Positions 1 through 64,000 of a stretch of DNA of 64,000 nucleotides are shown here, in pieces. The notes beneath the pieces were generated by a model. It had not been told where the DNA came from. It worked only from the letters and a program-made list of their open reading frames with translations, and ran no database searches. The DNA lies in contig CAZMSC010000004.1 in assembly GCA_964568845.1 (NCBI GenBank), forward strand, positions 55 to 64,054, given 5' to 3'. A program made the position numbers and the translations under genes. Source of the stretch: an uncultured Candidatus Bathyarchaeia archaeon (lineage in GTDB: Archaea > Thermoproteota > CALKCG01 > B24). Within the stretch, counting starts at the first letter, position 1. Each line of letters starts with the position of its first letter.

Positions 1-1
1 T

Positions 2-334
2 GCAGCGATAATCGCAGCTATATGTAGCATAACACTCATTCTACTCCCAATAGCTATGTTTATTATAGTTATAGCGATAATAGAAGGGGTAGATGCCATA
101 GAAAGCACTAGAAGGGCAATCAACTTTGTCATTAAAAATCTCAGCGAAGTGATAATCTTCATAGTAATCGTGATAGTTGTAGGAGCAATTTTTTCCTACG
201 GCTTTTCATTCATCCCAATTATCGGCTCATTTATTGGAGCAATAATAAGCTGGTTTTTAAACGCTATCTTCACGATTTCAGCAGTATGCTTCTACCTTTC
301 CCTGAGAGCCCCGCCGCCTCCGCCTCCAATATAA
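2..334 (+). CDS. integral membrane protein, 5' end outside the window; C-terminus ends in a six-proline run
   Basis: Frame is open from the first bases of the window to TAA 332-334. Hydrophobic helices (IIFIVIVIVVGAIF, IPIIGSFIGAIISWF). No family recognised. Confidence 0.5.
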   Translation, partial: AAIIAAICSITLILLPIAMFIIVIAIIEGVDAIESTRRAINFVIKNLSEVIIFIVIVIVVGAIFSYGFSFIPIIGSFIGAIISWFLNAIFTISAVCFYLSLRAPPPPPPI

Positions 335-799
335 TAATTAATCATAGTCTACGTTAACTATTAAGGGGTTATCGTAGGCATAACCGTTACAGTAAGCAAT
401 CCACAGCAGAAGGTTAACCAATATGAGTCCCAATCTCATAACCTATCCAACAGCCTATACATAGATGGACCGAAAACCATAATTCTAGTCTATGCTTGAC
501 CGCCAGTTGGAGGCTATATTGTCCCAGCTGACACATTAGCACCAGCTAGCATAACAACAGAAACTACAATCCCATTATTGATTCTTGGCTTAGCAATCAC
601 AGTAGCCATCAAAAAGGAAATCAATCCATAAAATCCTCCCCCTTTCTTTACCAGTTTTTCACAATATCATTTCCTACTACATTCTCTACGCTACGCTTCT
701 AACCCCCTTAAGTATACCAGCTCTTGCTCTGTAGTTTTTATCAACGGTATCATCCATGTTTTCCCCTCATCTTCATCGTTGGTCTTGAAAAACTTAAAT

Positions 800-811
800 A
801 ATTGTATATAC
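800..811 (+). promoter_or_regulatory. TATA-like box upstream of vapB
   Basis: AATTGTATATAC centred about 25 nt upstream of ATG 831, as expected for a leaderless archaeal mRNA. Confidence 0.3.
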
Positions 812-830
812 ATTGTAATTACTGGTTCAT

Positions 831-1109
831 ATGCCCACTATAAGCGTTAGGATCCCAGAGGATTTAAGAAGGAGGATGAGTCAAATCAAGGGTGTAAACT
901 GGAGTGAAGTTGTTAGAAGAGCTATATTAGAGAAGATAGTGATCGAGGAAAGAATAGGCAGTAAAAATTGGGATTTAGTGAGAAGGGCTGGAAAGGAGGC
1001 TGATGAACTGCGAATGAAGCTTGAAGCCAAGTACGGAAAGTGTAACTACGACAGTGCAGAGACCATTAGGTGTTGGAGGGATGCACGGACATGGAGAGAA
1101 TGGTTATAG
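831..1109 (+). CDS. vapB: ribbon-helix-helix (CopG/VapB-type) antitoxin
   Basis: N-terminus MPTISVRIPEDLRRRM...VVRRAILEKI fits the RHH strand-helix-helix pattern. Its stop overlaps the downstream PIN gene. Confidence 0.7.
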   Translation: MPTISVRIPEDLRRRMSQIKGVNWSEVVRRAILEKIVIEERIGSKNWDLVRRAGKEADELRMKLEAKYGKCNYDSAETIRCWRDARTWREWL

Positions 1110-1522
1110 ATGCATCAGTAGCAGTTAAGTGGTTCGTTTCCGAAAGGAATACAGATAAAGCCTTAAGGCTGAAGGACTTATATCTAAACGGAGCCTTAGA
1201 GTTAATTGCTCCGACACTAATCTATTATGAAGTAGCAAATGCACTAAGATTTCACCCATATTATAGGCTAACTGAAACAGAGTTGCTTAACATTATCACG
1301 GTGCTGAGAGATATGCAGATAGTTATAGAGCCTACAGCTGAAACATGGTTTAGAGCATTTAAAACATCTATATCAGAGGGAATAGCGGTCTACGACGCCA
1401 TATACATAGCAACATCACTAACACTAGACGCTAAACTGGTGACAGGCGATGAAAGACTGATCGAGAGGTTAAGTGAGAAAGTGAAGCGGAAAGTAACAAG
1501 CTTAGATGAGCTAAACCTCTAG
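1091..1522 (+). CDS. vapC: PIN-domain ribonuclease toxin VapC
   Basis: MVIDASVAVKWF (first acidic PIN residue), YYEVANAL, VYDAIYIATSL and LVTGDERL fit the PIN/VapC pattern. Start placed at ATG 1091; ATG 1100 is equally possible. Overlaps vapB by 10-19 nt. Confidence 0.8.
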   Translation: MERMVIDASVAVKWFVSERNTDKALRLKDLYLNGALELIAPTLIYYEVANALRFHPYYRLTETELLNIITVLRDMQIVIEPTAETWFRAFKTSISEGIAVYDAIYIATSLTLDAKLVTGDERLIERLSEKVKRKVTSLDELNL

Positions 1523-1611
1523 ATTATGGGTTTGGAATAAAAACTTTAATATTTTAATTCATTGAGGTGAAGAAATAGAAAGATAGAGTTTTTACAAAAA
1601 CGAGGAAATGA

Positions 1612-1755
1612 TGCTGGATTTATGCTTCAGTAGGAGGAGTCGATGTGGCAATTGCCATGCAAAACATGGTTTTAACCGCTGTAAGCGAGGGTTTAGGGAC
1701 ATGTTGGGTTGGAAGCTTCAATGAAGATGAAGTTAGGAGGATGCTGAGCTTCTAG
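1612..1755 (+). pseudogene. C-terminal remnant of a nitroreductase-family gene
   Basis: Translation CWIYASVGGVDVAIAMQNMVLTAVSEGLGTCWVGSFNEDEVRRMLSF* matches the conserved C-terminal core of nitroreductases. Only about 47 codons are open (TGA at 1609-1611). Confidence 0.55.
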
Positions 1756-2435
1756 TAAGGTTTTCCAAGGCTTTAGGCATTCATATTCTAACCAACACAG
1801 GTCTCTATAAGGCGCCTCATCTTCCAAAATTTGCTTTTGAATACTCAGCTGATCGGCTTGCTGAATTGTGGACAAAAGAGATTCTGGAAGGGGTTGAAGA
1901 TACCTATATTAAAGCAGGATTCATAAAGATCGCAGTAAATCCTGGTACTATAGTGCCTATACAGCAAAAAATTGTAAGGGCTGCTACCCGTTGCAGTCTT
2001 GCAACAAGAGCTGTTATTGCCTGTCATACAGGTAATGGTGTAGCGGCAATGCATTTACTTAAAATTTTGAACGAAGAAGGCTTGGAAAATAATAAATTTA
2101 TAGTTGTTCATACTGACGCTGAAGAAAACATCGAATATCATCTGGAGATCGCTAGGCAAGGTGCATGGGTCGAATATGACGGTTTAAGTCAAAATACCTC
2201 TGAGAAAACATTAAAGCTGCTCAGATTTATGGTGGATCACGGTTTTGAGGAGCAGATCCTTCTGTCTCAGGATGCAGGATGGTATAATGTAGGTCAGCCC
2301 CGCGGCGGCAACATTAGAGGTTATGAATACTTGATTGAAAAGTTTGTTCCCTCAATGAAAAAGAATGGTTTTGACCAAAATTTAATCGACAAGATTCTAG
2401 TGGAGAATTCTGCTAAAGCTTTTCAAATCGAATAA
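1737..2435 (+). pseudogene. phosphotriesterase-like lactonase/PHP family gene lacking its 5' third
   Basis: KALGIHILTNTGLY, ADRLAELWTKEILEGVEDTYIKAGFIKIA (carboxylated-Lys region), IACHTG, VVHTD, LSQDAG and VPSMKKNGF...ENSAKAF align with SsoPox/PTE family proteins from about residue 95 onward. The N-terminal HxH metal motif is absent and the frame is closed by TAG at 1734-1736. Confidence 0.6.
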
Positions 2436-2664
2436 TACCACTTAAGTCTTCATTACGTATTGGTCAAAAAGCGAACAATCGGAAGCGAGCAATGGCGGGT
2501 TTCAAGCATAGAAAAGCCTTTTCGTAAAAAGCTGTTGGAAGACTCCCATATCACTTGAGAACTCGCGGCTCAGCGTTAACAGGAGCTGAGAAGGCTCACA
2601 GGTTAAGCCCAACCCGCCAATCTAATCGTAGTATGTTAAAGCCATGATTAACGTCACATCCATG

Positions 2665-2709
2665 TTACTACAGTTGAAATATTTTTCACAGGGATTTCAA
2701 CTGTAGTAA
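2665..2709. repeat. perfect 16-bp inverted repeat (hairpin) with a 13-nt loop
   Basis: TTACTACAGTTGAAAT (2665-2680) / loop ATTTTTCACAGGG / ATTTCAACTGTAGTAA (2694-2709). The arms are exact reverse complements. Confidence 0.9.
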
Positions 2710-2923
2710 TCCCTCCGTTAAACCGACTGAGAAGAGTTCATTGAAGAAGCCTACCACAGTACGCCTCAACACCAAACCCAGCATCAACCCAATAGCCGAC
2801 TCCACCAGTAGATTTAAGCCGAACCATCAACAAGAAATATTAAAGACCATCCACAGCGACGGGCGGCAACGCACAGACTATTTCCGCATTCAAATATTTT
2901 ATTAATACGTCAACATAGACTAA

Positions 2924-6208
<3,285 letters not shown>

Positions 6209-6223
6209 ACCCATTATATCAGC

Positions 6224-6883
6224 TTAGACTCCTCCAATTTTTCCATCTAAAATATTACAAAGCTCCACTAGGCTATTTAACGTTAAAGTCTTCGACTCCA
6301 ATCCCAGCTTTCTCAAGTCTTTTAAATCATCCAGCCGTCTAACCACTAACACCGCTCTGCAATTATTGTCTAAGGCGGATACAACATCATTGACTCTATC
6401 ACCAACCATCATGGTTTCAGACGCCTCATAACCACCTTCAGAGAGCACGAGTTTTATCTGCTCCCTCCTCGTCGGCCGCTCATCTCTAGAAACAACCATC
6501 CCAAATAATCTTCTAACCCCCATGAGGTCTAGAACGCTTTCAATAACCCTTCTTGACTGGAGACTTGTCAAATTCAGCGTGTAATTTTCCCCAAGCCTTC
6601 TGAGTACATATGGAGAATTATCCAACACTATTAGACTACCCAGAGATTCAAACTCATACTTTTCAACAAGCCTAGAAACCTCTCCATACAGCTCCGAGCC
6701 CCAGAGCATAGATAAAACGGCGGTAAACGATGAAACCTCTCTACCTAAAAGTCTCCCAACCTCTCTATAAACTAGATTCCAGTCTACTGGAAGGAGAACT
6801 AAGGTTTCATCTAAGTCAAATATCAGATTTCTAACGTTTAAAACATCTTTTTGCATAATTAACCACCAAGAGGTTAAAACCAT
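6224..6883 (-). CDS. HAD-superfamily hydrolase/phosphatase
   Basis: Motif I IFDLDETLV and motif IV MVGDRVNDV. The true start is probably MQKD at 6856. Confidence 0.7.
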   Translation of the reverse strand: MVLTSWWLIMQKDVLNVRNLIFDLDETLVLLPVDWNLVYREVGRLLGREVSSFTAVLSMLWGSELYGEVSRLVEKYEFESLGSLIVLDNSPYVLRRLGENYTLNLTSLQSRRVIESVLDLMGVRRLFGMVVSRDERPTRREQIKLVLSEGGYEASETMMVGDRVNDVVSALDNNCRAVLVVRRLDDLKDLRKLGLESKTLTLNSLVELCNILDGKIGGV

Positions 6884-7075
6884 AGCCTATCCATTGTGAA
6901 GTATAAAACCGTTGAATTTAATAGGGGGTCTGCTACTGCAGCCATCGTCATCCATCTGAACGGCTGGGATGGCCTCTTCATCCCCCCAACCACTTTGAAC
7001 AGAAAGCGGAATATTAACTCTTCTACCATATCTAAAGCAAGTTCGCTTTAAATAAAGCCTCATCGCCTACCAGTT

Positions 7076-8314
7076 TTATTCAGGGCTTAAATGCAAAGTC
7101 TCGGCTTTCAAGTTTACTGAAGTTGCCCTCTGAGTCAGCATTTCCCATGGTTCATCCCGGATCGTTACAAGTCCATAGTTGCTATTCTCTCCATCAAACC
7201 TTCCTTCGTAAGGTTGGTCAAAGTACTGGAACCAATGGTAGCCGATTATAAACGGCTGCTTCATAATCGCTTTAACATACTCCTCATAGTATTTAGCCCT
7301 TTCAGATTGGGTTTTAACCGGTATGCCAGCCCCCTTCGTGTTTGGCAATCCAGAATCCATAGCCTTAAAGGAGAACTCCGTTATCATTATTGGAAGCCCA
7401 GTCACATCATGCATTCTCTTAAAATCAGCTAATCTCATCGTGAGATCGTTACTGTAGGGGTTTGTATAGCAATTGATCGATACGACGTCGGCGTATCCTA
7501 TGCAACCTTCAAGCACTTCATTCGGAGGCTTGTAGGCAAAACGACAGCCTAAAACTAAATGGTTTGGATCATACTTTTTAATAGCATCGTAAGTTACCTT
7601 GAAGTATCGTCTGGCAATTTGCTTGAGGAAATCTGATCTGTCGGCTTCCATATCTGGCGTTTTTGGAACATATGTAGTTGAAAGTATTTCGTCAAATGAG
7701 GAGAAGGATGAGCCCCAAGCCTCATTCAATAGATGTATCTCTCCGTACTTTTCCCTTAGGAAATTTACAAGCGCATTCTTACCTTCGGCTTCAGGTGGAA
7801 GAAGCATGTAGTCGTCAAAAAGATCCCTCTTCGACCTCCAATCTGGCGCCCACCTCAACTCGTTATCTGTGAAGTATCCAAGAAGATACTTGTCGTTTCT
7901 TTTAGATGCACATATCTTAGACGCTATATCTTCCGCAACTTGTTCAAACTTCTTCGAGAAGTAGTCCGCAATCATTCCACTCTGCCAGTTTGCACCAGCC
8001 TTAAGAGCCATATCAAGGATAATCGTATAGGGCATTTCTTCGCAAAAGGTTTCTTCACTTGACCATGCACCTATGGTGTTAAATCCCCAGCTTCTGAGCC
8101 TAGCAATTGTCTCTTTAACCCACTTCTCAACAGAGCCATACTTTTCCATGATGTATCTATTGTAGGGGCTATATCCTAAAGACGGCGCATAATCACCCAA
8201 ATAGTTCACATGGTTCACCCCCTTAGATAGGAATAGACTGCCTTCTGGGTCGATAAACCAGAACCTTCCACTGATCTTCTCAACATGGAAGAAGCCGGAT
8301 GCTCGACTAGACAA
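7076..8314 (-). CDS. glycoside hydrolase, clan GH-A TIM barrel (family unresolved)
   Basis: 412 aa. YFTDNELRW (Asn-Glu acid/base) and IMITEFSF (nucleophile Glu) are spaced as in (beta/alpha)8 GH-A enzymes. N-terminal FWFIDPEGSLFLSKGVNHV. Confidence 0.55.
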   Translation of the reverse strand: MSSRASGFFHVEKISGRFWFIDPEGSLFLSKGVNHVNYLGDYAPSLGYSPYNRYIMEKYGSVEKWVKETIARLRSWGFNTIGAWSSEETFCEEMPYTIILDMALKAGANWQSGMIADYFSKKFEQVAEDIASKICASKRNDKYLLGYFTDNELRWAPDWRSKRDLFDDYMLLPPEAEGKNALVNFLREKYGEIHLLNEAWGSSFSSFDEILSTTYVPKTPDMEADRSDFLKQIARRYFKVTYDAIKKYDPNHLVLGCRFAYKPPNEVLEGCIGYADVVSINCYTNPYSNDLTMRLADFKRMHDVTGLPIMITEFSFKAMDSGLPNTKGAGIPVKTQSERAKYYEEYVKAIMKQPFIIGYHWFQYFDQPYEGRFDGENSNYGLVTIRDEPWEMLTQRATSVNLKAETLHLSPE

Positions 8315-8425
8315 AGTATTACCCCATTCTTAATGCAACCTAATATCGTATAAGCGTTTTGAATATAAACCATGACTATTTTAGAGGCAAAAACTTATTA
8401 TCACACCGCATTAAAATAATACTTA

Positions 8426-9004
8426 ATGGAACCTACAGTAGTTAAGGGGTTTAATGTAGCCTTCTCAAGGGGGAAGTGCCTAATAAATCCATCCAACGTC
8501 ACAGTTGAGGCCTATAAACCTGGAGGCTTTGAGAAAGGTGTTATAGAAACTTTAGCCTTGAGCTTCCCCCCATCTAAAGCGACCTACTTTAGAGATTGGA
8601 ACGCCGTAACAATTAAGGCATTTAATAGATTGATAGGAATTTATGGGTCTGGCAAGATTACGTTCTGCGCCTCAAGCAATGAAGAAATCGAGAGCATCTT
8701 GGATTATGTTAAAGGCTTAATTGAGACAGCCTCCAGCGACATTTTAAATAAAGGTACTCCTAAAATTGAAGATGTTGAATCATGGAGCAAACTCACACCG
8801 TTGGATCTATATAGGTATCTTCCAAAAACCAACTGTGGAGAATGCGGTGAAAGTACATGTATGGCTTTAGCAGCTAAAGTATTATCGGGGGAGAGGTCTC
8901 TTAAAGACTGTAAACCTCTTTCAAAACCTGAAAATAGGAGAATACTTGAGGAGTTTAGGAGAAAGCTTGGCGATAGAGCACTTAAAACGTTAAGTTGGGA
9001 ATGA
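8426..9004 (+). CDS. protein with a C-terminal CdhE/RnfB-type 4Fe-4S binding module; N-terminal domain unknown
   Basis: LPKTNCGECGESTCMALAAKVLSGERSLKDC = CX2CX4CX16C, as in the Fe-S domain at the N-terminus of CODH/ACS gamma subunit and RnfB (Pfam FeS, from memory). Confidence 0.5.
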   Translation: MEPTVVKGFNVAFSRGKCLINPSNVTVEAYKPGGFEKGVIETLALSFPPSKATYFRDWNAVTIKAFNRLIGIYGSGKITFCASSNEEIESILDYVKGLIETASSDILNKGTPKIEDVESWSKLTPLDLYRYLPKTNCGECGESTCMALAAKVLSGERSLKDCKPLSKPENRRILEEFRRKLGDRALKTLSWE

Positions 9005-9069
9005 AATACTCAGACGCTTAACTGGCTAGTCTATAACGCGGTAGAATCTCATTTAGAGGATGGTAGAGC

Positions 9070-9831
9070 TTGCCCATTCAAGTCTTTATCCTAGGAATGG
9101 CCGGTTGCGGTAAAACATCTCTTACGGCTAAGTTCACTTCTTGGCTAAGAGAAAATGTTGGACTTAAGGCTATAGCGGTGAACTTGGATTCTGGTGCCGT
9201 AAACCTGCCCTATGAAGCGTACTTAGACGTAAGGAAGTTCTTCACACTAGAAGAGCTCATGCTGAAAAAGGGACTTGGACCAAACGGTGCTATGGTATAC
9301 TCTATGGAAATTTTAGAGAAAATGACGCCGGATATTGTGAGAGCTCTAGCTGAAGCAAACTACGACATAGCTCTAATAGATACTCCAGGGCAGAACGAAG
9401 TGTTCTCTTTTAGACCGACTGGCCCTAGAGTAGTTGAGGCTTTTACAAAACTAGGTCCATCTACAGGCGTTTTCCTCATAGATGCTTCCACTATAAATAA
9501 ACCATCGGATTTGGTGGCCTGTTTCTCAATATCTATAGCTTCTCAGATAAGACTTGGAATACCAGTCGTAGTAGCCTTAAGTAAGACCGATAAAGCCACT
9601 CTAAGCGGTTTAGAAAAGCTTCTAGTAGACTACAATTTCCTACTATCAAGCGTTAAAACTGAAACTGGAGGGGGATTGAATAAAGACTTTACCCTACATC
9701 TCTTAAGAGTCTATAAAAACTTCATGAAAGTTCAAAAGCCCGTGAAAACATCTGCTTTAACAGGAGAAGGCTTAGAAGAACTATATGATACGATACATGA
9801 AGCCTTATGCGAGTGCGGCGACTTAACTTGA
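9070..9831 (+). CDS. GPN-loop GTPase
   Basis: P-loop GMAGCGKTS, diagnostic GPNGAM, DTPGQ and SKTD. TTG start. Confidence 0.8.
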   Translation: MPIQVFILGMAGCGKTSLTAKFTSWLRENVGLKAIAVNLDSGAVNLPYEAYLDVRKFFTLEELMLKKGLGPNGAMVYSMEILEKMTPDIVRALAEANYDIALIDTPGQNEVFSFRPTGPRVVEAFTKLGPSTGVFLIDASTINKPSDLVACFSISIASQIRLGIPVVVALSKTDKATLSGLEKLLVDYNFLLSSVKTETGGGLNKDFTLHLLRVYKNFMKVQKPVKTSALTGEGLEELYDTIHEALCECGDLT

Positions 9832-9840
9832 AGTTTTCAA

Positions 9841-10833
9841 CTATTCTTCCTTAGCGTATTGAGCCCGCTTTCCGTGTGCTGCGGTTTGAGGCGGAGGCTT
9901 TTCACCTCTGTGGATGTATTCGTAGGCTTCCCTATGCCTCTGATAGTATCTGTGTGATGGTTCGAAGCCGAATTCTTTCTGAAGCTGTTCAACTGTTATG
10001 TTTGGATCTATCGGTTCTACGAGGAATAGGCCGTCATCTAGGCTTGAGCGCACCTCTACACGGTTTGAATAGTTCCTCATTATTTTATCTGGGATAATGT
10101 AGTTGAAGTCGTAATGTGCAACTGTAAAGTCTAGGTTTACTTCGCGGACTGCTACGTTTTTAAGAGCATCCGTTTCGGCTAGGATGTTGCCCAAAGGGTC
10201 TATTATCTTAGACTTATCCGACCTCACTGAAGATACGACGTAGTAGTGGTGGAGGTATGCGTAAACCTGTAGGGCAAACCCTCCATTGTATGCAGAACAC
10301 CAGACAACCATTTTAGCGCCTTTATCGGCTAAAACCTGCCATGTTTCAGGGAAGCCTATGTCGAAGCATATCTGGATGCCGATGCGGCCGAAGTCTAAGT
10401 CGAAGACTTTAGCCTCCTCTCCAGGTGTTACACCATCTTCAAAAACCGTGTAGTCATGCGACGTTGTAACAGGGTGGATTTTATCATAAACCCCTACAAC
10501 GTCTCCAGATCTATCTACGACAGCAGCCGAATTGTAAACTCTTCCACCCCTCTTCGTATAGAGGGGACATATAACGTAGGAGCCATGCTTCCCAGCCTTA
10601 GCGGCAACTGCTTTTAAAGTAGACCCGGGTAATGTTTCAGCCAACTCTTCTAGAGGCTTTTCGACTGAGACAGTTGCAAACGCTTCGGGTAGACAGACTA
10701 AATCAGGCTGATAGCTGAAGGCGACATCTAAAAGCTTCATAACATGCTTCAAATTCCCTTCGACAGTATCATAGAAGCGATTTGCCTGACAAACTGTAGC
10801 TACACGCACTCTCCCACCCATGTAAAAACTCAC
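9841..10833 (-). CDS. carbon-nitrogen hydrolase (nitrilase/amidase superfamily)
   Basis: Catalytic triad contexts CLPEAF (Glu), VYDKIH (Lys) and IQICFDIGFPE (Cys). Confidence 0.75.
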   Translation of the reverse strand: MSFYMGGRVRVATVCQANRFYDTVEGNLKHVMKLLDVAFSYQPDLVCLPEAFATVSVEKPLEELAETLPGSTLKAVAAKAGKHGSYVICPLYTKRGGRVYNSAAVVDRSGDVVGVYDKIHPVTTSHDYTVFEDGVTPGEEAKVFDLDFGRIGIQICFDIGFPETWQVLADKGAKMVVWCSAYNGGFALQVYAYLHHYYVVSSVRSDKSKIIDPLGNILAETDALKNVAVREVNLDFTVAHYDFNYIIPDKIMRNYSNRVEVRSSLDDGLFLVEPIDPNITVEQLQKEFGFEPSHRYYQRHREAYEYIHRGEKPPPQTAAHGKRAQYAKEE

Positions 10834-11027
10834 CGAAAACTAAATACTTCATTCTCAGTTTAAAAGGCTTAGCTTGAGCCTAGTATGACGAAGAAAATGT
10901 TTTGTAATCGAGGCTTGAAGATTTAGTGTCCTTCTGGACATACGCTTCTCAATACTGCCGTTTAAATACAATCTAACTATGAATTCAACGAGAAAACATT
11001 ATCAACGAATTCTCCTCATAGTAAAAC

Positions 11028-11693
11028 ATGAGAGGTTTGAATTCCGGTAGATACGACATTAAGAAGATAAAGGAAGAACTACGTTTACTGGTCTGGAGAA
11101 GACTTGAAGAGGCTAATGTCACCCTTCCTCCAAAACCATGCTACGGGCGAATACCAAATTTTAAAGGCGCTTATGACGCTGCTTTAAAAGCTTCCAAAAC
11201 GCCGGAATGGAAAAAGGCTAAAGTCATATTTGCAAATCCGGATAGCCCTCAAAAACACTTAAGGATGATTGCGTTAAAACAGGAAAAGTTATTGATCATG
11301 GCTACTCCAAAACTTAAAAATGGATTCTTAGAAATAGATCCTTCAAAAGTTAGAGGGGTTGAAAATGAGGCTTCAACAATTAGTGGAGCTTTCAAATATG
11401 GAAAACTGCGTGAAACGGTTGTCTACAAGCCAGATTTGATCGTAACCGGTTGTGTAGCTGTAGATAGAGAGTTTAACAGACTCGGCAAAGGCGGAGGCTA
11501 TGGGGATATGGAGATATCTATGGTAAAGGGTAAGTATGGATTGGACATACGTGTTCTAACCACAATCCACGACCTTCAGATGATAGACTATATGCCTACA
11601 GAGCCCCACGATTCAAAAGTTGATATTGTGGTAACACCTTCTAGAATTTTAAGGAGAGAGATCCATGAAAATCCTTACTCTATGCGGCGTTAG
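11028..11693 (+). CDS. 5-formyltetrahydrofolate cyclo-ligase family protein
   Basis: LGKGGGYGDME resembles the family GxGGGYYD motif. Length 221 aa. Confidence 0.65.
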   Translation: MRGLNSGRYDIKKIKEELRLLVWRRLEEANVTLPPKPCYGRIPNFKGAYDAALKASKTPEWKKAKVIFANPDSPQKHLRMIALKQEKLLIMATPKLKNGFLEIDPSKVRGVENEASTISGAFKYGKLRETVVYKPDLIVTGCVAVDREFNRLGKGGGYGDMEISMVKGKYGLDIRVLTTIHDLQMIDYMPTEPHDSKVDIVVTPSRILRREIHENPYSMRR

Positions 11694-12099
11694 TCAAGCT
11701 AAAGTAGGCTTTACCTTTCTAGCGGGGAAACCGTCAAGGCAATGCATTAACTGTAGGCTTTACAAGGTGTGTGTGGGTAAATTAGAGCCTTTAAGACTCT
11801 ACCGGGTTCTGGAGGTTAGAGAGAAAACTTTCCAATGTCGAATTCATAAAGATGGTGTTAAATTGGTTACTGTTGAAGAAAGCCCCGTAGAAGTAGCTAT
11901 GGAAGACAGGCTTATAGTTGAAGGGGCATTACTTATATTCAGTCCAATAATATGTAGAATCGAATGTAACAATAAAGGACTGTGTATTCCAGAAGGGCTT
12001 AAAGAAAACGATAAATGTCAAGTGATTAAAATAGGAGAAAAGTTGAACTGTTTAGCTGGGTTAAAGCTTAGAAGTGTTATTCTGAGGCGGGTTCTTTAA
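11665..12099 (+). CDS. UPF0179-family Cys-rich protein
   Basis: MKILTLCG...CINCRLYKVCVGKLEPLRLYRVLEVRE...C.IH resembles the archaeal UPF0179 pattern (from memory). Overlaps the upstream gene by 29 nt. Confidence 0.5.
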   Translation: MKILTLCGVSQAKVGFTFLAGKPSRQCINCRLYKVCVGKLEPLRLYRVLEVREKTFQCRIHKDGVKLVTVEESPVEVAMEDRLIVEGALLIFSPIICRIECNNKGLCIPEGLKENDKCQVIKIGEKLNCLAGLKLRSVILRRVL

Positions 12100-12817
12100 T
12101 CTCTTCAACTTTTTTAGATTCTGTTTTAGCCTCAATTCGTTTAACGTACTCTTCCGTGAACACTATTTTCGAAATCTCCGGTATGAACCTCATGATATCG
12201 TTTGCCAGGCCTCGTTTTATAAGCTGTATTCCATCAACCATGAAGCTTTCAACAGGCATATTTATAGTTAAAATGTTTGAAGCTAAAGATAGTGAAAAGT
12301 TATCAGTGGGTATTGTGGGGAGCCGCCTATGTAGCAATGCTTTAATTTTATTAATTGGTTCTTTAACTTCGTCTTTCACTTCAACCTCATATTTGAGAGT
12401 CTTACCTGCTAAGGGGTGGTTGAAGTCAAGTTGAACTCGACCTGAGGATATACTTCTCACAGTAGCCAGTGTATCTCTAAATCTTACTCTGGCACCAGGC
12501 CTTAGGTTAGGCTCGCCTTTGAACATTCTAAGGGGGATAAGTCTGACTTTAGATGGGTCTCTGACGCCAAAGCCCTTCTCAGGGGGGACCTCAATCTCTC
12601 TTTTTTCACCAACACTCATCTCGTAGAGCTTCTCCTCTAAGCCGCTCACAACCCATCCCTCTCCTAAAACGACCAACATTGACTCATAAATCACGTCTGA
12701 ACGGTAAATGTTAAACTTTTTAGCCTCAGCCTCGATCGTTGTATCGAAGACCTCATCTGTATCTTTAATTCTAGCAATATAATCTATGAGTATGAAGTCT
12801 CCTTTTTGAAATGGCAT
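12077..12817 (-). CDS. long-type archaeal FKBP peptidyl-prolyl isomerase (SlyD-like with IF insert)
   Basis: GDFILIDYIARIKDTDEVFDTT, LVVLGEGWVVSGLEEKL and FNHPLAGKTLKYEVEV. Confidence 0.85.
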   Translation of the reverse strand: MPFQKGDFILIDYIARIKDTDEVFDTTIEAEAKKFNIYRSDVIYESMLVVLGEGWVVSGLEEKLYEMSVGEKREIEVPPEKGFGVRDPSKVRLIPLRMFKGEPNLRPGARVRFRDTLATVRSISSGRVQLDFNHPLAGKTLKYEVEVKDEVKEPINKIKALLHRRLPTIPTDNFSLSLASNILTINMPVESFMVDGIQLIKRGLANDIMRFIPEISKIVFTEEYVKRIEAKTESKKVEEIKEPASE

Positions 12818-12938
12818 TAATTCACCTCTTCCAGATGGAGTATTATAAGGCTTTTAAGGTTTACGGTTCTCCATAGGAAGAGGCGACGGCTGTGGGAAAC
12901 TTGACCTAATGGGGAAAAATTCTACAAGGTAGATTAAG

Positions 12939-13592
12939 TTAAGTTGCCCTCGTTAGAAATACTTCAGGTGAACCGTTTAATTCTAGAATAGCGTAAAAGT
13001 TTTGTCTAGCTGGTCCAGGGTTTACAATTAAAGTTTCACCTAAGTGATCTAAACCCCTGGCTTCATGTATATGCCCATGTAGAACGGTAAAAGGCTTATA
13101 CTCTTCTATAAAAGCTCTTAATGCTCTACTTCCGGCATGTAAACCAAGCGATGTTAGATCGGTTAAAGTGTTTGCCGGAGGACTATGGGAGACTACTATC
13201 AGACGTCCTCTGAAATCGTTCAAAGCCTCTCTAGCCATCTGACATATCTCCTCTTCTTCAAACTCTATTTGAGTAGTAAACGGTGTTTTAGTGGACCCTC
13301 CTATGCCTAGGAAGGCCATCGAATCTAATACGTGAAGTTTATCATGTATGTTTAAAGCTTTATCTACAATTCTCATGGTTAATAGAGCTGGTGGGTCGCA
13401 ATTCCCCGGAACGAAAAACGTTTGAAAGTCTCTGAAGAAGCTCAGCATTTTTTCAACTTCATTTAAACTTCCAAAATGTGTAATATCGCCGCATATCACC
13501 ACTAAATCTGGCTTAAGTCTTAATGCTTCTCTTGAAATACTGTAGGCTGCTTTAAAATTGCCGTGTATGTCGCTTAGAACTATGATCTTCAA
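12939..13592 (-). CDS. calcineurin-like metallophosphoesterase
   Basis: SDIHGN, CGDITHFG, GNCD and HGHIHE motifs in canonical order. Confidence 0.8.
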   Translation of the reverse strand: MKIIVLSDIHGNFKAAYSISREALRLKPDLVVICGDITHFGSLNEVEKMLSFFRDFQTFFVPGNCDPPALLTMRIVDKALNIHDKLHVLDSMAFLGIGGSTKTPFTTQIEFEEEEICQMAREALNDFRGRLIVVSHSPPANTLTDLTSLGLHAGSRALRAFIEEYKPFTVLHGHIHEARGLDHLGETLIVNPGPARQNFYAILELNGSPEVFLTRAT

Positions 13593-13593
13593 T

Positions 13594-13875
13594 TTACCAC
13601 CATCTTATTTCGAATGTTTTAAATTCACCTTTATATGACTCTTCAAAAAACACGACACTATCCACTTTAGCTGAAGAGGGGCCTCTTCGACACCATGCTA
13701 AAACCTTTCTAACAGAATCCTCTTCCCCTTCCAGTACGGCTTCAACTCTCCCATCTGGGAGATTTCTAACCCACCCGTTAACGCCATTTGAAAGAGCCAT
13801 CCTCCTTAGATGGTATCTAAAGCCCACTCCTTGAACAATACCTTGAATGAATACGTGAATCCTCAGCTTGACCAT
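13594..13875 (-). CDS. acyP: acylphosphatase
   Basis: 93 aa. VQGVGFRY and NGWVRNLPDGRVE signatures. Confidence 0.85.
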   Translation of the reverse strand: MVKLRIHVFIQGIVQGVGFRYHLRRMALSNGVNGWVRNLPDGRVEAVLEGEEDSVRKVLAWCRRGPSSAKVDSVVFFEESYKGEFKTFEIRWW

Positions 13876-15038
13876 AATACTTTACCAGCCTCTGCCAAAC
13901 CTACGCCGATCTTCTCTACACCATAGCCTAGGTGTGCTAAAGAATGCTCTAGAGCGTTTACAGTGGCCAAGACCTCATGAGCTGAAATATTACCCATACA
14001 TCCTATCCGAAAGATTAAACCCTTCAGCTTACCCTGACCTCCTCCGATAATCACAGCTTGTTTTAAACGCATGGTTTTTATGAGTTCTTCCGAATCGATG
14101 CCTTTAGGCGTTTTAACGGCTATTACCGTGTTCGAACGGTATTCATGTTCAAAAGGATACGGTTCTAAACCCAATGCTTCAACAGCTCTATAAAATGCTT
14201 TAGCACACTTTCTATGTCTGGCTATTCTAGCTTCAAGCCCCTCCTCTTTAATCATTTTCAACGCTTCATCGAGCGCGTAGAAGAGGGGGATGCTGGGTGT
14301 ATAGGGGGTTTGCCCTCTCTCCATATAATCAAGGTAGGCTTTAAGATTAAAGTAAACACCTCTATTTACCCGTTTAGCCTCCTCTATGAAACGTTCGCTA
14401 ACCGAAATTAATGCTAACCCTGGGGGAGCTGCTATACACTTCTGACTACCTGTGACACATACATCAATGCCCCACTTATCGACTGGAAGTTCAACACCAC
14501 CTAAACTTGAAACGGCATCAAGTATGACTAATGCATCATGATCGTGAGCTATGCGAGATATTTCAGCAAGATCTCTAATAAAAACGCCCGTAGATGTCTC
14601 ATTGTGAACTATTAAAATAGCTTTCACATTACGCCCTTCAGCGAAGGCTTCTTCAACGACAGCTGGTTTAACGGAAGAGCCCCATTCAACAGGTATTCTT
14701 AGGACTCTGCCGCCGTAAGCTTCCACCATTTCAGCAAACCTGTCGCAGAAGAACCCCATCGTAGGCACGATCACCGTGTCACCCTTACCGATGACGTTAC
14801 TTACTGCAAATTCCATTCCTCCGGTTCCTGAAGACGTTAAAATCACTATTGGATTTTCGGTCTGGAAGACATACTTAAGACCTGTTTGAATTTCCTCGAG
14901 AAGTAGCTTAAACTCCGGTCCTCTATGGTTGATTAGAGGTTTACTCATAGCCAACATTACTCTTTGAGCTGGGGTTGTAGGCCCGGGTATCATGAGGAGA
15001 GGCATGGCAACACCTTCATCGACTACCCACTTTAACAT
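13863..15038 (-). CDS. class V aminotransferase (serine/alanine-glyoxylate or phosphoserine aminotransferase type)
   Basis: MIPGPT, SSGTGGME and TGSQKC (PLP lysine). The true start may be MPLLMIPGPT at 15005. Confidence 0.8.
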   Translation of the reverse strand: MLKWVVDEGVAMPLLMIPGPTTPAQRVMLAMSKPLINHRGPEFKLLLEEIQTGLKYVFQTENPIVILTSSGTGGMEFAVSNVIGKGDTVIVPTMGFFCDRFAEMVEAYGGRVLRIPVEWGSSVKPAVVEEAFAEGRNVKAILIVHNETSTGVFIRDLAEISRIAHDHDALVILDAVSSLGGVELPVDKWGIDVCVTGSQKCIAAPPGLALISVSERFIEEAKRVNRGVYFNLKAYLDYMERGQTPYTPSIPLFYALDEALKMIKEEGLEARIARHRKCAKAFYRAVEALGLEPYPFEHEYRSNTVIAVKTPKGIDSEELIKTMRLKQAVIIGGGQGKLKGLIFRIGCMGNISAHEVLATVNALEHSLAHLGYGVEKIGVGLAEAGKVLWSS

Positions 15039-15041
15039 ACT

Positions 15042-16394
15042 CTAAGCTTTAAGTTTTCCTCTAACATACGCTACGACTTTTTCAACCTGTTCTTGGGCAG
15101 TACCTATATAATTCTCGGGCATCATAAATTTCTCGACTTCTTCAACTGTTAAATATCTTCTTACATCGGGGTTTTCTACTAAGACGTCTCTGAGACGTTT
15201 GTTGGTTTTCCAAGCTTCCATAGAACATCTTCTGATCACCTCGTGAGACCACTGTCTATCAGCTCCCTTAGAAACCATGGCGATCATAACGGCTTCAGAC
15301 ATTATGAGGTCTTTCTGAGACTCGAGATTCCTCTTTATATTCTCCGGGTAGACTTTTAATCCTTTTAAAACGTCCACCATAGTTTTAAGTTGCTCATCTA
15401 AAAGTAGACAGACTTCAGGCAGCATAACCCTCTCACAGCTACTATTCGTTAAGTCTCTCTCATGCTCCAACACTATATTCTCCAAAGCTGCTAGAGCCAT
15501 AGACCTCACAATCCTAGCTAAACCGCAAACCTTCTCACATTTAATTGGGTTGCGTTTATGAGGCATAGTACTTGAGCCGACTTGAGAATCTTCTCTAAAG
15601 GGTTCTTCAAGCTCTCTTATTTCACTCCTCTGAAGGTTCCGAATCTCATTGGCAATCTTATCTAAAGTTGAAGATATTATAGCCGCCAGCGTTACAAACT
15701 CCGCTAAACCGTCTCTGGGAACAACTTGAGTTGCGATCGTGGGCTCGTAAACCTCCATAATTTCCATAACCCTCTTTTGAATCTGAAAACCTTTATCCCC
15801 AAAGCTCGCCATGGTTCCCACAGCACCGCTCATCTTACCTACACATATCCTCGGTTTAGCTTCCTCAAGTCTATCTATGTGACGGGTGATTTCCGAAGCG
15901 TAGACCGCGAATTTAAAGCCCATAGTTGTCGGTAGCGCTGCAACCCCATGTGTTCTACCGAGGCAAACAAGATCCTTGTATTTTTCAGATAGGTCTGCCA
16001 AGGTGAGAGCGACTTCCCTCAGCTTAGATTCTATTATGGCTATGGAGTCTCTCAACTGAGTGGCTAAAACAGTATCCGTTATATCGTTGGAGGTAGCACC
16101 GATATGTACGTATCCCCCATATACGCCGCTCACTTCAGCTAAGGCTTTTACAACAGCCATAACTTCATGGTCTGTTACACGCTCCCAGCGATTGACTTCT
16201 TCAATCGTCACAGCGCCACTTTCGATAAGGTCATATATCTTGTCAACCGCCTCCACGGGGACTAATCCAACCTCAGATAAAGCCTTTAAAAGAGCCGCTT
16301 CAACAAGCATCATCCGCTTAAGCCATTCGCCTCTATCCCATATTCGCCTCATCTCAGATGTCCCATATCTATATTCTACCGGGTGCACTGGCAT
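15042..16394 (-). CDS. purB: adenylosuccinate lyase
   Basis: Fumarate-lyase signature GSSTMPHKRNP. Length 450 aa and overall PurB-like sequence. Confidence 0.9.
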   Translation of the reverse strand: MPVHPVEYRYGTSEMRRIWDRGEWLKRMMLVEAALLKALSEVGLVPVEAVDKIYDLIESGAVTIEEVNRWERVTDHEVMAVVKALAEVSGVYGGYVHIGATSNDITDTVLATQLRDSIAIIESKLREVALTLADLSEKYKDLVCLGRTHGVAALPTTMGFKFAVYASEITRHIDRLEEAKPRICVGKMSGAVGTMASFGDKGFQIQKRVMEIMEVYEPTIATQVVPRDGLAEFVTLAAIISSTLDKIANEIRNLQRSEIRELEEPFREDSQVGSSTMPHKRNPIKCEKVCGLARIVRSMALAALENIVLEHERDLTNSSCERVMLPEVCLLLDEQLKTMVDVLKGLKVYPENIKRNLESQKDLIMSEAVMIAMVSKGADRQWSHEVIRRCSMEAWKTNKRLRDVLVENPDVRRYLTVEEVEKFMMPENYIGTAQEQVEKVVAYVRGKLKA

Positions 16395-16460
16395 ACGGAG
16401 ACCACCTAACTATAAACCGTAAAAGTAATAAGTGATTATTTAAAATTCTGTTAAACACGT

Positions 16461-17999
16461 ATGTGTAGCTATAAAATAGTGCTGACCGCCGATGAAACTC
16501 TAATGTGTAGCTATGGCGGTAACGTGTTCTTAGGATTTATGGCTACTGGCCCAGTTTCAGGGTTTAAACCGTTTAACATAGCCATGAACTTTTTACTGAA
16601 GCCAGTACCCGCTGATTCGAAGGGGAGGGCTCTCATAGCACCTTTATCTCTTAGAATAATTGAAAGCGTATTAATCGATTCAAACGTTGTGAAGCCTGAT
16701 GAAATAATGATAACCAACCCGACGGCTCTACCGAAGGCGATCTCGGAAGATACTAGGATTATAGGTGTGAGCACGATGGATCCTAAAGGTTTAGGACCGG
16801 CATCATCGACCTTCTCAGGACCATATGGACTCGTACACAGTGAACCGTATTCAGCATACATGTTTAAGAAACTGGTTAGAAGTGAAGCTGTGCAGAAGGC
16901 TAGGAAGTGGGCTTCACTCGTAGTAGGCGGCTCTGGAGCATGGCAACTTAACGTAGATGATATGGAAAAGTTGGGAATAGATGTACTATTCATAGGTGAG
17001 GCTGAAGAGGAGGCTCCGAAGCTCTTCAAGAAACTCATAGAAGAAGGGAGACCTGAAAAACCCGTAATTATTACGGCTAATCCAAGCCGCAATATACCTA
17101 AGATTAAGGGTGCAACCATATGCGGCTTGATCGAGATATCTAGAGGGTGTGGAAGAGGATGTAGATTCTGCACACCTACTCTGAGGATTTTAAGACATAA
17201 ACCCCTGGAGGATGTTCTAAGTGATGTTAAGGTGAATGTTGAAGCTGGTCAGAGGACTATCTGCCTTCATGCTGAAGATGTCTTACAATACGGTGGAACA
17301 CCCTTCAAGAAGAGGCCGGATTTAGTGCTTAAACTCTTCAACATGATTATGAGCGTTGATGGGGTCAAATTCGTCTCAGTAAGCCATGCGGCTTTAAGCT
17401 CTATAGCTGAAAACCCGAGGTTAATATCAGATATAAGTGAAGTCTTAGGCTTAACCAAAGGTAGGTGGCTTGGATACCAGACGGGTATCGAAACTGGCAG
17501 CGTTAAGCTTATAGATAAGCTTATGCACATGAAGCCTTATCCATTTACAGCTAAAGATTGGCCTAATGTTGTTGAAGAGGCTTTTAAGGTAAGCTCAGAG
17601 TTTAACTGGGTTCCAGCTGCTACACTAATGCTCAACCTTCCCGGCGAGGAACCTGAGGATGTTTTGGCGACAGCTGATTTAGTCGATAGGCTTAAACCCT
17701 ATAAGAGTTTAATAGTTCCACTACTCTATGTTCCAATGACCGATTCTTCTAGGCATAGAGCTAGAAGACTTTTAGAAGACGCTGACGATGCGTATTGGCA
17801 ATTATACCATAGTGTATGGCGTCACGATATGAAATGGATATCCGTTTTAGCTAAGGAATATCTAGCTGAAACAAGTCCTAAAATAGGTTTACCAGTGAAG
17901 CTCTTCATAAGCTTTGTAAAGAACTTTATAAATCCATTGATTGAGCTGAAGCTTTCACACATTAAAACAATAGAGGCTATGCAGAAAGTCAAAACTTAA
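16461..17999 (+). CDS. radical SAM protein with an N-terminal B12-binding-like domain
   Basis: EISRGCGRGCRFCTP contains CX3CX2C. A Rossmann-like region precedes it. Confidence 0.75.
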   Translation: MCSYKIVLTADETLMCSYGGNVFLGFMATGPVSGFKPFNIAMNFLLKPVPADSKGRALIAPLSLRIIESVLIDSNVVKPDEIMITNPTALPKAISEDTRIIGVSTMDPKGLGPASSTFSGPYGLVHSEPYSAYMFKKLVRSEAVQKARKWASLVVGGSGAWQLNVDDMEKLGIDVLFIGEAEEEAPKLFKKLIEEGRPEKPVIITANPSRNIPKIKGATICGLIEISRGCGRGCRFCTPTLRILRHKPLEDVLSDVKVNVEAGQRTICLHAEDVLQYGGTPFKKRPDLVLKLFNMIMSVDGVKFVSVSHAALSSIAENPRLISDISEVLGLTKGRWLGYQTGIETGSVKLIDKLMHMKPYPFTAKDWPNVVEEAFKVSSEFNWVPAATLMLNLPGEEPEDVLATADLVDRLKPYKSLIVPLLYVPMTDSSRHRARRLLEDADDAYWQLYHSVWRHDMKWISVLAKEYLAETSPKIGLPVKLFISFVKNFINPLIELKLSHIKTIEAMQKVKT

Positions 18000-18009
18000 G
18001 GTGGTTTAA

Positions 18010-19077
18010 GTGGAGGGAAGAACGCTTATAATCTACGATGATGTATTTCTAGACCATTTAACTGGTCCAGGGCACCCTGAGAACCCGGATAGACTTAAAG
18101 CGATACTGAAAGGGCTTAAAAACTTCAAACTGCTTGAAAATCCTAAGGTTAAAGTTGAAAAGCCTCGAAAAGCCACTATAGATGAGCTATGTCTTATACA
18201 CAGTAGGAACTATGTAGACTTCATAGAGGGTTTTTGTCGTAATGGAGGGGGGATTTTAGGGACTTGGGGTGGCGGAGTCGTATGTAGTAGAGAGAGCTTT
18301 AAGGTAGCATGTTATGCTGCTGGAGGTGCTTTAAAAGCGGTAGATGAAGTCTTAAATGGGAGGTTTCAGAATTCTATTGCTCTTGTTAGACCTCCGGGGC
18401 ACCATGCTTCAATAGAGCTACCCTATGGCTTCTGCATATTTAATAATGTAGCTATAGCCGCTAAGTATCTCATAGATGCGAGGGGGGTCACTAGGGTTGC
18501 AATATTGGATATAGATGCTCACCACGGTAACGGTACTCAGGAGGTTTTCGAAGACACCTCTAAAGTCTTATATGTAAGTTTCCACCAGGATAGGATATTT
18601 CCAGGGACTGGGGCAATCGAAGATGTAGGTAGAGGAGAGGGTGAAGGGTTTAAAATAAACTTTCCACTTCCGCCTTATTCTAATGAAGAGGTCTACTTAA
18701 AGGCTTTAAACGGAATAGTAGGTCCTATCTTGGATCAATTTAAACCAGCTTACATATTAGTTTCTGCGGGATTTGACGCACATCACCTTGATCCATTAAC
18801 TGGTTTAGGCCTATCTAGTTCAGGCTACGTTGAAATTTACAAATGGATTGGAAAAATAGCTGAAAAGCTTACAGGCGGAAGATTTTCGGCAGTTCTAGAG
18901 GGAGGCTATGACCAGGAAGCTCTTGAAAAAGCAGCCTCATCAGTTGTAGCTACTATGGCAGGTCTGAACATTGAAGTCGACGACCCATGCCAAACAATGC
19001 CTGAGAATTTGAAGAAAGCAGCTTTCAGAGTTTTAGAAGATGTAAGGAGGATGGTCTCAAACTACTGGACTATTTAA
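18010..19077 (+). CDS. histone deacetylase-family amidohydrolase (AcuC/APAH-like)
   Basis: RPPGHHA, DIDAHHGNGTQ, GFDAH and LEGGY motifs. Confidence 0.85.
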   Translation: MEGRTLIIYDDVFLDHLTGPGHPENPDRLKAILKGLKNFKLLENPKVKVEKPRKATIDELCLIHSRNYVDFIEGFCRNGGGILGTWGGGVVCSRESFKVACYAAGGALKAVDEVLNGRFQNSIALVRPPGHHASIELPYGFCIFNNVAIAAKYLIDARGVTRVAILDIDAHHGNGTQEVFEDTSKVLYVSFHQDRIFPGTGAIEDVGRGEGEGFKINFPLPPYSNEEVYLKALNGIVGPILDQFKPAYILVSAGFDAHHLDPLTGLGLSSSGYVEIYKWIGKIAEKLTGGRFSAVLEGGYDQEALEKAASSVVATMAGLNIEVDDPCQTMPENLKKAAFRVLEDVRRMVSNYWTI

Positions 19078-19991
19078 ACCTTGATCTCTGTAATCCAATT
19101 TTTATACTTATCGACCTTGCCTAGGACTACTTTAAAGTATTGGTCTCTTATTTTTCTCGTTACAGGCCCTGGAGACCCATCTCCAATAATTCGATTGTCT
19201 ATGCTTAATATGGGCGTTATCTCAGCGGCTGTCCCTGTGAAGAAGGCCTCGTCACACGTGTACAATTCGCTTCTAGCTATAAGCCTCTCTTGGACTTTAA
19301 ACCCTAGGTCTTCAGCTATTTTCATGACTACGTCTCGGGTTACACCTTCAAGTATACCTGAAACTATTGACGGAGTTGAAATAACATCCCTCTTTACAAG
19401 GAATATGTTTTCACCAGTCCCCTCGCAAACGTAGCCGTGACCGTCGAGGAATATAGCCTCATCAAAACCACTTAAAACAGCTTCTACTTTAGCTAGACAT
19501 GAGTTTACATAGTTTCCGCACACTTTAGCAGACGGGGGCTGACTATCTATAGCTATTCTACGCCATGAAGAAACACAACATTTAACACCCATCTCCTCCA
19601 AGTATTTTCCAAATGGAAAGACAGCTATAGCGAGTTTCACGGGTGCTTTGAGGGGGTTTAACCCTATAACACCGTAACCCCTATAGACTATTGGTCTAAT
19701 ATAGCAGTTATCCCTTATGGAATTCGCTTTAATAGTCTCCACTATGGCCTCTTCGATCTGAGCACGGGTATATGGTATGTTCATGTAGAAGATTTTAGCT
19801 GAGTTGAAAAGCCTTGTTATATGGTCTCCAAGCCTGAATACTTTCAAAACACCTCCATCCCAATAGCCTCTGATACCTTCAAACACGGCTGTACCGTAGT
19901 GGAGGGCGTGCGTCATTACGTGGACTTTAGCCTCAGACCATTCTATGAATTCACCGTCCATCCAGATGTACTTGGCTTCAGATATGGACAT
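19074..19991 (-). CDS. ilvE: branched-chain amino acid aminotransferase (class IV)
   Basis: MSISEAKYIWMDGEFIEW...HALHYGTAVFEGIRGY...EGTGENIF. Start moved from the track's 20108 to ATG 19991, which removes the overlap with the upstream gene. Confidence 0.85.
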   Translation of the reverse strand: MSISEAKYIWMDGEFIEWSEAKVHVMTHALHYGTAVFEGIRGYWDGGVLKVFRLGDHITRLFNSAKIFYMNIPYTRAQIEEAIVETIKANSIRDNCYIRPIVYRGYGVIGLNPLKAPVKLAIAVFPFGKYLEEMGVKCCVSSWRRIAIDSQPPSAKVCGNYVNSCLAKVEAVLSGFDEAIFLDGHGYVCEGTGENIFLVKRDVISTPSIVSGILEGVTRDVVMKIAEDLGFKVQERLIARSELYTCDEAFFTGTAAEITPILSIDNRIIGDGSPGPVTRKIRDQYFKVVLGKVDKYKNWITEIKV

Positions 19992-20019
19992 ACAGAACCC
20001 TTCTAATAATTCTGGGAAA

Positions 20020-20439
20020 TTACTTATTAGCATTTCCACTGCGAAAGACTTGTTCCAGCGATTTCCTGAATTCCTCAATGGACTTAAAAATGTAATCTGC
20101 GTGTACAACTATCCAAGGACTTGGATTTTCTATTTCACATATGACTACTGTTTTCTTCCCGGATCTTTTAGCATAGAAGAGTTCCATGCAAACACCCGCG
20201 CTTAGAATAGGCATATAAGCTAGGAAAATGTCGCATCCATCTATGTCTCTAAGGTCTTTTTCAACTAGCACCTTAAGTTTATCCGACTCAACATCTCCAC
20301 GGTAAATCAGCTTTTCCCTCAGCCAAGGGTCTAAAACTTCACATCCAGCTTTTTCAAGTACACTTGTTAACGTAGCTCTATATTCTTGTACGTCTTCAAA
20401 ACCCTGTATTGGTCCTGCTAAGAAGACTCTAGGTTTCAT
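20020..20439 (-). CDS. nucleoside 2-deoxyribosyltransferase-like protein
   Basis: N-terminal VFLAGPIQG and SAGVCMELFYAKRSGKKTVVI resemble the PF05014 pattern (from memory). Confidence 0.5.
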   Translation of the reverse strand: MKPRVFLAGPIQGFEDVQEYRATLTSVLEKAGCEVLDPWLREKLIYRGDVESDKLKVLVEKDLRDIDGCDIFLAYMPILSAGVCMELFYAKRSGKKTVVICEIENPSPWIVVHADYIFKSIEEFRKSLEQVFRSGNANK

Positions 20440-20465
20440 AGGAAACTGTTATAATAAACGTCTAT

Positions 20466-21674
20466 TTGAAGATTTTACTGGCCGATATTATGAGCCGTAA
20501 TCTCGACTATGAAGTTGATGTTTTAAGCAGAACAGTATCTATAAATACGGATGCTGAATCCAAGCTTGGATACCGTGAATGCGCAGAAGTTATAGCTGAA
20601 GAAGCAAAAAAACTTGGGTTAAGCGTTTCTATATACGATTCGGTGGGGTTAGCAGATGATAATAAACATAGACCCAACATCGTAGCTAGACTTAACGTGG
20701 ATTCAGATCATACAGTCTCACTAGTTACACACTATGATGTTGTACCCGCTGGTGTAGGATGGAGCAGTGACCCGTTTAAGTTAAGGGTTGTAAATGGGAA
20801 AGCCTATGGTAGAGGAGCAGCTGATGATAAAGGCGCTATAGCAGCAGCATTAGGAGCTTTAAAACTAGTAGGTGAAAAGGCTAAGATGAACGTGATTCTA
20901 ATAGCTTCTCCGGATGAAGAGGTTGGCGGTGAGCTCGGAGTAGGATATCTCGTGAATCATATCGGTATCAAATGCGATGAGGCCGTGGTTTTAGACGCAA
21001 GCCCAGAGTTTGTATCGATCGGAGCATCGGGTGTTGTAAACGGTTGGATTAGGGTTAAAGGGGTTCAAGGCCATGCTGGTTATCCACATAAAGCCGTGAA
21101 TCCTATATATGGCATGGTTCGCCTATTAGAAGGATTAGAGGGTTTTTCAAATTTAAGAGCTACAAGACTTTCAAAAATAGATTCGCCACCAAATTCACCT
21201 ATTAAAAAAGTTTGGGGTAGGTTTAGCATAACAATGGTCAGGTCTGGTGTTAAGAGTAACGTTATACCAGCCGAAGCTGAGGCCTGTTTCGATATGAGAA
21301 CACTACCGGATGAAGACTCTATGTGTGCGGTAGAAGAACTTAAAGCCTACCTCGTTTCGTTGGCTAAAAACCTCGGGTTGAATACTGAAATTTACGGAAT
21401 CAGGGTAGGTTCAGGCTACTATACAGAACCAAACCATGATTTTATTGCAAGGTTTAGAAGAGCCGTTTCAAAAATCTACGGACGCGAGGTTCCAATTGCC
21501 GCTGAACTTGGAGGAAACGATGGAAAGTTCTTTGCAAATAAGGGAATACCCGTGGTTTCATTTGGATGCATAGGACCAGATACCAATTTCCACGGCGTAG
21601 ATGAGTTTGTACACCTCAGACACATCGCGTTGGTTAGAGATGTGCTTTTAGAGTACATCTCCACCTATCCCTAA
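20466..21674 (+). CDS. M20 metallopeptidase (ArgE/DapE/LysK-type deacylase)
   Basis: THYDVVPAG, GRGAADDKG and SPDEEVGG metal-ligand motifs. Confidence 0.8.
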   Translation: MKILLADIMSRNLDYEVDVLSRTVSINTDAESKLGYRECAEVIAEEAKKLGLSVSIYDSVGLADDNKHRPNIVARLNVDSDHTVSLVTHYDVVPAGVGWSSDPFKLRVVNGKAYGRGAADDKGAIAAALGALKLVGEKAKMNVILIASPDEEVGGELGVGYLVNHIGIKCDEAVVLDASPEFVSIGASGVVNGWIRVKGVQGHAGYPHKAVNPIYGMVRLLEGLEGFSNLRATRLSKIDSPPNSPIKKVWGRFSITMVRSGVKSNVIPAEAEACFDMRTLPDEDSMCAVEELKAYLVSLAKNLGLNTEIYGIRVGSGYYTEPNHDFIARFRRAVSKIYGREVPIAAELGGNDGKFFANKGIPVVSFGCIGPDTNFHGVDEFVHLRHIALVRDVLLEYISTYP

Positions 21675-21693
21675 TTTTTCATTATGCTTTCTG

Positions 21694-24600
21694 CTATGAC
21701 ATGCTTCTTATACTATCTATTTCAATCTTTAGTGTCCTCATGACATCTTGATAGTTTAGTTTCCCGTTTTCTATAAGCCACATGGCTTCCTCAAGCTTCC
21801 TAGTGGTTTCTTCAGAAATGAATGGACCAAATCTATCATTCAAGTAATCGAAGACTTTTATACCCATTCTAGTAGGTATGAGAGACTTTCTATTTTTAGA
21901 GGCTAAGATATATCCCCGTTCGAAAATCGTCTCTACTATCTTAGCGTATGTTGAGGGTCTTCCTATACCCCTCTCCTTCATTAAAGCTATTATATCGCCT
22001 TGAGTGTAGAGCGGTACGCTGGGAGCCCTCCAATGTCTAACGTTAACTATCCTTACAACACCCTCTTTAACTGGAGGTATTGTTCTGATCGGTCTAACGA
22101 GGTTGAAGCCGTTTTCGATAATATTTGAATATCCTTCCACATCGGTAACTTTATTCTGAATCTTAACTTTAAAAGATGATTTTTCAACTTTAACGTGTTT
22201 CATTTGACTCGCTATAAACCTTTGGAATATAAGCTCGTATAGAGATAGATGTTTATGGGTGAGCCTTTTCGCAAACTTCATAAGCCCCAGCGTCATAAGC
22301 TCTTTGATTCTAGTGGCATCTAGACTCCTAGTCGGCCTTATACATTCATGCGCACCCTCAGCATGCCAAACTCTAGGCGCTACAAAGTCGGAGCCGAATT
22401 TACTCGTAATATAGTCCCTAGCTATCTCTATACCCACCTGCGACACTCTGTGGCTGTCAGTTCTATGGTAGGTTATCAAACCCAGTTCGAAGAGGTCCTG
22501 GGCTAAAGTCATTGTCTCAGTAGCGCCTAGACCCATATAGGTTGAGGCATCTTTAAGCATAGAGTCTGTGGTGAAGGGGGGAGGGGGATTAACCTCGACA
22601 ACTTCCGCTCTAAGGTCTGTAATTTCGGCTTGAACGTTCTTCAAATTCTCCATGTAATGTCTAAGCTCCTTTCTATGCATGCGATCTTCAGATATTACGA
22701 TTTTAAGACCGTTTTCAAGTTTTAACTCGAAAAACTCTCTTACGGAGCGCTTCGACTCGTGCATTCTACTTATAATCCATCCTAAGACTGGAGTTTGCAC
22801 TCTTCCAGCTGAAAGCCTTCTACTTCCAAAGACCTTCCAAAGCTTCTGACTCAACTCAAAACCTATCCACCTATCTTCAATCCGCCTAGTTATTTGAGCT
22901 TCTACGAGGTTCAGATCTATCTCCCTAAGGTTTTTAAATGACTCTCGAAGCGCCCTTCTAGTAACTTCATGAAATTCAGCTCGTTTAACTTCACGTGTGA
23001 ATGGTTTAATTGCTACACATAGATCCCAAGAGATCTTCTCCCCTTCAGCGTCAGCATCGGTTCCAAGTATTACTAGGTCTACTTCTTTGGCCAAACTTCT
23101 CAAACTCTCTATTACAGATCTTTTATCGTGGATATTCTCTGAGCCGCATACTGGGCATTTGACAGAGCTGCTAACAAACGTATAACTGCATTTTAAACAC
23201 CTCTTTATAGTCGAGTAGACTGGAACGTATAATCCATCGACGTCGAGAACACCATAGAGCCCAATATCCTCAATAGTCAAATCCATAATATGTCCCCCTG
23301 TTGCCGCTATTGTTAAGATGTAATCTCCAGTATTGACTTCGAAAGCCGTTAGATTCCCTATACGCCTCTTACTCGGTCTACCGAAGAGCCTAGCTATCGT
23401 TCTAGCCTTATTTGGAGACTCGACTATGAAGAGGGCTGCTTTCACTAGGTCTTTGAACTCGGCTCTGACTCTTCCATCCATGAGGTCTTTTATAGCTCTC
23501 CTATCCTCATCAACACCTTTTACAATATCGTCTAAGTTAGTTTCTGAAAGAGCACGCCAGTTTATATCTTCTATGAACCAGCGCGTTTCCCTCATCAGGC
23601 CGTTAAAAGCCTTACTATTGTCCACAAGAACGATTGACAGCCCTCTAGATATACCTCCAGCATACATCCTCGACGTTCTACCTGAAGCTTGAATATAGGC
23701 CACCGGATCGGGTACCACTAGGTAGAAAACGTCGCCCTCCCTCTCCAAGCCAATGTATGGGCTTTCCTCTAATGCTTTAAGCAATTCTTCTCTAGAAAGA
23801 ACATCGCTTAGAAACTTCAAAGCTTCCTCTATTGCTATTCTAGCCCGCTCAGGTATCAGCGGCAGAGGCTCGTCTTTAGCTACCGCTTGAGCTATATTAT
23901 CCTGTACATCTGCAGGCATTATACGGCTTACCACTCTAAGCTCATTTAGAAGCCTTAAGGCTTCTGCCTGCTCTCTCTCCGGAAGAAGCTCCATTATGTT
24001 GGCTAGTAAAATTATCGCCTTAGATATTCTAAACTTCTGTTTCACATCGAGGTCTATATGCATCTTAGGAACCCCTAGAAAGACTGCATACCTAACTCTG
24101 TACGGTAGATCTATGCCACGGACAAGGGGACTCCTATAAGAGGCAACACCTATTAAGACGTCGTAAACACCTTCTGAGAACTTTTCCAAAACCCTCTTTC
24201 TAACTCTGGTAAGGGCTTCTGCTTTAATATTCCGTTCAGTGAGGAAGTTTTTAAATTTATCAGCGTATTCTGCTCCAAGGTTCATGGGAATGTATATTAA
24301 ACCTCCCGGCCCCAGCTTCTCTATGAGCTTGTAAGCATCTTCTTCCAAGTTTTTAGATTCAATGTATAGGTCGGCGACGTTACGCCCGACATCTATCCTA
24401 GAGGATATTTCAAAGCCGAGCAGCTCTCTAAATAGTAGAACGTGTCTAGTCCTTCTAGCTCTAATGGACGCTCCGGATACGACTAAAACCCCAACCTTCT
24501 CCCTCTTAGCTTCAATCTCACCCATAAGTTTAGAAATCTCATCATAGAGCCTGTAAACTTCTGAGAAACTTCTTCTCCTAAGCTCTCTACCCAGCTCTCT

Positions 24601-25323
24601 TCTAAGGTTTATGATCGTCAAAGCATTTTCTAAATCCTCATGACCGAAGCCAAGGAGAATTAAAACCTTATCGATGTTTCTAGAAGCCCTCAACAGCGAA
24701 TCTACATCGTCTACAAATATGAAGTCAAACTTTATGTTCTCTAGGAGGTTAAACCTCATGTTTAGAAAATTTAAAGTTGTTACGAGAATGTCGTAATCTC
24801 CATTCTTTATCCTTTCAAGCTGAGAATTAGCCTCTCTACGTGTTAGAAGGGAATGGTAGTAAGCTATTCTAACGTTTAAACCGGTTCTTTCAGAATACTT
24901 TAAAATCCTCTCAGAAACCTGCTTAGCTAAGAGGGCTGTAGGAATCAATATGTAGCTTTTCTTATTTCTTTCACATGCTAGAAATAAGGCCATTATAGAT
25001 CCAAAAACAGTTTTCCCCATACCGGTTGGAGCTATAAGTGCAAAACTTTTACCTGAAAATATTCGCCTAGCCCAAACCCTCTGCGCAGCCCAAGGCTGGC
25101 TATCCGTAGCTTTTTCAAAAAAACTGGCGAATTTATCTAACTGCTTATTCATTGATATGAGTTCAATATAACTTCTACTAGGCTTAACGGGTAAAGTTTG
25201 CAGATTTGAATCGATTGTATGCTCAACTGGAAGGCATTGCCTACACAGTAAACCCGCAAATGCTCTATCATCATCGATATCGCCGTTACAATTTGGACAT
25301 AGATTTTTAAAAATCGCTCTCAT
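21694..25323 (-). CDS. rgy: reverse gyrase
   Basis: 1209 aa. N-terminal Zn finger CPNCNG...CRQC, helicase Walker A APTGMGKT and VDDVD, then a Toprim/topoisomerase IA half with an inserted Zn ribbon CLKC...CPVCG. Confidence 0.95.
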   Translation of the reverse strand: MRAIFKNLCPNCNGDIDDDRAFAGLLCRQCLPVEHTIDSNLQTLPVKPSRSYIELISMNKQLDKFASFFEKATDSQPWAAQRVWARRIFSGKSFALIAPTGMGKTVFGSIMALFLACERNKKSYILIPTALLAKQVSERILKYSERTGLNVRIAYYHSLLTRREANSQLERIKNGDYDILVTTLNFLNMRFNLLENIKFDFIFVDDVDSLLRASRNIDKVLILLGFGHEDLENALTIINLRRELGRELRRRSFSEVYRLYDEISKLMGEIEAKREKVGVLVVSGASIRARRTRHVLLFRELLGFEISSRIDVGRNVADLYIESKNLEEDAYKLIEKLGPGGLIYIPMNLGAEYADKFKNFLTERNIKAEALTRVRKRVLEKFSEGVYDVLIGVASYRSPLVRGIDLPYRVRYAVFLGVPKMHIDLDVKQKFRISKAIILLANIMELLPEREQAEALRLLNELRVVSRIMPADVQDNIAQAVAKDEPLPLIPERARIAIEEALKFLSDVLSREELLKALEESPYIGLEREGDVFYLVVPDPVAYIQASGRTSRMYAGGISRGLSIVLVDNSKAFNGLMRETRWFIEDINWRALSETNLDDIVKGVDEDRRAIKDLMDGRVRAEFKDLVKAALFIVESPNKARTIARLFGRPSKRRIGNLTAFEVNTGDYILTIAATGGHIMDLTIEDIGLYGVLDVDGLYVPVYSTIKRCLKCSYTFVSSSVKCPVCGSENIHDKRSVIESLRSLAKEVDLVILGTDADAEGEKISWDLCVAIKPFTREVKRAEFHEVTRRALRESFKNLREIDLNLVEAQITRRIEDRWIGFELSQKLWKVFGSRRLSAGRVQTPVLGWIISRMHESKRSVREFFELKLENGLKIVISEDRMHRKELRHYMENLKNVQAEITDLRAEVVEVNPPPPFTTDSMLKDASTYMGLGATETMTLAQDLFELGLITYHRTDSHRVSQVGIEIARDYITSKFGSDFVAPRVWHAEGAHECIRPTRSLDATRIKELMTLGLMKFAKRLTHKHLSLYELIFQRFIASQMKHVKVEKSSFKVKIQNKVTDVEGYSNIIENGFNLVRPIRTIPPVKEGVVRIVNVRHWRAPSVPLYTQGDIIALMKERGIGRPSTYAKIVETIFERGYILASKNRKSLIPTRMGIKVFDYLNDRFGPFISEETTRKLEEAMWLIENGKLNYQDVMRTLKIEIDSIRSMS

Positions 25324-25374
25324 TATTTCTAGAAGAATTTCACATATGTAGTCTCATAAAAGTTTACATTAAAA

Positions 25375-26178
25375 TTAGAACATAACCGTTATGAGACTTA
25401 GCCATAATGCTACAACCGCTATGATTGAAGATACCCATACGCTTCTGCTCCACTTAAAGACCTTAGCGCCATCCATTGGATCTAAAGGTATTAGATTGAA
25501 TAAAGCAAGGCTCAAATTTAAACTAGCCAATACGTAAAGCGATATGGCGGTTAAATCGTTGCTAGCGTAGAATTCAATTAGGAATACGTAAACTATTGCT
25601 TGAATTATATTGGTTAACGGCCCCGCGAAAGCTATCTTACCTACACCATCTTTACTAATGAATAGCCCTACAACCCTAACGGCACCAGGGGCTATGATTT
25701 TAATCGGAAAAATCACGGATAGAAGTGTTAACAGCAAACCTGGTATGCTTAGTCTAAACTCAGCCCAATATCCCATTTTCTGCGCTACAATTTTATGAGC
25801 AAGTTCATGCGTCAAGAAGGAAGATACCATTCCAAGGACAGTTATGGTCAATAATCCAATGTTTAGTAGGAGGAATGGTATATTGTTGATAAGCATGGAA
25901 AACCCTATGAGAGTGAAAACAGATAATCCAACAGCTAAATGTTTAAGCTCTTTAAGACTAGTCATTTGGAAAATGCTTCCAGCTTTAAATCTAGCCATAT
26001 CCACATGTGTTGTTGACCTCCTAGGAGCTGTTGGAGCTAATCTAGGGATATAAGCTCTAGACGTTAAATCACACCTATGGTTTTCCGGAAGCCTATGCTC
26101 GTAGCAGAATAACTTTCCACAGTATGAACATTTAAAAGGTATAGCGACTTCTATCCCACACTCCTGACACTTAACCAA
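25375..26178 (-). CDS. membrane M50/site-2-type zinc protease with an N-terminal AN1 zinc finger
   Basis: CQECG...FKCSYCGKLFCYEHRLPENHRC (AN1), HELAHK (HExxH) in a TM helix, and NLIPLDPMDGAKV (NxxPxxxxDG). Confidence 0.75.
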   Translation of the reverse strand: MVKCQECGIEVAIPFKCSYCGKLFCYEHRLPENHRCDLTSRAYIPRLAPTAPRRSTTHVDMARFKAGSIFQMTSLKELKHLAVGLSVFTLIGFSMLINNIPFLLLNIGLLTITVLGMVSSFLTHELAHKIVAQKMGYWAEFRLSIPGLLLTLLSVIFPIKIIAPGAVRVVGLFISKDGVGKIAFAGPLTNIIQAIVYVFLIEFYASNDLTAISLYVLASLNLSLALFNLIPLDPMDGAKVFKWSRSVWVSSIIAVVALWLSLITVMF

Positions 26179-26305
26179 AGGTCAAGCCCCGACTTCAATA
26201 ACGGAACATTATTATTAAAAACTTATCTGATTACAGTTTTTTCGAGTTGGGAAAAACCATTTAATATTAAGCTTATTTTACTGTAAAGCGTAGAGAAAAC
26301 CTAGA

Positions 26306-26680
26306 ATGACTAATGAGGAGAAGTTCAGATACACGCAAAATATCGTGATCCGAACTGACATATTTATGAGTTGCGGTAAAATGTGTGCACAAGTAGCCCA
26401 TGCCGCCGTAACAGCTTGCGAAGAATCTAGGAAAAGCCATGAAAAGTGGCTTAGAGAGTGGCTTAAAGAAGGGCAGAGAAAAGTAGTTTTAAAAGCAAAT
26501 TCTCTTGATGAGCTCATCAACTTGAAGAGGGAGGCAGATAGGTTGAATATACCGAATGCTTTAATTGAAGACAGGGGGTTAACAGAGCTACCACCTGGGA
26601 CAATAACATGTTTAGCCATAGGTCCTGCTCCTAAAGAGCTTGTAGACAAAATCACCAGAAGACTTAAATTAATAGACTGA
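26306..26680 (+). CDS. pth: archaeal-type peptidyl-tRNA hydrolase (Pth2)
   Basis: IRTDIFMSCGKMCAQVAHAAV, GQRKVVLK and IEDRGLTELPPGTITCLAIGP. Confidence 0.85.
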   Translation: MTNEEKFRYTQNIVIRTDIFMSCGKMCAQVAHAAVTACEESRKSHEKWLREWLKEGQRKVVLKANSLDELINLKREADRLNIPNALIEDRGLTELPPGTITCLAIGPAPKELVDKITRRLKLID

Positions 26681-26927
26681 TATCTTGAAATTGGAACCTC
26701 GGCTTTCTCTTTAACGATGGGACCTGAATTTATACGATAGTTGAGCCTTCCATATATCAATTTGTTTATAATTTCATCGTAAGATTTTTCATCGATTCCA
26801 TGTTTTCAACGTCGCATCAAATCTTCACATAATTACTGCGGTGTATTAATCTATGGTTGCGCAGAAAATCTACGTTTACTTTCATATCATACTCTAAGTT
26901 ACTAAAGTTAAAGTTCACTAATAAATG

Positions 26928-28763
26928 TTAAGTTTTCATTGGAAAGTTTAAGTTTTCCAGGAAAATCTTGTTAAAGTCAGGTTTAATGTAGAATTCAATA
27001 AATTTTATACGTTTAGCCAAATCTTCAGCTTTAATTCTTTCTTCATATGATATCAGACACATTTTCGCGCCGATGCCAGCCGTATTGCCTACGCTTTTAA
27101 TCCTACTTAGATCTACATTGGGGAGTAGACCTATTCTAACAGCGCTCCTAGGGCTTATGTAAGAACCGAATGACCCGGCTAAGTAAATGGTGGATAATTC
27201 TTCAACCCGAACCCCCGCATCCCGCATCAGTAAGGTTAAACCTGTAGCTATAGCTGATTTCGCTAATTGAATTTCTCTAACATCTCTCTGAGTTATAGTT
27301 ATAGCATTTCCAGTACCGCTTTCTTTGGAATCCACCACTATGAATTCGTAATCTTTACCGGAGTTTATAAAGAGGTTTGGAGATTTTGAAACGTTGAATC
27401 TACCGTTTCTATTTAGAAGACCAGTATCTAAAAGCGATGCTAAAGCATCTACAACACCTGAACCACATATCCCCATTGGTTTTACGCCACCTATCACCTC
27501 ATACTTCACGGTTTCAGAATCTATGTAGATTGTCTCTATGGCTCCTAGACCAGCTCTCATACCGTGTTTTATACGGGCTCCTTCGAAGGCAGGTCCTGAG
27601 GCGCAACTACATGCATAAAGGTCTTTACCGTTGTTTAGGATTATTTCTGTATTTGTCCCGATATCTATCACGGCGCTCGGCTCGTCGAATTCGTAGATTC
27701 TAGTTGCAAGAGCATCCGCAATAGCATCTGCTCCTACAAACCCGGCTACAACGGGTGGGAGGAATAGATTTCCAGACTCATTTATGTTTAAACCTATTTC
27801 AGATGCTTTCAAGTTTATGGAGTTCCGTACGACTGGGGTGAAGGGGGCCAATCCAAGGGTTTTGGGAGGTATTCCAAGGAATATGTGATGCATAGCCGTG
27901 TTTCCAACAGCCACAACTTCATATATATCTTGAGGAGGTATACTGACGGCTTTACAAAGCTCCTCTATCAGTTGGTTAACACCTCCAACAGCGGCCTTCT
28001 GAAGTTCAACAGCTCTCCCATAGTCTGAAGCATAAGTTATTCGCGATATCACATCTTCTCCGAAACTTATCTGAGGATTTAACATGGATTTGACAGCTTC
28101 TGTCTCACCAGTTTTCAAGTTTATGAGGTACGCAACTAATTTAGTGGTTCCAATGTCCACAGCAAGACCGTAGATCCTTTTAACTCCATTAACGGGTAAA
28201 ACGTCTAATATGCCGAAATCCCTATGATATATCACTCTTATATTCCATCCGCTTTCCCTTAAAACAGATGGAAGCTTTTTCAGAACCGCAAGCTGTGGAG
28301 CCGTGTATGATTCAACCTTTAATGCATCTAAAACTCTATCATAGTCCGATTTAAGATCTGATAGTGTCGGTTTTTTAACCTTAACTATGACTTCTTTAAC
28401 GGCCGGATTAACCAGTACTGGTGATTCTACACCTTCCACGGCGACTTTGTAAAAGCGGATAGTGTCCTCCGCTGGGATTTCTATTTCAGTGTCTTCTAGG
28501 ACTTTCGCTTGACATGCCAGTCTAAAACCATTTGAAAGTTTTCCACCAAGTAGTTTGAGTTCTTGTTCAGATGGAGACGAAAGCTTTCCTTTAACCACTC
28601 TTATAACACATTTACCGCATATACCTAAACCGCCACATATACTTTGAAGCGCTATACCGTTTCTTCTAAGAGAGCCTAGAACTGTCTCATCCGTTTCAGT
28701 CTGTATTCTCAGTCCGAGGGGTTGAACGATAAGCCTAGGCAATATTACACCTCCCATTTTCAA
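26928..28763 (-). CDS. 2Fe-2S ferredoxin domain fused to an ASKHA ATPase (RACo/DUF4445-like)
   Basis: N-terminal CGGLGICGKCVIRV...ACQ (plant-type 2Fe-2S). ASKHA phosphate motifs VDIGTTKLV and IDIGTNTEI. Confidence 0.7.
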   Translation of the reverse strand: MKMGGVILPRLIVQPLGLRIQTETDETVLGSLRRNGIALQSICGGLGICGKCVIRVVKGKLSSPSEQELKLLGGKLSNGFRLACQAKVLEDTEIEIPAEDTIRFYKVAVEGVESPVLVNPAVKEVIVKVKKPTLSDLKSDYDRVLDALKVESYTAPQLAVLKKLPSVLRESGWNIRVIYHRDFGILDVLPVNGVKRIYGLAVDIGTTKLVAYLINLKTGETEAVKSMLNPQISFGEDVISRITYASDYGRAVELQKAAVGGVNQLIEELCKAVSIPPQDIYEVVAVGNTAMHHIFLGIPPKTLGLAPFTPVVRNSINLKASEIGLNINESGNLFLPPVVAGFVGADAIADALATRIYEFDEPSAVIDIGTNTEIILNNGKDLYACSCASGPAFEGARIKHGMRAGLGAIETIYIDSETVKYEVIGGVKPMGICGSGVVDALASLLDTGLLNRNGRFNVSKSPNLFINSGKDYEFIVVDSKESGTGNAITITQRDVREIQLAKSAIATGLTLLMRDAGVRVEELSTIYLAGSFGSYISPRSAVRIGLLPNVDLSRIKSVGNTAGIGAKMCLISYEERIKAEDLAKRIKFIEFYIKPDFNKIFLENLNFPMKT

Positions 28764-29667
28764 TGAGGGCTACTGCTAAAATGGGTAAAGCTATTGTGAA
28801 ATCACATGGAACAACAACTCTGTAAGACTCTGGTTTAACTTTACCCCAGCTTATAGCCTCATCTGGAGTTGCACCGGATAAACCTCCATACTCAGGTCTA
28901 TCTGTAGTTATACTGACTACATATGTCAGAGGTTTTCCAGCTGTCATAATCGCCTGGTTAAGGTAATTTTTAGGAACCCCTCCACCGAGTATAAGCGCTC
29001 CGGTTTTTTCAGAATTCCATATTAAATCAAGCAATTCTATTTGATCTTGGAAAAGATCTACTTTAAAATTAGAGCCGCGGCTGTACATGCTGATGTGTAA
29101 CCCGAGTATGCTGTCATTCAACGTTGGACAAAATATCGGTACGTTCATGTCGTTGCATGATTTGAGAATGGAGTTTTCGTCTGAAATACTGCTACCTAAG
29201 GTGCTCAAAAATTCTCTACTACTCATAGTTTTTCTCGGAAGATTCTCTAGAATCTCCTTAAGCTTTTTCTCCAGTACCAGAAAACTCTCAGTCTTAATGT
29301 AGACGTCGTATATCCGGCTTAAACTCATCTTTTTAAGCTCCAAATCATCAATGTAAGCGCTTCCTTTAAAATGCCTCTCGCCAAACGCTTCAAGCAGATC
29401 GTGCGTCAAATTGGCACCTGTAGTAATTACAACGTCAAATAGCCTCGCTTTAATCATCGTAGATAGGGTAAACCTTAAACCTCCAGGAACAGTTGCTCCG
29501 GCAACTGTCAGAAACTTTAAGCATCCGTAATCCTTTGACATCATATTGAGTATCTGATACGCTTCGTAAAGTCTTCTAGCTGTAAAGGAACCGTTTCCAA
29601 ACTCTTTCAAAAGCGTTGAAACAGCCATTTTCGGTTTAACTTTTATGTGCTCGATTGGATTTAACAT
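28735..29667 (-). CDS. dys: deoxyhypusine synthase
   Basis: VAGATVPGGLR, VVITTGANLTHDL, IDDLELKK..LSRIYDV and GGGVPKNY. Start set at MLNPIEH (29667). The track's 29934 start adds 89 non-homologous residues. Confidence 0.85.
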   Translation of the reverse strand: MLNPIEHIKVKPKMAVSTLLKEFGNGSFTARRLYEAYQILNMMSKDYGCLKFLTVAGATVPGGLRFTLSTMIKARLFDVVITTGANLTHDLLEAFGERHFKGSAYIDDLELKKMSLSRIYDVYIKTESFLVLEKKLKEILENLPRKTMSSREFLSTLGSSISDENSILKSCNDMNVPIFCPTLNDSILGLHISMYSRGSNFKVDLFQDQIELLDLIWNSEKTGALILGGGVPKNYLNQAIMTAGKPLTYVVSITTDRPEYGGLSGATPDEAISWGKVKPESYRVVVPCDFTIALPILAVALIENGRCNIA

Positions 29668-29743
29668 TCCATCTCTATTTAAGAGAAGAAGATAACGGAT
29701 AAATTTATCTAAAAGAAGAACGCAATATGTATCGAGGACGCCG
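29668..29743. promoter_or_regulatory. divergent promoter region (dys leftward, small ORF pair rightward)
   Basis: AT-rich AAATTTATCTAAAAGAAG (29701-29718) can serve as a TATA box on either strand. Confidence 0.3.
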
Positions 29744-29980
29744 TTGAGTGGCGAGAAGTATAGGGTTGAAGTTAAATCTCTAAAAAAGTCTATGAAGGTT
29801 AACCCAAATCTTCTGGATAACGTGAAGGGGATCAGTCCAAAACTCTTAGGGAGGATGAAGAAGGAGGCTGTGGAATGCCCTGTGAAGAAAACCGCTATAC
29901 CGTTCTTGGAGTGTTTCATATGTAGCAATTTCATTACAAGGGTGAAAGGGGTGGTTTACTGTAAAGGTGAACCGTTTTGA
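29744..29980 (+). CDS. small basic Cys-containing protein (hypothetical)
   Basis: 78 codons from TTG (ATG at 29792 is an alternative). Contains ECPV...ECFICSNF...VYCKG. TTGA overlap couples it to the next ORF. Confidence 0.35.
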   Translation: MSGEKYRVEVKSLKKSMKVNPNLLDNVKGISPKLLGRMKKEAVECPVKKTAIPFLECFICSNFITRVKGVVYCKGEPF

Positions 29981-30219
29981 AACTTGAAGCCAGACACATA
30001 TTTTTAACTATAAACTTAACGCTTTTCACAATACTTCTCTACTATCTTTGGTTTATTGCCCTTCCATATTACACGTATACGTACTACTATGAAGCTATTA
30101 GAAATACGATAATTCTAGTATCCATCCTACTTTTAGTAGCTATGTCGCTATCATCAATCCTCATACTGAGAATGGGTAAGGAGGAAGAACAGGAAGAGAT
30201 AGATATTGGGAAACATTAA
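29977..30219 (+). CDS. small two-TM membrane protein (hypothetical)
   Basis: Two hydrophobic helices and an acidic tail KEEEQEEIDIG. Its start overlaps the upstream stop. Confidence 0.35.
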   Translation: MKLEARHIFLTINLTLFTILLYYLWFIALPYYTYTYYYEAIRNTIILVSILLLVAMSLSSILILRMGKEEEQEEIDIGKH

Positions 30220-30226
30220 AAGTGAA

Positions 30227-32095
30227 CTAAGTCTTCTTTAAAAGCCTGAGTTCTTCAGCAACGTCTGTTAAACCTAGTTGTATAAGCCGTTCTTGACTTG
30301 GCACACCATCTTCCCCCCATCCTCTAAGCTCATAATACTTCGGCAACATTTTCTCTAGTTCAACCACCTGACCTGCAGCACCACCATTTTTAAGAGGCTC
30401 TTTAAGAAGCCTATATGGAAGGGTGTCGTCTCTAGCAGTCACACCCCTCTTCACGTTGATTACTCGTTTGAGGTTGTAGATTCTCTCACCGGCTTCAGCA
30501 AGCTCCTTAACAGTCTTATATTGACCAGTAACCATTGATAGTATTGCTGATACAGCAGCTGGGGGGATGAATGCGAATTTACACAATATGAGCGAATCTA
30601 AAACGTCATGCCAATCTTGCATAATCTTAACCACTCTAGGCTTTGTTTCCAAATCGAATCGGTAAATCCGCTCGTGTATACCTAAGTCCGGTATACGCTC
30701 ACCCTGCTCTATTATGAATACTTCACCTCTAAGGTGACATGCACCCCTATGAGAGGTTGCATATTGAAGACCCATGCCTTTGAAAGCCCTGGGATCATGC
30801 ATGGGAATCTCCAACCCTTTAACATGCATAGCTATCTGCTTAGCTTCTTCCCCCATCTCCTCGGACATCTTCTTAACGCCTTCCGCCAGAAAGGCTCCAA
30901 TACCTTCACGTAAAGCTATCTTCCTTATAAGTTGTAGAATTAAATCGGGTTTTCCCCATTCTATTCTTAAGCCGTCGACCTCCCTAGATACTAACCCCCT
31001 GTCGCAACACTCCATTAAGAACGCTATGGAAACACCAGTTGTTATAGTATCTATTCCATACCTGTTACATAGTTCGTTAGCCTTAACTATGGCTTCAATG
31101 TTATCGTTTAAGCATAGAGCCCCAAGCGAAGCCGTTGTCTCATATTCAGGACCCATTCCCTCCTCCGTCTTATATGGACCGTTTTTCACTTCAACTATCC
31201 TGCCGCATGCTATCGGACATCTGAAGCAAGCCCAATTCCTCTTTAGAACCTTTTTTGCCATAGCTTCTCCGGAAATGTTTTCAATCCTACTCCAAATACC
31301 TTCCGTGAAGTGTTTTATAGGTACGTCTCCGTACTCGTACATCATGCTCATAATTCCATCGGTACCGTATGATGAGTATATCTGGACGGTGGGGTGGCTT
31401 CTAATAGTTATGTAGAGCTTTTTCACGTATGATGCAAGCTTATCCTCTTCAGCTGCTGGAATAATTCTAACAGAGCCTTTGACAGCTACGGCCTTGAGAT
31501 TTTTCGAACCCATAACAGCTCCAATGCCACATCTGCCAGCAGCCCTACCCCTATCGTTTATGATGTTTGCATACTTGACAAGGTTTTCACCAGCTGGGCC
31601 AATTGAAGCTACTTTAACTTCTGGGCTCAGCTCCTTCTTTAAAGCGTCTTCACAACTATACGTATCTAAACCCCATAAGTGTTTAGCATCTCTTATCTCA
31701 CAACCAGATTCATGTATCCATAAGTAGACCGGCTTCTCAGACCTACCTTCAACTACCACCCCGTCAAAGCCAGCGAATTTAAGTTCAGGCCCCCAATACC
31801 CTGCTGCATGAGATTCAGCCCATATACCAGTTAAAGGTGAGATGGCGCAGACAGTATATCTACCGGCTGAAGGTGTTATTGTACCAGTTAAAGGCCCAGT
31901 CATGAAAATCAACTTATTGGATGGGTCTAAGGGGTCTATATCCATCGGCGTTTCCCTGTAGATCAACCAAGCCGCATATCCGCTTCCACCTATAAACTTC
32001 TCAGCTACGCTTTCATTTAAAGGCTCTATGAATGCTGATCTACTGCTTAAATTTACCCTTAATATTCGACCGACATATCCTCCTCTAAACGGCAT
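30227..32095 (-). CDS. aor: tungsten aldehyde:ferredoxin oxidoreductase family
   Basis: 622 aa. GYVGRILRVNLS start, GRCGIGAVMGSKNLKA, WACFRCPIACGR (4Fe-4S Cys) and typical AOR domains 2/3. Confidence 0.9.
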   Translation of the reverse strand: MPFRGGYVGRILRVNLSSRSAFIEPLNESVAEKFIGGSGYAAWLIYRETPMDIDPLDPSNKLIFMTGPLTGTITPSAGRYTVCAISPLTGIWAESHAAGYWGPELKFAGFDGVVVEGRSEKPVYLWIHESGCEIRDAKHLWGLDTYSCEDALKKELSPEVKVASIGPAGENLVKYANIINDRGRAAGRCGIGAVMGSKNLKAVAVKGSVRIIPAAEEDKLASYVKKLYITIRSHPTVQIYSSYGTDGIMSMMYEYGDVPIKHFTEGIWSRIENISGEAMAKKVLKRNWACFRCPIACGRIVEVKNGPYKTEEGMGPEYETTASLGALCLNDNIEAIVKANELCNRYGIDTITTGVSIAFLMECCDRGLVSREVDGLRIEWGKPDLILQLIRKIALREGIGAFLAEGVKKMSEEMGEEAKQIAMHVKGLEIPMHDPRAFKGMGLQYATSHRGACHLRGEVFIIEQGERIPDLGIHERIYRFDLETKPRVVKIMQDWHDVLDSLILCKFAFIPPAAVSAILSMVTGQYKTVKELAEAGERIYNLKRVINVKRGVTARDDTLPYRLLKEPLKNGGAAGQVVELEKMLPKYYELRGWGEDGVPSQERLIQLGLTDVAEELRLLKKT

Positions 32096-32169
32096 AGTCT
32101 AGAAAAGACACCTTATTTAGAGATAAAACTTTTTACCTGATAGATAGACTTGAATATTGAGGCGGTTTT

Positions 32170-33537
32170 TTGGTTAAAGTAGCTGTTATAGGTGCTGGTA
32201 GCATAGCGTGGTCTATGACTTTAATTCGAGATTTATGTGTTACTCCAAGCCTATGGAAGAGTACTGTTTCATTGATGGATATAAATGAAGAGCGTTTAAA
32301 CCTATGCTATAGTGCTGCTAAAAGATACGCATCTGAAGTTAAAGCAGATTTAGAATTTAAGAAGACTATGGATAGAAGAGAAGCGGTTAAGGATGCAGAT
32401 TTCGTCATAAATACCGCTATGGCTGGAGGACATCAATACTATGAGAAGATGAGAGAGATATCTGAGAAGCATGGCTACTATAGGGGGATAAACAGCGTAG
32501 AGTGGAATATGGTTTCAGACTACCATACAATTTGGGGATACTACCAACTCAAATTAATGATTGATATAGGCAGAGATATGGAAGAGCTGTGTCCAGACGC
32601 ATGGCTTCTCCTACTCGCAAACCCGGTTTTTGAAGGCACCACTCTACTATCAAGAGAAACGAAGCTGAAGGTCATAGGGCTCTGCCATGGGCATTTAGGA
32701 TATAAGGAAATGGCTGGAGTAATGGGGCTTGATTTGAAGGAGACAGAGGTTGAATCCATAGGCCTAAACCATGTGATCTGGATGACGAAATTCCGCTACA
32801 GGGAGAAAAATGGATATCCACTCTTAGACGAATGGATTGATGAGAAGGCAGAGGATTATTGGAAAGTATGGAGGCGAACCCAGAGAAACCCATTCGACCT
32901 GCAGATGTCTCCTGCAGCGGTGGACATGTATAAAAGATATGGGCTATTTCCAATAGGAGACTCCGTGAGGGGGGGAACATGGAAATACCACTGGAATCTA
33001 GAAACTAAGAAGAAGTGGTTCGGACCCACAGGCGGTCCGGACTCTGAAACTGGCTGGGCGATATACTTAGAATGGCAGAGGAGGGGTATTGAAAACATAG
33101 CCAGACGTATCAAAGACCAGTCTACTCCTTTGACCAAAGTGTTCCCACCGCGTAGAAGTGAAGAATCGGTTGTACCTATAATGGAATCTATTGTTACTGG
33201 CAATAGGAGAATATACCAAGTTAATATTCTGAACAAAGGAATGGTGAAAGGTATTCCAGATGACGTGGCTGTAGAAGTACCTATTGAGATAGATGGAAAG
33301 GGAGTTCATAGAACGTACTCAGGAGAGCTGTCTAAACGTATAATGAAGCACGTTATAAATCTTAGGATTACAAGGATGGAGTGGGCGCTTGAAGCATTCC
33401 TAGAAGGAGGCAGAGACCTTTTATTTGAATGGCTGATAGTAGATCCGAGGACTAAGTCGAATGAGCAGATTGAGGAAGCGATAAATGACATATTATTGCT
33501 ACCGGAGAATGTAGAAATGGCGAAACACTTCAAGTAG
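32170..33537 (+). CDS. GH4 NAD/Mn-dependent glycosidase
   Basis: KVAVIGAGS Rossmann start, LANPVFEGT and VIGLCHGH. TTG start. Confidence 0.8.
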   Translation: MVKVAVIGAGSIAWSMTLIRDLCVTPSLWKSTVSLMDINEERLNLCYSAAKRYASEVKADLEFKKTMDRREAVKDADFVINTAMAGGHQYYEKMREISEKHGYYRGINSVEWNMVSDYHTIWGYYQLKLMIDIGRDMEELCPDAWLLLLANPVFEGTTLLSRETKLKVIGLCHGHLGYKEMAGVMGLDLKETEVESIGLNHVIWMTKFRYREKNGYPLLDEWIDEKAEDYWKVWRRTQRNPFDLQMSPAAVDMYKRYGLFPIGDSVRGGTWKYHWNLETKKKWFGPTGGPDSETGWAIYLEWQRRGIENIARRIKDQSTPLTKVFPPRRSEESVVPIMESIVTGNRRIYQVNILNKGMVKGIPDDVAVEVPIEIDGKGVHRTYSGELSKRIMKHVINLRITRMEWALEAFLEGGRDLLFEWLIVDPRTKSNEQIEEAINDILLLPENVEMAKHFK

Positions 33538-33745
33538 AAAAACAATCTTTAAAAAATGCGTGAGAGTGTTATTTAGGAATAGTTTTATAGAAAAATTTAT
33601 AAGTAGACCCCTATCATACGTTTTCAAATGCCACCTTCCAATATGAAGAAAACCACCACTCTTTTTAAGAGGTTTTATATTACTGTAGGTTATAGTTTTT
33701 AAGCCCAAACCTCTAGCTGAATTGGAGGTGGCGCTGGGGGTCGTT

Positions 33746-35008
33746 ATGGTTTCCGAACGCACCATTGTTGTGAAATTTGGCGGGAAAACCCTTTCCAATG
33801 GTTTGAGCATTAGGAAAGCCGCTGAAATGGTCGCGGACGCCTATAAGAGGGGGATTAAACCCATAGTAGTAGTTTCAGCTATGGGTAGTACAACAGACGA
33901 TCTACTGAGCACAGTTAAAGAGGCTACAGGTGGTATTGTCTCAAACGATATTCTGGACGATATTGTTTCCATGGGTGAAAGAACAAGTGCTAGAATATTT
34001 ACCTCAGCTCTTAAATCTCTAGGTTTAGAATCTGTATACTTAGATCCTTATATGGAAGATTGGCCTATAATTGCGAATAATAAGTTTGGAAATGCCGATC
34101 CCCTTATACCGGAGACCTATGCGAAACTCAAAAGAGTTTTAACACCTCTGGTAGAAAAGGGTATTGTGCCGATCATACCCGGATTTATAGGTAAAACTCT
34201 GGATGGGCGAATAATAACTCTAGGAAGAGGGGGAAGCGATTTAACCGCTCTACTTATAGGTGGAGCCTTAGATTTAAAGGAAGTTGTATTTGTCTCTGAC
34301 GTAGATGGTATAATGACTGGCGATCCTAAGATCATAGAAGATCCTAGAGTGCTTAAGGAAATCGAAGTGAAGACGCTCATAGGCTTAGCCGATTCTGATG
34401 TAAAGTTCATTAAGAGGAAGACTTTAAAGTACAAACCTTCCGATGTTAACATTAAACTCATAAACTTTAGAAGTGGGAGAGTGGATGTTGAGGGCACCGT
34501 TATCAAAGGCTCTTTTCCAAATCCAAATTCGAACTCAAGGTTTGAGGTTGAAGTCTATAAGGAACCTATAGCCGCTTTAACTGCAGTAGGTAAAGGCATT
34601 TCAAGTAGGCCTGAAGTTTTAGCTGAAGTCTTCAAATCGATCAGAGAAGCTGGTGCACAGCCAATAGGTGTTACAACAGACTCAGAATCTATAATACTTT
34701 ATATTTCTGAGTCTAAGAGTCTAGATACAGCTAAGAAAATTCACTCCATCGTCTTAAAAAACCCGGATACCCTCATAGCAGTTGCTTTGAGGAGGAACCT
34801 AGCCCTAATTAGTATTAAAGGTATTGGTTTAGAGGAGACCCCCGGTATTATTGGAAAGATAACAGAACCCCTTGGGAGAAAGGGGATAAATATTCACGGT
34901 ATTTTCACGATAACTTCTACTATAAATCTCATTGTAACTCAGAATGATGTTGAACAAGTCTATAAACTCGTAACGGATGTTTTAAGCACGGTGAACGGAA
35001 ATGATTAA
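33746..35008 (+). CDS. aspartate kinase with C-terminal ACT domains
   Basis: IVVKFGGKTL, IVVVSAMGSTTDDLL and GRGGSDLTA. Start set at MVSERT. Confidence 0.85.
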   Translation: MVSERTIVVKFGGKTLSNGLSIRKAAEMVADAYKRGIKPIVVVSAMGSTTDDLLSTVKEATGGIVSNDILDDIVSMGERTSARIFTSALKSLGLESVYLDPYMEDWPIIANNKFGNADPLIPETYAKLKRVLTPLVEKGIVPIIPGFIGKTLDGRIITLGRGGSDLTALLIGGALDLKEVVFVSDVDGIMTGDPKIIEDPRVLKEIEVKTLIGLADSDVKFIKRKTLKYKPSDVNIKLINFRSGRVDVEGTVIKGSFPNPNSNSRFEVEVYKEPIAALTAVGKGISSRPEVLAEVFKSIREAGAQPIGVTTDSESIILYISESKSLDTAKKIHSIVLKNPDTLIAVALRRNLALISIKGIGLEETPGIIGKITEPLGRKGINIHGIFTITSTINLIVTQNDVEQVYKLVTDVLSTVNGND

Positions 35009-36074
35009 CGTGATGGTTTTAGGAGCGACTGGAGTAGTAGGTCAGCAGTTTCTAGTGGCTTTAGCAAATCATCCTTGGTTTAACGTAGTTAAACTCATAG
35101 CTTCGCAGAGGTCAGCTGGTAAAAGGTACATAGAAGCAATTAGAGACGAATCTACAGGTTCCATTAGATGGTATTGTGATGAGCCTCTACCGGAGCCATT
35201 TGAAAGCATGATCGTTGAAGCTTTTGAAGATAATATATTAAAAGATGTTGATCTGGTTTTTTCAGCCGTAGAATCGGATGTAGCTAGAGAAATTGAGCCG
35301 AAGATGGCTAGAGAAAAACCTGTGGTGAGTACAGCCTCTGCGTTTAGATATGAGGAAGATGTCCCTCTTATGATCCCAGGTGTGAATGATAGTCATTCTT
35401 CTCTAATAGAAGAACAGAGACGTAGGAGGAGATGGAGCGGATTCATAACTCCGATACCCAATTGTACTACGACGGGTTTAGCGATAACGCTTAAACCGGT
35501 TATGGATAGGTTTGGAATCAAGCTTGTCCTAATGACGTCTATGCAAGCACTTTCTGGAGCTGGTAGGTCTCCAGGGGTCATAGGGTTAGATATTTTAGAC
35601 AACATAATCCCCTATATACCTAGGGAGGAGGAGAAGGTTCAAACGGAAGTTTTAAAGATACTAGGTAATTATGATGGAGAGACTATTCGACCAGCAGGCT
35701 TCAAAGTGAGTTGTACGTGTACGAGGGTTAACGTTAAAGATGGACATACTGAAAGCGTCTTCCTCTCATTAAGGGAGAAAGCGGGTGTAGAAGAGTTTAA
35801 GAAGACTTTAAGAGAATTTAAAGGCTGTTCAAACATGGATTTACCTTCAGCTCCTAAAAGAATGATTATAGTTCACGACGACCCTTATAGGCCTCAGCCT
35901 AGACTTGACAGGAACTTAGAAGGGGGGATGGCTACTATTGTTGGAAGGGTTAGAGAAGATCCTGCCCTAGAAAATGGTATAAAATACATACTTTTATCTC
36001 ATAACACTAAAATGGGGGCTGCGAAGGGCGCAGTCCTCTTAGCTGAGCTACTCTATAAAAGGGGGTTTATATGA
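35001..36074 (+). CDS. asd: aspartate-semialdehyde dehydrogenase
   Basis: VLGATGVVGQ, active-site IPNCTT and LSHNTKMGAA. 8-nt overlap with the upstream kinase gene. Confidence 0.9.
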   Translation: MINVMVLGATGVVGQQFLVALANHPWFNVVKLIASQRSAGKRYIEAIRDESTGSIRWYCDEPLPEPFESMIVEAFEDNILKDVDLVFSAVESDVAREIEPKMAREKPVVSTASAFRYEEDVPLMIPGVNDSHSSLIEEQRRRRRWSGFITPIPNCTTTGLAITLKPVMDRFGIKLVLMTSMQALSGAGRSPGVIGLDILDNIIPYIPREEEKVQTEVLKILGNYDGETIRPAGFKVSCTCTRVNVKDGHTESVFLSLREKAGVEEFKKTLREFKGCSNMDLPSAPKRMIIVHDDPYRPQPRLDRNLEGGMATIVGRVREDPALENGIKYILLSHNTKMGAAKGAVLLAELLYKRGFI

Positions 36075-36095
36075 CGTTAAAGTGGGGTGATTTAA

Positions 36096-36881
36096 TTGAT
36101 CGGGAAAATTAGAAGATTGTCTAGGATATTTAGGAGCGATGGAAAAACCGTAATAGTCCCAATGGATCATGGTGTAACCCTCGGACCTATTGCTGGTATT
36201 GAGAACATTTCTAAGATTGTTGAGAAGCTTAAGAGGGGTGGTGCCGATGCCGTACTCGTCCATAAAGGATGGGCTAGATTGATAGATACTAGGGGGATGT
36301 CGCTGATTCTCCATATATCGGCAAGTACAAGGCTTGGGCCTGATCCGGATTGGAAAGTGACGGTAGCCTCTGTAGAAGAGGCCGTGGCATTGGGTGCTGA
36401 CGGAGTCTCCGTACATATAAACATCGGATGCGAAAGAGAGCCTGAAATGCTGAGTTTACTAGGTGCTGTTGCAGAGTCTTGTGAAGATTGGGGAATGCCT
36501 CTTCTAGTCATGGCATATCCTAGGGGACCCAAAATAGCAAATCAACACGATCCCGAACTTGTCTCGCATGTGGCTAGGGTAGCCGCAGAACTAGGGGCTG
36601 ATGTTGTTAAAACGAATTATACAGGAAGTGTTGAAAGCTTTAGAAGGGTTGTTGACGGCTGTCCTATCCCAGTTGTTATAGCAGGTGGACCTAAGGTAAG
36701 TTCAGACAGAGAATTACTTGATATGATTAAAAACTCTATAGACTCGGGTGGGGCTGGTGTTTCCATCGGTAGGAACATCTTCCAGCATGAAAAACCAGAC
36801 CTCATAACTAGAGCGATAGTAGGTATTGTTCACGGTGAGATGAATGTTGAAGATGCTATTAAAATACTACGTGGCGGTTAG
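36096..36881 (+). CDS. aroA': 2-amino-3,7-dideoxy-D-threo-hept-6-ulosonate (ADH) synthase, class I aldolase family
   Basis: Near-collinear similarity to the MJ0400 type: TVIVPMDHGV, GADAVLVHKG, AYPRG, ELGADVVKTNYTG and GRNIFQH. Lies directly upstream of DHQ synthase II. Confidence 0.8.
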   Translation: MIGKIRRLSRIFRSDGKTVIVPMDHGVTLGPIAGIENISKIVEKLKRGGADAVLVHKGWARLIDTRGMSLILHISASTRLGPDPDWKVTVASVEEAVALGADGVSVHINIGCEREPEMLSLLGAVAESCEDWGMPLLVMAYPRGPKIANQHDPELVSHVARVAAELGADVVKTNYTGSVESFRRVVDGCPIPVVIAGGPKVSSDRELLDMIKNSIDSGGAGVSIGRNIFQHEKPDLITRAIVGIVHGEMNVEDAIKILRGG

Positions 36882-36884
36882 AAC

Positions 36885-37928
36885 TTGAGTAAAGAGCTTT
36901 GGGTTAAGCTGAAGGAAGATCAGAGAAATTTAAGAGAGTTTATCGACGAAGTTAGGGAATTTGTCGATTTTTTCCTAATTTCCGACTGGAGGCTTATATT
37001 TAAAGATAAAATACCGAATGTTAAAGTGGTTTCGAAAACTGGTGGAGATTTAAAGCTCGTAGACTGTGTAGATGAGGCTTCTCCAGGCTCATGTTTAACT
37101 GTAGAAGTGTCTAGTAAGGAAGATGAAGGGAAGATACTTGAAGGGTCGAATAGGGGATGTAGCTACATTATTGTTAAATGTTTAAATTGGAAAATCATAC
37201 CTTTAGAGAACATCGTAGCCAAGCTTCATGGAAGGACGAAGATAATAGCCGAAGCTTCACGTGTGGAGGAGGCTGAGACTCTAATTAATGTCTTGGAAGT
37301 AGGGGTGGACGGTGTTTTAATCGAAAACACAAACCCTGAAGATATTAGAAGGCTTAGGGAAGCTATTAGAAAAAGTATTAACCGCTTAGAGTTGAAAAGC
37401 GCAAAGATAGTGCTCGTTAAACCCGTTAAACTTGGAGCGCGAGTATGCCTAGACACTTGTGACCTTTTAAGTGAGGGAGAAGGAGTCCTAGTGGGATGTC
37501 AGTCATCAGGACTTTTCCTAATAGAGGCGGAGGTTCATGGAAATCCGTATGTAGAGGCTAGACCGTTCAGAGTGAACGCGGGACCACCAGCACTCTACGT
37601 ACTCGTTCCAGGGGGGAAGACCCGATATTTATCTGAGCTTAAAGCTGGGGACACTATTTTAACTGTTAAAAGGGATGGGTCTTTCAGAGAAGTTGAGCTG
37701 TGTAGAGTTAAAATAGAGTGGAGACCTCTTAAACTTGTCGAAGTCGAATATGCTGGTGTAACCTACAAAACTGTCGTACAGGATGCCGAAACCGTAAGGT
37801 TTGTGACTGGCGATGGATCTAAATCCATAACTGATCTCAAAACTGGTGACGAAGTCCTTCTATACACTCAGGAAGGAGGTAGACATTTCGGAACGCTTGT
37901 GAAATCCGAGAGGATAATCGAAAGATGA
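36885..37928 (+). CDS. aroB': 3-dehydroquinate synthase II
   Basis: WKIIPLENIVA, RVCLDTCDLL.EGEG, NPYVEARPFRVNAGP, KTRYLSELKAGD and RVKIEWRPL, as in the MJ1249 type. Confidence 0.9.
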   Translation: MSKELWVKLKEDQRNLREFIDEVREFVDFFLISDWRLIFKDKIPNVKVVSKTGGDLKLVDCVDEASPGSCLTVEVSSKEDEGKILEGSNRGCSYIIVKCLNWKIIPLENIVAKLHGRTKIIAEASRVEEAETLINVLEVGVDGVLIENTNPEDIRRLREAIRKSINRLELKSAKIVLVKPVKLGARVCLDTCDLLSEGEGVLVGCQSSGLFLIEAEVHGNPYVEARPFRVNAGPPALYVLVPGGKTRYLSELKAGDTILTVKRDGSFREVELCRVKIEWRPLKLVEVEYAGVTYKTVVQDAETVRFVTGDGSKSITDLKTGDEVLLYTQEGGRHFGTLVKSERIIER

Positions 37929-37929
37929 G

Positions 37930-38634
37930 ATGTCGAGTTTGATCGAAACCTATAGGATATGCGTACCTGTAAAAGCTGAGGATGTACGCAGTGCTATTGA
38001 GATTGTTGTAGAAGCCGAAGAACTTATGGTGGATTTCGTAGAGGTTAGAATGGACTATATGAGGGATATTGGCAATCTGTCCGATATCGCGGGCTCAACT
38101 AGGATCCCGCTTATAGCTACGTTCAGACCTAGAAGGCATGGAGGATTATTCGATGGTAAAGATGAGGATAGGATTGAAGTGTTAAAGAAGTCTATTAACG
38201 CTGGTTTCAAATATGTAGATTTAGAGCTCGATACAGATGGGTTGGATAAAGCAGTTGAAGATTTTAAAAAGATGGGTGTAAAACTCATAGTTTCTCATCA
38301 CGATTTTAGTCGTACTCCGACTGTTTTAGAGCTTAAATGGCTTCTCTTGAGAGAATTGAGCTACGAGCCTGATATATGTAAGCTAATCACTTACGCCAAC
38401 CATCTAGAAGATAACATGATGTGTCTAAAATTCTTATCGAGATTTAGTAGAAGTGTGAAATTGGTCTGTTTTGCCATGGGTAGACTAGGTTTAATATCTA
38501 GAGTTTTAAGCCCACTCTACGGCGGATTTTTCACATTTGCCTCTCTGAAGAAGGGTTTGGAAACAGCTCCTGGTCAGCCTACAGTTAAGGAATTAAGGAG
38601 TATTGTTAAAGTTATGGAGGAGGCTGGATTTTGA
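37930..38634 (+). CDS. aroD: type I 3-dehydroquinate dehydratase
   Basis: EVRMDY, IATFR, VSHHDF and ICKLI (Schiff-base Lys region). Confidence 0.8.
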   Translation: MSSLIETYRICVPVKAEDVRSAIEIVVEAEELMVDFVEVRMDYMRDIGNLSDIAGSTRIPLIATFRPRRHGGLFDGKDEDRIEVLKKSINAGFKYVDLELDTDGLDKAVEDFKKMGVKLIVSHHDFSRTPTVLELKWLLLRELSYEPDICKLITYANHLEDNMMCLKFLSRFSRSVKLVCFAMGRLGLISRVLSPLYGGFFTFASLKKGLETAPGQPTVKELRSIVKVMEEAGF

Positions 38635-39497
38635 ATATAAATGGTAAGACAGGACTTCTATGCCTTATAGGAGATCCTGTTGAGCATTCTCTAAGCCCTT
38701 TAATACATAATATTGCTTTGAGAGAGCTTAGCTTAAACTACATTTACATGGCGTTTAGAGTATCTAGAGATAAACTTAGTCAAGTTGTTGAGGCTTTCAA
38801 GGTCATAGGCGTCAAGGGGTTCAATGCAACGATGCCTTTAAAGAGGGATTTAATACGCGTTTTAGATGAAGTAGATGATAAGGCATTGAAAATAGGTGCG
38901 GTCAATACTGTATTGAACAGATCTGGAAGATTTATCGGGTTTAACACTGACGGTATAGGTGCTGTTAAAGCGTTAGAGAAAAATAACGTCAAGATCGATG
39001 GAGCTTATATAGTCCTACTAGGTGCTGGTAGTACGGGTAGGGCAATAGCGTACACTTTAATGGATAGAGACTGCAACATGGCTATACTTAATAGAACTGT
39101 CGAAAAATCTAAGATGCTAGCAATGGAGATTTCAGGCGGAAACGCCAGAGTTGAATGGGGATCTTTGACTGAAGATTCTCTGAGAATGCACCTTTCAAAA
39201 GCAGATGTTGTTGTAAATTCTACGTCTGTTGGGATGAAGCCTATGGATGGTGAAACGCCCATTCCTAAAAGTTTACTGAGAAGCGGCCTTGTAGTTTTCG
39301 ACATCGTCTACAGCCCTCTTGAAACGAGACTTTTAAAAGAAGCTAGAGAAGCAGGTGCTCAAACAATAGACGGGTTGGAGATGCTTTTAAATCAAGGCTT
39401 AGAGTCCTTCAAAATATGGTTCGGAGCATATCCTCCACTTGAGCATATTATAAATGCTCTAGAAGACGTTAGAAGGGGATATTTTGCCGGTAGGTAA
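38631..39497 (+). CDS. aroE: shikimate 5-dehydrogenase
   Basis: HSLSPLIHN, GFNATMPLK, NTDG and GAGSTGRA. Confidence 0.9.
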   Translation: MNINGKTGLLCLIGDPVEHSLSPLIHNIALRELSLNYIYMAFRVSRDKLSQVVEAFKVIGVKGFNATMPLKRDLIRVLDEVDDKALKIGAVNTVLNRSGRFIGFNTDGIGAVKALEKNNVKIDGAYIVLLGAGSTGRAIAYTLMDRDCNMAILNRTVEKSKMLAMEISGGNARVEWGSLTEDSLRMHLSKADVVVNSTSVGMKPMDGETPIPKSLLRSGLVVFDIVYSPLETRLLKEAREAGAQTIDGLEMLLNQGLESFKIWFGAYPPLEHIINALEDVRRGYFAGR

Positions 39498-40353
39498 GGC
39501 TATAGCTTACGGTGCCGTCACAGTGGTCAATGCTCTAGCTACGGGTAGAGGAGCGGCTTTAGGTATAAATCTCTGGACTGAAGCGACGGTTAAGCTTACG
39601 AATAAACCGGGTGTCGTAGACGGAATTATAGTATCAGATCCTATGGAAGATAAAACGCTCATGGAAAAATGCGTTTTAAAAGTTTTGAGAAAATTTAGCC
39701 TTGACGAAGTTTACGGTGCTTATGTTGAAACTATATCGAATATACCGATAGCTAGGGGATTAAAGAGTAGTAGCGTTGCTTCTAACGCTATAGTTTTAGC
39801 CACCATTGATGCTTTAAATGAAGAATTGCCAGATGAAGAAGCGCTTAAGCTGAGCGTTGAAGCCTGTATCGAGGCTGGTGTGACTGTTACAGGAGCATTA
39901 GATGATGCGTCGGCCTCATACCTAGGGGGAATGACGGTTACAGATAATAAGGCTATGAAGATATTGAAACGGTTTGAAGTAGATGAGGATATCAAGGTTT
40001 TAATCCATGTTCCTATGTTCAAACGATATACGACTAAAGTGGACTTGTCTAAGCTTAAACTCATGTCTGAAGAATTGGACGTAGCCTTCAGGGAAGCCAT
40101 AGAGGGGAGGTGGAGGACCGCGATGGTATTGAACAGTTTAATATGCTGTTCGACCTTAGGCTACACTATTGAGCCAGTTTTAAATGCTTTAGAAGCCGGT
40201 GCGTTAGCATCCGGGTTATCCGGTAAAGGACCAGCTATCTTTGCATTAGCCTACCAAGACTCCGTAAATTCTATAAAAAACGCTTGGAGCAATTTAGATG
40301 GCGAATTAATAGAAGCGTCCGTTAACAACGGGAAAGCCCATACGTTGAAGTGA
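39484..40353 (+). CDS. aroK: archaeal GHMP-type shikimate kinase
   Basis: AYGAVTVVNALATGRGAALGINL plus GHMP motif PIARGLKSSSVASNA. MJ1440-like. Confidence 0.8.
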   Translation: MPVGKAIAYGAVTVVNALATGRGAALGINLWTEATVKLTNKPGVVDGIIVSDPMEDKTLMEKCVLKVLRKFSLDEVYGAYVETISNIPIARGLKSSSVASNAIVLATIDALNEELPDEEALKLSVEACIEAGVTVTGALDDASASYLGGMTVTDNKAMKILKRFEVDEDIKVLIHVPMFKRYTTKVDLSKLKLMSEELDVAFREAIEGRWRTAMVLNSLICCSTLGYTIEPVLNALEAGALASGLSGKGPAIFALAYQDSVNSIKNAWSNLDGELIEASVNNGKAHTLK

Positions 40354-40359
40354 TGAATT

Positions 40360-41652
40360 ATGATCGCCGTTATAAGGAGAGGCTATGTCGATGGCGTTTT
40401 AAATGCGCCTCCATCAAAATCTCAAACCCATAGATTTTACATAGCAGCTATGCTATCTACCGGAGAAAGCATTATTGAACGGCCTTCTACATGTTCAGAT
40501 GCAAAAGCTACCTTAGATGCTGTTAAACGCATGGGATGTACGGTTTCAGCTGAAAGATCTACTGTGAGAATCCTAAGTGATGGGGTGCCTAAGCCTCCTG
40601 AAGACGTTATAAATTGTCATGGTTCTGGGACGACCTTGAGAATCTTAACAGCGGTATCCTCTCTAGCGCCCGGTACAACTATTCTTACGGGGAACAGATC
40701 TCTAAAACGTAGGCCGATACATCCTCTACTTAATGCTCTCAAAAAACTGGGCGTTGTGTGTTATTCAGCTCCCAATGAGAGGCCACCGATAGTTGTCATA
40801 GGTAGAACCATCAAGGCTGGCTACGTGGAGATCGGCGGCGACTTAAGCTCGCAATACGTATCAGGTTTACTATTCACCCTCGCTAAAGTTAACGGTAGAT
40901 CTACCATCAGATTGACTACTCCACTTGTTTCAAAGCCTTATGTCGACATGACAATTGACGTTCTACGTATGTGCAACGTAGACGTTTATGTTTCTGAAAA
41001 CTATAGACTGTTCGAATTAAACGGCCCCTCTAATTTTAAACCATTTAGAAGCGTTGTTGAAGGGGACTATTCATCGGCGACTATGTTTATCGTTGCAGCC
41101 GCTATTACGGGGGGGAGAGTGAGGATTAATAACCTTAGAAGAGATAGTCTTCAAGCAGATAAAGCCATAATAGATGTTATTAAGACGGCTGGATGCCGGG
41201 TGGAAGTTGAGAACGACCACGTAGTTGTTAAAGGCATTTCAGACACTTTAGAGCCATTTGAATTCGATGCATCAGATAGTCCGGATCTTGTACCTCCACT
41301 TACAGTTTTAGCATCATCCTGTAAAGGAGCATCTATAATTAGAGGAGTCTCGAGGTTAAGGTTTAAGGAATCTGATAGAATTGAAGCGTTAACTTCTCAA
41401 TTGTCTAAAATGGGGGTGAAGATTGAAGCTTATGACGATTACATGAGGATCTACGGATCTTCAAAGATCAAGGGTGCTGTTATAAATCCATATGGTGATC
41501 ATAGAATAGCAATGGCATGTTCAGTAATGGCTTTAAAGGCTGAGGGTGAAACCGTCATAAGAGATGCTTCATGTGTTAAAAAGTCCTACCCAGAGTTCTT
41601 TACTGATCTAGCCAGCCTCGGAGCAAAAGTAGAATTGAGAAGACAACTATGA
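40360..41652 (+). CDS. aroA: 3-phosphoshikimate 1-carboxyvinyltransferase (EPSP synthase)
   Basis: PPSKSQTHR, GNRSLKRRPI, KESDRI and GDHRIAMA. Confidence 0.9.
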   Translation: MIAVIRRGYVDGVLNAPPSKSQTHRFYIAAMLSTGESIIERPSTCSDAKATLDAVKRMGCTVSAERSTVRILSDGVPKPPEDVINCHGSGTTLRILTAVSSLAPGTTILTGNRSLKRRPIHPLLNALKKLGVVCYSAPNERPPIVVIGRTIKAGYVEIGGDLSSQYVSGLLFTLAKVNGRSTIRLTTPLVSKPYVDMTIDVLRMCNVDVYVSENYRLFELNGPSNFKPFRSVVEGDYSSATMFIVAAAITGGRVRINNLRRDSLQADKAIIDVIKTAGCRVEVENDHVVVKGISDTLEPFEFDASDSPDLVPPLTVLASSCKGASIIRGVSRLRFKESDRIEALTSQLSKMGVKIEAYDDYMRIYGSSKIKGAVINPYGDHRIAMACSVMALKAEGETVIRDASCVKKSYPEFFTDLASLGAKVELRRQL

Positions 41653-41668
41653 CGGTACGTTGCAACAA

Positions 41669-42421
41669 TTAGAATGCTGAGACCACTATGAGGCCATGGT
41701 TTTTCTTAACGCCTTTAAGTGTACTCACAAACGCTTTCAGAAGGGAGTTTAAAACGGTAGCCGGATACGGGGAGAGGTCTACTCTAGACCAGTCTACGTA
41801 GAGCTTGACCGGGGGATTTTCGATGACGCATTTTCCAAGCTCAGCCTCACTTTTGATCAATTTCTCAGCGTATCCGTCGCACGTAATATAGCCACATCTC
41901 CCACAATTCAACTTAGGTAGTTTTGAAACATACTCTTCAATAATAAACCGTAAAACCTCATTTATGACGTTCTCACCTTCAACATTGGAGAAGCGAGCAT
42001 TAGGATATAGTTTTAAAGACGCTTCTCTAATGCTTTCGGGTCCTATAACCATTTTTACGAGAGACTTATCTAGATCTATGTTAAGGTGCTCTTCTTTTAA
42101 TGCCGTTAAAATCTTAGGGTATGGAGAGCTTTTAAACCCCTCATACATGACTACATGCGGATTCAGGATGTCTAAGAGTGCATCCAAATTGAAGCCGTGG
42201 TTGAACATTAGAACGTTATCGTATGGCGATCGGTATGCTACTGCCAGGGGCTTTGAATTTAAAACCCTGGCAGTACTTTTAACGGCTAAATCTATTCTTT
42301 CATGAGAAAGTTTAACCACGATTATCCTAAGCCCTCTTGAGGACAGCGTCTTAACTATGGAAGCTAATAGCCTAGTTTTACCCGTACCCTTAAGACCTAC
42401 TACGCAGATTCTCAAAACCAT
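41669..42421 (-). CDS. MobB-like P-loop NTPase fused to a CdhE/RnfB-type 4Fe-4S module
   Basis: VVGLKGTGKTRL Walker A. C-terminal LPKLNCGRCGYITCDGYAEKLIKSEAELGKC = CX2CX4CX16C. Confidence 0.6.
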   Translation of the reverse strand: MVLRICVVGLKGTGKTRLLASIVKTLSSRGLRIIVVKLSHERIDLAVKSTARVLNSKPLAVAYRSPYDNVLMFNHGFNLDALLDILNPHVVMYEGFKSSPYPKILTALKEEHLNIDLDKSLVKMVIGPESIREASLKLYPNARFSNVEGENVINEVLRFIIEEYVSKLPKLNCGRCGYITCDGYAEKLIKSEAELGKCVIENPPVKLYVDWSRVDLSPYPATVLNSLLKAFVSTLKGVKKNHGLIVVSAF

Positions 42422-42447
42422 TACCGGTCTAAAAGCTAATGGAGAGT

Positions 42448-43086
42448 TTAAATATTAGATTCCTCAACTTTCGCTTCGAAGTCTTCAGGTTTAAGTGAGA
42501 GATCTCCATCTTTAGGGATCACTCCTTTAGCTCTCAGGAATTCTCTAGCTAGGAGCCAGAAAACCATGGCTAAAGCTCTTCTACCCTTATTGTTCACAGG
42601 TATTACCAAATCCACATTCTTAAACAAGTTGTCAGTATCACATAACGCTACAACTGGTATTCCTATCATAGATGCCTCTCTAACGGCCTGCTCATCTGCA
42701 TTTGGATCTGAAACCAGTAAAACCTCAGGCTCAATATAGTACTTGAGAGAGGGATTTGTGAAAATACCCGGCAGAAACCTTCCAACGAGAGGCGTCGTAT
42801 GCGTAAGTTCACAGAACTTTAAGACAGGCATTCTAGCGTACAGTTTGGTTGATGCGACAACTATCTTCTCAGGAGGCTCAAATCTAGCGAGGAAAATAGC
42901 GGCTAGTTTAATCCTCTCACATGTCTTGGCGATATCTAAGACACATAATCCATCTGGTCTAACTTTGAAGATGAAAGGCTTCATATGTCCAGTTTTAATT
43001 CTAGTACCTATCTGAATGCCGTATGGTAGCAGTGTTTCAAGGGGGAGTAGAAGCTCTTCCTTTGATTCATATTCGTCAGACATCAC
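42448..43086 (-). CDS. rps2: 30S ribosomal protein uS2
   Basis: Typical archaeal S2 sequence (GIQIGTRIKT, PVVALCDTDN). 4-nt overlap with enolase. Confidence 0.9.
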   Translation of the reverse strand: MMSDEYESKEELLLPLETLLPYGIQIGTRIKTGHMKPFIFKVRPDGLCVLDIAKTCERIKLAAIFLARFEPPEKIVVASTKLYARMPVLKFCELTHTTPLVGRFLPGIFTNPSLKYYIEPEVLLVSDPNADEQAVREASMIGIPVVALCDTDNLFKNVDLVIPVNNKGRRALAMVFWLLAREFLRAKGVIPKDGDLSLKPEDFEAKVEESNI

Positions 43087-44339
43087 TTTACACCAATCCC
43101 ATACATGGATGCTTGACTCCCCATGTGCTCTTCAATCCTGAGAAATTCGTTTATTTTAGCTATTCTCTCCCCGCCTAATACACCTATTTTAACTATGGGG
43201 CAGTTAAATGCTACTGCTAAGTGAGCTAAATGTCCGTCAACAGTCTCACCGGATCTGTGTGAAAACACTGTTACATATCCGTGTTTCTGTGCTAATTTTG
43301 TGGCTTCGTAAGCATCCGTTATCGTACCTATCTGATTCGGCTTTATTATCACAGTATTTCCAGCACGCACATCTATGCCTTTCCTAAGCCTTTCCACGTT
43401 TGTAACGAATACGTCATCCCCACATACCATACATTTATCTCCAACCTTCTCTGTAAGCTCTCTAAAACCTTCAAAATCTTCTTCGTGAACTGGATCTTCG
43501 ATGTATACCAACTTATATTTATCTACGCATTCAAGGATGTAGTCTATCTGCTCACCCTTGCTCAAGGGCTTACCATACTTATACATGTACTTGCCTTTTT
43601 CCTCATCCCAGAAGGAGGAGGATGCTACATCAACACCAAACCTTATTTCAAAACCAAGCTTTTCCGATGTGCGTTTAACCGCTTCAGCTACCGCTTCAAA
43701 CGCACCATCATTGCTTATTCTAGGAGCCCAAGCACCTTCGTCTCCCCTCCCTCCGAAGAAGGGGACATTTTTCTCCTCTAAAACCTTACGAAGAGCTCTG
43801 TGAACTTCACGATTACCAATGTAAGCTTCTTCGAATTTCTTAGCCCCTACTGAAAGTATCAAGTATTCCTGTATATCTGGACAACCTTCACCCGCGTGTT
43901 TACCTCCACCCAGCACATTGCCTAGAGGGTATGGAAGATTTTTAACCATAGTTCCACCTATGTGTTGATACATTGGTATTCCAAGGGTTTTTGAGGCAGC
44001 ATCTGCTACTGCCGAAGATACGGCATATGCTGTATTTCCACCTATTTTCGAGAAGTTACTTGTCCCATCCATTTCCCTTAAAGCCTTATCGACGTTCATT
44101 TGATCTGAGGAGTCGAAACCTATTAGTCTTGGCTTGATTAGTACTAGTACTCTTCTTACGGCTTCTTCAACTCCACCTTCGGGATAAGATACAGCTTCCC
44201 ATTTACCCTTACTGGCTCCTGCTGGTGCTGAAGCCTTACCGACGGCTTTACGAGTATATACTTCAACCTCTATGGTCTCTGATCCTCTACTGTCGAAAAC
44301 CTTCCTGGCCTTCAAATCTACGATGCATGTCTCACTCAT
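43083..44339 (-). CDS. eno: enolase
   Basis: [21 protein letters not shown] and SHRSGET. Start set at MSETCIV. Confidence 0.9.
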
Positions 44340-44553
44340 TGTCAATACTCCTCCTAACCATGAAGTATTGGAGAATATCATCTATAACTTCAACATGAGA
44401 TATCAACATAGACCTACAACAATATCTCTTAACACCTAAATCGTCTAGAACCTTACTTGGGTTTTCACCAGCATCAACTCTACGTTTAAACTCTTCCCAT
44501 TTATCTCCTACAATCGACCCGCAGGTGAAACATCTAATAGGGACGATCCCCAT
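44332..44553 (-). CDS. rpoN: DNA-directed RNA polymerase subunit N (Rpo10)
   Basis: [16 protein letters not shown]...RYCCRSM zinc-binding pattern. Confidence 0.85.
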
Positions 44554-44612
44554 AAAATATCCCTCAAATCTCCAGAGAGATCAGATATTTAAGTTTGTCC
44601 CCGATTTTGATG

Positions 44613-45374
44613 CTATTCTACTTTAAAGTTCCTCTTTAAATATTCCAAGGCGAATTTAGCGCTTTCAATTGAATCCATACTCGGTATATCATTCTCAACT
44701 ATATACCATTCTACTCCGGACGATTCACAGGCTTCAACTACAGCTTTAAAATCTATCACGCCACATCCAAGCTCGATGAAGCCTTTGTTAACCCTATCCT
44801 TCATGTCTTTAAGGTGGACTAGAAAACACCTATTTTTAAGAGCTTTTATAACCTCACAGGGATCATACCCCGCATAGTAGATCCAGTAAACGTCTGGTTG
44901 GAAGAACACGTATGATGGGTCTGTGTTTTCAACAAGTATATTATATATGGGGGTTCCATCAATCTTCTTCTCAAACTCTACAGCATGATTATGCATGCCA
45001 AACTTCAAACCGTAATTCTCAGCGTCCTTACCTATGGAATTCATCTTCTCAGCTACTTTAACACATAAACTTAAATCGTTGATACGTCTTACATCCGGCT
45101 CGGAAACCACATATTTAAGCCCGAGTTTATAAGCATAGTTGAAAACAGTATTCCGCTTGTTGGATTCTATTACGTCAAAGCCGACGTGGGTTGAGATTGG
45201 TTTAAGATCAATTTGATCAAGAAATACTCTAAGCCCATCAACATCCACTGTTAAAAATGGATGGCCTGCGAATTCGACAAATCTATATCCGGATTCTCTA
45301 ACCATGCGGAGGGCGTATTTGTAATCCCTAGAGACCTTGTCTCTTACAGTATAAAGTTGGAGGGCGACCTTCAT
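44613..45374 (-). CDS. sugar phosphate isomerase/epimerase (xylose isomerase-like TIM barrel)
   Basis: FVEFAG, GMHNHAVEF and VHLKDMKD metal-ligand pattern. Confidence 0.75.
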   Translation of the reverse strand: MKVALQLYTVRDKVSRDYKYALRMVRESGYRFVEFAGHPFLTVDVDGLRVFLDQIDLKPISTHVGFDVIESNKRNTVFNYAYKLGLKYVVSEPDVRRINDLSLCVKVAEKMNSIGKDAENYGLKFGMHNHAVEFEKKIDGTPIYNILVENTDPSYVFFQPDVYWIYYAGYDPCEVIKALKNRCFLVHLKDMKDRVNKGFIELGCGVIDFKAVVEACESSGVEWYIVENDIPSMDSIESAKFALEYLKRNFKVE

Positions 45375-45570
45375 ATTTCAACCGAACCTTTAATACTGGA
45401 AGTCTTTAAAAAGCATTACCTTATTGAAAACACTGTTGGTTCAGCGATCTTTTTACATCAAATCTTCTTTCAATGCTCCATGGTAGGGCCTGCTCTCAAG
45501 ACTGTGAAACCATTAACAGTTTATCGTTTGATATCATAATTATCCATGATTACGACATAGCAAAGCGCGT

Positions 45571-46350
45571 TTAGTTTATGGAAGTTAGGTGTTTTTTACG
45601 CTTATATATCGCTTTTTGACCTACGATGAGCATTCTGCTGGATCTAGCTTCGTTAAACCCTTCCTTCTGAGAAGAGCCGAAGACATTAATCAATCTGAGA
45701 CCTACCTTACTGAGGAGGCTTTTCAATTCGTTTAGATCGTAAATCCTATGTTCAACCATCGTTTCACATACTTTCCCTTCTCCCTTATCTATGAGAACCC
45801 AGTTACTTTTAATCTTCTTCTCAGTCCAGTCTAAGCTTCGTTCCTCTAAAACATAGAAGCTGTCTGTTTCATTCCAACTTCTATCTCGGAAGTTTCTAAT
45901 AATCCATCCTGCGTTTACAATTTCAAGGATAAAAATTCCATTAGACTTCAATATCCTCGAACCCTCTCGTAGAACCAGTTCGTTCTCTTCATCATTGAAG
46001 TATCCAAAGCTTGTGTAAAAGCTTATCACGTTGTCGAAGGATTCCGATTTAGATGGCAGTCTTCTCATATCTCCCCGAATCGGATTTAAATTTTTATAAT
46101 AACCTTCTTTTTTGCCATTCTCTATAAGAATGGTGAGAAAATATTTGCTTAAATCGAAACTGACGATAAATGTGAAATGAGAAAGCGGTATCGAATGTCT
46201 TCCTAAACCGCAACAAAGATCCAATGTTATTCCTCTTCTTAAAGTTTCTTTTAAAAAAGAAACGTCGTATTTTGTCATCTCCTTATACTCAGAAAACTCC
46301 TCTAGCCAGAATTCAGCCCATCTGCCTTCAAATAAATCTCTATACCACAT
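45571..46350 (-). CDS. class I SAM-dependent methyltransferase
   Basis: Motif I LDLCCGLGRHS. Start set at MWYRDLF; the track's upstream extension is hydrophobic junk. Confidence 0.7.
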   Translation of the reverse strand: MWYRDLFEGRWAEFWLEEFSEYKEMTKYDVSFLKETLRRGITLDLCCGLGRHSIPLSHFTFIVSFDLSKYFLTILIENGKKEGYYKNLNPIRGDMRRLPSKSESFDNVISFYTSFGYFNDEENELVLREGSRILKSNGIFILEIVNAGWIIRNFRDRSWNETDSFYVLEERSLDWTEKKIKSNWVLIDKGEGKVCETMVEHRIYDLNELKSLLSKVGLRLINVFGSSQKEGFNEARSSRMLIVGQKAIYKRKKHLTSIN

Positions 46351-46618
46351 TTTAGCCAACCCATGACAGACTACAGTATCGCATACTTCATTCAACCATA
46401 AGCTATATATGAATATTTGTATAAACAACCCGTAAAGAGGAAGCGTATAGATGACGGCAATCACTCATACGAAAATTCAATGATGTACAACTATTCTCAA
46501 ATTATGAGAATATTTGATAAAATCGTAGAAATTTTATGGCAATATTGGGGAAGATGCGTGGAAGATTTATGCGAAAACTCCCTAAGAATGCCCATCTTCA
46601 AACCCAACCTGCAGTAAG

Positions 46619-47041
46619 TCACCTGTAACTTGTCTGATCTCTTCTTCTAGCTCCTGGTCCTCCGAATTTCTTAGGCTCTTTTCTCCTCGGGTCTCCTACT
46701 AGTAAAGACCTGTTGTACGTTAATATCTGTTTCTTCAGAGCACTACTTTTAGTCCATTTCACTAGCGCTTTGGCTATGCCCATGGCAACCGCTTCGGCTT
46801 GACTCATAAATCCTCCACCCTTAACCTCGACGTCTATGTTTACGCTTCTCCACACGTCTTTACATATCATCAAAAGCTCTGTTATTATACTTCTAGCGGC
46901 TTCAGGCTGATATACTTCAATAGGAGTAGAGTTTATTCTAACTATACCCTCTCCCTCCGTCAAGTAGACTCTCGCCGTAGCAGTTTTACGTTTACCAACT
47001 TCCAATACTATTGACCTGCTCCTCTTATGCTTCTCACTCAT
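46619..47041 (-). CDS. rps9: 30S ribosomal protein uS9
   Basis: GKRKTATARV, GGGFMSQAEA and a C-terminal RRRDQTSYR. Confidence 0.9.
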   Translation of the reverse strand: MSEKHKRSRSIVLEVGKRKTATARVYLTEGEGIVRINSTPIEVYQPEAARSIITELLMICKDVWRSVNIDVEVKGGGFMSQAEAVAMGIAKALVKWTKSSALKKQILTYNRSLLVGDPRRKEPKKFGGPGARRRDQTSYR

Positions 47042-47044
47042 TAC

Positions 47045-47476
47045 TCAACCCCCCCAGCCAATCTGTTTAGCCAGTTCACCCAATCTAAAATACGGACCTT
47101 TAAGCCTGTTGGCTTTAGCATCCTCAACAACTTCAAAATTCACGTTTTTAAAAGCTTCTGGAATTCCGACATACACCTTAAGCCTTTTAAAGGCTTCTCT
47201 ACCCTTAAACTTATCCCTGGGAAGCATCCCCCTAACAACACGTCTGAATATTGTATCTGGTCTACGTGGGTGGAATGGTCCCTTTCTATACTTGCCGACT
47301 TCGAGAAATTCCATCCACTCTTCCAAAACCGAATAGAGATTTCCCGAAACTACGATGTTTTCAGCATTTACAACAGCTACATTTTCTCCCTGGAGAAGTC
47401 TCTTAGCTACGATACTGGCGAGCCTACCCATTATATGGTTTGACCCATCTATAACGGTAATACCTCCACTAGACAT
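47045..47476 (-). CDS. rpl13: 50S ribosomal protein uL13
   Basis: VIDGSNHIMGRLASIVAKRLL and VRGMLP. Confidence 0.9.
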   Translation of the reverse strand: MSSGGITVIDGSNHIMGRLASIVAKRLLQGENVAVVNAENIVVSGNLYSVLEEWMEFLEVGKYRKGPFHPRRPDTIFRRVVRGMLPRDKFKGREAFKRLKVYVGIPEAFKNVNFEVVEDAKANRLKGPYFRLGELAKQIGWGG

Positions 47477-47482
47477 GTAAGA

Positions 47483-47839
47483 TCACTCTATTATTTTGAT
47501 GCGTGACCCTTCAGGGTTTAATTCTGCAAGCTCACTTATTGATAAGCATTTACATCCAGCCTTGATAAGTTTAGCTTTAGCCATCTCTGAAAAGCTCAGT
47601 GCAGCTACAGTGATGCTATGCGATATTTCACCTGAACCTAAGATCTTACCCGGAATCACTACAACTTCACCTTCAGAAGTAAGTTTTGAAAGTTTTGATA
47701 GGTTAACCTCTGCCATAAGTCTCCTAGGTCTTTTAAGTCTTTCAGCAATGTCAGCCCAAAGCCTAGACTTATGACCGAGTATTTGAAGAAACTTGATAGT
47801 ATTTATTAATGCCGTATTTGACTTACTGCGTTTAACCAT
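47483..47839 (-). CDS. rpl18e: 50S ribosomal protein eL18 (L18e)
   Basis: WADIAERLKRPRR..AEVNLSKL and VVIPGKILGSG. Confidence 0.85.
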   Translation of the reverse strand: MVKRSKSNTALINTIKFLQILGHKSRLWADIAERLKRPRRLMAEVNLSKLSKLTSEGEVVVIPGKILGSGEISHSITVAALSFSEMAKAKLIKAGCKCLSISELAELNPEGSRIKIIE

Positions 47840-47841
47840 TT

Positions 47842-48663
47842 TTAGACAACCCCCAACTCACCCAACTGTTTCAAAAAAGTCTCACCTTTCATTCTGAGGA
47901 TCTTACATGCTTCGGATAAAACCTTCCATGCTGGCAAGGAACCGGTAGTCTCTAAGAAAAATATCAATGAGTTTTTGTCAAAATCGACATTAAGTGCATT
48001 CTGAGTACACTTGTTAACGCATTCATCGCATAGGTCGCATTTAAGCGGATTCGACACGTATGCTTTACCGTTCCTGAGGGTAAACACGTTTTTATGACAC
48101 ACATCTACGCATGAACCGCATCCCGTACACCTAGAATCTATTATTGAAATAACCGGATAATACTTATATGTACACCTGACAACGGGGGACCATTTAGCAT
48201 GTTTAGTAGATCTTCCGAGCCTAGCATAAGCCTCGAGTCGAATCTTCTGACCTGGAGCAAGTTTAACGATTGGAATTTTCTCATTCACAGGTTTAATCTC
48301 TGGATTAGCCTCATGAGGTTTAAAATCTCCAGAATAAACAGTAGTTATACCACCTTCTTTGCCCTCAACATCTAAAACTAAGACTGCAGAACACCTATTA
48401 CAACCTGTTTCAGTTCCACATCCACACTCCTCGGGGAGAACGTACCGGTCTAAATCTGTTCTTAAAGGTATTAAGCCGAGCCTATGTGCTAAAACCTCAT
48501 CGTACATAACCGACGTATTTTCAATTATATACACGTCGTCTATAGCCATCACTGGAACCTCAGCGATCATCGTCCTCCTCAGAGAATTCATAAACCTTGG
48601 AGAAACACCTCTAACTATGAAATTTACCTCAGTATAGCTCTTCTCTAAAACCTCTATCTGCAA
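47842..48663 (-). CDS. rpoD: DNA-directed RNA polymerase subunit D (Rpo3) with a ferredoxin-like Cys-cluster domain
   Basis: FMNSLRRTMIAEVP, DEVLAHRLGLIPL, and the insert CTGCGSCVDVC...CDLCDECVNKC. TTG start. Confidence 0.9.
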   Translation of the reverse strand: MQIEVLEKSYTEVNFIVRGVSPRFMNSLRRTMIAEVPVMAIDDVYIIENTSVMYDEVLAHRLGLIPLRTDLDRYVLPEECGCGTETGCNRCSAVLVLDVEGKEGGITTVYSGDFKPHEANPEIKPVNEKIPIVKLAPGQKIRLEAYARLGRSTKHAKWSPVVRCTYKYYPVISIIDSRCTGCGSCVDVCHKNVFTLRNGKAYVSNPLKCDLCDECVNKCTQNALNVDFDKNSLIFFLETTGSLPAWKVLSEACKILRMKGETFLKQLGELGVV

Positions 48664-48777
48664 AACACTATCCTCCAGCTTAAAGGAGAAAAGATATAAG
48701 CTTCCATATAATCTTTACTTTAGCTAAAATACAGGGAGAATATTTAAATTGAAGTTTGCAACATAGCTAAGCTGGCT
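48664..48777. promoter_or_regulatory. divergent promoter spacer between rpoD (leftward) and the inverted rps11 (rightward)
   Basis: AATATTTAAATT at about 48742-48753 lies about 25-35 nt upstream of the rps11 ATG. AAGATATAAGC/CATATAATC provides AT boxes for the minus strand. Confidence 0.35.
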
Positions 48778-49200
48778 ATGTCTGAAGAGATTAAAAGCGA
48801 AACTAAGAGTAGTAGAGAGGAAAGATGGGGTATAGCACACATTTATAGTTCTTCTAACAACACAATAGTTCATATCACAGATTTAACAGGAGCTGAAACA
48901 ATAGCATTATGTACAGGCGGTATGTTCGTCGATGCCGATAGACTTCAAGGTTCCCCCTATGCGGCTATGCAAGCGGCTTCAGCGGCAGCTGAAATAGCTA
49001 AGGAAAAAGGCATAACGGCACTTCACATAAAGGTTAGAGCACCTGGAGGCATTAAATCTAAAATTCCAGGACCAGGAGCCATGCATGCCATAAGGATACT
49101 AGCTAGAGCGGGTTTCAAAATAGGTAGAGTTGATGATACTACACCTATTCCGCATGATGGATGTAGAAGAAAGGGAGGCCGTAGAGGGAGAAGGCCGTAA
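48778..49200 (+). CDS. rps11: 30S ribosomal protein uS11 (inverted relative to its operon)
   Basis: [40 protein letters not shown] and [18 protein letters not shown]. Confidence 0.9.
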
Positions 49201-49202
49201 AA

Positions 49203-49784
49203 CTATATTTCTTCGGGAGATTCAAGTTCTCTTGAAACTTCTTCCATCTTACTCGTTACATGCACTACTTCTATAGATGTCCTAGTAGGATGCTTTTGGT
49301 CATTGAATGGGCTGTCTGGAGCATAGTGTATCGTACTCTCCTCTCCGGCTTTAACGATGTAAGATGGCACTCTAACTATTCTACTATTAACCATTATATG
49401 TCCATGCACTATGAACTGCCTAGCTTGATAAATAGTTTTGGCTAAACCGAGCTTATAAACAAGCGTTTGAAGTCTACGGTTTAAAATGTCTTCCAATGTT
49501 AGATCCAGCACGTGGTCTAATGTGGCAGATTCCGAGAGCAAACCCATACGTTTAAGTTTGTCTAGAAGGGTCGTTTCAGCTCTAATTCTAACATCGTGAG
49601 GCTGAGCCAATAAACCTCTAGCTATAGCTCTTATATGTGAAAGCTGAGTTTTATGTCTCCAAAGCTCACGTTTATTTCTGAGGCCATATTCACCTAAGTA
49701 GCGTAATTCGAGTTGAAGCGTCTGCATATCCCAAGGCTTCTTAGGAGTTTCATACTTCTTACGGCGTCTCTTAGGGTCGCCCAA
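49203..49784 (-). CDS. rps4: 30S ribosomal protein uS4
   Basis: MGDPKRRRKKYETPKKPWD, YGLRNKRELW and an S4 RNA-binding domain. Confidence 0.9.
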   Translation of the reverse strand: MGDPKRRRKKYETPKKPWDMQTLQLELRYLGEYGLRNKRELWRHKTQLSHIRAIARGLLAQPHDVRIRAETTLLDKLKRMGLLSESATLDHVLDLTLEDILNRRLQTLVYKLGLAKTIYQARQFIVHGHIMVNSRIVRVPSYIVKAGEESTIHYAPDSPFNDQKHPTRTSIEVVHVTSKMEEVSRELESPEEI

Positions 49785-49795
49785 ATTTCACACCT

Positions 49796-50248
49796 CTACG
49801 TAACCTTCTTCCTCTGAACACCTACAGTTCTACCAGTTCTACCTGTTGTCCTAGTTTTCTGACCTCTAACCTTTAAGCCTAAGCTATGCCTCCAACCCTT
49901 CCAAGATCGAATACTCTTCATAAAGTCGATGTCTTGCTTAATCCTAAGCTCCAGATCAGAGCCTATTAGATGCAGATCTCTGCCTGTTTCCAAGTCTTTA
50001 CGTCTATTAAACATCCAACTTGGAATGTTAAGTTTTGAAGACCCCCTTAAAGCTGCCTCTATTCTTTTAAGTTCTTCATCAGACAACTCACCTATACGTC
50101 TATTCGGATCTACACCTACACTTCTAGCTATAGCCCAGCCGAGTGTGACACCTATGCCTCTGATTTTCCTAAGAGCATAGGGAACCTTCTTAAATCCATC
50201 TAGGTCTGTATCAATTAAACGTACGATGTATCTGAATCCTTCCGTCAA
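49796..50248 (-). CDS. rps13: 30S ribosomal protein uS13
   Basis: YIVRLIDTDLDG, YALRKIRGIG and GLKVRGQKTRTTGR. Confidence 0.9.
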   Translation of the reverse strand: MTEGFRYIVRLIDTDLDGFKKVPYALRKIRGIGVTLGWAIARSVGVDPNRRIGELSDEELKRIEAALRGSSKLNIPSWMFNRRKDLETGRDLHLIGSDLELRIKQDIDFMKSIRSWKGWRHSLGLKVRGQKTRTTGRTGRTVGVQRKKVT

Positions 50249-50357
50249 ATGCTACACCGCGTGCAGAAAACACATAATTAAACCGGTATATAAGTTTATT
50301 TTTAAACTAGTCTTCTCTATTAGACCCCGGCGTTTCTAATAGATGGTTTATAGCGCT

Positions 50358-52817
50358 TCACCACTTTAAAAAGCCGTATTCTAAGATTGATTTAAATTCA
50401 TCAACCGTAAGATCTTTCGGAGTTTCGATTAAAATCTCAGCCCTACCGTTTGGAGGAATGCTTAAGTAGTTTTCACTGTATTTCGCATCGAGATTTCTAA
50501 GCTTAACATAAACTCCATAAGCGTAGTTTTTAACGGTTAAAGTCACTTTAAACATTTGTAATCCTAGTTTATCGACTTTAACATTTAACATCGGGTCTGG
50601 AAACTCTACATGTTTAAACTCACCAATTAAAACGTCATTAACTACTTTACTCTCGTCAAATGACATTTCTGCAATAGCCACAGCTCCTCTAAAGTTTTCA
50701 ACATCCAAAACTAAACATTCTTTCGCAGAGTTTGCTTCAACCTCCAGATCTTCAACAGTCTTACTAAACAATAGTTCACCCGTAAGTTTTTGAATAGTAA
50801 GTTTTAAAACTCCACGTATGCGTTGAAGCGTATCATTCACTATGGAGACCTGAAGGCTTTGCCCTCTTAAGTTTAACGCGATGTAAATAGGGCTGAAAGC
50901 CCTCTTAACGTAGTAGTAGGCGGGTTTAGGTCTAAAGTAGTAGTCTATAAGGCTCCAGCTTATAACAGGCCAACAATCATTGATCTGCCATATGAGACAA
51001 CCACTCGTTTTAAACATCCTGCTTCTCCAATGGGATATGGCGGTTTTTAAAGCCTCTCCCTGATTAAGCTGCGTCAGGTAGATGAATTTTTCAATATTCT
51101 CTGGAACCCTAAAGTGACCCGCTAAAAACCTATATAGTCTTTCAGTCCCCTCATACATCTTGTTGTGCCACTCCATAACTTGACTTTGAACCCATCTATC
51201 TTCTTCAGCTGTAAAAGATTTAACGGTCTCCATACATGGAAAGGCTTGAAAACCAAATTCGCTGATGAACCTACCATTATCCCACAAGTAGGCTTTCCAA
51301 TCCCTCCACCCACTCCACACATCCCAACTGTGTCTATCTCCTTCCCTAGGACTATTGGGGTCGTCTCCCCCATATGGACTACTAGGCCAGTATGGTCTAG
51401 TAGGGTCAAGCAGTTTGACGATCTCAGGAATAACCTTATGGTAGATCTTCTCACCATAGAATCTATCCCTCGCCCACCACTTAGCTTTAAAACCCCAGTC
51501 ATTCTCGTTGTTTCCACACCATAATACTATAGACGGATGGTTTCTAAGCCTCTTAACATTCTCTTCAACCTCTTTTTCAACAGAAACTATGAAGAAGTCC
51601 TCTTCAGGATACTCTCCACATGCGAACATAAAGTCATGCCAAACCATTATACCGAGTTCGTCGCATAAATCATAGAAATCATCAGCTTCATACACTCCTC
51701 CACCCCATATTCTAAGCATGTTCATATTTGCCTTGGAAGCCGCCTCTAAAAGCCTTCTGTAGACTTCTTTATCAACTCTAGGTAGGAAGCTGTCCGCTGG
51801 AACCCAGTTAGCGCCTTTACAAAAAACACGTATACCGTTAATTTTAAATATGAAGCACTCACCCTCTTCATCCTTAGTCCTTTGAAGCTCAACGGATCTG
51901 ATGCCAAACCTAACACTACGACTATCTAAGACGTTTGCATCGCTTAGAAGAAGAACATCGAGCATGTATAGATGTTGAGCGCCGTATCCCCTTGGATACC
52001 AAAGCCTAGGCTTTTTAACTTTAAGCTCAGAACTGAAAACGTTCAATCCTTCCCTAGCCAATCCTTCTACACATACCTCAACATCCTCCCCTCCAATTTT
52101 AAAAAGTAGTTTAACACGACTCGACTTAACACAGTAGACTTCGGCCTCAACTTTAACCAAAGCCTCTTCTTCTGAAATCTTAATAGGGAGCGCTGAGACA
52201 TAGCCTAATCTGGCTTCATCGTAGGCCAGTAGTTCAACATCTCTCCATATACCGGTAGTCGGCAACCTCGGACCCCAATCCCATCCAAACGAATATTGAG
52301 CCTTCCTACCATAGACTCTGGCCGTGTAGAATGCAGCCCATAATTTCCCGTATTTGGATTCCAACATCTCCATAACCCTCGACGGAGACTTAAATCTAAT
52401 GACTAGCATGTTTTTCCCGGGTTTTATAAGCCCGTGGACTTTGAAAACCCATGGATGGAACATGTTGTGTGCCTCACCGAGCTTTACACCGTTAAGCCAA
52501 ACTTCTGCATAAGTATCTAAACCGTGGAAGACAAGTTCTAGACATCTCTTACTGGCTATGCCTTCTGAAACTTCGAAGTCTTTAACATATAACCAATCCT
52601 TTCCTTCAACCCATGAAGCTTCAAGCTCATTCATCTTGTAGAAGGGGTCTGAAATCACGCCGTTTTTCATGAGATCTAGGTGAACTACGCCTGGAACATC
52701 GGCCTTCATCCATTCTCCAGTAGTCAGATCTAACTTTGAAAAATCTACATATTCGTCGAATTCCAGCTTCTTAAAAAACCAAACACCGTTAAGAGAGGTT
52801 CTTACGATAGACATCAT
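50358..52817 (-). CDS. GH2 beta-mannosidase-like glycosidase
   Basis: 819 aa. LNGVWFF, CKGANWVPAD, RNHPSIVLWCGNNEN (acid/base) and FISEFGFQAF (nucleophile). Confidence 0.8.
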   Translation of the reverse strand: MMSIVRTSLNGVWFFKKLEFDEYVDFSKLDLTTGEWMKADVPGVVHLDLMKNGVISDPFYKMNELEASWVEGKDWLYVKDFEVSEGIASKRCLELVFHGLDTYAEVWLNGVKLGEAHNMFHPWVFKVHGLIKPGKNMLVIRFKSPSRVMEMLESKYGKLWAAFYTARVYGRKAQYSFGWDWGPRLPTTGIWRDVELLAYDEARLGYVSALPIKISEEEALVKVEAEVYCVKSSRVKLLFKIGGEDVEVCVEGLAREGLNVFSSELKVKKPRLWYPRGYGAQHLYMLDVLLLSDANVLDSRSVRFGIRSVELQRTKDEEGECFIFKINGIRVFCKGANWVPADSFLPRVDKEVYRRLLEAASKANMNMLRIWGGGVYEADDFYDLCDELGIMVWHDFMFACGEYPEEDFFIVSVEKEVEENVKRLRNHPSIVLWCGNNENDWGFKAKWWARDRFYGEKIYHKVIPEIVKLLDPTRPYWPSSPYGGDDPNSPREGDRHSWDVWSGWRDWKAYLWDNGRFISEFGFQAFPCMETVKSFTAEEDRWVQSQVMEWHNKMYEGTERLYRFLAGHFRVPENIEKFIYLTQLNQGEALKTAISHWRSRMFKTSGCLIWQINDCWPVISWSLIDYYFRPKPAYYYVKRAFSPIYIALNLRGQSLQVSIVNDTLQRIRGVLKLTIQKLTGELLFSKTVEDLEVEANSAKECLVLDVENFRGAVAIAEMSFDESKVVNDVLIGEFKHVEFPDPMLNVKVDKLGLQMFKVTLTVKNYAYGVYVKLRNLDAKYSENYLSIPPNGRAEILIETPKDLTVDEFKSILEYGFLKW

Positions 52818-53046
52818 TATACGGTAGTATTGAATCGAATTTAAATATAACCACTTTTAAAGTCTTAACTTCTACCGTTAGAGAACTCTAAAACTCCTCT
52901 TGATTGTTGGAGCCTACCCTTCAGCTTCAACCCCTTACCTCTATTAAACTTCGCCATGTTCGTTGAGCGTAAGTGAAGATTGAAGATTAAGTGTAAAGAT
53001 TCTAAGTTTAAAGGCTTCGGCACACTATACAGCTTAAGGTGGTAAG

Positions 53047-54078
53047 TTGAGTAAAATTAAGCTAGGATTTATAGGGTGCGGTTCTCATTCAACGGAAAAC
53101 CTATACCCATGTTTAAGGTATTTTACGGATAAAATCGAGCTTGTAGCAACATGCGACATCGATGTGGAGAGGGCGGAGAGAAACGCTAGATTGTTCGGGT
53201 TTAGTAGATGGTATAAAGACTATAGGCAGATGGTCGAGACGGAAGACTTAGACGGAGTTTTCGTAGTCGGCCATCCAAATATGCATTATGAGGTTGGCCT
53301 TGAATGTCTGAAATCTGGAATCCACGTATTTGTAGAGAAGCCGCCGGCACTAAATTCAGACCAAGCATACAAGCTTTTAGAGGCATCTAGGGAATACGGC
53401 AGATTTGCAATGGTTGCTTTTATGAAGAGGTTTTCAGTAGGCTATAGACTTGCCAAAACGATTGTAAGTAAACTAGAGCAGGGTAGAATTGCTCACGTAT
53501 CGACTAAATTCGCCAACGGACCGTATGGATCTATATGGGGTATAACGCCGCCAGCTAAAGCATTTTTAATAGGTCAAGCCGTCCACCACTTCGACCTTGT
53601 AAGATTTCTAGTTGGGGAAGTTGAGGAAGTTTACGCTAAACTTCACACATTAACCGATGTTAAGTTCTCATTTTCAATACTTTTAACTTTTGAAAACGGT
53701 GCGACTGGTGTTATGAACCTTAATTCGTGTCAATCATGGTCTAAAATAGACGAATACGTAGAAGTTACATGTGATGAATCGTTCGTATTTATCGATGATA
53801 TGGCTTCTCAAGTCAAGTATTACCCGAGGGGTTTATGGATTGAAACAGAGGGCTTTAAAGCTGCGAATCAGGGATACTTTTGGGAGATAAACCACTTGCC
53901 TAGTGTAGAGTATCAGAGTAGATACCTCAGGGGATACTATGGTGAAATCGAGCATTTTATAGATTCCATTTTGAAAAATAGACCCCCAAAACCAGACATA
54001 GAAGACGGGTTTAAAGCAGTTAGACTAGCTGAAGCTGTATGGAAGAGTGTTTGCGAAGGAAGAGCGGTAAGCATTTAA
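53047..54078 (+). CDS. Gfo/Idh/MocA-family NAD(P) oxidoreductase
   Basis: LGFIGCGSHS Rossmann start and the VFVEKPPA motif. Confidence 0.8.
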   Translation: MSKIKLGFIGCGSHSTENLYPCLRYFTDKIELVATCDIDVERAERNARLFGFSRWYKDYRQMVETEDLDGVFVVGHPNMHYEVGLECLKSGIHVFVEKPPALNSDQAYKLLEASREYGRFAMVAFMKRFSVGYRLAKTIVSKLEQGRIAHVSTKFANGPYGSIWGITPPAKAFLIGQAVHHFDLVRFLVGEVEEVYAKLHTLTDVKFSFSILLTFENGATGVMNLNSCQSWSKIDEYVEVTCDESFVFIDDMASQVKYYPRGLWIETEGFKAANQGYFWEINHLPSVEYQSRYLRGYYGEIEHFIDSILKNRPPKPDIEDGFKAVRLAEAVWKSVCEGRAVSI

Positions 54079-54114
54079 TAGTTCAATTGAATGTAGTTAC
54101 TAGGTATAATTTAG

Positions 54115-54642
54115 GTGTTTGATTTGGTTTACGTAATAGTAATCTGTGAAAGGGGGGAAAGCTTCATGGTTTTAAGGGAGGTCAGCGATTTAGGCGAGTT
54201 CAAAGAAACTGGTTTTAGAGATGTTTTACAAGGCCAAGTCGATGATTTAGAAGCGTTTTTAGAAGAACTGTATAAGAGGCAAATTATGAACGTGAGCCGT
54301 GTAATACCAGTAGAGGAATTCTTCAGATTTAAACCGGAAAACTTACTAGAAATATTGAAGGAAAAAGTTAGGTGTTTAACAGATAGGATTGGAGAGGGTG
54401 AAAGCTTCTGCGTAAGAGTTGAACGTAGGGGATTCAAGGGGGCCATTTCCAGTAGCGATTTGGAGAGAAATCTAGGAGGATATATATGGCAACTTTTAAA
54501 AGACAAGTATGGAAAACCCCCGAGGGTTGATTTGACAAATCCAGATAAACTGATATCCATTCAAACCATAGGTGGATTATGTGGAATAACGTTAATAGAT
54601 CGGAGGCTTAGAGAGAAGTATCCCATCGTTAAAGTTAAGTAG
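54115..54642 (+). CDS. THUMP-domain RNA-binding protein
   Basis: FCVRVERRGFKGAISSSDLERNLGGYI fits the THUMP core. GTG start. Confidence 0.6.
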   Translation: MFDLVYVIVICERGESFMVLREVSDLGEFKETGFRDVLQGQVDDLEAFLEELYKRQIMNVSRVIPVEEFFRFKPENLLEILKEKVRCLTDRIGEGESFCVRVERRGFKGAISSSDLERNLGGYIWQLLKDKYGKPPRVDLTNPDKLISIQTIGGLCGITLIDRRLREKYPIVKVK

Positions 54643-54720
54643 GGAAAAGCATAGTGAATCAGCAAGTCTTTCTGGTCAAAACACCATCAAAACTTCACTT
54701 GAGAAATAAAATATTAAGAA

Positions 54721-55248
54721 CTAAAGCTTATAACCTATCTTCCTCAGGAACTTCTTCCTTTCTTCAACGTCTTCTTCCTTCTCGACCCCCTTTGTTTTAA
54801 AGCCGTCTATAACGCCCAGTATCCCCCTACCCTGATCCGTTTCAGCCACTACTACCTGTAGCGGGTTAGACGTAGCGGCTATTATTCTACAGACTTCGGG
54901 AACATGTTTAATAGCATTAAGCACGTTTATAGGATATGCGTCTCTAAGATATATGATGAAAACGTGGCCGCAACCAATTTTTAAAGCATTATCAACCGCA
55001 AGTTTCTTCAACTCATCGTCGTTACCACTTACTCTAATTAGGCATGGTCCACTAGCTTCATTGAAAGCTAATCCGAATTTCACAGTCGGAGTGGAATTTA
55101 CTAAAGCTTCATGCAGGTCCTCAACAGTCTTTATGAAATGGGCCTGTCCAATTATAACATTCACATTTTTAGGGACATCCAACGTTACAACTTCAGTTTT
55201 TAGCTCCAAGACTAGACGCCCCTGAAAAATATCAATTCTAACAAACAT
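54721..55248 (-). CDS. adenosine-specific kinase family protein (PF04008-like)
   Basis: [62 protein letters not shown] and GVIDGF...[14 protein letters not shown]. Start set at the internal ATG. Confidence 0.7.
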
Positions 55249-55409
55249 ATTAAAATTGCTTTTGCCGAACAAATAGACGCTCAATTGACTGCGACCACCT
55301 TGTAGAATAAAAGACATACATATGTATAGAAGGTAGTAAAAGTATGTACTTTTAAGATAAGCTTAAAAGTATCCACGTTCACAATTCTCCAGATTCATTA
55401 GGCGATCAC

Positions 55410-56102
55410 TTGAATTTTAAAATCAGATTGCTACTGATACTGTTAATCGTAGTGATTTTAGGGTTAGGAATTAGAATCGCATATAGAGATGTTGAAAAAT
55501 TTATAATTTATGGTTCTCCAGCGTACAAGGGATTCGGCATCTTTATCCTATGTTTTATAGGAAGTGCATCTCCAATCATTCCAATACCTTATACAGCCGT
55601 AATCCTAATTTTAGCTGCATCCGTACCAGGTCTCAACTTAGTCGAAATAGCGATATGGGGAGGCTTAGGATCAGGATTGGGACAGACTACAAGCTGGATT
55701 GTGGGCAAGTATATAGGTAAAGGTGTCAGATCGCCTAAGTACGAGAAACGGCTTAAAATTTTAGCAACTCTAACTCAGAGGTATGGTCTGATCATTTCCT
55801 TCGCAATATTTGTATTTGCACTTACACCTTTACCAGACAGCATCCTATTCATAATACTGGGTACTATAAACTACAACCTAATATACGTATTGGTGCCAGC
55901 CATACTGGGTAAGATCGCCATGATTTACATAATCGGTCTATTCGGTAGAATCGTAGGTGAAAGGCTACCTTTCTGGTTCTCCTTCCTCTTAACAATACTT
56001 CTCACCATCATGTTTATAGCTATCGTTGAATTCGTAGACTGGGAGAGACTGGCTAAAAAATACTTTAAGACTCTCTTCTTTAAAGAAAATGGGAAAGATT
56101 AG
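55410..56102 (+). CDS. polytopic membrane protein (possibly DedA/VTT-like)
   Basis: Five to six hydrophobic helices and an SPIIPIPYTAVIL motif. TTG start. Confidence 0.45.
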   Translation: MNFKIRLLLILLIVVILGLGIRIAYRDVEKFIIYGSPAYKGFGIFILCFIGSASPIIPIPYTAVILILAASVPGLNLVEIAIWGGLGSGLGQTTSWIVGKYIGKGVRSPKYEKRLKILATLTQRYGLIISFAIFVFALTPLPDSILFIILGTINYNLIYVLVPAILGKIAMIYIIGLFGRIVGERLPFWFSFLLTILLTIMFIAIVEFVDWERLAKKYFKTLFFKENGKD

Positions 56103-56296
56103 AGCGGTTCCGGAAATCGAATATTTGCCATTTTTCCCAGGGATGCCCTTATTCTATTCGTATGGGTAAGTTTCCATATTCCCATATGATTCTAGTGACG
56201 CATCTGGATTTCAAAGGTTGGATCCTCTAGGGGCTTAGTAGAAGCTTTACAGTTCTCCTTTTTCACCTTGAGGAGATAACTGATTGTTTATTGATG

Positions 56297-56318
56297 AAAA
56301 TGTAGACAAAATGTAGAC
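56297..56318. repeat. perfect tandem duplication of the 11-mer AAAATGTAGAC
   Basis: 56297-56307 is identical to 56308-56318. An inverted 9-nt copy GTCTACATT lies at 56375-56383. Confidence 0.9.
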
Positions 56319-56606
56319 ATATAGTATAGTGGGGGAAGAGTAGTTAAGTAACGGCAGTTAAACCAGCGGTTAAAGTCTACATTCGACTTCAGAGATCCAT
56401 AGATGAAGACTGAAGAGATAAAGGCTTTAGACCCAGATATGTAGCTTGAAGAAGAAGTTCTAAAAGCCCTGAAAGAACTCCCACTCTTAGTTGAATCAGG
56501 GGGGAGATTCCAATGCGTGGCATAAGACTGGGGGATTTACAATGGGGTTATGGAATAAGCCGAAGATATTTCATGGAAGATTTATGGAAAAAATCCATAG
56601 AGATAT

Positions 56607-56640
56607 CATGGAAAAACCTAGGGGAGGGGGTCTAAACGAC
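56607..56640 (+). repeat. direct repeat copy A (CATGGAAAAACCTAGGGGAGGGGGTCTAAACGAC)
   Basis: Shares GAAAAAC..CCTAGG..AGGGGGTCTAAACG with copy B, 275 bp downstream. Confidence 0.85.
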
Positions 56641-56881
56641 CAAGATCTACGTTAAAATCCTGTTTCCGGTCGAGTTTGAACGTGAGCGCGAGGAGCTCTA
56701 CAGGGTGTTGAAGGACGCTTTAAAGCGTGCTGAACGTATAGCTAACGATGAGAGAGTTAAGGTAAAGACAAGGCTTGAAGCCTTCAGGCTTGTAGGATAC
56801 ATAGCAAGCATAATTGCAGGCATTTTGAAAGACTTCCAGCTCGACGAGATCGAACGCGAGCTTACGGAGCTGGAGGAAGAT

Positions 56882-56914
56882 GTGAAAAACACCTAGGAGG
56901 GGGTCTAAACGTCC
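56882..56914 (+). repeat. direct repeat copy B (GTGAAAAACACCTAGGAGGGGGTCTAAACGTCC)
   Basis: See copy A. The 14-nt core AGGGGGTCTAAACG is identical, and the flanks differ by two 2-nt indels and one substitution. Confidence 0.85.
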
Positions 56915-57015
56915 ATAGTGAAATCCATACAAACATTCATAGAGGCTGGATTCAAATACGTAACCGCCTTCAACGGAATAATGCTATTCAGAAAACGCAG
57001 GTGATAACGTTTTGC

Positions 57016-57125
57016 GGGGGAGTTTAATGTTTCAGACTATACTTTAACATTGAGTGCATAGGTTTTGTAAACGCTACAGCGTACATCTAAACCCATGTTA
57101 CGCATTCTACGTTCAAAACTCCCCC
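57016..57125. repeat. 10-bp perfect inverted repeat GGGGGAGTTT / AAACTCCCCC separated by 90 nt
   Basis: 57016-57025 and 57116-57125 are exact reverse complements. Confidence 0.85.
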
Positions 57126-57318
57126 TAGATAGATGGTTTAAATATATGAGCCAAGGTATTCTATCGGCAACGTCCCCTTTCAAAGTTAAGTAACCCTTTC
57201 AGCCACATCCATACGCGACCAAATAGCATCATAGAGAACGGCGTTTAAGAATTTTTAACATTGTAAACGACTGACGTAACGCTTTTAAGTATACGTGTGA
57301 AATCTATTTCAGTAGACT

Positions 57319-58368
57319 TTGGGAATAGACCTAGGAGAACTCATAGTTAAAACTCCTTTAACCTTTGAACAGCTTTCAGGTAAATCTATAGCCATAGACG
57401 CATATAACGCACTATATCAATTTCTCGCCATAATAAGAGGCCCTAGCGGTGAGCCCCTTAAGGATAGAACTGGCAGAATCACCAGCCATCTAAGTGGGCT
57501 ACTCTATAGAAGCTGTGCATTAATGTCTTACGGCATCAGGCTCGTATATGTTTTCGATGGGAGGCCTCCGGTGGAGAAGGAAGTCGAGATTAAACGTAGA
57601 ATGAAGATTAAGGAGGAGGCTATTGTAAAATATGAGGAGGCATTAAAAGTAGGAGACTTTGAAGCAGCTAGAAAATACGCTCAAGCTACGGCAACACTTA
57701 AAGATGATATGGTTGAAGATGCTAAAAGACTCTTATCCTACTTAGGTATTCCTTGGATTCAAGCACCTTCAGAAGGTGAGGCACAAGCATCATACATGGC
57801 TTCTAAGGGTCACGTATGGGCAGTAGCTTCACAAGATCATGATTGTCTACTGTTTGGAGCCCCTAGACTCGTTAGAAACCTCGCGGTAACTGGTAGGAGG
57901 AAGCTCCCCGGTCGGAAACTCTACGTTGAATTGCAGCCTGAACTTATCGAGCTCGAAAAAGTCCTTAAGGCAAATGCAATAACTAGGGAGCAACTTATAG
58001 ATATAGCTATTCTGATAGGTACAGACTATAATCCAGAGGGTATCAAAGGTATAGGTCCTAAGAAAGGTTTAAAACTCATAAAAGAGTATGGAAATTTAAA
58101 AGCCCTGCTAGATGAACACGTCATAGATTCTTTAAGTTTCCTAGTAGACCCAGAAACCATAAAGAAGAAATTTTTAAACCCTGACGTTACAACGGATTAC
58201 GAGCTCATATGGGAAGAGCCTAAGGTTTCAGATGTTATAAAGTTTCTATGCTATGAAAGAGATTTCTCTGAAAGTAGAGTTAAGAATGCATTAGACCAGG
58301 CAATTAAAGCTTTCAGGGAGAAGTATAGGCAGAGACGCCTATTCAATCTTAGCGTTTTCACGTTTTGA
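57319..58368 (+). CDS. fen: flap endonuclease 1
   Basis: MGIDLGELI, IDAYNALYQFL, VYVFDG, APSEGEAQ, SQDHDCLLFG and GTDYNPEGIKGIGPKK (H3TH). TTG start. Confidence 0.9.
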   Translation: MGIDLGELIVKTPLTFEQLSGKSIAIDAYNALYQFLAIIRGPSGEPLKDRTGRITSHLSGLLYRSCALMSYGIRLVYVFDGRPPVEKEVEIKRRMKIKEEAIVKYEEALKVGDFEAARKYAQATATLKDDMVEDAKRLLSYLGIPWIQAPSEGEAQASYMASKGHVWAVASQDHDCLLFGAPRLVRNLAVTGRRKLPGRKLYVELQPELIELEKVLKANAITREQLIDIAILIGTDYNPEGIKGIGPKKGLKLIKEYGNLKALLDEHVIDSLSFLVDPETIKKKFLNPDVTTDYELIWEEPKVSDVIKFLCYERDFSESRVKNALDQAIKAFREKYRQRRLFNLSVFTF

Positions 58369-58505
58369 AGTATTTTCAAAATGTCTATGCTATAGGAGTG
58401 ATGGAGAACGTGATATTTTCCATGTAGTTCACCATTGGGAAATTTTCATAGAAAACGTTAGTTTTAAAAAGCATTACGATAAACATCTCTTATAGAGGGG
58501 AGAGA

Positions 58506-58601
58506 ATGAGTAGTGAGAAATATAAATGTGAAATATGCAATAAAGAATTTCCAAGTAAGAAAAGCCTTGCCGCTCATAAGAGAGTACACAAGAAAAAGTA
58601 A
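58506..58601 (+). CDS. 31-aa classical C2H2 zinc-finger protein (not in the ORF track)
   Basis: ATG..TAA encodes MSSEKYKCEICNKEFPSKKSLAAHKRVHKKK. It matches Y-x-C-x2-C-x3-F-x5-L-x2-H-x3-H exactly. GGGGAGAG lies 4 nt upstream of the ATG and TTTTAAAAA lies about 35 nt upstream. Confidence 0.6.
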   Translation: MSSEKYKCEICNKEFPSKKSLAAHKRVHKKK

Positions 58602-58734
58602 ACTCTAAATCTCTCCCATCTTAAACCCCATTTTTATTGCATAACCTATATTTTTAAAACACCGAGACCCCCTCAAAACATTTTTATCTATGTAAAATAT
58701 TTTATAATTATAAAATATTTAACGAGGGGAAAGA

Positions 58735-59913
58735 TTGACTGAAGTAAGAACTTTAATACTTGGAGCAGGCTACGTAGCTACCATATTTACTGTTGGTCTT
58801 GAAAGGTTGAAAAGGGGCGAGATCAAACCATATGGAGTACCGTTAGCCGACTTCGACATAGGTATAGGTATTGATGATGTTAAGGTTGTGGCATGCGTCG
58901 ATGTTGATGCTAGAAAAGTCGGAAAAACGATGTATGATATCGCAAAGAGATTCTACAAGCTTAAGAGCGTACCACTTACGCTTAAAGATGTAGTCGTTCA
59001 TCCTGGAATAGAAATGGGATTTGTTAGAGAACTCTTCCCGATAGATTCACTAGATTATGAGGGAGATTTTCAGCGTTCCGTTGAAGAAATGTACGCTTTT
59101 ATTGAGAGAACTAAGCCAGATGTGATAGTAGATGTTACGACAACCCAGTACGCTAAACCGTTTAATGAGTATAGGTGCTTGGAGAAGGCAGTAGAGGAGA
59201 GAAAGGTTACTCCAACACAGCTCTACGCATATTTAGCGCTAAGACTTATGGAGGAGGGTAGACAGCTCTCCTATGTGAATTTGATACCAACTCCCATAGC
59301 AAACGATTATGCGTATGTTTCAACAGCTGGAAAGTTTGGAGGACTTATACTAGGTGACGATGGTGCAACAGGTGCAACACCTTTTACGGCAGATATGTTA
59401 GAACATCTTAGAGAGAGAAATAGGAAAGTGCTTGGCGTAGTTCAACTAAACATAGGGGGGAACAGTGACTTTAAATCCCTTCTTGATGAAAAAAGGAATA
59501 GAGCTAAAGAGTATACGAAAAATAGTATAGTTGAGGATGTACTCGGCTACTATACGCCCAGCTATATTAAGCCTACGGGTTTCCTCAGCTCTCTCGGCGA
59601 TAAAAAGTTCGTCTCAATACATGTAGAGTATATTTCGTTCAACGGCGTTAAAGACGAGATCATAGTCAATATGCGTATGAACGATAGCCCAGCGTTAGCC
59701 GGATATATGGTCGACTTGACGAGGCTTGCTAAATCGGCTTTAAACGCTGGCTTTTATGGAACAGTATACGATATAAACGCTTTCTATATGAAAAAACCGG
59801 GGCCTCCAAATTCAAAAAACATAGCTCGAATACTTGCATTTGAGAGGTTGAAATCATTCGTCAAAACAATAGTTGATAGGAATCGATTAAACATTCAACA
59901 GAGTATGTATTGA
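58735..59913 (+). CDS. ino1: myo-inositol-1-phosphate synthase (archaeal/bacterial short type)
   Basis: ILGAGYVAT Rossmann start, LGDDGATGATP and LNIGGNSDF. TTG start. Confidence 0.75.
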   Translation: MTEVRTLILGAGYVATIFTVGLERLKRGEIKPYGVPLADFDIGIGIDDVKVVACVDVDARKVGKTMYDIAKRFYKLKSVPLTLKDVVVHPGIEMGFVRELFPIDSLDYEGDFQRSVEEMYAFIERTKPDVIVDVTTTQYAKPFNEYRCLEKAVEERKVTPTQLYAYLALRLMEEGRQLSYVNLIPTPIANDYAYVSTAGKFGGLILGDDGATGATPFTADMLEHLRERNRKVLGVVQLNIGGNSDFKSLLDEKRNRAKEYTKNSIVEDVLGYYTPSYIKPTGFLSSLGDKKFVSIHVEYISFNGVKDEIIVNMRMNDSPALAGYMVDLTRLAKSALNAGFYGTVYDINAFYMKKPGPPNSKNIARILAFERLKSFVKTIVDRNRLNIQQSMY

Positions 59914-60002
59914 AAAGAAGCCCGTAGAGAACAAAGGGAGTACTGCTCTAGCTATTCTAGAATAGTTTAAAAGCTTTCGAGTAAGAAGTTAAAGGGGTTT
60001 AA

Positions 60003-61100
60003 ATGGAGAGGGTGAAGTTTGGAGTCATAGGGCTTAAAGGTATAGGTATGACGCACATAGAAGCCATAAGAAAGTGTGAAAGTGCTGAATTAGTAGCAGT
60101 ATGTGACATTGTCGAGGAACTCGCTAAAAATGTTGGAGGAAAATATGGAGTTAGATGGTTTACAGACTATAGAGAGATGACTGCGCTTAAAGATTTAGAT
60201 GCAGTATGTATATGCACCCCACACTTTCTACACCATCCAATGACTCTAGATGCTTTAGATGAAGATAAGCATGTTTTAGTCGAGAAGCCCATGGCTATAA
60301 CAGTTAGAGAAGCTGATGAAATGATTAAAAAAGCTAAAGTTAGAGGGCTTAAGCTTGGAGTGGCATTCACGTATAGGACAAGCCCGGCCTTGAGAAATGC
60401 AAAAAGTATGATAGAAAAGGGAGAATTGGGTAAGCTACTTAGAGCTACACTTGAGGTTGCAAACTACCGTACCCAACTCTATTATGAGGAGTCCCCATGG
60501 CGTAAAAACTGGAAAACATCTGGAGCTGGTGTTTTAATAAATCAGACAATCCACCATTTAGACGTAATGTACTGGTTTCTTGGGAAGCCTAAGAGAGCCG
60601 CAGGCTTTATAGATACAAAGTTGCACGACATTGAAGTTGAAGATTTAGCTAGTGCGGCATTGATTTTTGAAAACAATTGCCACGCTACTGTTCAAGTGAG
60701 CTTAGTTGACAGCCCTCAATTTGAAAGAATGGTTGTGAGTGGGACTAGAGGTAAAATCATATCGGATTTTGGGTCGCAGTTGAAGGTTGGTGTATCTGAG
60801 CCGGACGTTGAAACACACATTAGAACTTCTAAGGAGCCTTGGAGTAGGCCAAGTACAAGCTGGAGGGAAGTAACTGTACAAGGGAGCGGGGGACATAGTG
60901 AGATTATTAGAGATTTTGCTGAAGCCGTTAAATATGGTAGAGAACCTCTGGTATCTGGTGAAGATGGCATATGGTCTCTTGAAATGGTTAATGCAATAGT
61001 TCTATCGAATTTCACGGGTAAAGTTGTCGACATACCTGTTGACAGGGAAATCTACGACAGACTTATGGATAAGCTTAAAAGCGGGTTAAAACTTATCTAG
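60003..61100 (+). CDS. Gfo/Idh/MocA-family oxidoreductase
   Basis: FGVIGLKGIG, VLVEKPMA and a typical C-terminal alpha/beta domain. Confidence 0.8.
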   Translation: MERVKFGVIGLKGIGMTHIEAIRKCESAELVAVCDIVEELAKNVGGKYGVRWFTDYREMTALKDLDAVCICTPHFLHHPMTLDALDEDKHVLVEKPMAITVREADEMIKKAKVRGLKLGVAFTYRTSPALRNAKSMIEKGELGKLLRATLEVANYRTQLYYEESPWRKNWKTSGAGVLINQTIHHLDVMYWFLGKPKRAAGFIDTKLHDIEVEDLASAALIFENNCHATVQVSLVDSPQFERMVVSGTRGKIISDFGSQLKVGVSEPDVETHIRTSKEPWSRPSTSWREVTVQGSGGHSEIIRDFAEAVKYGREPLVSGEDGIWSLEMVNAIVLSNFTGKVVDIPVDREIYDRLMDKLKSGLKLI

Positions 61101-61104
61101 TAGA

Positions 61105-61865
61105 CTATTTCCACATTCTGGGATAGGTGTTAGGCTTCATAACCACTCTTTCCGTTTTAACAGCTACACCTTTTTCTCTTTCAAGCATTTCCTCGCTTGT
61201 CATCAAAGCTTTACCTAGAGCTACGAGTTCACCTTTAAGTGTGAATAGTGCGACTAAATCATCAACCTCTATGTCGGAGTTTAGACTTACAATGCCGGGT
61301 AATGCCAAATCCGCACCATGACATACAGCGTCAACTGCCGTGTCGCGAATCCAAATCTTCGGTATCAGGGCAGTAACTTCTTCGACAGGCTGAACTATAG
61401 ACCTGAGAGGTTTCTCGTCTCCAGCCTTATATGCTTCAATGGCAACAACCAAATCCCTCAACGATGTTAAACCCCTATCTTCACTGAAGGGGCCAACTCT
61501 AGTTCTTCGAAGCTCTCTCATATGCGCCCCACAGCCTAAGACTTCACCCATATCATGTATCAGTTTTCTAATATATGTGCCCGCTTGACAACAGACCCTT
61601 AAAAGTACATGACGCTTATCGACTTCCAGCACATCTATGTAGTAGATTCTTCTAGTTCTAAGAGCCTTTTTAACAGAAGATCTTAAGGGGGGCTTCTGGT
61701 AAATATCGCCCTGAAATTCTTCAGCAACTTCTCTAACCTTATCCTCAGAGATATTGTCGTGAAGCTTCATTATACATACGTATTCTTTGCCTCCGCTCAG
61801 TAAAACTTGGAGAGTCTTCGTAGCTTCATTTAATGCTACAGGCAATACACCGGTAGCGGGGGGAT
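61105..61865 (-). CDS. cbf5: Cbf5 (H/ACA RNP pseudouridine synthase) exon 2
   Basis: After splicing the exon begins (G)AT CCC CCC GCT ACC GGT = [17 protein letters not shown]. It then continues with [30 protein letters not shown] and a PUA domain ([17 protein letters not shown]). Confidence 0.85.
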
Positions 61866-61882
61866 ATCCCCGAAGGAAAGCT
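61866..61882 (-). other. 17-nt bulge-helix-bulge mRNA intron in cbf5
   Basis: Minus strand reads GGGGGGA-CUCU-[AG|A]-GCUUUCCUUC-GGGG-[AU|A]-UCCCCCC: a 7-bp outer helix, a 4-bp central helix and two 3-nt bulges. Excision restores the Cbf5 reading frame. Confidence 0.8.
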
Positions 61883-62108
61883 CTAGAGTCCCCCCGTGAC
61901 CAGCCTTATTAGCGTTCATAATCCTCTTAACAGTGGCTGTTACATCGTGACTTGTAGGACCAGCTGGTTTATCTAAAATGATAACTCCATATTCTAGATG
62001 TTCATCTATGGTTCTCTTCCAAGGTGGTTTACCGTAGGCTTCATTCGTCTCTTCGAATGTTTTGTAAAGCACTTCTCTTTTAATTTCCCAAGGCGGTTGA
62101 AGCCTCAA
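61883..62108 (-). CDS. cbf5: Cbf5 exon 1
   Basis: [17 protein letters not shown]...NKAGHGGTL(D). TTG start in a TTGA overlap with the rpl14e stop. Confidence 0.85.
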
Positions 62109-62392
62109 ACGACGACCCTCCTCTCAGGTTTTAAAGCCGTCTCAAATGATTCCCGTAACCCAGCTTTTTCAATAGCCTTTACCACTTCATCATCAGTTGC
62201 TCCTCTAGGTATTTCCAGCTTATAAGGAGTTGGCTCTATATGCTTGATATTTACTCTTCTCCTTTTAACACCATTGATCAATCTAGGCCCAGTTATCAAA
62301 GCAAAATTCTCATCTATTATATCTATTACAACACATTTCCTACCCGCTTCTCTACCCATGGTTTTAATGCAAACTCGACCCACCTCTATCAT
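62105..62392 (-). CDS. rpl14e: 50S ribosomal protein eL14 (L14e)
   Basis: [27 protein letters not shown]...[14 protein letters not shown]. Confidence 0.85.
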
Positions 62393-62412
62393 AGTAAAAA
62401 CCCCCGTTTACC

Positions 62413-62976
62413 TCACTCAGACGACTGTTTGGTTTTAAGTTTAGCATACTCATCTATTAACGTTTTCAAAACTCTGAAAACAGAGTCTGTGGGGAGTCTA
62501 TCGGTATTCAATACAATATCGTATATATTGAGGTTTTGAAACTCTATTCCGTAAAACTGACTGTATCTGAGCCTATCATTAGCCTCCCTCTGTAAGGTTT
62601 CTCTAGCAACTTCTTCAATGGACTTTCCTTCACGTTTAGCCAACCGTTTAAACCTAACTTTATCTGAAGCTGTCAAGAATATCTTAACTTCAGCCAATTC
62701 ACCAGCCATCCAGGCCACCAAATCGCCCTCTAGAACGACGGAGCCTTTCAAAGCCTCCTCCTTCGTTCTAGAATCTATATAGTTGTCTAGTTTAGGATCA
62801 TTCTTAAGCTTCTCTGAGGCCTCAGCCAAGTTTAAATGTTCCTGTTTACAGTATTCGCGGAATAGGCTTCCAGCTGAAACATACCTGAGGTTAAATGCTG
62901 AAGCTATCATTCTAGCTTGGGTGGACCTACCAGCCCCATGCAACCCGCTAACAGCTATTACGAGGCTGTTATTCAA
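62413..62976 (-). CDS. cmk: archaeal-type cytidylate kinase
   Basis: VSGLHGAGRSTQA P-loop, YVSAGSLFRE, VLEGDL and RYSQFYGIEFQNLNIYDIVLNT. Confidence 0.85.
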   Translation of the reverse strand: MNNSLVIAVSGLHGAGRSTQARMIASAFNLRYVSAGSLFREYCKQEHLNLAEASEKLKNDPKLDNYIDSRTKEEALKGSVVLEGDLVAWMAGELAEVKIFLTASDKVRFKRLAKREGKSIEEVARETLQREANDRLRYSQFYGIEFQNLNIYDIVLNTDRLPTDSVFRVLKTLIDEYAKLKTKQSSE

Positions 62977-63214
62977 TGCTCGATATCACCTCTTTAATCA
63001 AGAGGCGTTTGAGGCAATTGTGGCATATACTTCCCCCGTGAAGTCTTGAAACAGTCTTCTGAGTCTTAACAGTATTATGATGGACACCATGTAGCACACC
63101 GCCGCATAAACCACAGTGAACAACATTAGACTTTCTCTTTACAACCCTTGTAACAGATTTCCCACCAGGAAGCTTAACTTTCACTTTAGGTTTTGCTAGA
63201 AGACTTTTCCCCAC
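62969..63214 (-). CDS. rpl34e: 50S ribosomal protein eL34 (L34e)
   Basis: VKLPGGKSVTRVVKRK..VVHCGLCGGVLHGV. Confidence 0.85.
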   Translation of the reverse strand: MGKSLLAKPKVKVKLPGGKSVTRVVKRKSNVVHCGLCGGVLHGVHHNTVKTQKTVSRLHGGSICHNCLKRLLIKEVISSIE

Positions 63215-63740
63215 TGCTCACAACCTCCGGAGACGTTGGTATGAATGATACGCCCATAAGCTTAGATATTGGAAGGTTTGATGCGAAAACGCATATAGTA
63301 TACCATATAGGTATATTGATCGGTGTCTCGAATGGAAAAGGAATCAATATCGCGTAATTTGAGCCGAAAATACCGTAAAGTATTGAGAAAAATATCCAGA
63401 AGATAAACCAGAACACTGCTATTCTAATGATAAATCTCGTAAAAACTTTTGTACTGAGGCTTCTAATTATGGGTTCTTTCTTCCTAATTTTTATTAAAAT
63501 CTTCTTATCACTTTTCAATTTATACTCTTCTAATAATTGCTTATATTCGCTAAACTCTTTCATATATTGTTTTTGAAGCGTTTCATTCATTATGAGTTTA
63601 TTTATAGAGATGGATAGTAGACCCATTAGCAAAGAAAAGCCTAGGATTAGAAGGGAGCCCATTCCCTGACTAGCAGTTAAAGGTTTTAAAGGACTTAGAA
63701 GCTCTACAAACATGTTTATAAATGCCTCAAACGGATTCAT
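63186..63740 (-). CDS. DUF106/EMC3-like membrane protein (archaeal YidC/Oxa1-like)
   Basis: TM1, then a charged coiled region LQKQYMKEFSEYKQLLEEYK, then two further TM helices. It occupies the conserved position between secY and rpl34e. Confidence 0.6.
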   Translation of the reverse strand: MNPFEAFINMFVELLSPLKPLTASQGMGSLLILGFSLLMGLLSISINKLIMNETLQKQYMKEFSEYKQLLEEYKLKSDKKILIKIRKKEPIIRSLSTKVFTRFIIRIAVFWFIFWIFFSILYGIFGSNYAILIPFPFETPINIPIWYTICVFASNLPISKLMGVSFIPTSPEVVSSGEKSSSKT

Positions 63741-63746
63741 AACGAA

Positions 63747-64000
63747 TCACTTCTCAAGAATAGGTCTTAAAGCAGGATACATCTCTACAACTCTTTCCTG
63801 AACTAGAAGCTGATAATACTGGTAGGCTATGTCTACAGATAACAGCACGCCTGTACCAGAACCGAACACATTAAATAGGTCGGACACTACTGCTATAAGC
63901 CCTATGAGCGCTCCTCCGAGAATTGCGACAACTGGAATATACCTACTCATCACAGATTCGATACTTTTAACGGTTCGCCTCCTACCTGGTATTTGAACAC
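63747..64000 (-). CDS. secY: SecY translocon subunit, C-terminal part (5' end outside the window)
   Basis: The frame is open to the window edge: ..QIPGRRRTVKSIESVMMSRYIPVVAILGGALIG...GSGTGVLLSVDIAYQYYQLL, a typical SecY C-terminus. Confidence 0.75.
   Translation of the reverse strand, partial: VQIPGRRRTVKSIESVMSRYIPVVAILGGALIGLIAVVSDLFNVFGSGTGVLLSVDIAYQYYQLLVQERVVEMYPALRPILEK

Follow-up and report, generated by a model that had tools for sequence, protein, structure and literature searches.

The 1216-nt gene-poor stretch at positions 56103-57318 of the window (the whole 64-kb piece of DNA analysed here, from a Bathyarchaeia archaeon of hot-spring origin) is very probably a pseudogenised host gene of the URO-D family in which a plasmid-like element once integrated and eroded to a stump, and not a replication origin. 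The first-pass annotation had put forward two readings of this stretch, i.e., a secondary origin or partition site, and what decay has left of an integrated virus or plasmid. Our analysis supports the latter and specifies it as collinear debris of a PrimPol/tyrosine-integrase element inside the URO-D gene. The former finds no support, given that the repeats are in direct orientation and consist of coding and junction sequence, that no Orc1/Cdc6-like gene was found in the window and that the closest relative has an intact gene at the site.

The stretch, which is flanked by a VTT-domain membrane-protein gene and by fen1, is indeed the largest gene-poor one of the window, as had been claimed: nowhere else are ORFs of 90 aa or more spaced as widely, the runners-up measuring 496, 494, 366, 357, 343 and 292 nt. 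All seven reported G5+/C5 tracts were found where the annotation had placed them. Given 81 G5/C5 tracts in 64 kb, 1.54 would be expected per 1216 nt, and the observed count of seven (Poisson p ~1e-3 per window) is the highest among 1216-nt sliding windows; once some 50 such windows are allowed for, the enrichment becomes a modest one. The 3' flanks of the tracts had been described as similar, which is true of the pair at 56626 and 56899, part of a 32-nt repeat, and of the inverted 10-nt pair at 57016 and 57121, and fails for the remaining tracts. The tracts share no common motif family, and their coding and junction contexts differ.

Several smaller observations of the annotation were likewise borne out. 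Its 33-nt direct repeat pair is present as 32 nt (56611-56642 and 56884-56915; 81% identity, ungapped, spacing 273 nt), its 11-mer tandem as two copies of AAAATGTAGAC spanning 56297-56318, an inverted GTCTACATT following at 56376-56384, and its four ATGGAA repeats at 56550, 56573, 56584 and 56608; gene debris, reported for at least two frames, occurs in several. As had also been noted, the window contains no tRNA (ARAGORN) and no Orc1/Cdc6-like gene. The absence of any intact ORF requires an exception for an 86-codon open frame at 56636-56896, with a GTG-started ORF of 63 codons at 56705-56896, and stands otherwise. The statement that no integrase is visible has to be withdrawn, as the last ~24-29 integrase codons sit at 56918-57003.

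A broken URO-D-family gene

In the closest relative, L001, whose FEN1 is 87% identical, the corresponding site is occupied by a single intact 359-aa gene of the URO-D family (Pfam PF01208, E 2e-18). In the window, only the two ends of this gene survive, both on the minus strand, at 56152-56202 and ~57030-57223. The former is a C-terminal remnant of 17 codons, in which residues 343-359 of the L001 protein match 56202-56152 (tblastn); at the DNA level, 56150-56198 is 82% identical to L001 4822-4870, and the breakpoint between remnant and foreign DNA lies at ~56199-56203. The latter is an N-terminal remnant of ~65 codons (tblastn residues 12-71, 68% identity, E 2e-23). Homology to L001 resumes at ~57030-57034, which marks the right junction, and DNA 57029-58344 is 81% identical to L001 5698-7026.

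The N-terminal remnant carries several lesions: its start ATG has become ATT, deletions of 1 nt and 6 nt and a stop have been acquired, and its first residues lie in a different frame from residues 12-71. The seventh tract, a C5, falls within this remnant, in codons for ...SRGSFE.... Homology at both ends, together with start loss, frameshift and stop, identifies the URO-D-family gene as a pseudogene. Its missing interior amounts to ~827 bp (~270 codons); the occupied site of the window has 830 bp of foreign DNA between the gene ends, whereas the L001 gene is uninterrupted. We considered whether the near-equal sizes of insert and lost segment are meaningful and rejected this as coincidence, because the sister haplotype L098 has a ~1.5-kb insert at the same junctions.

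An eroded element and its free relatives

The 830-bp insert (~56199-57028) consists of plus-strand mobile-element debris. It retains 25 codons of a PrimPol replicase, the 40 C-terminal codons of a 164-aa gene, the whole of a small gene termed p87 and ~24-29 C-terminal codons of an integrase, in the order in which these genes occur in the element loci L082, L083, L089 and L094. In the family of free elements, the gene order is RHH/DUF7557, PrimPol/PriCT_1 replicase, 164-aa zinc-finger protein, p87, (Cas4), and tyrosine integrase, the integrase normally adjoining tRNA-Gln; in L089/L090, the tRNA starts 37 nt past the integrase stop. The free-element contigs are 4-8 kb long, none of them a complete element, and have integrase and PrimPol, with no structural genes seen. 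Together they point to an undescribed family with PrimPol, zinc-finger protein, p87, optional Cas4 and integrase that would integrate beside tRNA-Gln. The insert itself had no match in phage and plasmid collections (blastn, distant mode), and Pfam and PHROGs returned no family for the small ORFs of the region.

Reading the insert from left to right, the first ~200 bp (56203-56404) contain the AAAATGTAGAC tandem, its inverted copy and G5 tract no. 1 (56331), and are near-identical in L098. As this sequence matched nothing in host relatives, element loci, or phage and plasmid collections, its element origin is assumed, not demonstrated. Tracing the tandem by scanning viral contigs with TGTAGACAN{3,5}TGTAGACA was abandoned, the scan having returned more than 120 unrelated matches with no flanking similarity over 200 bp. 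A PrimPol fragment with an internal stop follows on the plus strand at 56405-56480 (residues 610-634 of ~845; tblastn 56-64% identity, E 0.007-0.02; blastn 77% to L083 2494-2549). By itself this match is weak (E ~0.01); it gains weight solely from collinearity and from L098, which retains the same fragment plus the last ~100 PrimPol codons. At 56503-56507, adjoined by a G6 (tract no. 2, 56499), lies the junction of a 689-bp deletion specific to the window haplotype.

Beyond this junction, 56512-56655 (plus strand) holds the 40 C-terminal codons of the 164-aa zinc-finger-like gene and an 8-codon run-on (tblastn 60% identity, E 6e-12); in the L083 protein, the match covers residues 125-164 (...FHGKRMEKIHREVMEKPRGGG). 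This remnant includes tracts no. 3 and 4 as well as the four ATGGAA copies, which read W-N, H-G, M-E and M-E in its frame. A repeat search placed copy A of the direct repeat (56611-56642, plus strand) across the end of this gene, a ribosome-binding-like tract GGAGGGGGT and the p87 start site; the same sequence precedes p87 in nine element loci, where ATG, TTG or GTG follows, whereas the window has ACG. Copy B (56884-56915, plus strand) comprises the p87 stop TAG, GGAGGGGGT and G5 tract no. 5, and is kept downstream of p87 in L083, L087, L094 and L095. Degenerate 12-nt TCCATA-type repeats then run along the plus strand (56904-56940) up to the integrase deletion junction; at the corresponding place, L083, L089 and L090 have three tandem TCCATA[GC]A units with a period of 12. 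The last unit in the window runs into the integrase C-terminal codons (TTCATAGAGGCT, read as FIEA).

The integrase remnant (56918-57003, plus strand) ends in a TGA stop and matches residues 440-463 of the L081 integrase (tblastn, 46%), a member of a family recognised by Pfam PF00589 (E 1e-23); its other ~440 codons are deleted. The final piece, 57004-57030 (plus strand), aligns with L094 past the integrase stop, contains G5 tract no. 6 and reaches the right junction (blastn, 56939-57032 to L094 2481-2579, 74%). With so few integrase and PrimPol codons left, the window copy is a remnant and not an active element. We found no repeat shared by the left and right junctions, i.e., no flanking att-type direct repeats; comparing the tRNA-Gln region of L089 with the URO-D target site, and searching that region for an att repeat, gave nothing above chance. 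In view of the missing att repeats and tRNA target, site-specific integration is not demonstrable, yet such repeats would be expected to be missing if a junction went with the 827-bp target deletion.

The sister haplotype (L098-L100) is 95-97% identical to the window and shares both insert junctions with it: window 55497-56503 corresponds to L098 1-1009, and 56507-57597 to L098 1699-2794. Between these blocks, L098 has 689 bp of additional element DNA, which encodes the C-terminal end of PrimPol and, as an intact ORF of 172 aa, the 164-aa gene. Erosion is therefore more advanced in the window's strain.

Taken together, these findings give the following course of events. Like L001 today, an ancestor carried a minus-strand URO-D-family gene of 359 aa, placed between fen1 and the gene for the VTT-domain membrane protein. 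Some ~827 bp of its interior has since given way to plus-strand element sequence, which may have entered by integration or by illegitimate recombination at a non-tRNA site. Successive internal deletions took away almost all of PrimPol and integrase, the integrase deletion appearing to end at short similarities (a TCCATAGA-type unit and CTCATAGAGG). The G-tracts, 32-nt repeat and ATGGAA copies represent Gly codons, ribosome-binding-like junctions and Met-Glu-Lys codons of the element, plus one Arg/Gly stretch of URO-D (SRGSFE). We dropped the notion that G5 tracts serve as general ribosome-binding sites of this genome, because by a crude test only three of the 81 tracts precede the first start of a long ORF by 25 nt or less; a ribosome-binding-like role is retained solely at gene junctions of the element itself, as its free copies have start codons after these tracts. 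The conspicuous cluster of G-tracts is inherited coding and junction sequence, and what is very probably a false origin candidate is removed. The locus also offers a clean example of the stepwise erosion of an integrated element in Bathyarchaeia, one that can be dated because two haplotypes were caught at different stages.

The p87 frame

The frame at 56636-56896 (plus strand) is complete, with 86 codons, and corresponds to a conserved protein of 87 aa encoded by the element (66-78% identity to 15 homologues, lowest E 1e-32; match to the element p87 in the collinear set, E 7e-36). As no ATG, GTG or TTG lies ahead of the GTG at 56705, a 63-aa product is predicted from there, and this ORF is annotated as a gene in public assemblies. 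The first 23 codons have no canonical start, which is odd for a gene under selection.

Between the window and L098, p87 has accumulated nine synonymous and one non-synonymous substitution (P = 4e-4 under a neutral transitions-only model), whereas the flanking remnants show synonymous:non-synonymous counts of 2:5 and 2:5 (4:10 together; Fisher P = 0.004 versus p87), all in one pairwise strain comparison in which p87 contributes 10 substitutions. The sole non-synonymous change falls on the predicted internal start, where it interchanges GTG and ATG, and the frame is open across its 86 codons in both haplotypes, while neighbouring frames have gained stops. Within a remnant that is dead in all other respects, p87 thus seems to experience purifying selection and is probably still functional. 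Since its changes are nearly all synonymous while its surroundings decay, it may still be expressed, as a protein useful to the host or as a self-preserving one.

The protein was modelled by AF2 as a helical hairpin (pLDDT 80). Foldseek against the PDB gave no fold match beyond a generic helical hairpin (best E 0.37), no terminase or DNA-binding fold was recognisable in p87, and tblastn against phages gave no match; a weak precomputed DUF8136 (PF26457) tag on the 63-aa product was not reproduced by Pfam. In three viral contigs, homologues at 33-60% identity sit directly upstream of TerL and portal. The TCCATAGA motif is absent near the p87 gene in these contigs, and packaging-site mimicry was rejected on this ground. 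Compared with virus satellites (PICI-like), for which one would look for an integrase, a replicase of their own, a packaging-related gene in common with a helper virus and a lack of capsid genes, the incomplete 4-8 kb free-element contigs show integrase and PrimPol, no structural genes, and p87, whose homologues adjoin TerL and portal in the viral contigs and whose own fold is not recognisable as a terminase or DNA-binding one. It is conceivable, though rather unlikely, that p87 is a helical-hairpin protein common to the PrimPol-integrase elements of Bathyarchaeia and to the packaging module found in head-tailed viruses of archaea, that the host kept it as still acting, e.g., against packaging or replication of related viruses or elements (translation possibly starting at the near-cognate ACG, preceded by the strong ribosome-binding site GGAGGGGGT), and that the free elements are satellite-like parasites of those viruses. 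As a tiny protein found in elements and beside viral terminases, p87 is the only item here with wider potential.

Alternative readings and known systems

Of the alternatives to an eroded stump with a live p87, the one with the largest, albeit minor, share of our credence holds that the whole stretch is dead debris, p87 included, the synonymous excess being a sampling accident or a sign of very recent inactivation. The ACG that replaces the ATG, TTG or GTG start of all free elements in both the window and L098, the clear decay all around p87 and the restriction to two haplotypes speak for it; the substitution pattern, the placement of the lone non-synonymous change at the predicted start and the open frame amid stops speak against it. 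Quite improbable is the idea that the junction repeats and TCCATA iterons form a still-usable cis site (an element origin, or a packaging or recombination site) on which an intact co-resident element or virus acts in trans. Free elements conserve both the repeat pair and the 12-nt iterons beside the replicase operon, remnant-bearing hosts share their samples with intact elements (L083, L084), and p87 homologues adjoin viral terminase genes. Yet the window repeats are degenerate, the G-runs of both repeat copies are mutated in L098-L100 at neutral rate, and the viral contigs are devoid of the TCCATAGA motif near p87.

A secondary chromosomal origin, or a cluster of Orc1/Cdc6-bound ORBs captured from an extrachromosomal element, is highly improbable. 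The DNA does derive from an element, captured-element origins are documented for Sulfolobus and haloarchaea (review PMC4010727), and copies A and B contain ...ATGGAAAAAC...GGGGG..., loosely like a dyad with a G-string. However, there are just two such copies, direct instead of inverted and 273 nt apart, copy A being the coding 3' end of the 164-aa gene and copy B the gene junction that follows. Instead of an AT-rich unwinding region, they enclose the p87 ORF, with a GC content of 0.45-0.47 (0.39-0.47 over 56100-57300; window mean 0.414). The 64 kb encode no Orc1/Cdc6-like Walker-A protein, since just two ORFs of 150 aa or more have a Walker A, one for a GPN-loop-type ATP_bind_1 protein and one for MobB, and the element's own replicase is down to 25 codons. 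Changes of GC-skew sign track gene orientation and also occur elsewhere, L001 has an intact gene at the site, and five of the seven tracts, including the G-strings of both copies, are broken in the sister haplotype. Least probable of all is a structured non-coding RNA gene, as might be proposed from the perfect 10-nt inverted repeat with a 90-nt spacer (57016-57025 and 57116-57125). By a rough estimate, about one such pair is expected by chance in 1.6 kb; the two arms belong to different pieces, namely element DNA and the coding remnant of URO-D, and both are changed in L098 without compensation. Rfam, run at gathering score over the entire window, yielded no family; relaxed to E <= 10 for 55900-57500, it gave noise alone (e.g., TUG1, mir-103, enod40). 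No part of the stretch is likely to work as a chromosomal replication origin; the finding is an ordinary one and matters little for the origin question.

Among known systems, the element recalls the cryptic integrated elements (CIE) that, with their inactivated remnants, were catalogued for Thaumarchaeota (Krupovic et al. 2019, PMC6563490): it is plasmid-like, has no structural virus genes, and combines a PrimPol replicase (with PriCT-1) and a tyrosine integrase. CIE target mostly tRNA genes and also protein-coding genes, and some copies without recognisable att sites are considered inactivated (PMC6563490). The present copy differs in its Bathyarchaeia host, in being an extreme stump (830 bp out of more than 5 kb), and in lying in the middle of a gene, not at its 3' end, with a target loss of ~827 bp; its combination of 164-aa zinc-finger protein, p87 and optional Cas4 was matched to no described element. 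Archaeal oriC/ORB regions, including Sulfolobus oriC3 (PMC4010727), resemble it as element-derived chromosomal DNA with short repeats each ending in a G-run, whereas the window has no AT-rich unwinding element, inverted ORBs, adjacent Orc1/Cdc6-like initiator gene or conservation in relatives.

The N-terminal PrimPol domain of the free elements is 35-37% identical to the replicases of pRN-type plasmids of Sulfolobales (Sulfolobus/Saccharolobus; pIT3, NC_005907; pORA1, NC_006906), a small Thermococcus plasmid being likewise similar, and a small RHH-like gene (PF24434/VapB-like) lies upstream of the replicase, as in the pRN type. The alignment is limited to the first ~160 of ~845 replicase residues, however, and the free elements have an integrase, whereas the window copy has no usable replicase. 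Defective prophages, finally, can retain single selected genes. The eroded stump resembles them in that p87 alone stays open and gathers synonymous changes as the rest of the element erodes; it differs in that p87 has no canonical full-length start and that the parent element is plasmid-like, not a virus.

A URO-D gene broken by element debris

The window derives from a hot-spring Bathyarchaeia genome, and 7 kb of it recur identically on a 204-kb ENA contig. No other interval separating long ORFs in the window is as wide as the 1216-nt stretch at 56103-57318 (the runner-up is 496 nt), which is bounded by the gene of a VTT-domain membrane protein (55410-56102) and by fen1 (57319-58368) and holds no tRNA and no Rfam family. 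Two Bathyarchaeia MAGs encode FEN1 proteins 87-89% identical to the one here; for many others the identity is ~60%. In L001, the closest relative with flanking sequence, the same interval is occupied by one intact minus-strand gene (L001 4821-5900), whose 359-aa product falls into the uroporphyrinogen-decarboxylase (URO-D) family (PF01208, E 2e-18). The window retains only the ends of this gene, both on the minus strand: residues 343-359 at 56202-56152 and residues 12-71 at 57192-57019 (68% identity, E 2e-23 to the L001 protein). DNA homology between the two covers 56150-56198 and begins again at 57029. The N-terminal remnant has ATT in place of ATG and 1-nt and 6-nt deletions, reading into a stop. 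About 827 bp of the gene interior are gone, and 830 bp of unrelated DNA, found in none of the 80 FEN1-linked loci, stand instead.

When compared with element proteins and DNAs, this insert resolves collinearly on the plus strand into PrimPol residues 610-634 (56405-56480), the final 40 residues of a 164-aa protein (56512-56631, E 6e-12), a whole 87-aa protein, p87 (56636-56896, E 7e-36), the final ~24-29 codons and stop of an integrase (56918-57003), and ~27 nt, to ~57030, resembling the sequence past the integrase stop in L094, an element-bearing locus. The left 200 bp (56203-56404), which hold an 11-mer tandem, matched nothing in the host relatives, element loci, viral contigs, or phage and plasmid collections. 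Of the two readings offered by the first-pass annotation, that of a decayed integrated virus or plasmid proved right: the stretch is PrimPol/integrase-element debris inside a URO-D gene.

Elsewhere in the window, the ORF-free gaps next in size (335-830 and 2436-2929) measure ~495 nt each. A 366-nt gap past fen1 holds a 31-aa plus-strand ORF (58506-58601; MSSEKYKCEICNKEFPSKKSLAAHKRVHKKK) that resembles a single C2H2 zinc finger and may represent an unannotated micro-protein of this type. A near-perfect 32-nt palindrome (58692-58723, 94% self-complementary) lies directly upstream of an inositol-1-phosphate synthase-family gene (58735-59913).

The parent family and two stages of decay

The 86-codon open frame at 56636-56896 has 15 database homologues (63-91 aa, 66-78% identity), whose contigs present a recurring gene order: a small RHH-like gene (DUF7557), a ~845-aa PrimPol/PriCT_1 replicase, the 164-aa protein with zinc-finger-like Cys/His motifs, p87, in some only a Cas4-like nuclease, and a 467-aa tyrosine integrase. 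In its N-domain, the PrimPol shares 35-37% identity with the replicases of Sulfolobus/Saccharolobus pRN-type plasmids and of a Thermococcus plasmid; the family as a whole matched no named one. In two loci (L089 and L090) a tRNA-Gln(CTG) gene begins 37 nt past the integrase stop, a tRNA gene beside the integrase being the usual layout of tRNA-targeting integrative elements. In L081 (3856-4732), the 467-aa integrase is followed by a tRNA T-arm-like sequence without an ARAGORN call and then by another integrase-like gene, shorter than the first (246 aa, PF00589, E 7e-6), an arrangement that may reflect tandem or nested integration.

Three JGI contigs of a sister haplotype (L098-L100; 95-97% identity to the window) match it in both junctions, in the left 200 bp, and in how PrimPol and the integrase are truncated, and they have a further 689 bp at the point corresponding to window 56503-56507. 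This DNA encodes the final ~100 residues of PrimPol as well as the 164-aa gene in a 172-codon version that is open throughout; deletion has therefore gone further in the window haplotype, and it is a coincidence that the 830 bp gained and the 827 bp lost are nearly equal. At the integrase deletion point, a TCCATA-type 12-nt unit is fused to a similar CTCATAGAGG of the integrase C-terminus, which is suggestive of, but no proof for, deletion via microhomology. In L098 (1329-1847) the 172-codon frame has an ATG start and its stop is replaced by an 8-codon run-on, so that the sister haplotype may retain a further element gene in intact form. Across window positions 56507-57597, roughly 45 substitutions separate the haplotypes, and at 19 of them a G of the window corresponds to an A of the variant, so that transitions are strongly biased in one direction. 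Two JGI samples (3300042903, 3300043569) yielded both intact elements (L083/L084; 69-73% nucleotide identity to the remnant) and the remnant hosts L098/L099, indicating that live kin of the dead element circulate in the same communities.

G-tracts, repeats and the origin reading

The motifs that had drawn attention to this stretch are all present at the positions given: seven G5+/C5 tracts, a direct repeat pair (32 nt long), four ATGGAA, and the 11-mer tandem together with an inverted copy of it. Seven tracts stand against 1.5 expected (Poisson p ~1e-3), the top count for any 1216-nt window, though not extreme with ~50 windows considered. Tract 1 (56331) lies inside the left 200 bp, tract 2 (56499) adjoins the haplotype-specific deletion, and tract 6 (57016) comes shortly past the integrase stop. 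Tracts 3 and 4 (56530, 56626) supply glycine codons to the 164-aa frame (...TGGF..., ...PRGGG), and tract 7 (C5, 57121) encodes ...SRGSFE... of the URO-D remnant. Tracts 4 and 5 (56626, 56899) fall within a conserved junction sequence, AAAC(A)CCTAGG(G)GAGGGGGT, which in the free, element-bearing loci precedes the start codons of p87 and the next gene and thus resembles a ribosome-binding site. The sister haplotype has AAGAG, GGTGG, GGGAG and AGGGG at tracts 3-6, and its tract 7 is reduced to C4 in two of three contigs; five of the seven are therefore unconstrained. The four ATGGAA, read in the 164-aa frame as W-N, H-G, M-E and M-E, agree with ...FHGKRMEKIHREVMEKPRGGG of the free elements.

These motifs had also been read as a secondary origin or partition site, which we consider very improbable. 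The two candidate boxes lie in direct, not inverted, orientation and enclose a coding ORF that is GC-richer than the window; no Orc1/Cdc6-like protein is encoded within the 64 kb, the element's own replicase is lost, GC-skew sign changes occur at several places and follow gene orientation, and L001 has an ordinary gene at this site. The 32-nt repeat flanks p87 in all free copies examined, marking it as a trait of the element family that the remnant has inherited.

Past p87, the free elements carry a second copy of the 164-aa gene's 3' end, so that a ~30-45 bp direct repeat brackets p87, and three tandem 12-nt TCCATA[GC]AAAAN units follow where the integrase comes directly next (L083 3956-4029, L089 10270-10324, L090 2538-2592; window 56884-56940). 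Repeats and units could together form a cis-acting site of the element, either origin or regulatory.

A probably selected p87 gene

The stretch had been described as having no intact ORF; it indeed lacks a long one, but the p87 frame (56636-56896) is open. Between the window and L098, 9 of its 10 differing sites are synonymous (at least 9 of 10 by chance: 4e-4, neutral, transitions-only model), and the tenth is a GTG/ATG switch at codon 24, the predicted start of a 63-aa product. Synonymous to non-synonymous counts in the neighbouring 164-aa and integrase C-termini are 2:5 each (p87 versus flanks, Fisher's test P = 0.004), and the URO-D remnant differs by 9%, indels included. Given this synonymous excess, purifying selection probably continues to act on p87, and strictly speaking the stretch is not free of genes. 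At the head of the full-length frame stands ACG, in contrast to the ATG, TTG or GTG of the free elements, even though the three differences before codon 24 are likewise synonymous (P ~0.04 by themselves).

The AF2 model of p87 is a helical hairpin (pLDDT 80) without a fold match, and the protein matched no Pfam or PHROG family. In three contigs of head-tailed archaeal viruses, homologues with 33-60% identity (L096 5327-5593, L085 2-130, L086 3633-3830) lie directly upstream of, or overlap, the genes for the large terminase and portal, so that plasmid-like elements of the PrimPol-integrase type have this small protein in common with a packaging module of viruses. The remaining significance of the locus lies in this seemingly selected gene and in an uncharacterised element family. 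A published catalogue of archaeal "cryptic integrated elements" lists plasmid-like elements that combine PrimPol with a tyrosine integrase, among them copies inside protein-coding genes and inactivated ones without recognisable att sites (PMC6563490); the locus described here belongs to this kind, as a heavily eroded example from Bathyarchaeia.

Follow-up and report, generated by a model that had tools for sequence, protein, structure and literature searches.

A predicted 17-nt endonuclease-type intron within the catalytic aspartate codon of cbf5 in a Bathyarchaeia archaeon, with a variant exon-exon helix

The DNA analysed here (the window) is a stretch of 64,000 nucleotides from a hot-spring archaeon of the class Bathyarchaeia. 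On its minus strand, a cbf5 gene (62108..61105) is split in two ORFs, 61836..62108 (90 aa) and 61105..61845 (246 aa). The start codon is the TTG at 62108, which overlaps the TGA stop of the L14e gene located upstream (TTGA), and the stop codon TAG occupies 61107..61105. Removal of the 17-nt segment AGCUUUCCUUCGGGGAU (61866..61882, minus strand) fuses both ORFs into a single 987-nt ORF coding for a 328-aa Cbf5. This spliced product matched the NCBIfam Cbf5 model NF003280 with a score of 448.6 bits over model positions 2-319 of 323, and was aligned with the Cbf5 sequences of the P. abyssi and P. furiosus crystal structures (2aus_C and 3lwo_A, E ~1e-120) without any gap at the junction. The GTLDPxxTG motif is intact in the spliced protein. 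Exon 1 (61883..62108, minus strand) consists of 226 nt, corresponding to 75 codons and the G of the Asp-76 GAU codon, and exon 2 (61105..61865, minus strand) opens with the AU of the same codon and encodes the TruB_N, TruB_C_2 and PUA domains. The locus is therefore very probably one functional cbf5 gene containing a 17-nt intron of the archaeal endonuclease type within the codon of the catalytic Asp-76, split as G|AU.

The first-pass annotation of this DNA had already read the two ORFs as one cbf5 gene, and had proposed that the insert interrupts the catalytic Asp codon and that a cleavage after the second bulge nucleotide on each side removes 61866..61882, restoring the frame, motif II and a 328-aa ORF. 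The minus strand was re-read and the sequence and coordinates given for the break were correct at every position; the proposed excision has the described effects. The misreading by automated annotation that it had foreseen is also observed, as gene callers output a 90-aa product with the DKCLD domain at exon 1 and a separate 246-aa product. Calls of cbf5 as two fragments are, as in the window, numerous in the databases: of the best 120 database matches to exon 2, about 100 are fragments of 221-280 aa starting just after the catalytic Asp, some of which carry the NCBI name "Cbf5".

From 61895 to 61858, the minus strand reads GGGGGGA CUCU AGA GCUUUCCUUC GGGG AUA UCCCCCC. In the minimum-energy fold of 61850-61905, an outer exon-exon helix (h) of 8 bp associates the 5' strand CGGGGGGA (61889..61896, minus strand, codons CAC GGG GGG A(CU)) with the 3' strand UCCCCCCG (61857..61864, minus strand, codons (GA)U CCC CCC G(CU), coding for Asp-Pro-Pro-Ala). 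The first-pass annotation had described this helix as 7 bp long; its strands pair as described, and the fold adds an eighth pair. The central helix of 4 bp is formed in the same fold by the exon strand CUCU (H, 61885..61888, minus strand, from ACU CUA) and the intron strand GGGG (H', 61868..61871, minus strand), this helix and the outer one being recovered in the consensus fold as well. At the 3' splice site, AUA (61865..61867, minus strand) is a 3-nt bulge in both the minimum-energy and the consensus folds, with a predicted cleavage at 61866/61865. At the 5' splice site, AGA (61882..61884, minus strand), with a predicted cleavage at 61883/61882, is located within a loop and not in a closed bulge. 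The intron-side helix at this site does not exceed 1 bp, and the predicted fold favours a marginal 3-bp GAG/CUU stem there. Since the 5' splice site lies in a loop with an intron-side helix of at most 1 bp, the predicted motif is classed as a relaxed hBH or bulge-helix-loop (BHL) form. Of the "textbook" bulge-helix-bulge (BHB) proposed earlier, the CUCU/GGGG central helix and the AUA bulge are thus retained but the closed 5' bulge is not. The splice point itself is ambiguous by 1 nt (CUAG|A...AU|A or CUAGA|...AUA|, the second removing 61865..61881), the product being identical either way. When folding was predicted at 75 C, the register of the central helix was shifted in the window. In a related genome (L001), an intron-internal hairpin, GUCUCC/GGAGAC, out-competed the central helix.

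The structural motif taken alone was dropped as evidence, being no rarer than expected by chance: a scan for a helix of 7, a helix of 4 and a 3-nt bulge gave 138 occurrences in the window against ~107 in mononucleotide shuffles, and the fold z-score of the intron region was only -2.1. Searches of the whole window with Rfam (gathering threshold) and ARAGORN returned no matches, and there is no curated model for the cbf5 intron element. What makes the intron significant is that its removal restores the ORF exactly, together with its conservation and covariation among relatives.

The closest genomes are Bathyarchaeia MAGs, six of which (L001-L006, 80-94% aa identity) are interrupted by 16 or 17 nt at exactly the position seen in the window. 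Their loops differ in sequence and in length, and every spliced ORF has 328 codons. The H helix and the 3-nt bulge are present in the minimum-energy folds of 6 of the 7 clade members, and the fold of L006 (B24) is a canonical hBHBh'. When the window gene was compared with the six relatives, dN/dS values were 0.04-0.10 for exon 1 and 0.04-0.09 for exon 2, with dS ranging from 0.3 to saturation, arguing that both exons are under strong purifying selection and do not belong to a pseudogene.

The central helix was further analysed over 55 distinct sequences, in which 98.2% of the cells are paired. Two of its four pairs change on both sides; the pair types are CG 41, UA 11, UG 2 and AU 1 at one pair and CG 52 and UA 2 at another. 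The covariation score of the helix was reached by none of 500 shuffles, and the observed register scored above all slid registers. Within the clade, one of the pairs varies: the window has U-G, L001-L005 have U-A and L006 has C-G. Over 67 distinct contexts, the 5' trinucleotide is AGA in 56 and the 3' trinucleotide fits NNA in all 67. The exon codons facing the intron behave differently according to its presence: the Thr codon is ACY in 66/67 intron-bearing genes versus 33/92 intron-less ones, and the Leu codon is CUA in 55/67 versus 11/92, the synonymous sites of the exon being constrained only where the intron is present.

These data bear on the possibility that a 17-nt insertion has inactivated cbf5, leaving a frameshifted pseudogene in which the BHB-like fold is coincidental. 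Such a reading would account for a gene split in two ORFs, and loose BHB-like motifs are common by chance. It is nevertheless very improbable, in view of the strong purifying selection acting on both halves across seven lineages, including those with saturated synonymous sites, of an insert whose nucleotide position stays fixed despite changes in its sequence and length, and of the covarying central helix. The same arrangement is moreover known in cultured Sulfolobales from which the spliced cDNA was sequenced (PMC2738675). The gene belongs to the archaeal core, and a second cbf5 was found neither within the 64-kb window nor, for the assemblies of the six relatives, among the best 80 genome matches. 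An assembly or sequencing artefact of 17 spurious bases could be suspected from the metagenomic source and from the G6 and C6 homopolymers flanking the intron site. Against it, 4-5 contigs in JGI data encode the identical product of 246 aa, diverged versions with the same site are found in six independently assembled MAGs from different places, and the intron is also present in 54 of the 80 metagenome loci sampled and in finished isolate genomes. The artefact reading seems effectively refuted by these independent assemblies, and the probability left to it is minimal.

Two polypeptides could also be made from a true split gene, the 90-aa DKCLD and the 246-aa catalytic/PUA chains being synthesized separately and assembling without RNA splicing. 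A possible TTG start codon is available for each ORF and both products are output by gene callers, but the catalytic Asp and the DPxxTG part of motif II are encoded by neither ORF; ORF 1 continues into ELSFGD... and the start of ORF 2 is a TTG within VLPVAL. In addition, the unspliced tail differs among relatives in sequence and in frame, the 16- and 17-nt inserts shifting the frame differently, and, among the 73 intron-bearing loci, 18 (of which 15 are among the 54 from metagenomes) contain an insert with a length divisible by 3, which leaves the frame unshifted. A split gene is for these reasons highly unlikely. Ribosomal recoding, by programmed frameshifting or by translational bypass of the 17 nt, would likewise proceed with no RNA cleavage, and the stable hairpin across the gap recalls some bypass elements. 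This alternative has a negligible probability: no matching take-off and landing codons are present, the Asp codon would need to be assembled from two separated pieces, and the insert length of 16-68 nt across homologues, in all three phases, fits a structure-directed excision and not a hop of fixed length. Furthermore, in Sulfolobales and in Aeropyrum the homologous cbf5 element is removed by RNA splicing (PMC2738675).

For a cbf5 transcript spliced by the archaeal endonuclease pathway, the preferred reading, the following steps are proposed. The last bases of exon 1 in the pre-mRNA (CGGGGGGA-CUCU) would pair with the first bases of exon 2 (UCCCCCCG) and with the GGGG close to the end of the intron. 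The resulting fold would contain the 8-bp exon-exon helix, the AUA bulge of the 3' site, the 4-bp central helix and a loop presenting the AGA of the 5' site. Each trinucleotide would be cleaved by EndA behind its second nucleotide and RtcB would ligate the exons, giving the 328-aa Cbf5 from an mRNA 17 nt shorter than the gene, with the predicted junction CUAG|AUCCCCCC. Splicing by this pathway usually also yields a circularized intron. The unspliced cbf5 mRNA would encode no catalytic Asp. We infer splicing, EndA cleavage and RtcB ligation at this locus from its sequence. Pfam scans of ~50 ORFs and the precomputed gene-table annotations did not reveal EndA or RtcB in the 64-kb window; both are present in all archaeal genomes examined, Bathyarchaeia included (PMC12918454). 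BHL motifs are cut by (alpha-beta)2 EndA via a Crenarchaea-specific loop (PMC3241643), and the relaxed BHL motif of the window needs a broad-specificity EndA.

In Desulfurococcales and Sulfolobales, the introns of cbf5 pre-mRNA are cleaved by EndA at a relaxed BHB, between bulge nucleotides 2 and 3, and their insertion disrupts the catalytic codon (Watanabe et al. 2002; Yoshinari et al. 2006; Yokobori et al. 2009, PMC2738675). The cbf5 introns that the first-pass annotation had cited from Aeropyrum pernix and Sulfolobus species agree with this literature. The published survey placed the gain of the intron in the common ancestor of Desulfurococcales and Sulfolobales, reported its absence from Thermoproteales, Thaumarchaeota and Korarchaeum, and gave sizes of 16-44 bp, with 16 bp in Desulfurococcus mobilis and D. 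mucosus (PMC2738675). The window intron had been presented as a very short member of the class: its 17 nt are within the published range and near the known minimum but not below it. Inserts sharing this site and this phase were identified in Saccharolobus islandicus (23 nt), Acidianus brierleyi (19 nt, equal to the published 19 bp) and Fervidicoccus (29 nt), and the site, phase and motif ...ACY CUA G|A...GGGG NN|AU CCN were confirmed on the DNA of Saccharolobus, Acidianus and Fervidicoccus. The window intron and the known ones share the gene and the catalytic Asp codon, the phase ...ACY CUR G|A ... NN|AY CCN, the central helix CYCU/GGRG, the 5' AGA and 3' NNA trinucleotides, and the intron ends 5' AG(C/G) and 3' GGRG-NN. 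They are short, without ORF, their sequences are conserved further than the pairing of the motif requires, and the BHB is relaxed as in most crenarchaeal ones. The identity of nucleotide position, phase, bulge and helix sequences shows that the window intron is homologous to that of Sulfolobales and Desulfurococcales, and represents a known family and not a new kind of intron.

Two differences were observed. The first concerns the host, since the class had been taken as one known from Crenarchaeota and this does not hold for the window: a Bathyarchaeia host is outside Desulfurococcales and Sulfolobales, the only published range. This extends the range of the intron family and does not exclude membership. 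The second concerns the helices, the window's clade combining an inner helix of ~1 bp with an outer helix of 8 bp whereas at the Saccharolobus, Acidianus and Fervidicoccus loci the inner stem measures 4-5 bp and the outer one 0-4 bp. The missing closing intron-side helix h' is a variant and no ground for exclusion, published descriptions allowing relaxed and BHL forms. The motif also resembles the relaxed introns of archaeal tRNAs (hBH, HBh' and bulge-helix-loop): the central helix has 4 bp, one splice site is in a 3-nt bulge and the other in a loop, both trinucleotides are cleaved behind their second nucleotide, and EndA and RtcB are again the predicted enzymes (PMC3241643, PMC7714728). These tRNA introns are cut by (alpha-beta)2 or epsilon2 EndA, whereas the cbf5 intron is located in a protein-coding mRNA, where both strands of the exon-side helix are coding and codon choice is constrained, together with, in the window's clade, two amino acids beside the active site. 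The BHB intron of HVO_1309 in Haloferax volcanii is likewise carried by an mRNA and processed by EndA (Schwarz et al. 2020, PMC7714728), but it is a canonical BHB in a 5' UTR, cut by an alpha2 EndA, and its gene and lineage are unrelated to the cbf5 case.

The helix variant was followed across lineages. The outer helix has 8 bp in the window's clade and 0-5 bp in most other lineages, and the inner (intron-side) stem, which is 3 bp or longer in 57 of the 67 distinct introns, is of 1 bp in the window and L001-L005 and of 3 bp in L006; the L092 version retains it as well. The 8-bp helix is built from rare GGG and CCC codons and from a clade-specific change of Lys-Val to Pro-Ala adjoining the catalytic Asp. 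In the window, GGG represents 17.6% of Gly codons and CCC 17.4% of Pro codons, and the joint expectation of GGG GGG with CCC CCC from this codon usage is ~0.001. The GGG GGG pair of codons is present in 7/7 clade members, and the Pro codons vary only from C to U, the pairs persisting as G-U. Pro-Ala after Asp-Pro is confined to the window's clade (8 of 167 loci). These results indicate a decay of the usual intron-internal helix in this clade of thermophilic Bathyarchaeia, the structure being carried by the lengthened exon-exon helix instead. A further 6-bp extension of the outer helix, GCYGGU/ACYGGU, was proposed by RNAalifold and is not claimed, as it shows no two-sided changes and falls in conserved codons.

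Across homologues, intron presence was scored by a motif-distance test, as a tblastn frame test misses in-frame inserts such as that of L016; multiple-of-3 inserts would evade any check for frameshifts alone. In a rough placement by the best matches of neighbouring genes, most intron-bearing metagenome loci were nearest to Bathyarchaeia, at 65-85%, and the comparison with named loci left L087, L092, L134 and L135 without assignment. Separately, the cbf5 genes of three Asgard MAGs (L022, L026 and L071) contain another putative BHB intron, which is distinct and lies at motif I. The Bathyarchaeia lineage, the abundance of the intron, which is common among Bathyarchaeia and in archaeal DNA from the environment, and the variant architecture of the clade appear to be unreported. 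BHB introns in protein-coding genes have been regarded as very rare among Archaea and limited to a small group.

Finding the cbf5 intron among Bathyarchaeia, and at two thirds of the metagenomic loci sampled, alters the picture of its age, retention and loss. Intron-less cbf5 genes are up to 85% identical to intron-bearing ones, which fits an ancient intron with many precise losses. We tentatively consider, as a possibility somewhat short of even chances, that the intron did not originate locally in Sulfolobales and Desulfurococcales but is older than the split between Bathyarchaeia and Thermoprotei, and has since been retained at a single nucleotide position and lost precisely many times, and that its RNA structure has reshaped the Cbf5 protein of the window's clade (Lys-Val to Pro-Ala). 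The clade represents a natural swap of an intron-side for an exon-side helix, and would provide a test substrate for the needs of a broad-specificity EndA. In these genes, an RNA-processing signal appears to constrain the codons, and probably the residues, beside the active site. If the ancient origin is true, the persistence of the intron and the constraint on exon codons would imply that it has a function, a candidate for which would be the coupling of Cbf5 production to EndA and RtcB activity.

The cbf5 gene of the window is divided on the minus strand into an upstream ORF of 90 aa (61836..62108), Cbf5-like as far as KAGHGGTL and followed by 15 further residues, and a downstream ORF of 246 aa (61105..61845), which gene callers report as a DKCLD and a TruB/PUA product, respectively. 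The break (minus strand, 61895..61858) reads GGGGGGA CUCU AGA GCUUUCCUUC GGGG AUA UCCCCCC. Removal of the 17 nt at 61866..61882 gives a 987-nt ORF coding for 328 aa. The spliced product scored 448.6 bits against NCBIfam NF003280 (Cbf5, profile positions 2-319 of 323) and aligned to the Pyrococcus Cbf5 chains 2aus_C and 3lwo_A (E ~1e-120) with no gap through the junction. The strand reading, ORF list and 17-nt deletion of the first-pass annotation are correct, and the 328-aa Cbf5 ORF that it had restored is borne out by these alignments.

The genomes nearest to the window are uncultured Bathyarchaeia MAGs: CAYWZZ01 (94% aa identity), the hot-spring bins DRTY-6, QZM_A2 and JZ-2, and Bathyarchaeota B24; an identical 246-aa product is present on JGI contigs of sample 3300009590. 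A reverse gyrase, the usual marker of (hyper)thermophiles, is encoded at 21694..25323 of the minus strand (1209 aa; zf_Rg, DEAD/helicase, Toprim and Topoisom_bac domains) and indicates a thermophilic or hyperthermophilic host, in agreement with the hot-spring origin of related MAGs. cbf5 belongs to a gene order conserved in archaea, SecY-EMC3-L34e-cmk-L14e-cbf5; the TTG with which it starts and the TGA that ends L14e share bases (TTGA, 62105-62108), suggesting translational coupling in the L34e-cmk-L14e-cbf5 cluster. Elsewhere in the window, a phosphotriesterase-family ORF (1866-2435, plus strand) matches only the stretch 110-298 of a 298-position profile; the N-terminal part is absent from the 350 nt upstream, where its frame contains stops, and the ORF is probably a truncated gene remnant.

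In all six related Bathyarchaeia MAG loci (L001-L006, of the window's clade), the frame is broken at the same point, and the aligned sequences read GGGGGGA-CYCU-AGA-[9-10 variable nt]-GGRG-ANA-UCCYCCY. The insert is of 16 nt in three and 17 nt in three, the spliced ORF is exactly 328 codons in every MAG, and each exon has a dN/dS of 0.04-0.10 relative to the window, with dS from 0.3 to saturation. As its second pair, the central helix has U-G in the window, against U-A in L001-L005 and C-G in L006. The shared site, the 328-codon ORFs, the low dN/dS and the pair changes rule out that the insert stems from faulty assembly or that the gene is a pseudogene in decay. More generally, it is unlikely that the locus is a pseudogene, that the 17 nt are an artefact, that cbf5 is a split gene producing two polypeptides, or that ribosomes bypass the insert: the catalytic Asp is encoded by neither ORF alone, inserts are 16-68 nt long and fall in all three phases, and both exons are under strong selection.

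Introns of 16-44 bp, mostly with unconventional bulge-helix-bulge (BHB) motifs, were described in cbf5 of Desulfurococcales and Sulfolobales and are absent from Thermoproteales, Thaumarchaeota and Korarchaeum (Yokobori et al. 2009, PMC2738675). In Saccharolobus islandicus, Acidianus brierleyi and Fervidicoccus, whose loci were examined directly, the inserts are of 23, 19 (the value tabulated in PMC2738675) and 29 nt, respectively, and lie at the window's exact nucleotide (ACC CUR G|A...GGGG NN|AY CCN). Given this identical site in three crenarchaeal loci, the window intron is homologous to the known one in position, phase and flanking motif, whereas its host belongs to Bathyarchaeia, for which full-text searches returned no report of cbf5 introns. 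The finding is real and the intron is a further member of the known family; the earlier interpretation as a very short BHB-type intron was right overall, 17 nt being within the published range.

The minimum-energy fold of 61850-61905 (-27.4 kcal/mol, z-score -2.1) combines an outer helix of 8 bp (CGGGGGGA/UCCCCCCG) with the CUCU/GGGG helix of 4 bp and the 3-nt AUA bulge. The closed 5' bulge is missing: AGA borders a 13-nt loop, in which the program adds a marginal 3-bp GAG/CUU stem. Since the 5' AGA is not in a closed 3-nt bulge, the predicted motif is a relaxed hBH or bulge-helix-loop (BHL) form and not the "textbook BHB" of the first-pass annotation. A helix(7)-helix(4)-bulge(3) scan returned 138 occurrences in the window versus ~107 in shuffled copies; the fold by itself is unremarkable, and the case for an intron stands on context and comparison. 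Not every predicted fold is supportive. In the prediction for 75 C, the central helix of the window slips register. The minimum-energy fold of L001, the closest relative, replaces this helix by an intron-internal hairpin (region L001:3224-3245), as the 16-nt intron can form a perfect 6-bp hairpin of its own (GUCUCC-CUC-GGAGAC); this might be another conformer, unable to splice, or simply reflect a limit of the energy model.

Splicing of the window pre-mRNA is a strong inference. Judging from the homologous Sulfolobus and Aeropyrum introns, the tRNA-splicing endonuclease EndA would cut AGA and AUA each behind the second nucleotide, after which the ligase RtcB would join the exons; known cbf5 introns are cleaved between bulge residues two and three (PMC2738675). 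BHL motifs require a broad-specificity (alpha-beta)2 EndA with a Crenarchaea-specific loop (PMC3241643). EndA and RtcB occur in all archaeal genomes examined, Bathyarchaeia included (PMC12918454); neither gene was found within the 64-kb window.

Covariation was analyzed in an alignment of 55 distinct junction contexts, from which the variable interior had been cut out. The central helix was paired in 98.2% of cells, and three of its pairs had the types CG 41, UA 11, UG 2 and AU 1; CG 52 and UA 2; and UG 43 and UA 12, respectively. Its covariation score and percentage paired were reached by 0/500 shuffles, and the true register was better than every slid one. Thr is ACY in 66/67 intron-bearing genes versus 33/92 intron-less ones, and Leu is CUA in 55/67 versus 11/92: the exon-side codon constraint exists only where the intron is present.

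Of 67 distinct introns, 57 have an inner stem of at least 3 bp that abuts the central helix and corresponds to h' of the canonical motif, and the exon-exon helix is of 0-5 bp in most lineages outside the clade. The window and L001-L005 have a 1-bp inner stem and an 8-bp outer helix; L006 (B24), with 3 and 8 bp, respectively, adopts the canonical hBHBh' fold. The outer helix is built of GGG GGG and CCC CCC G; as GGG and CCC are both rare in the window (each ~17-18% of its codon family), the joint expectation of GGG GGG with CCC CCC is ~0.001. This helix demands Pro-Ala after Asp-Pro, where Lys-Val is usual, and DPPATG was present in 8/8 clade sequences and 0/159 other loci. The clade carries a distinct structural variant of the cbf5 intron, and we infer that its intron shrank to a minimum, losing the inner stem (h'), and that the exon side compensated at the expense of two residues adjacent to the active site.

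Of the 120 best database hits for exon 2, which share 55-64% identity with it, about 100 are fragments of 221-280 aa starting just past the catalytic Asp (e.g. MTGVLPVAL), two of them labelled Candidatus Bathyarchaeota/-ia by NCBI. When metagenomes were scanned with such fragments as an alignment, 80 loci were obtained, and a 16-39-nt insert at the same site is present in 54 of them (15 of these in frame). Among the best 80 species-representative genomes, the intron was found in the six clade members and in L016, another Bathyarchaeia genome (18 nt, in frame). Same-site inserts also occur in four other fragment groups (L082, L084, L085 and L087; 20-68 nt) and in L172, a contig labelled Bathyarchaeia by NCBI (20 nt). 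Introns of 18, 21, 27, 30, 33 and 39 nt at the Asp codon leave the frame unshifted (L016:3001-4002, from Bathyarchaeia SRP338002_co1_87, and the 15 metagenome loci, within L092-L171); a tblastn frame test missed them, as in L016, and they may be annotated as extra residues within the active-site motif.

L169, which has a 26-nt intron, shares 85% identity with L011, a Bathyarchaeia locus that has none, and intron-bearing L170, L137 and L116 are 76-78% identical to intron-less L010. Because genes this similar differ in the intron and the intron-less junction reads exactly ...G-AY..., precise loss or gain has occurred many times within Bathyarchaeia. Intron-less L011, L145 and L010, at 76-85% protein identity to intron-bearing L169, L095, L100, L170, L137 and L116, have relaxed Thr-Leu-Asp codons (ACA UUA GAC and similar), a pattern consistent with precise losses that recurred and then freed these codons from the demands of RNA structure.

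Three Asgard MAGs (L022, L026 and L071) have cbf5 without the Asp-codon intron. They contain an insert of 41-45 nt with in-frame stops between VINLD and KPPGPTSHEV (TruB motif I), frame-shifting in L071 (L071:3114-3175, L022:1265-1330 and L026:3114-3180; listed as JBHLMG010000034, JBHLQC010000071 and JBHLNC010000023). The predicted fold is CUGG-AU|A-[helix]-CCAG-AA|A, with a CUGG/CCAG central helix, AUA and AAA bulges and a strong inner helix showing compensatory changes among the three; a cut past the second bulge nucleotide would restore Asp-Lys (GAU|AAA). These inserts may mark another BHB intron site in cbf5, independent of the first, of which no literature report was found. Separately, in L087/L088 (GCA_019057715.1, JAHLWW010000067; Logan SRR27170999) the Asp codon is interrupted by a 30-nt intron of canonical hBHBh' form, and the neighbouring genes (adenylate kinase-like, EMC3, cmk and others) have best matches, among named loci, in Thorarchaeota or other Asgard. 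If this MAG is truly Asgard, the Asp-codon intron would reach beyond Thermoproteota. The host range of the family now includes Bathyarchaeia, and the cbf5 Asp-codon intron is far commoner than the literature searched suggests.
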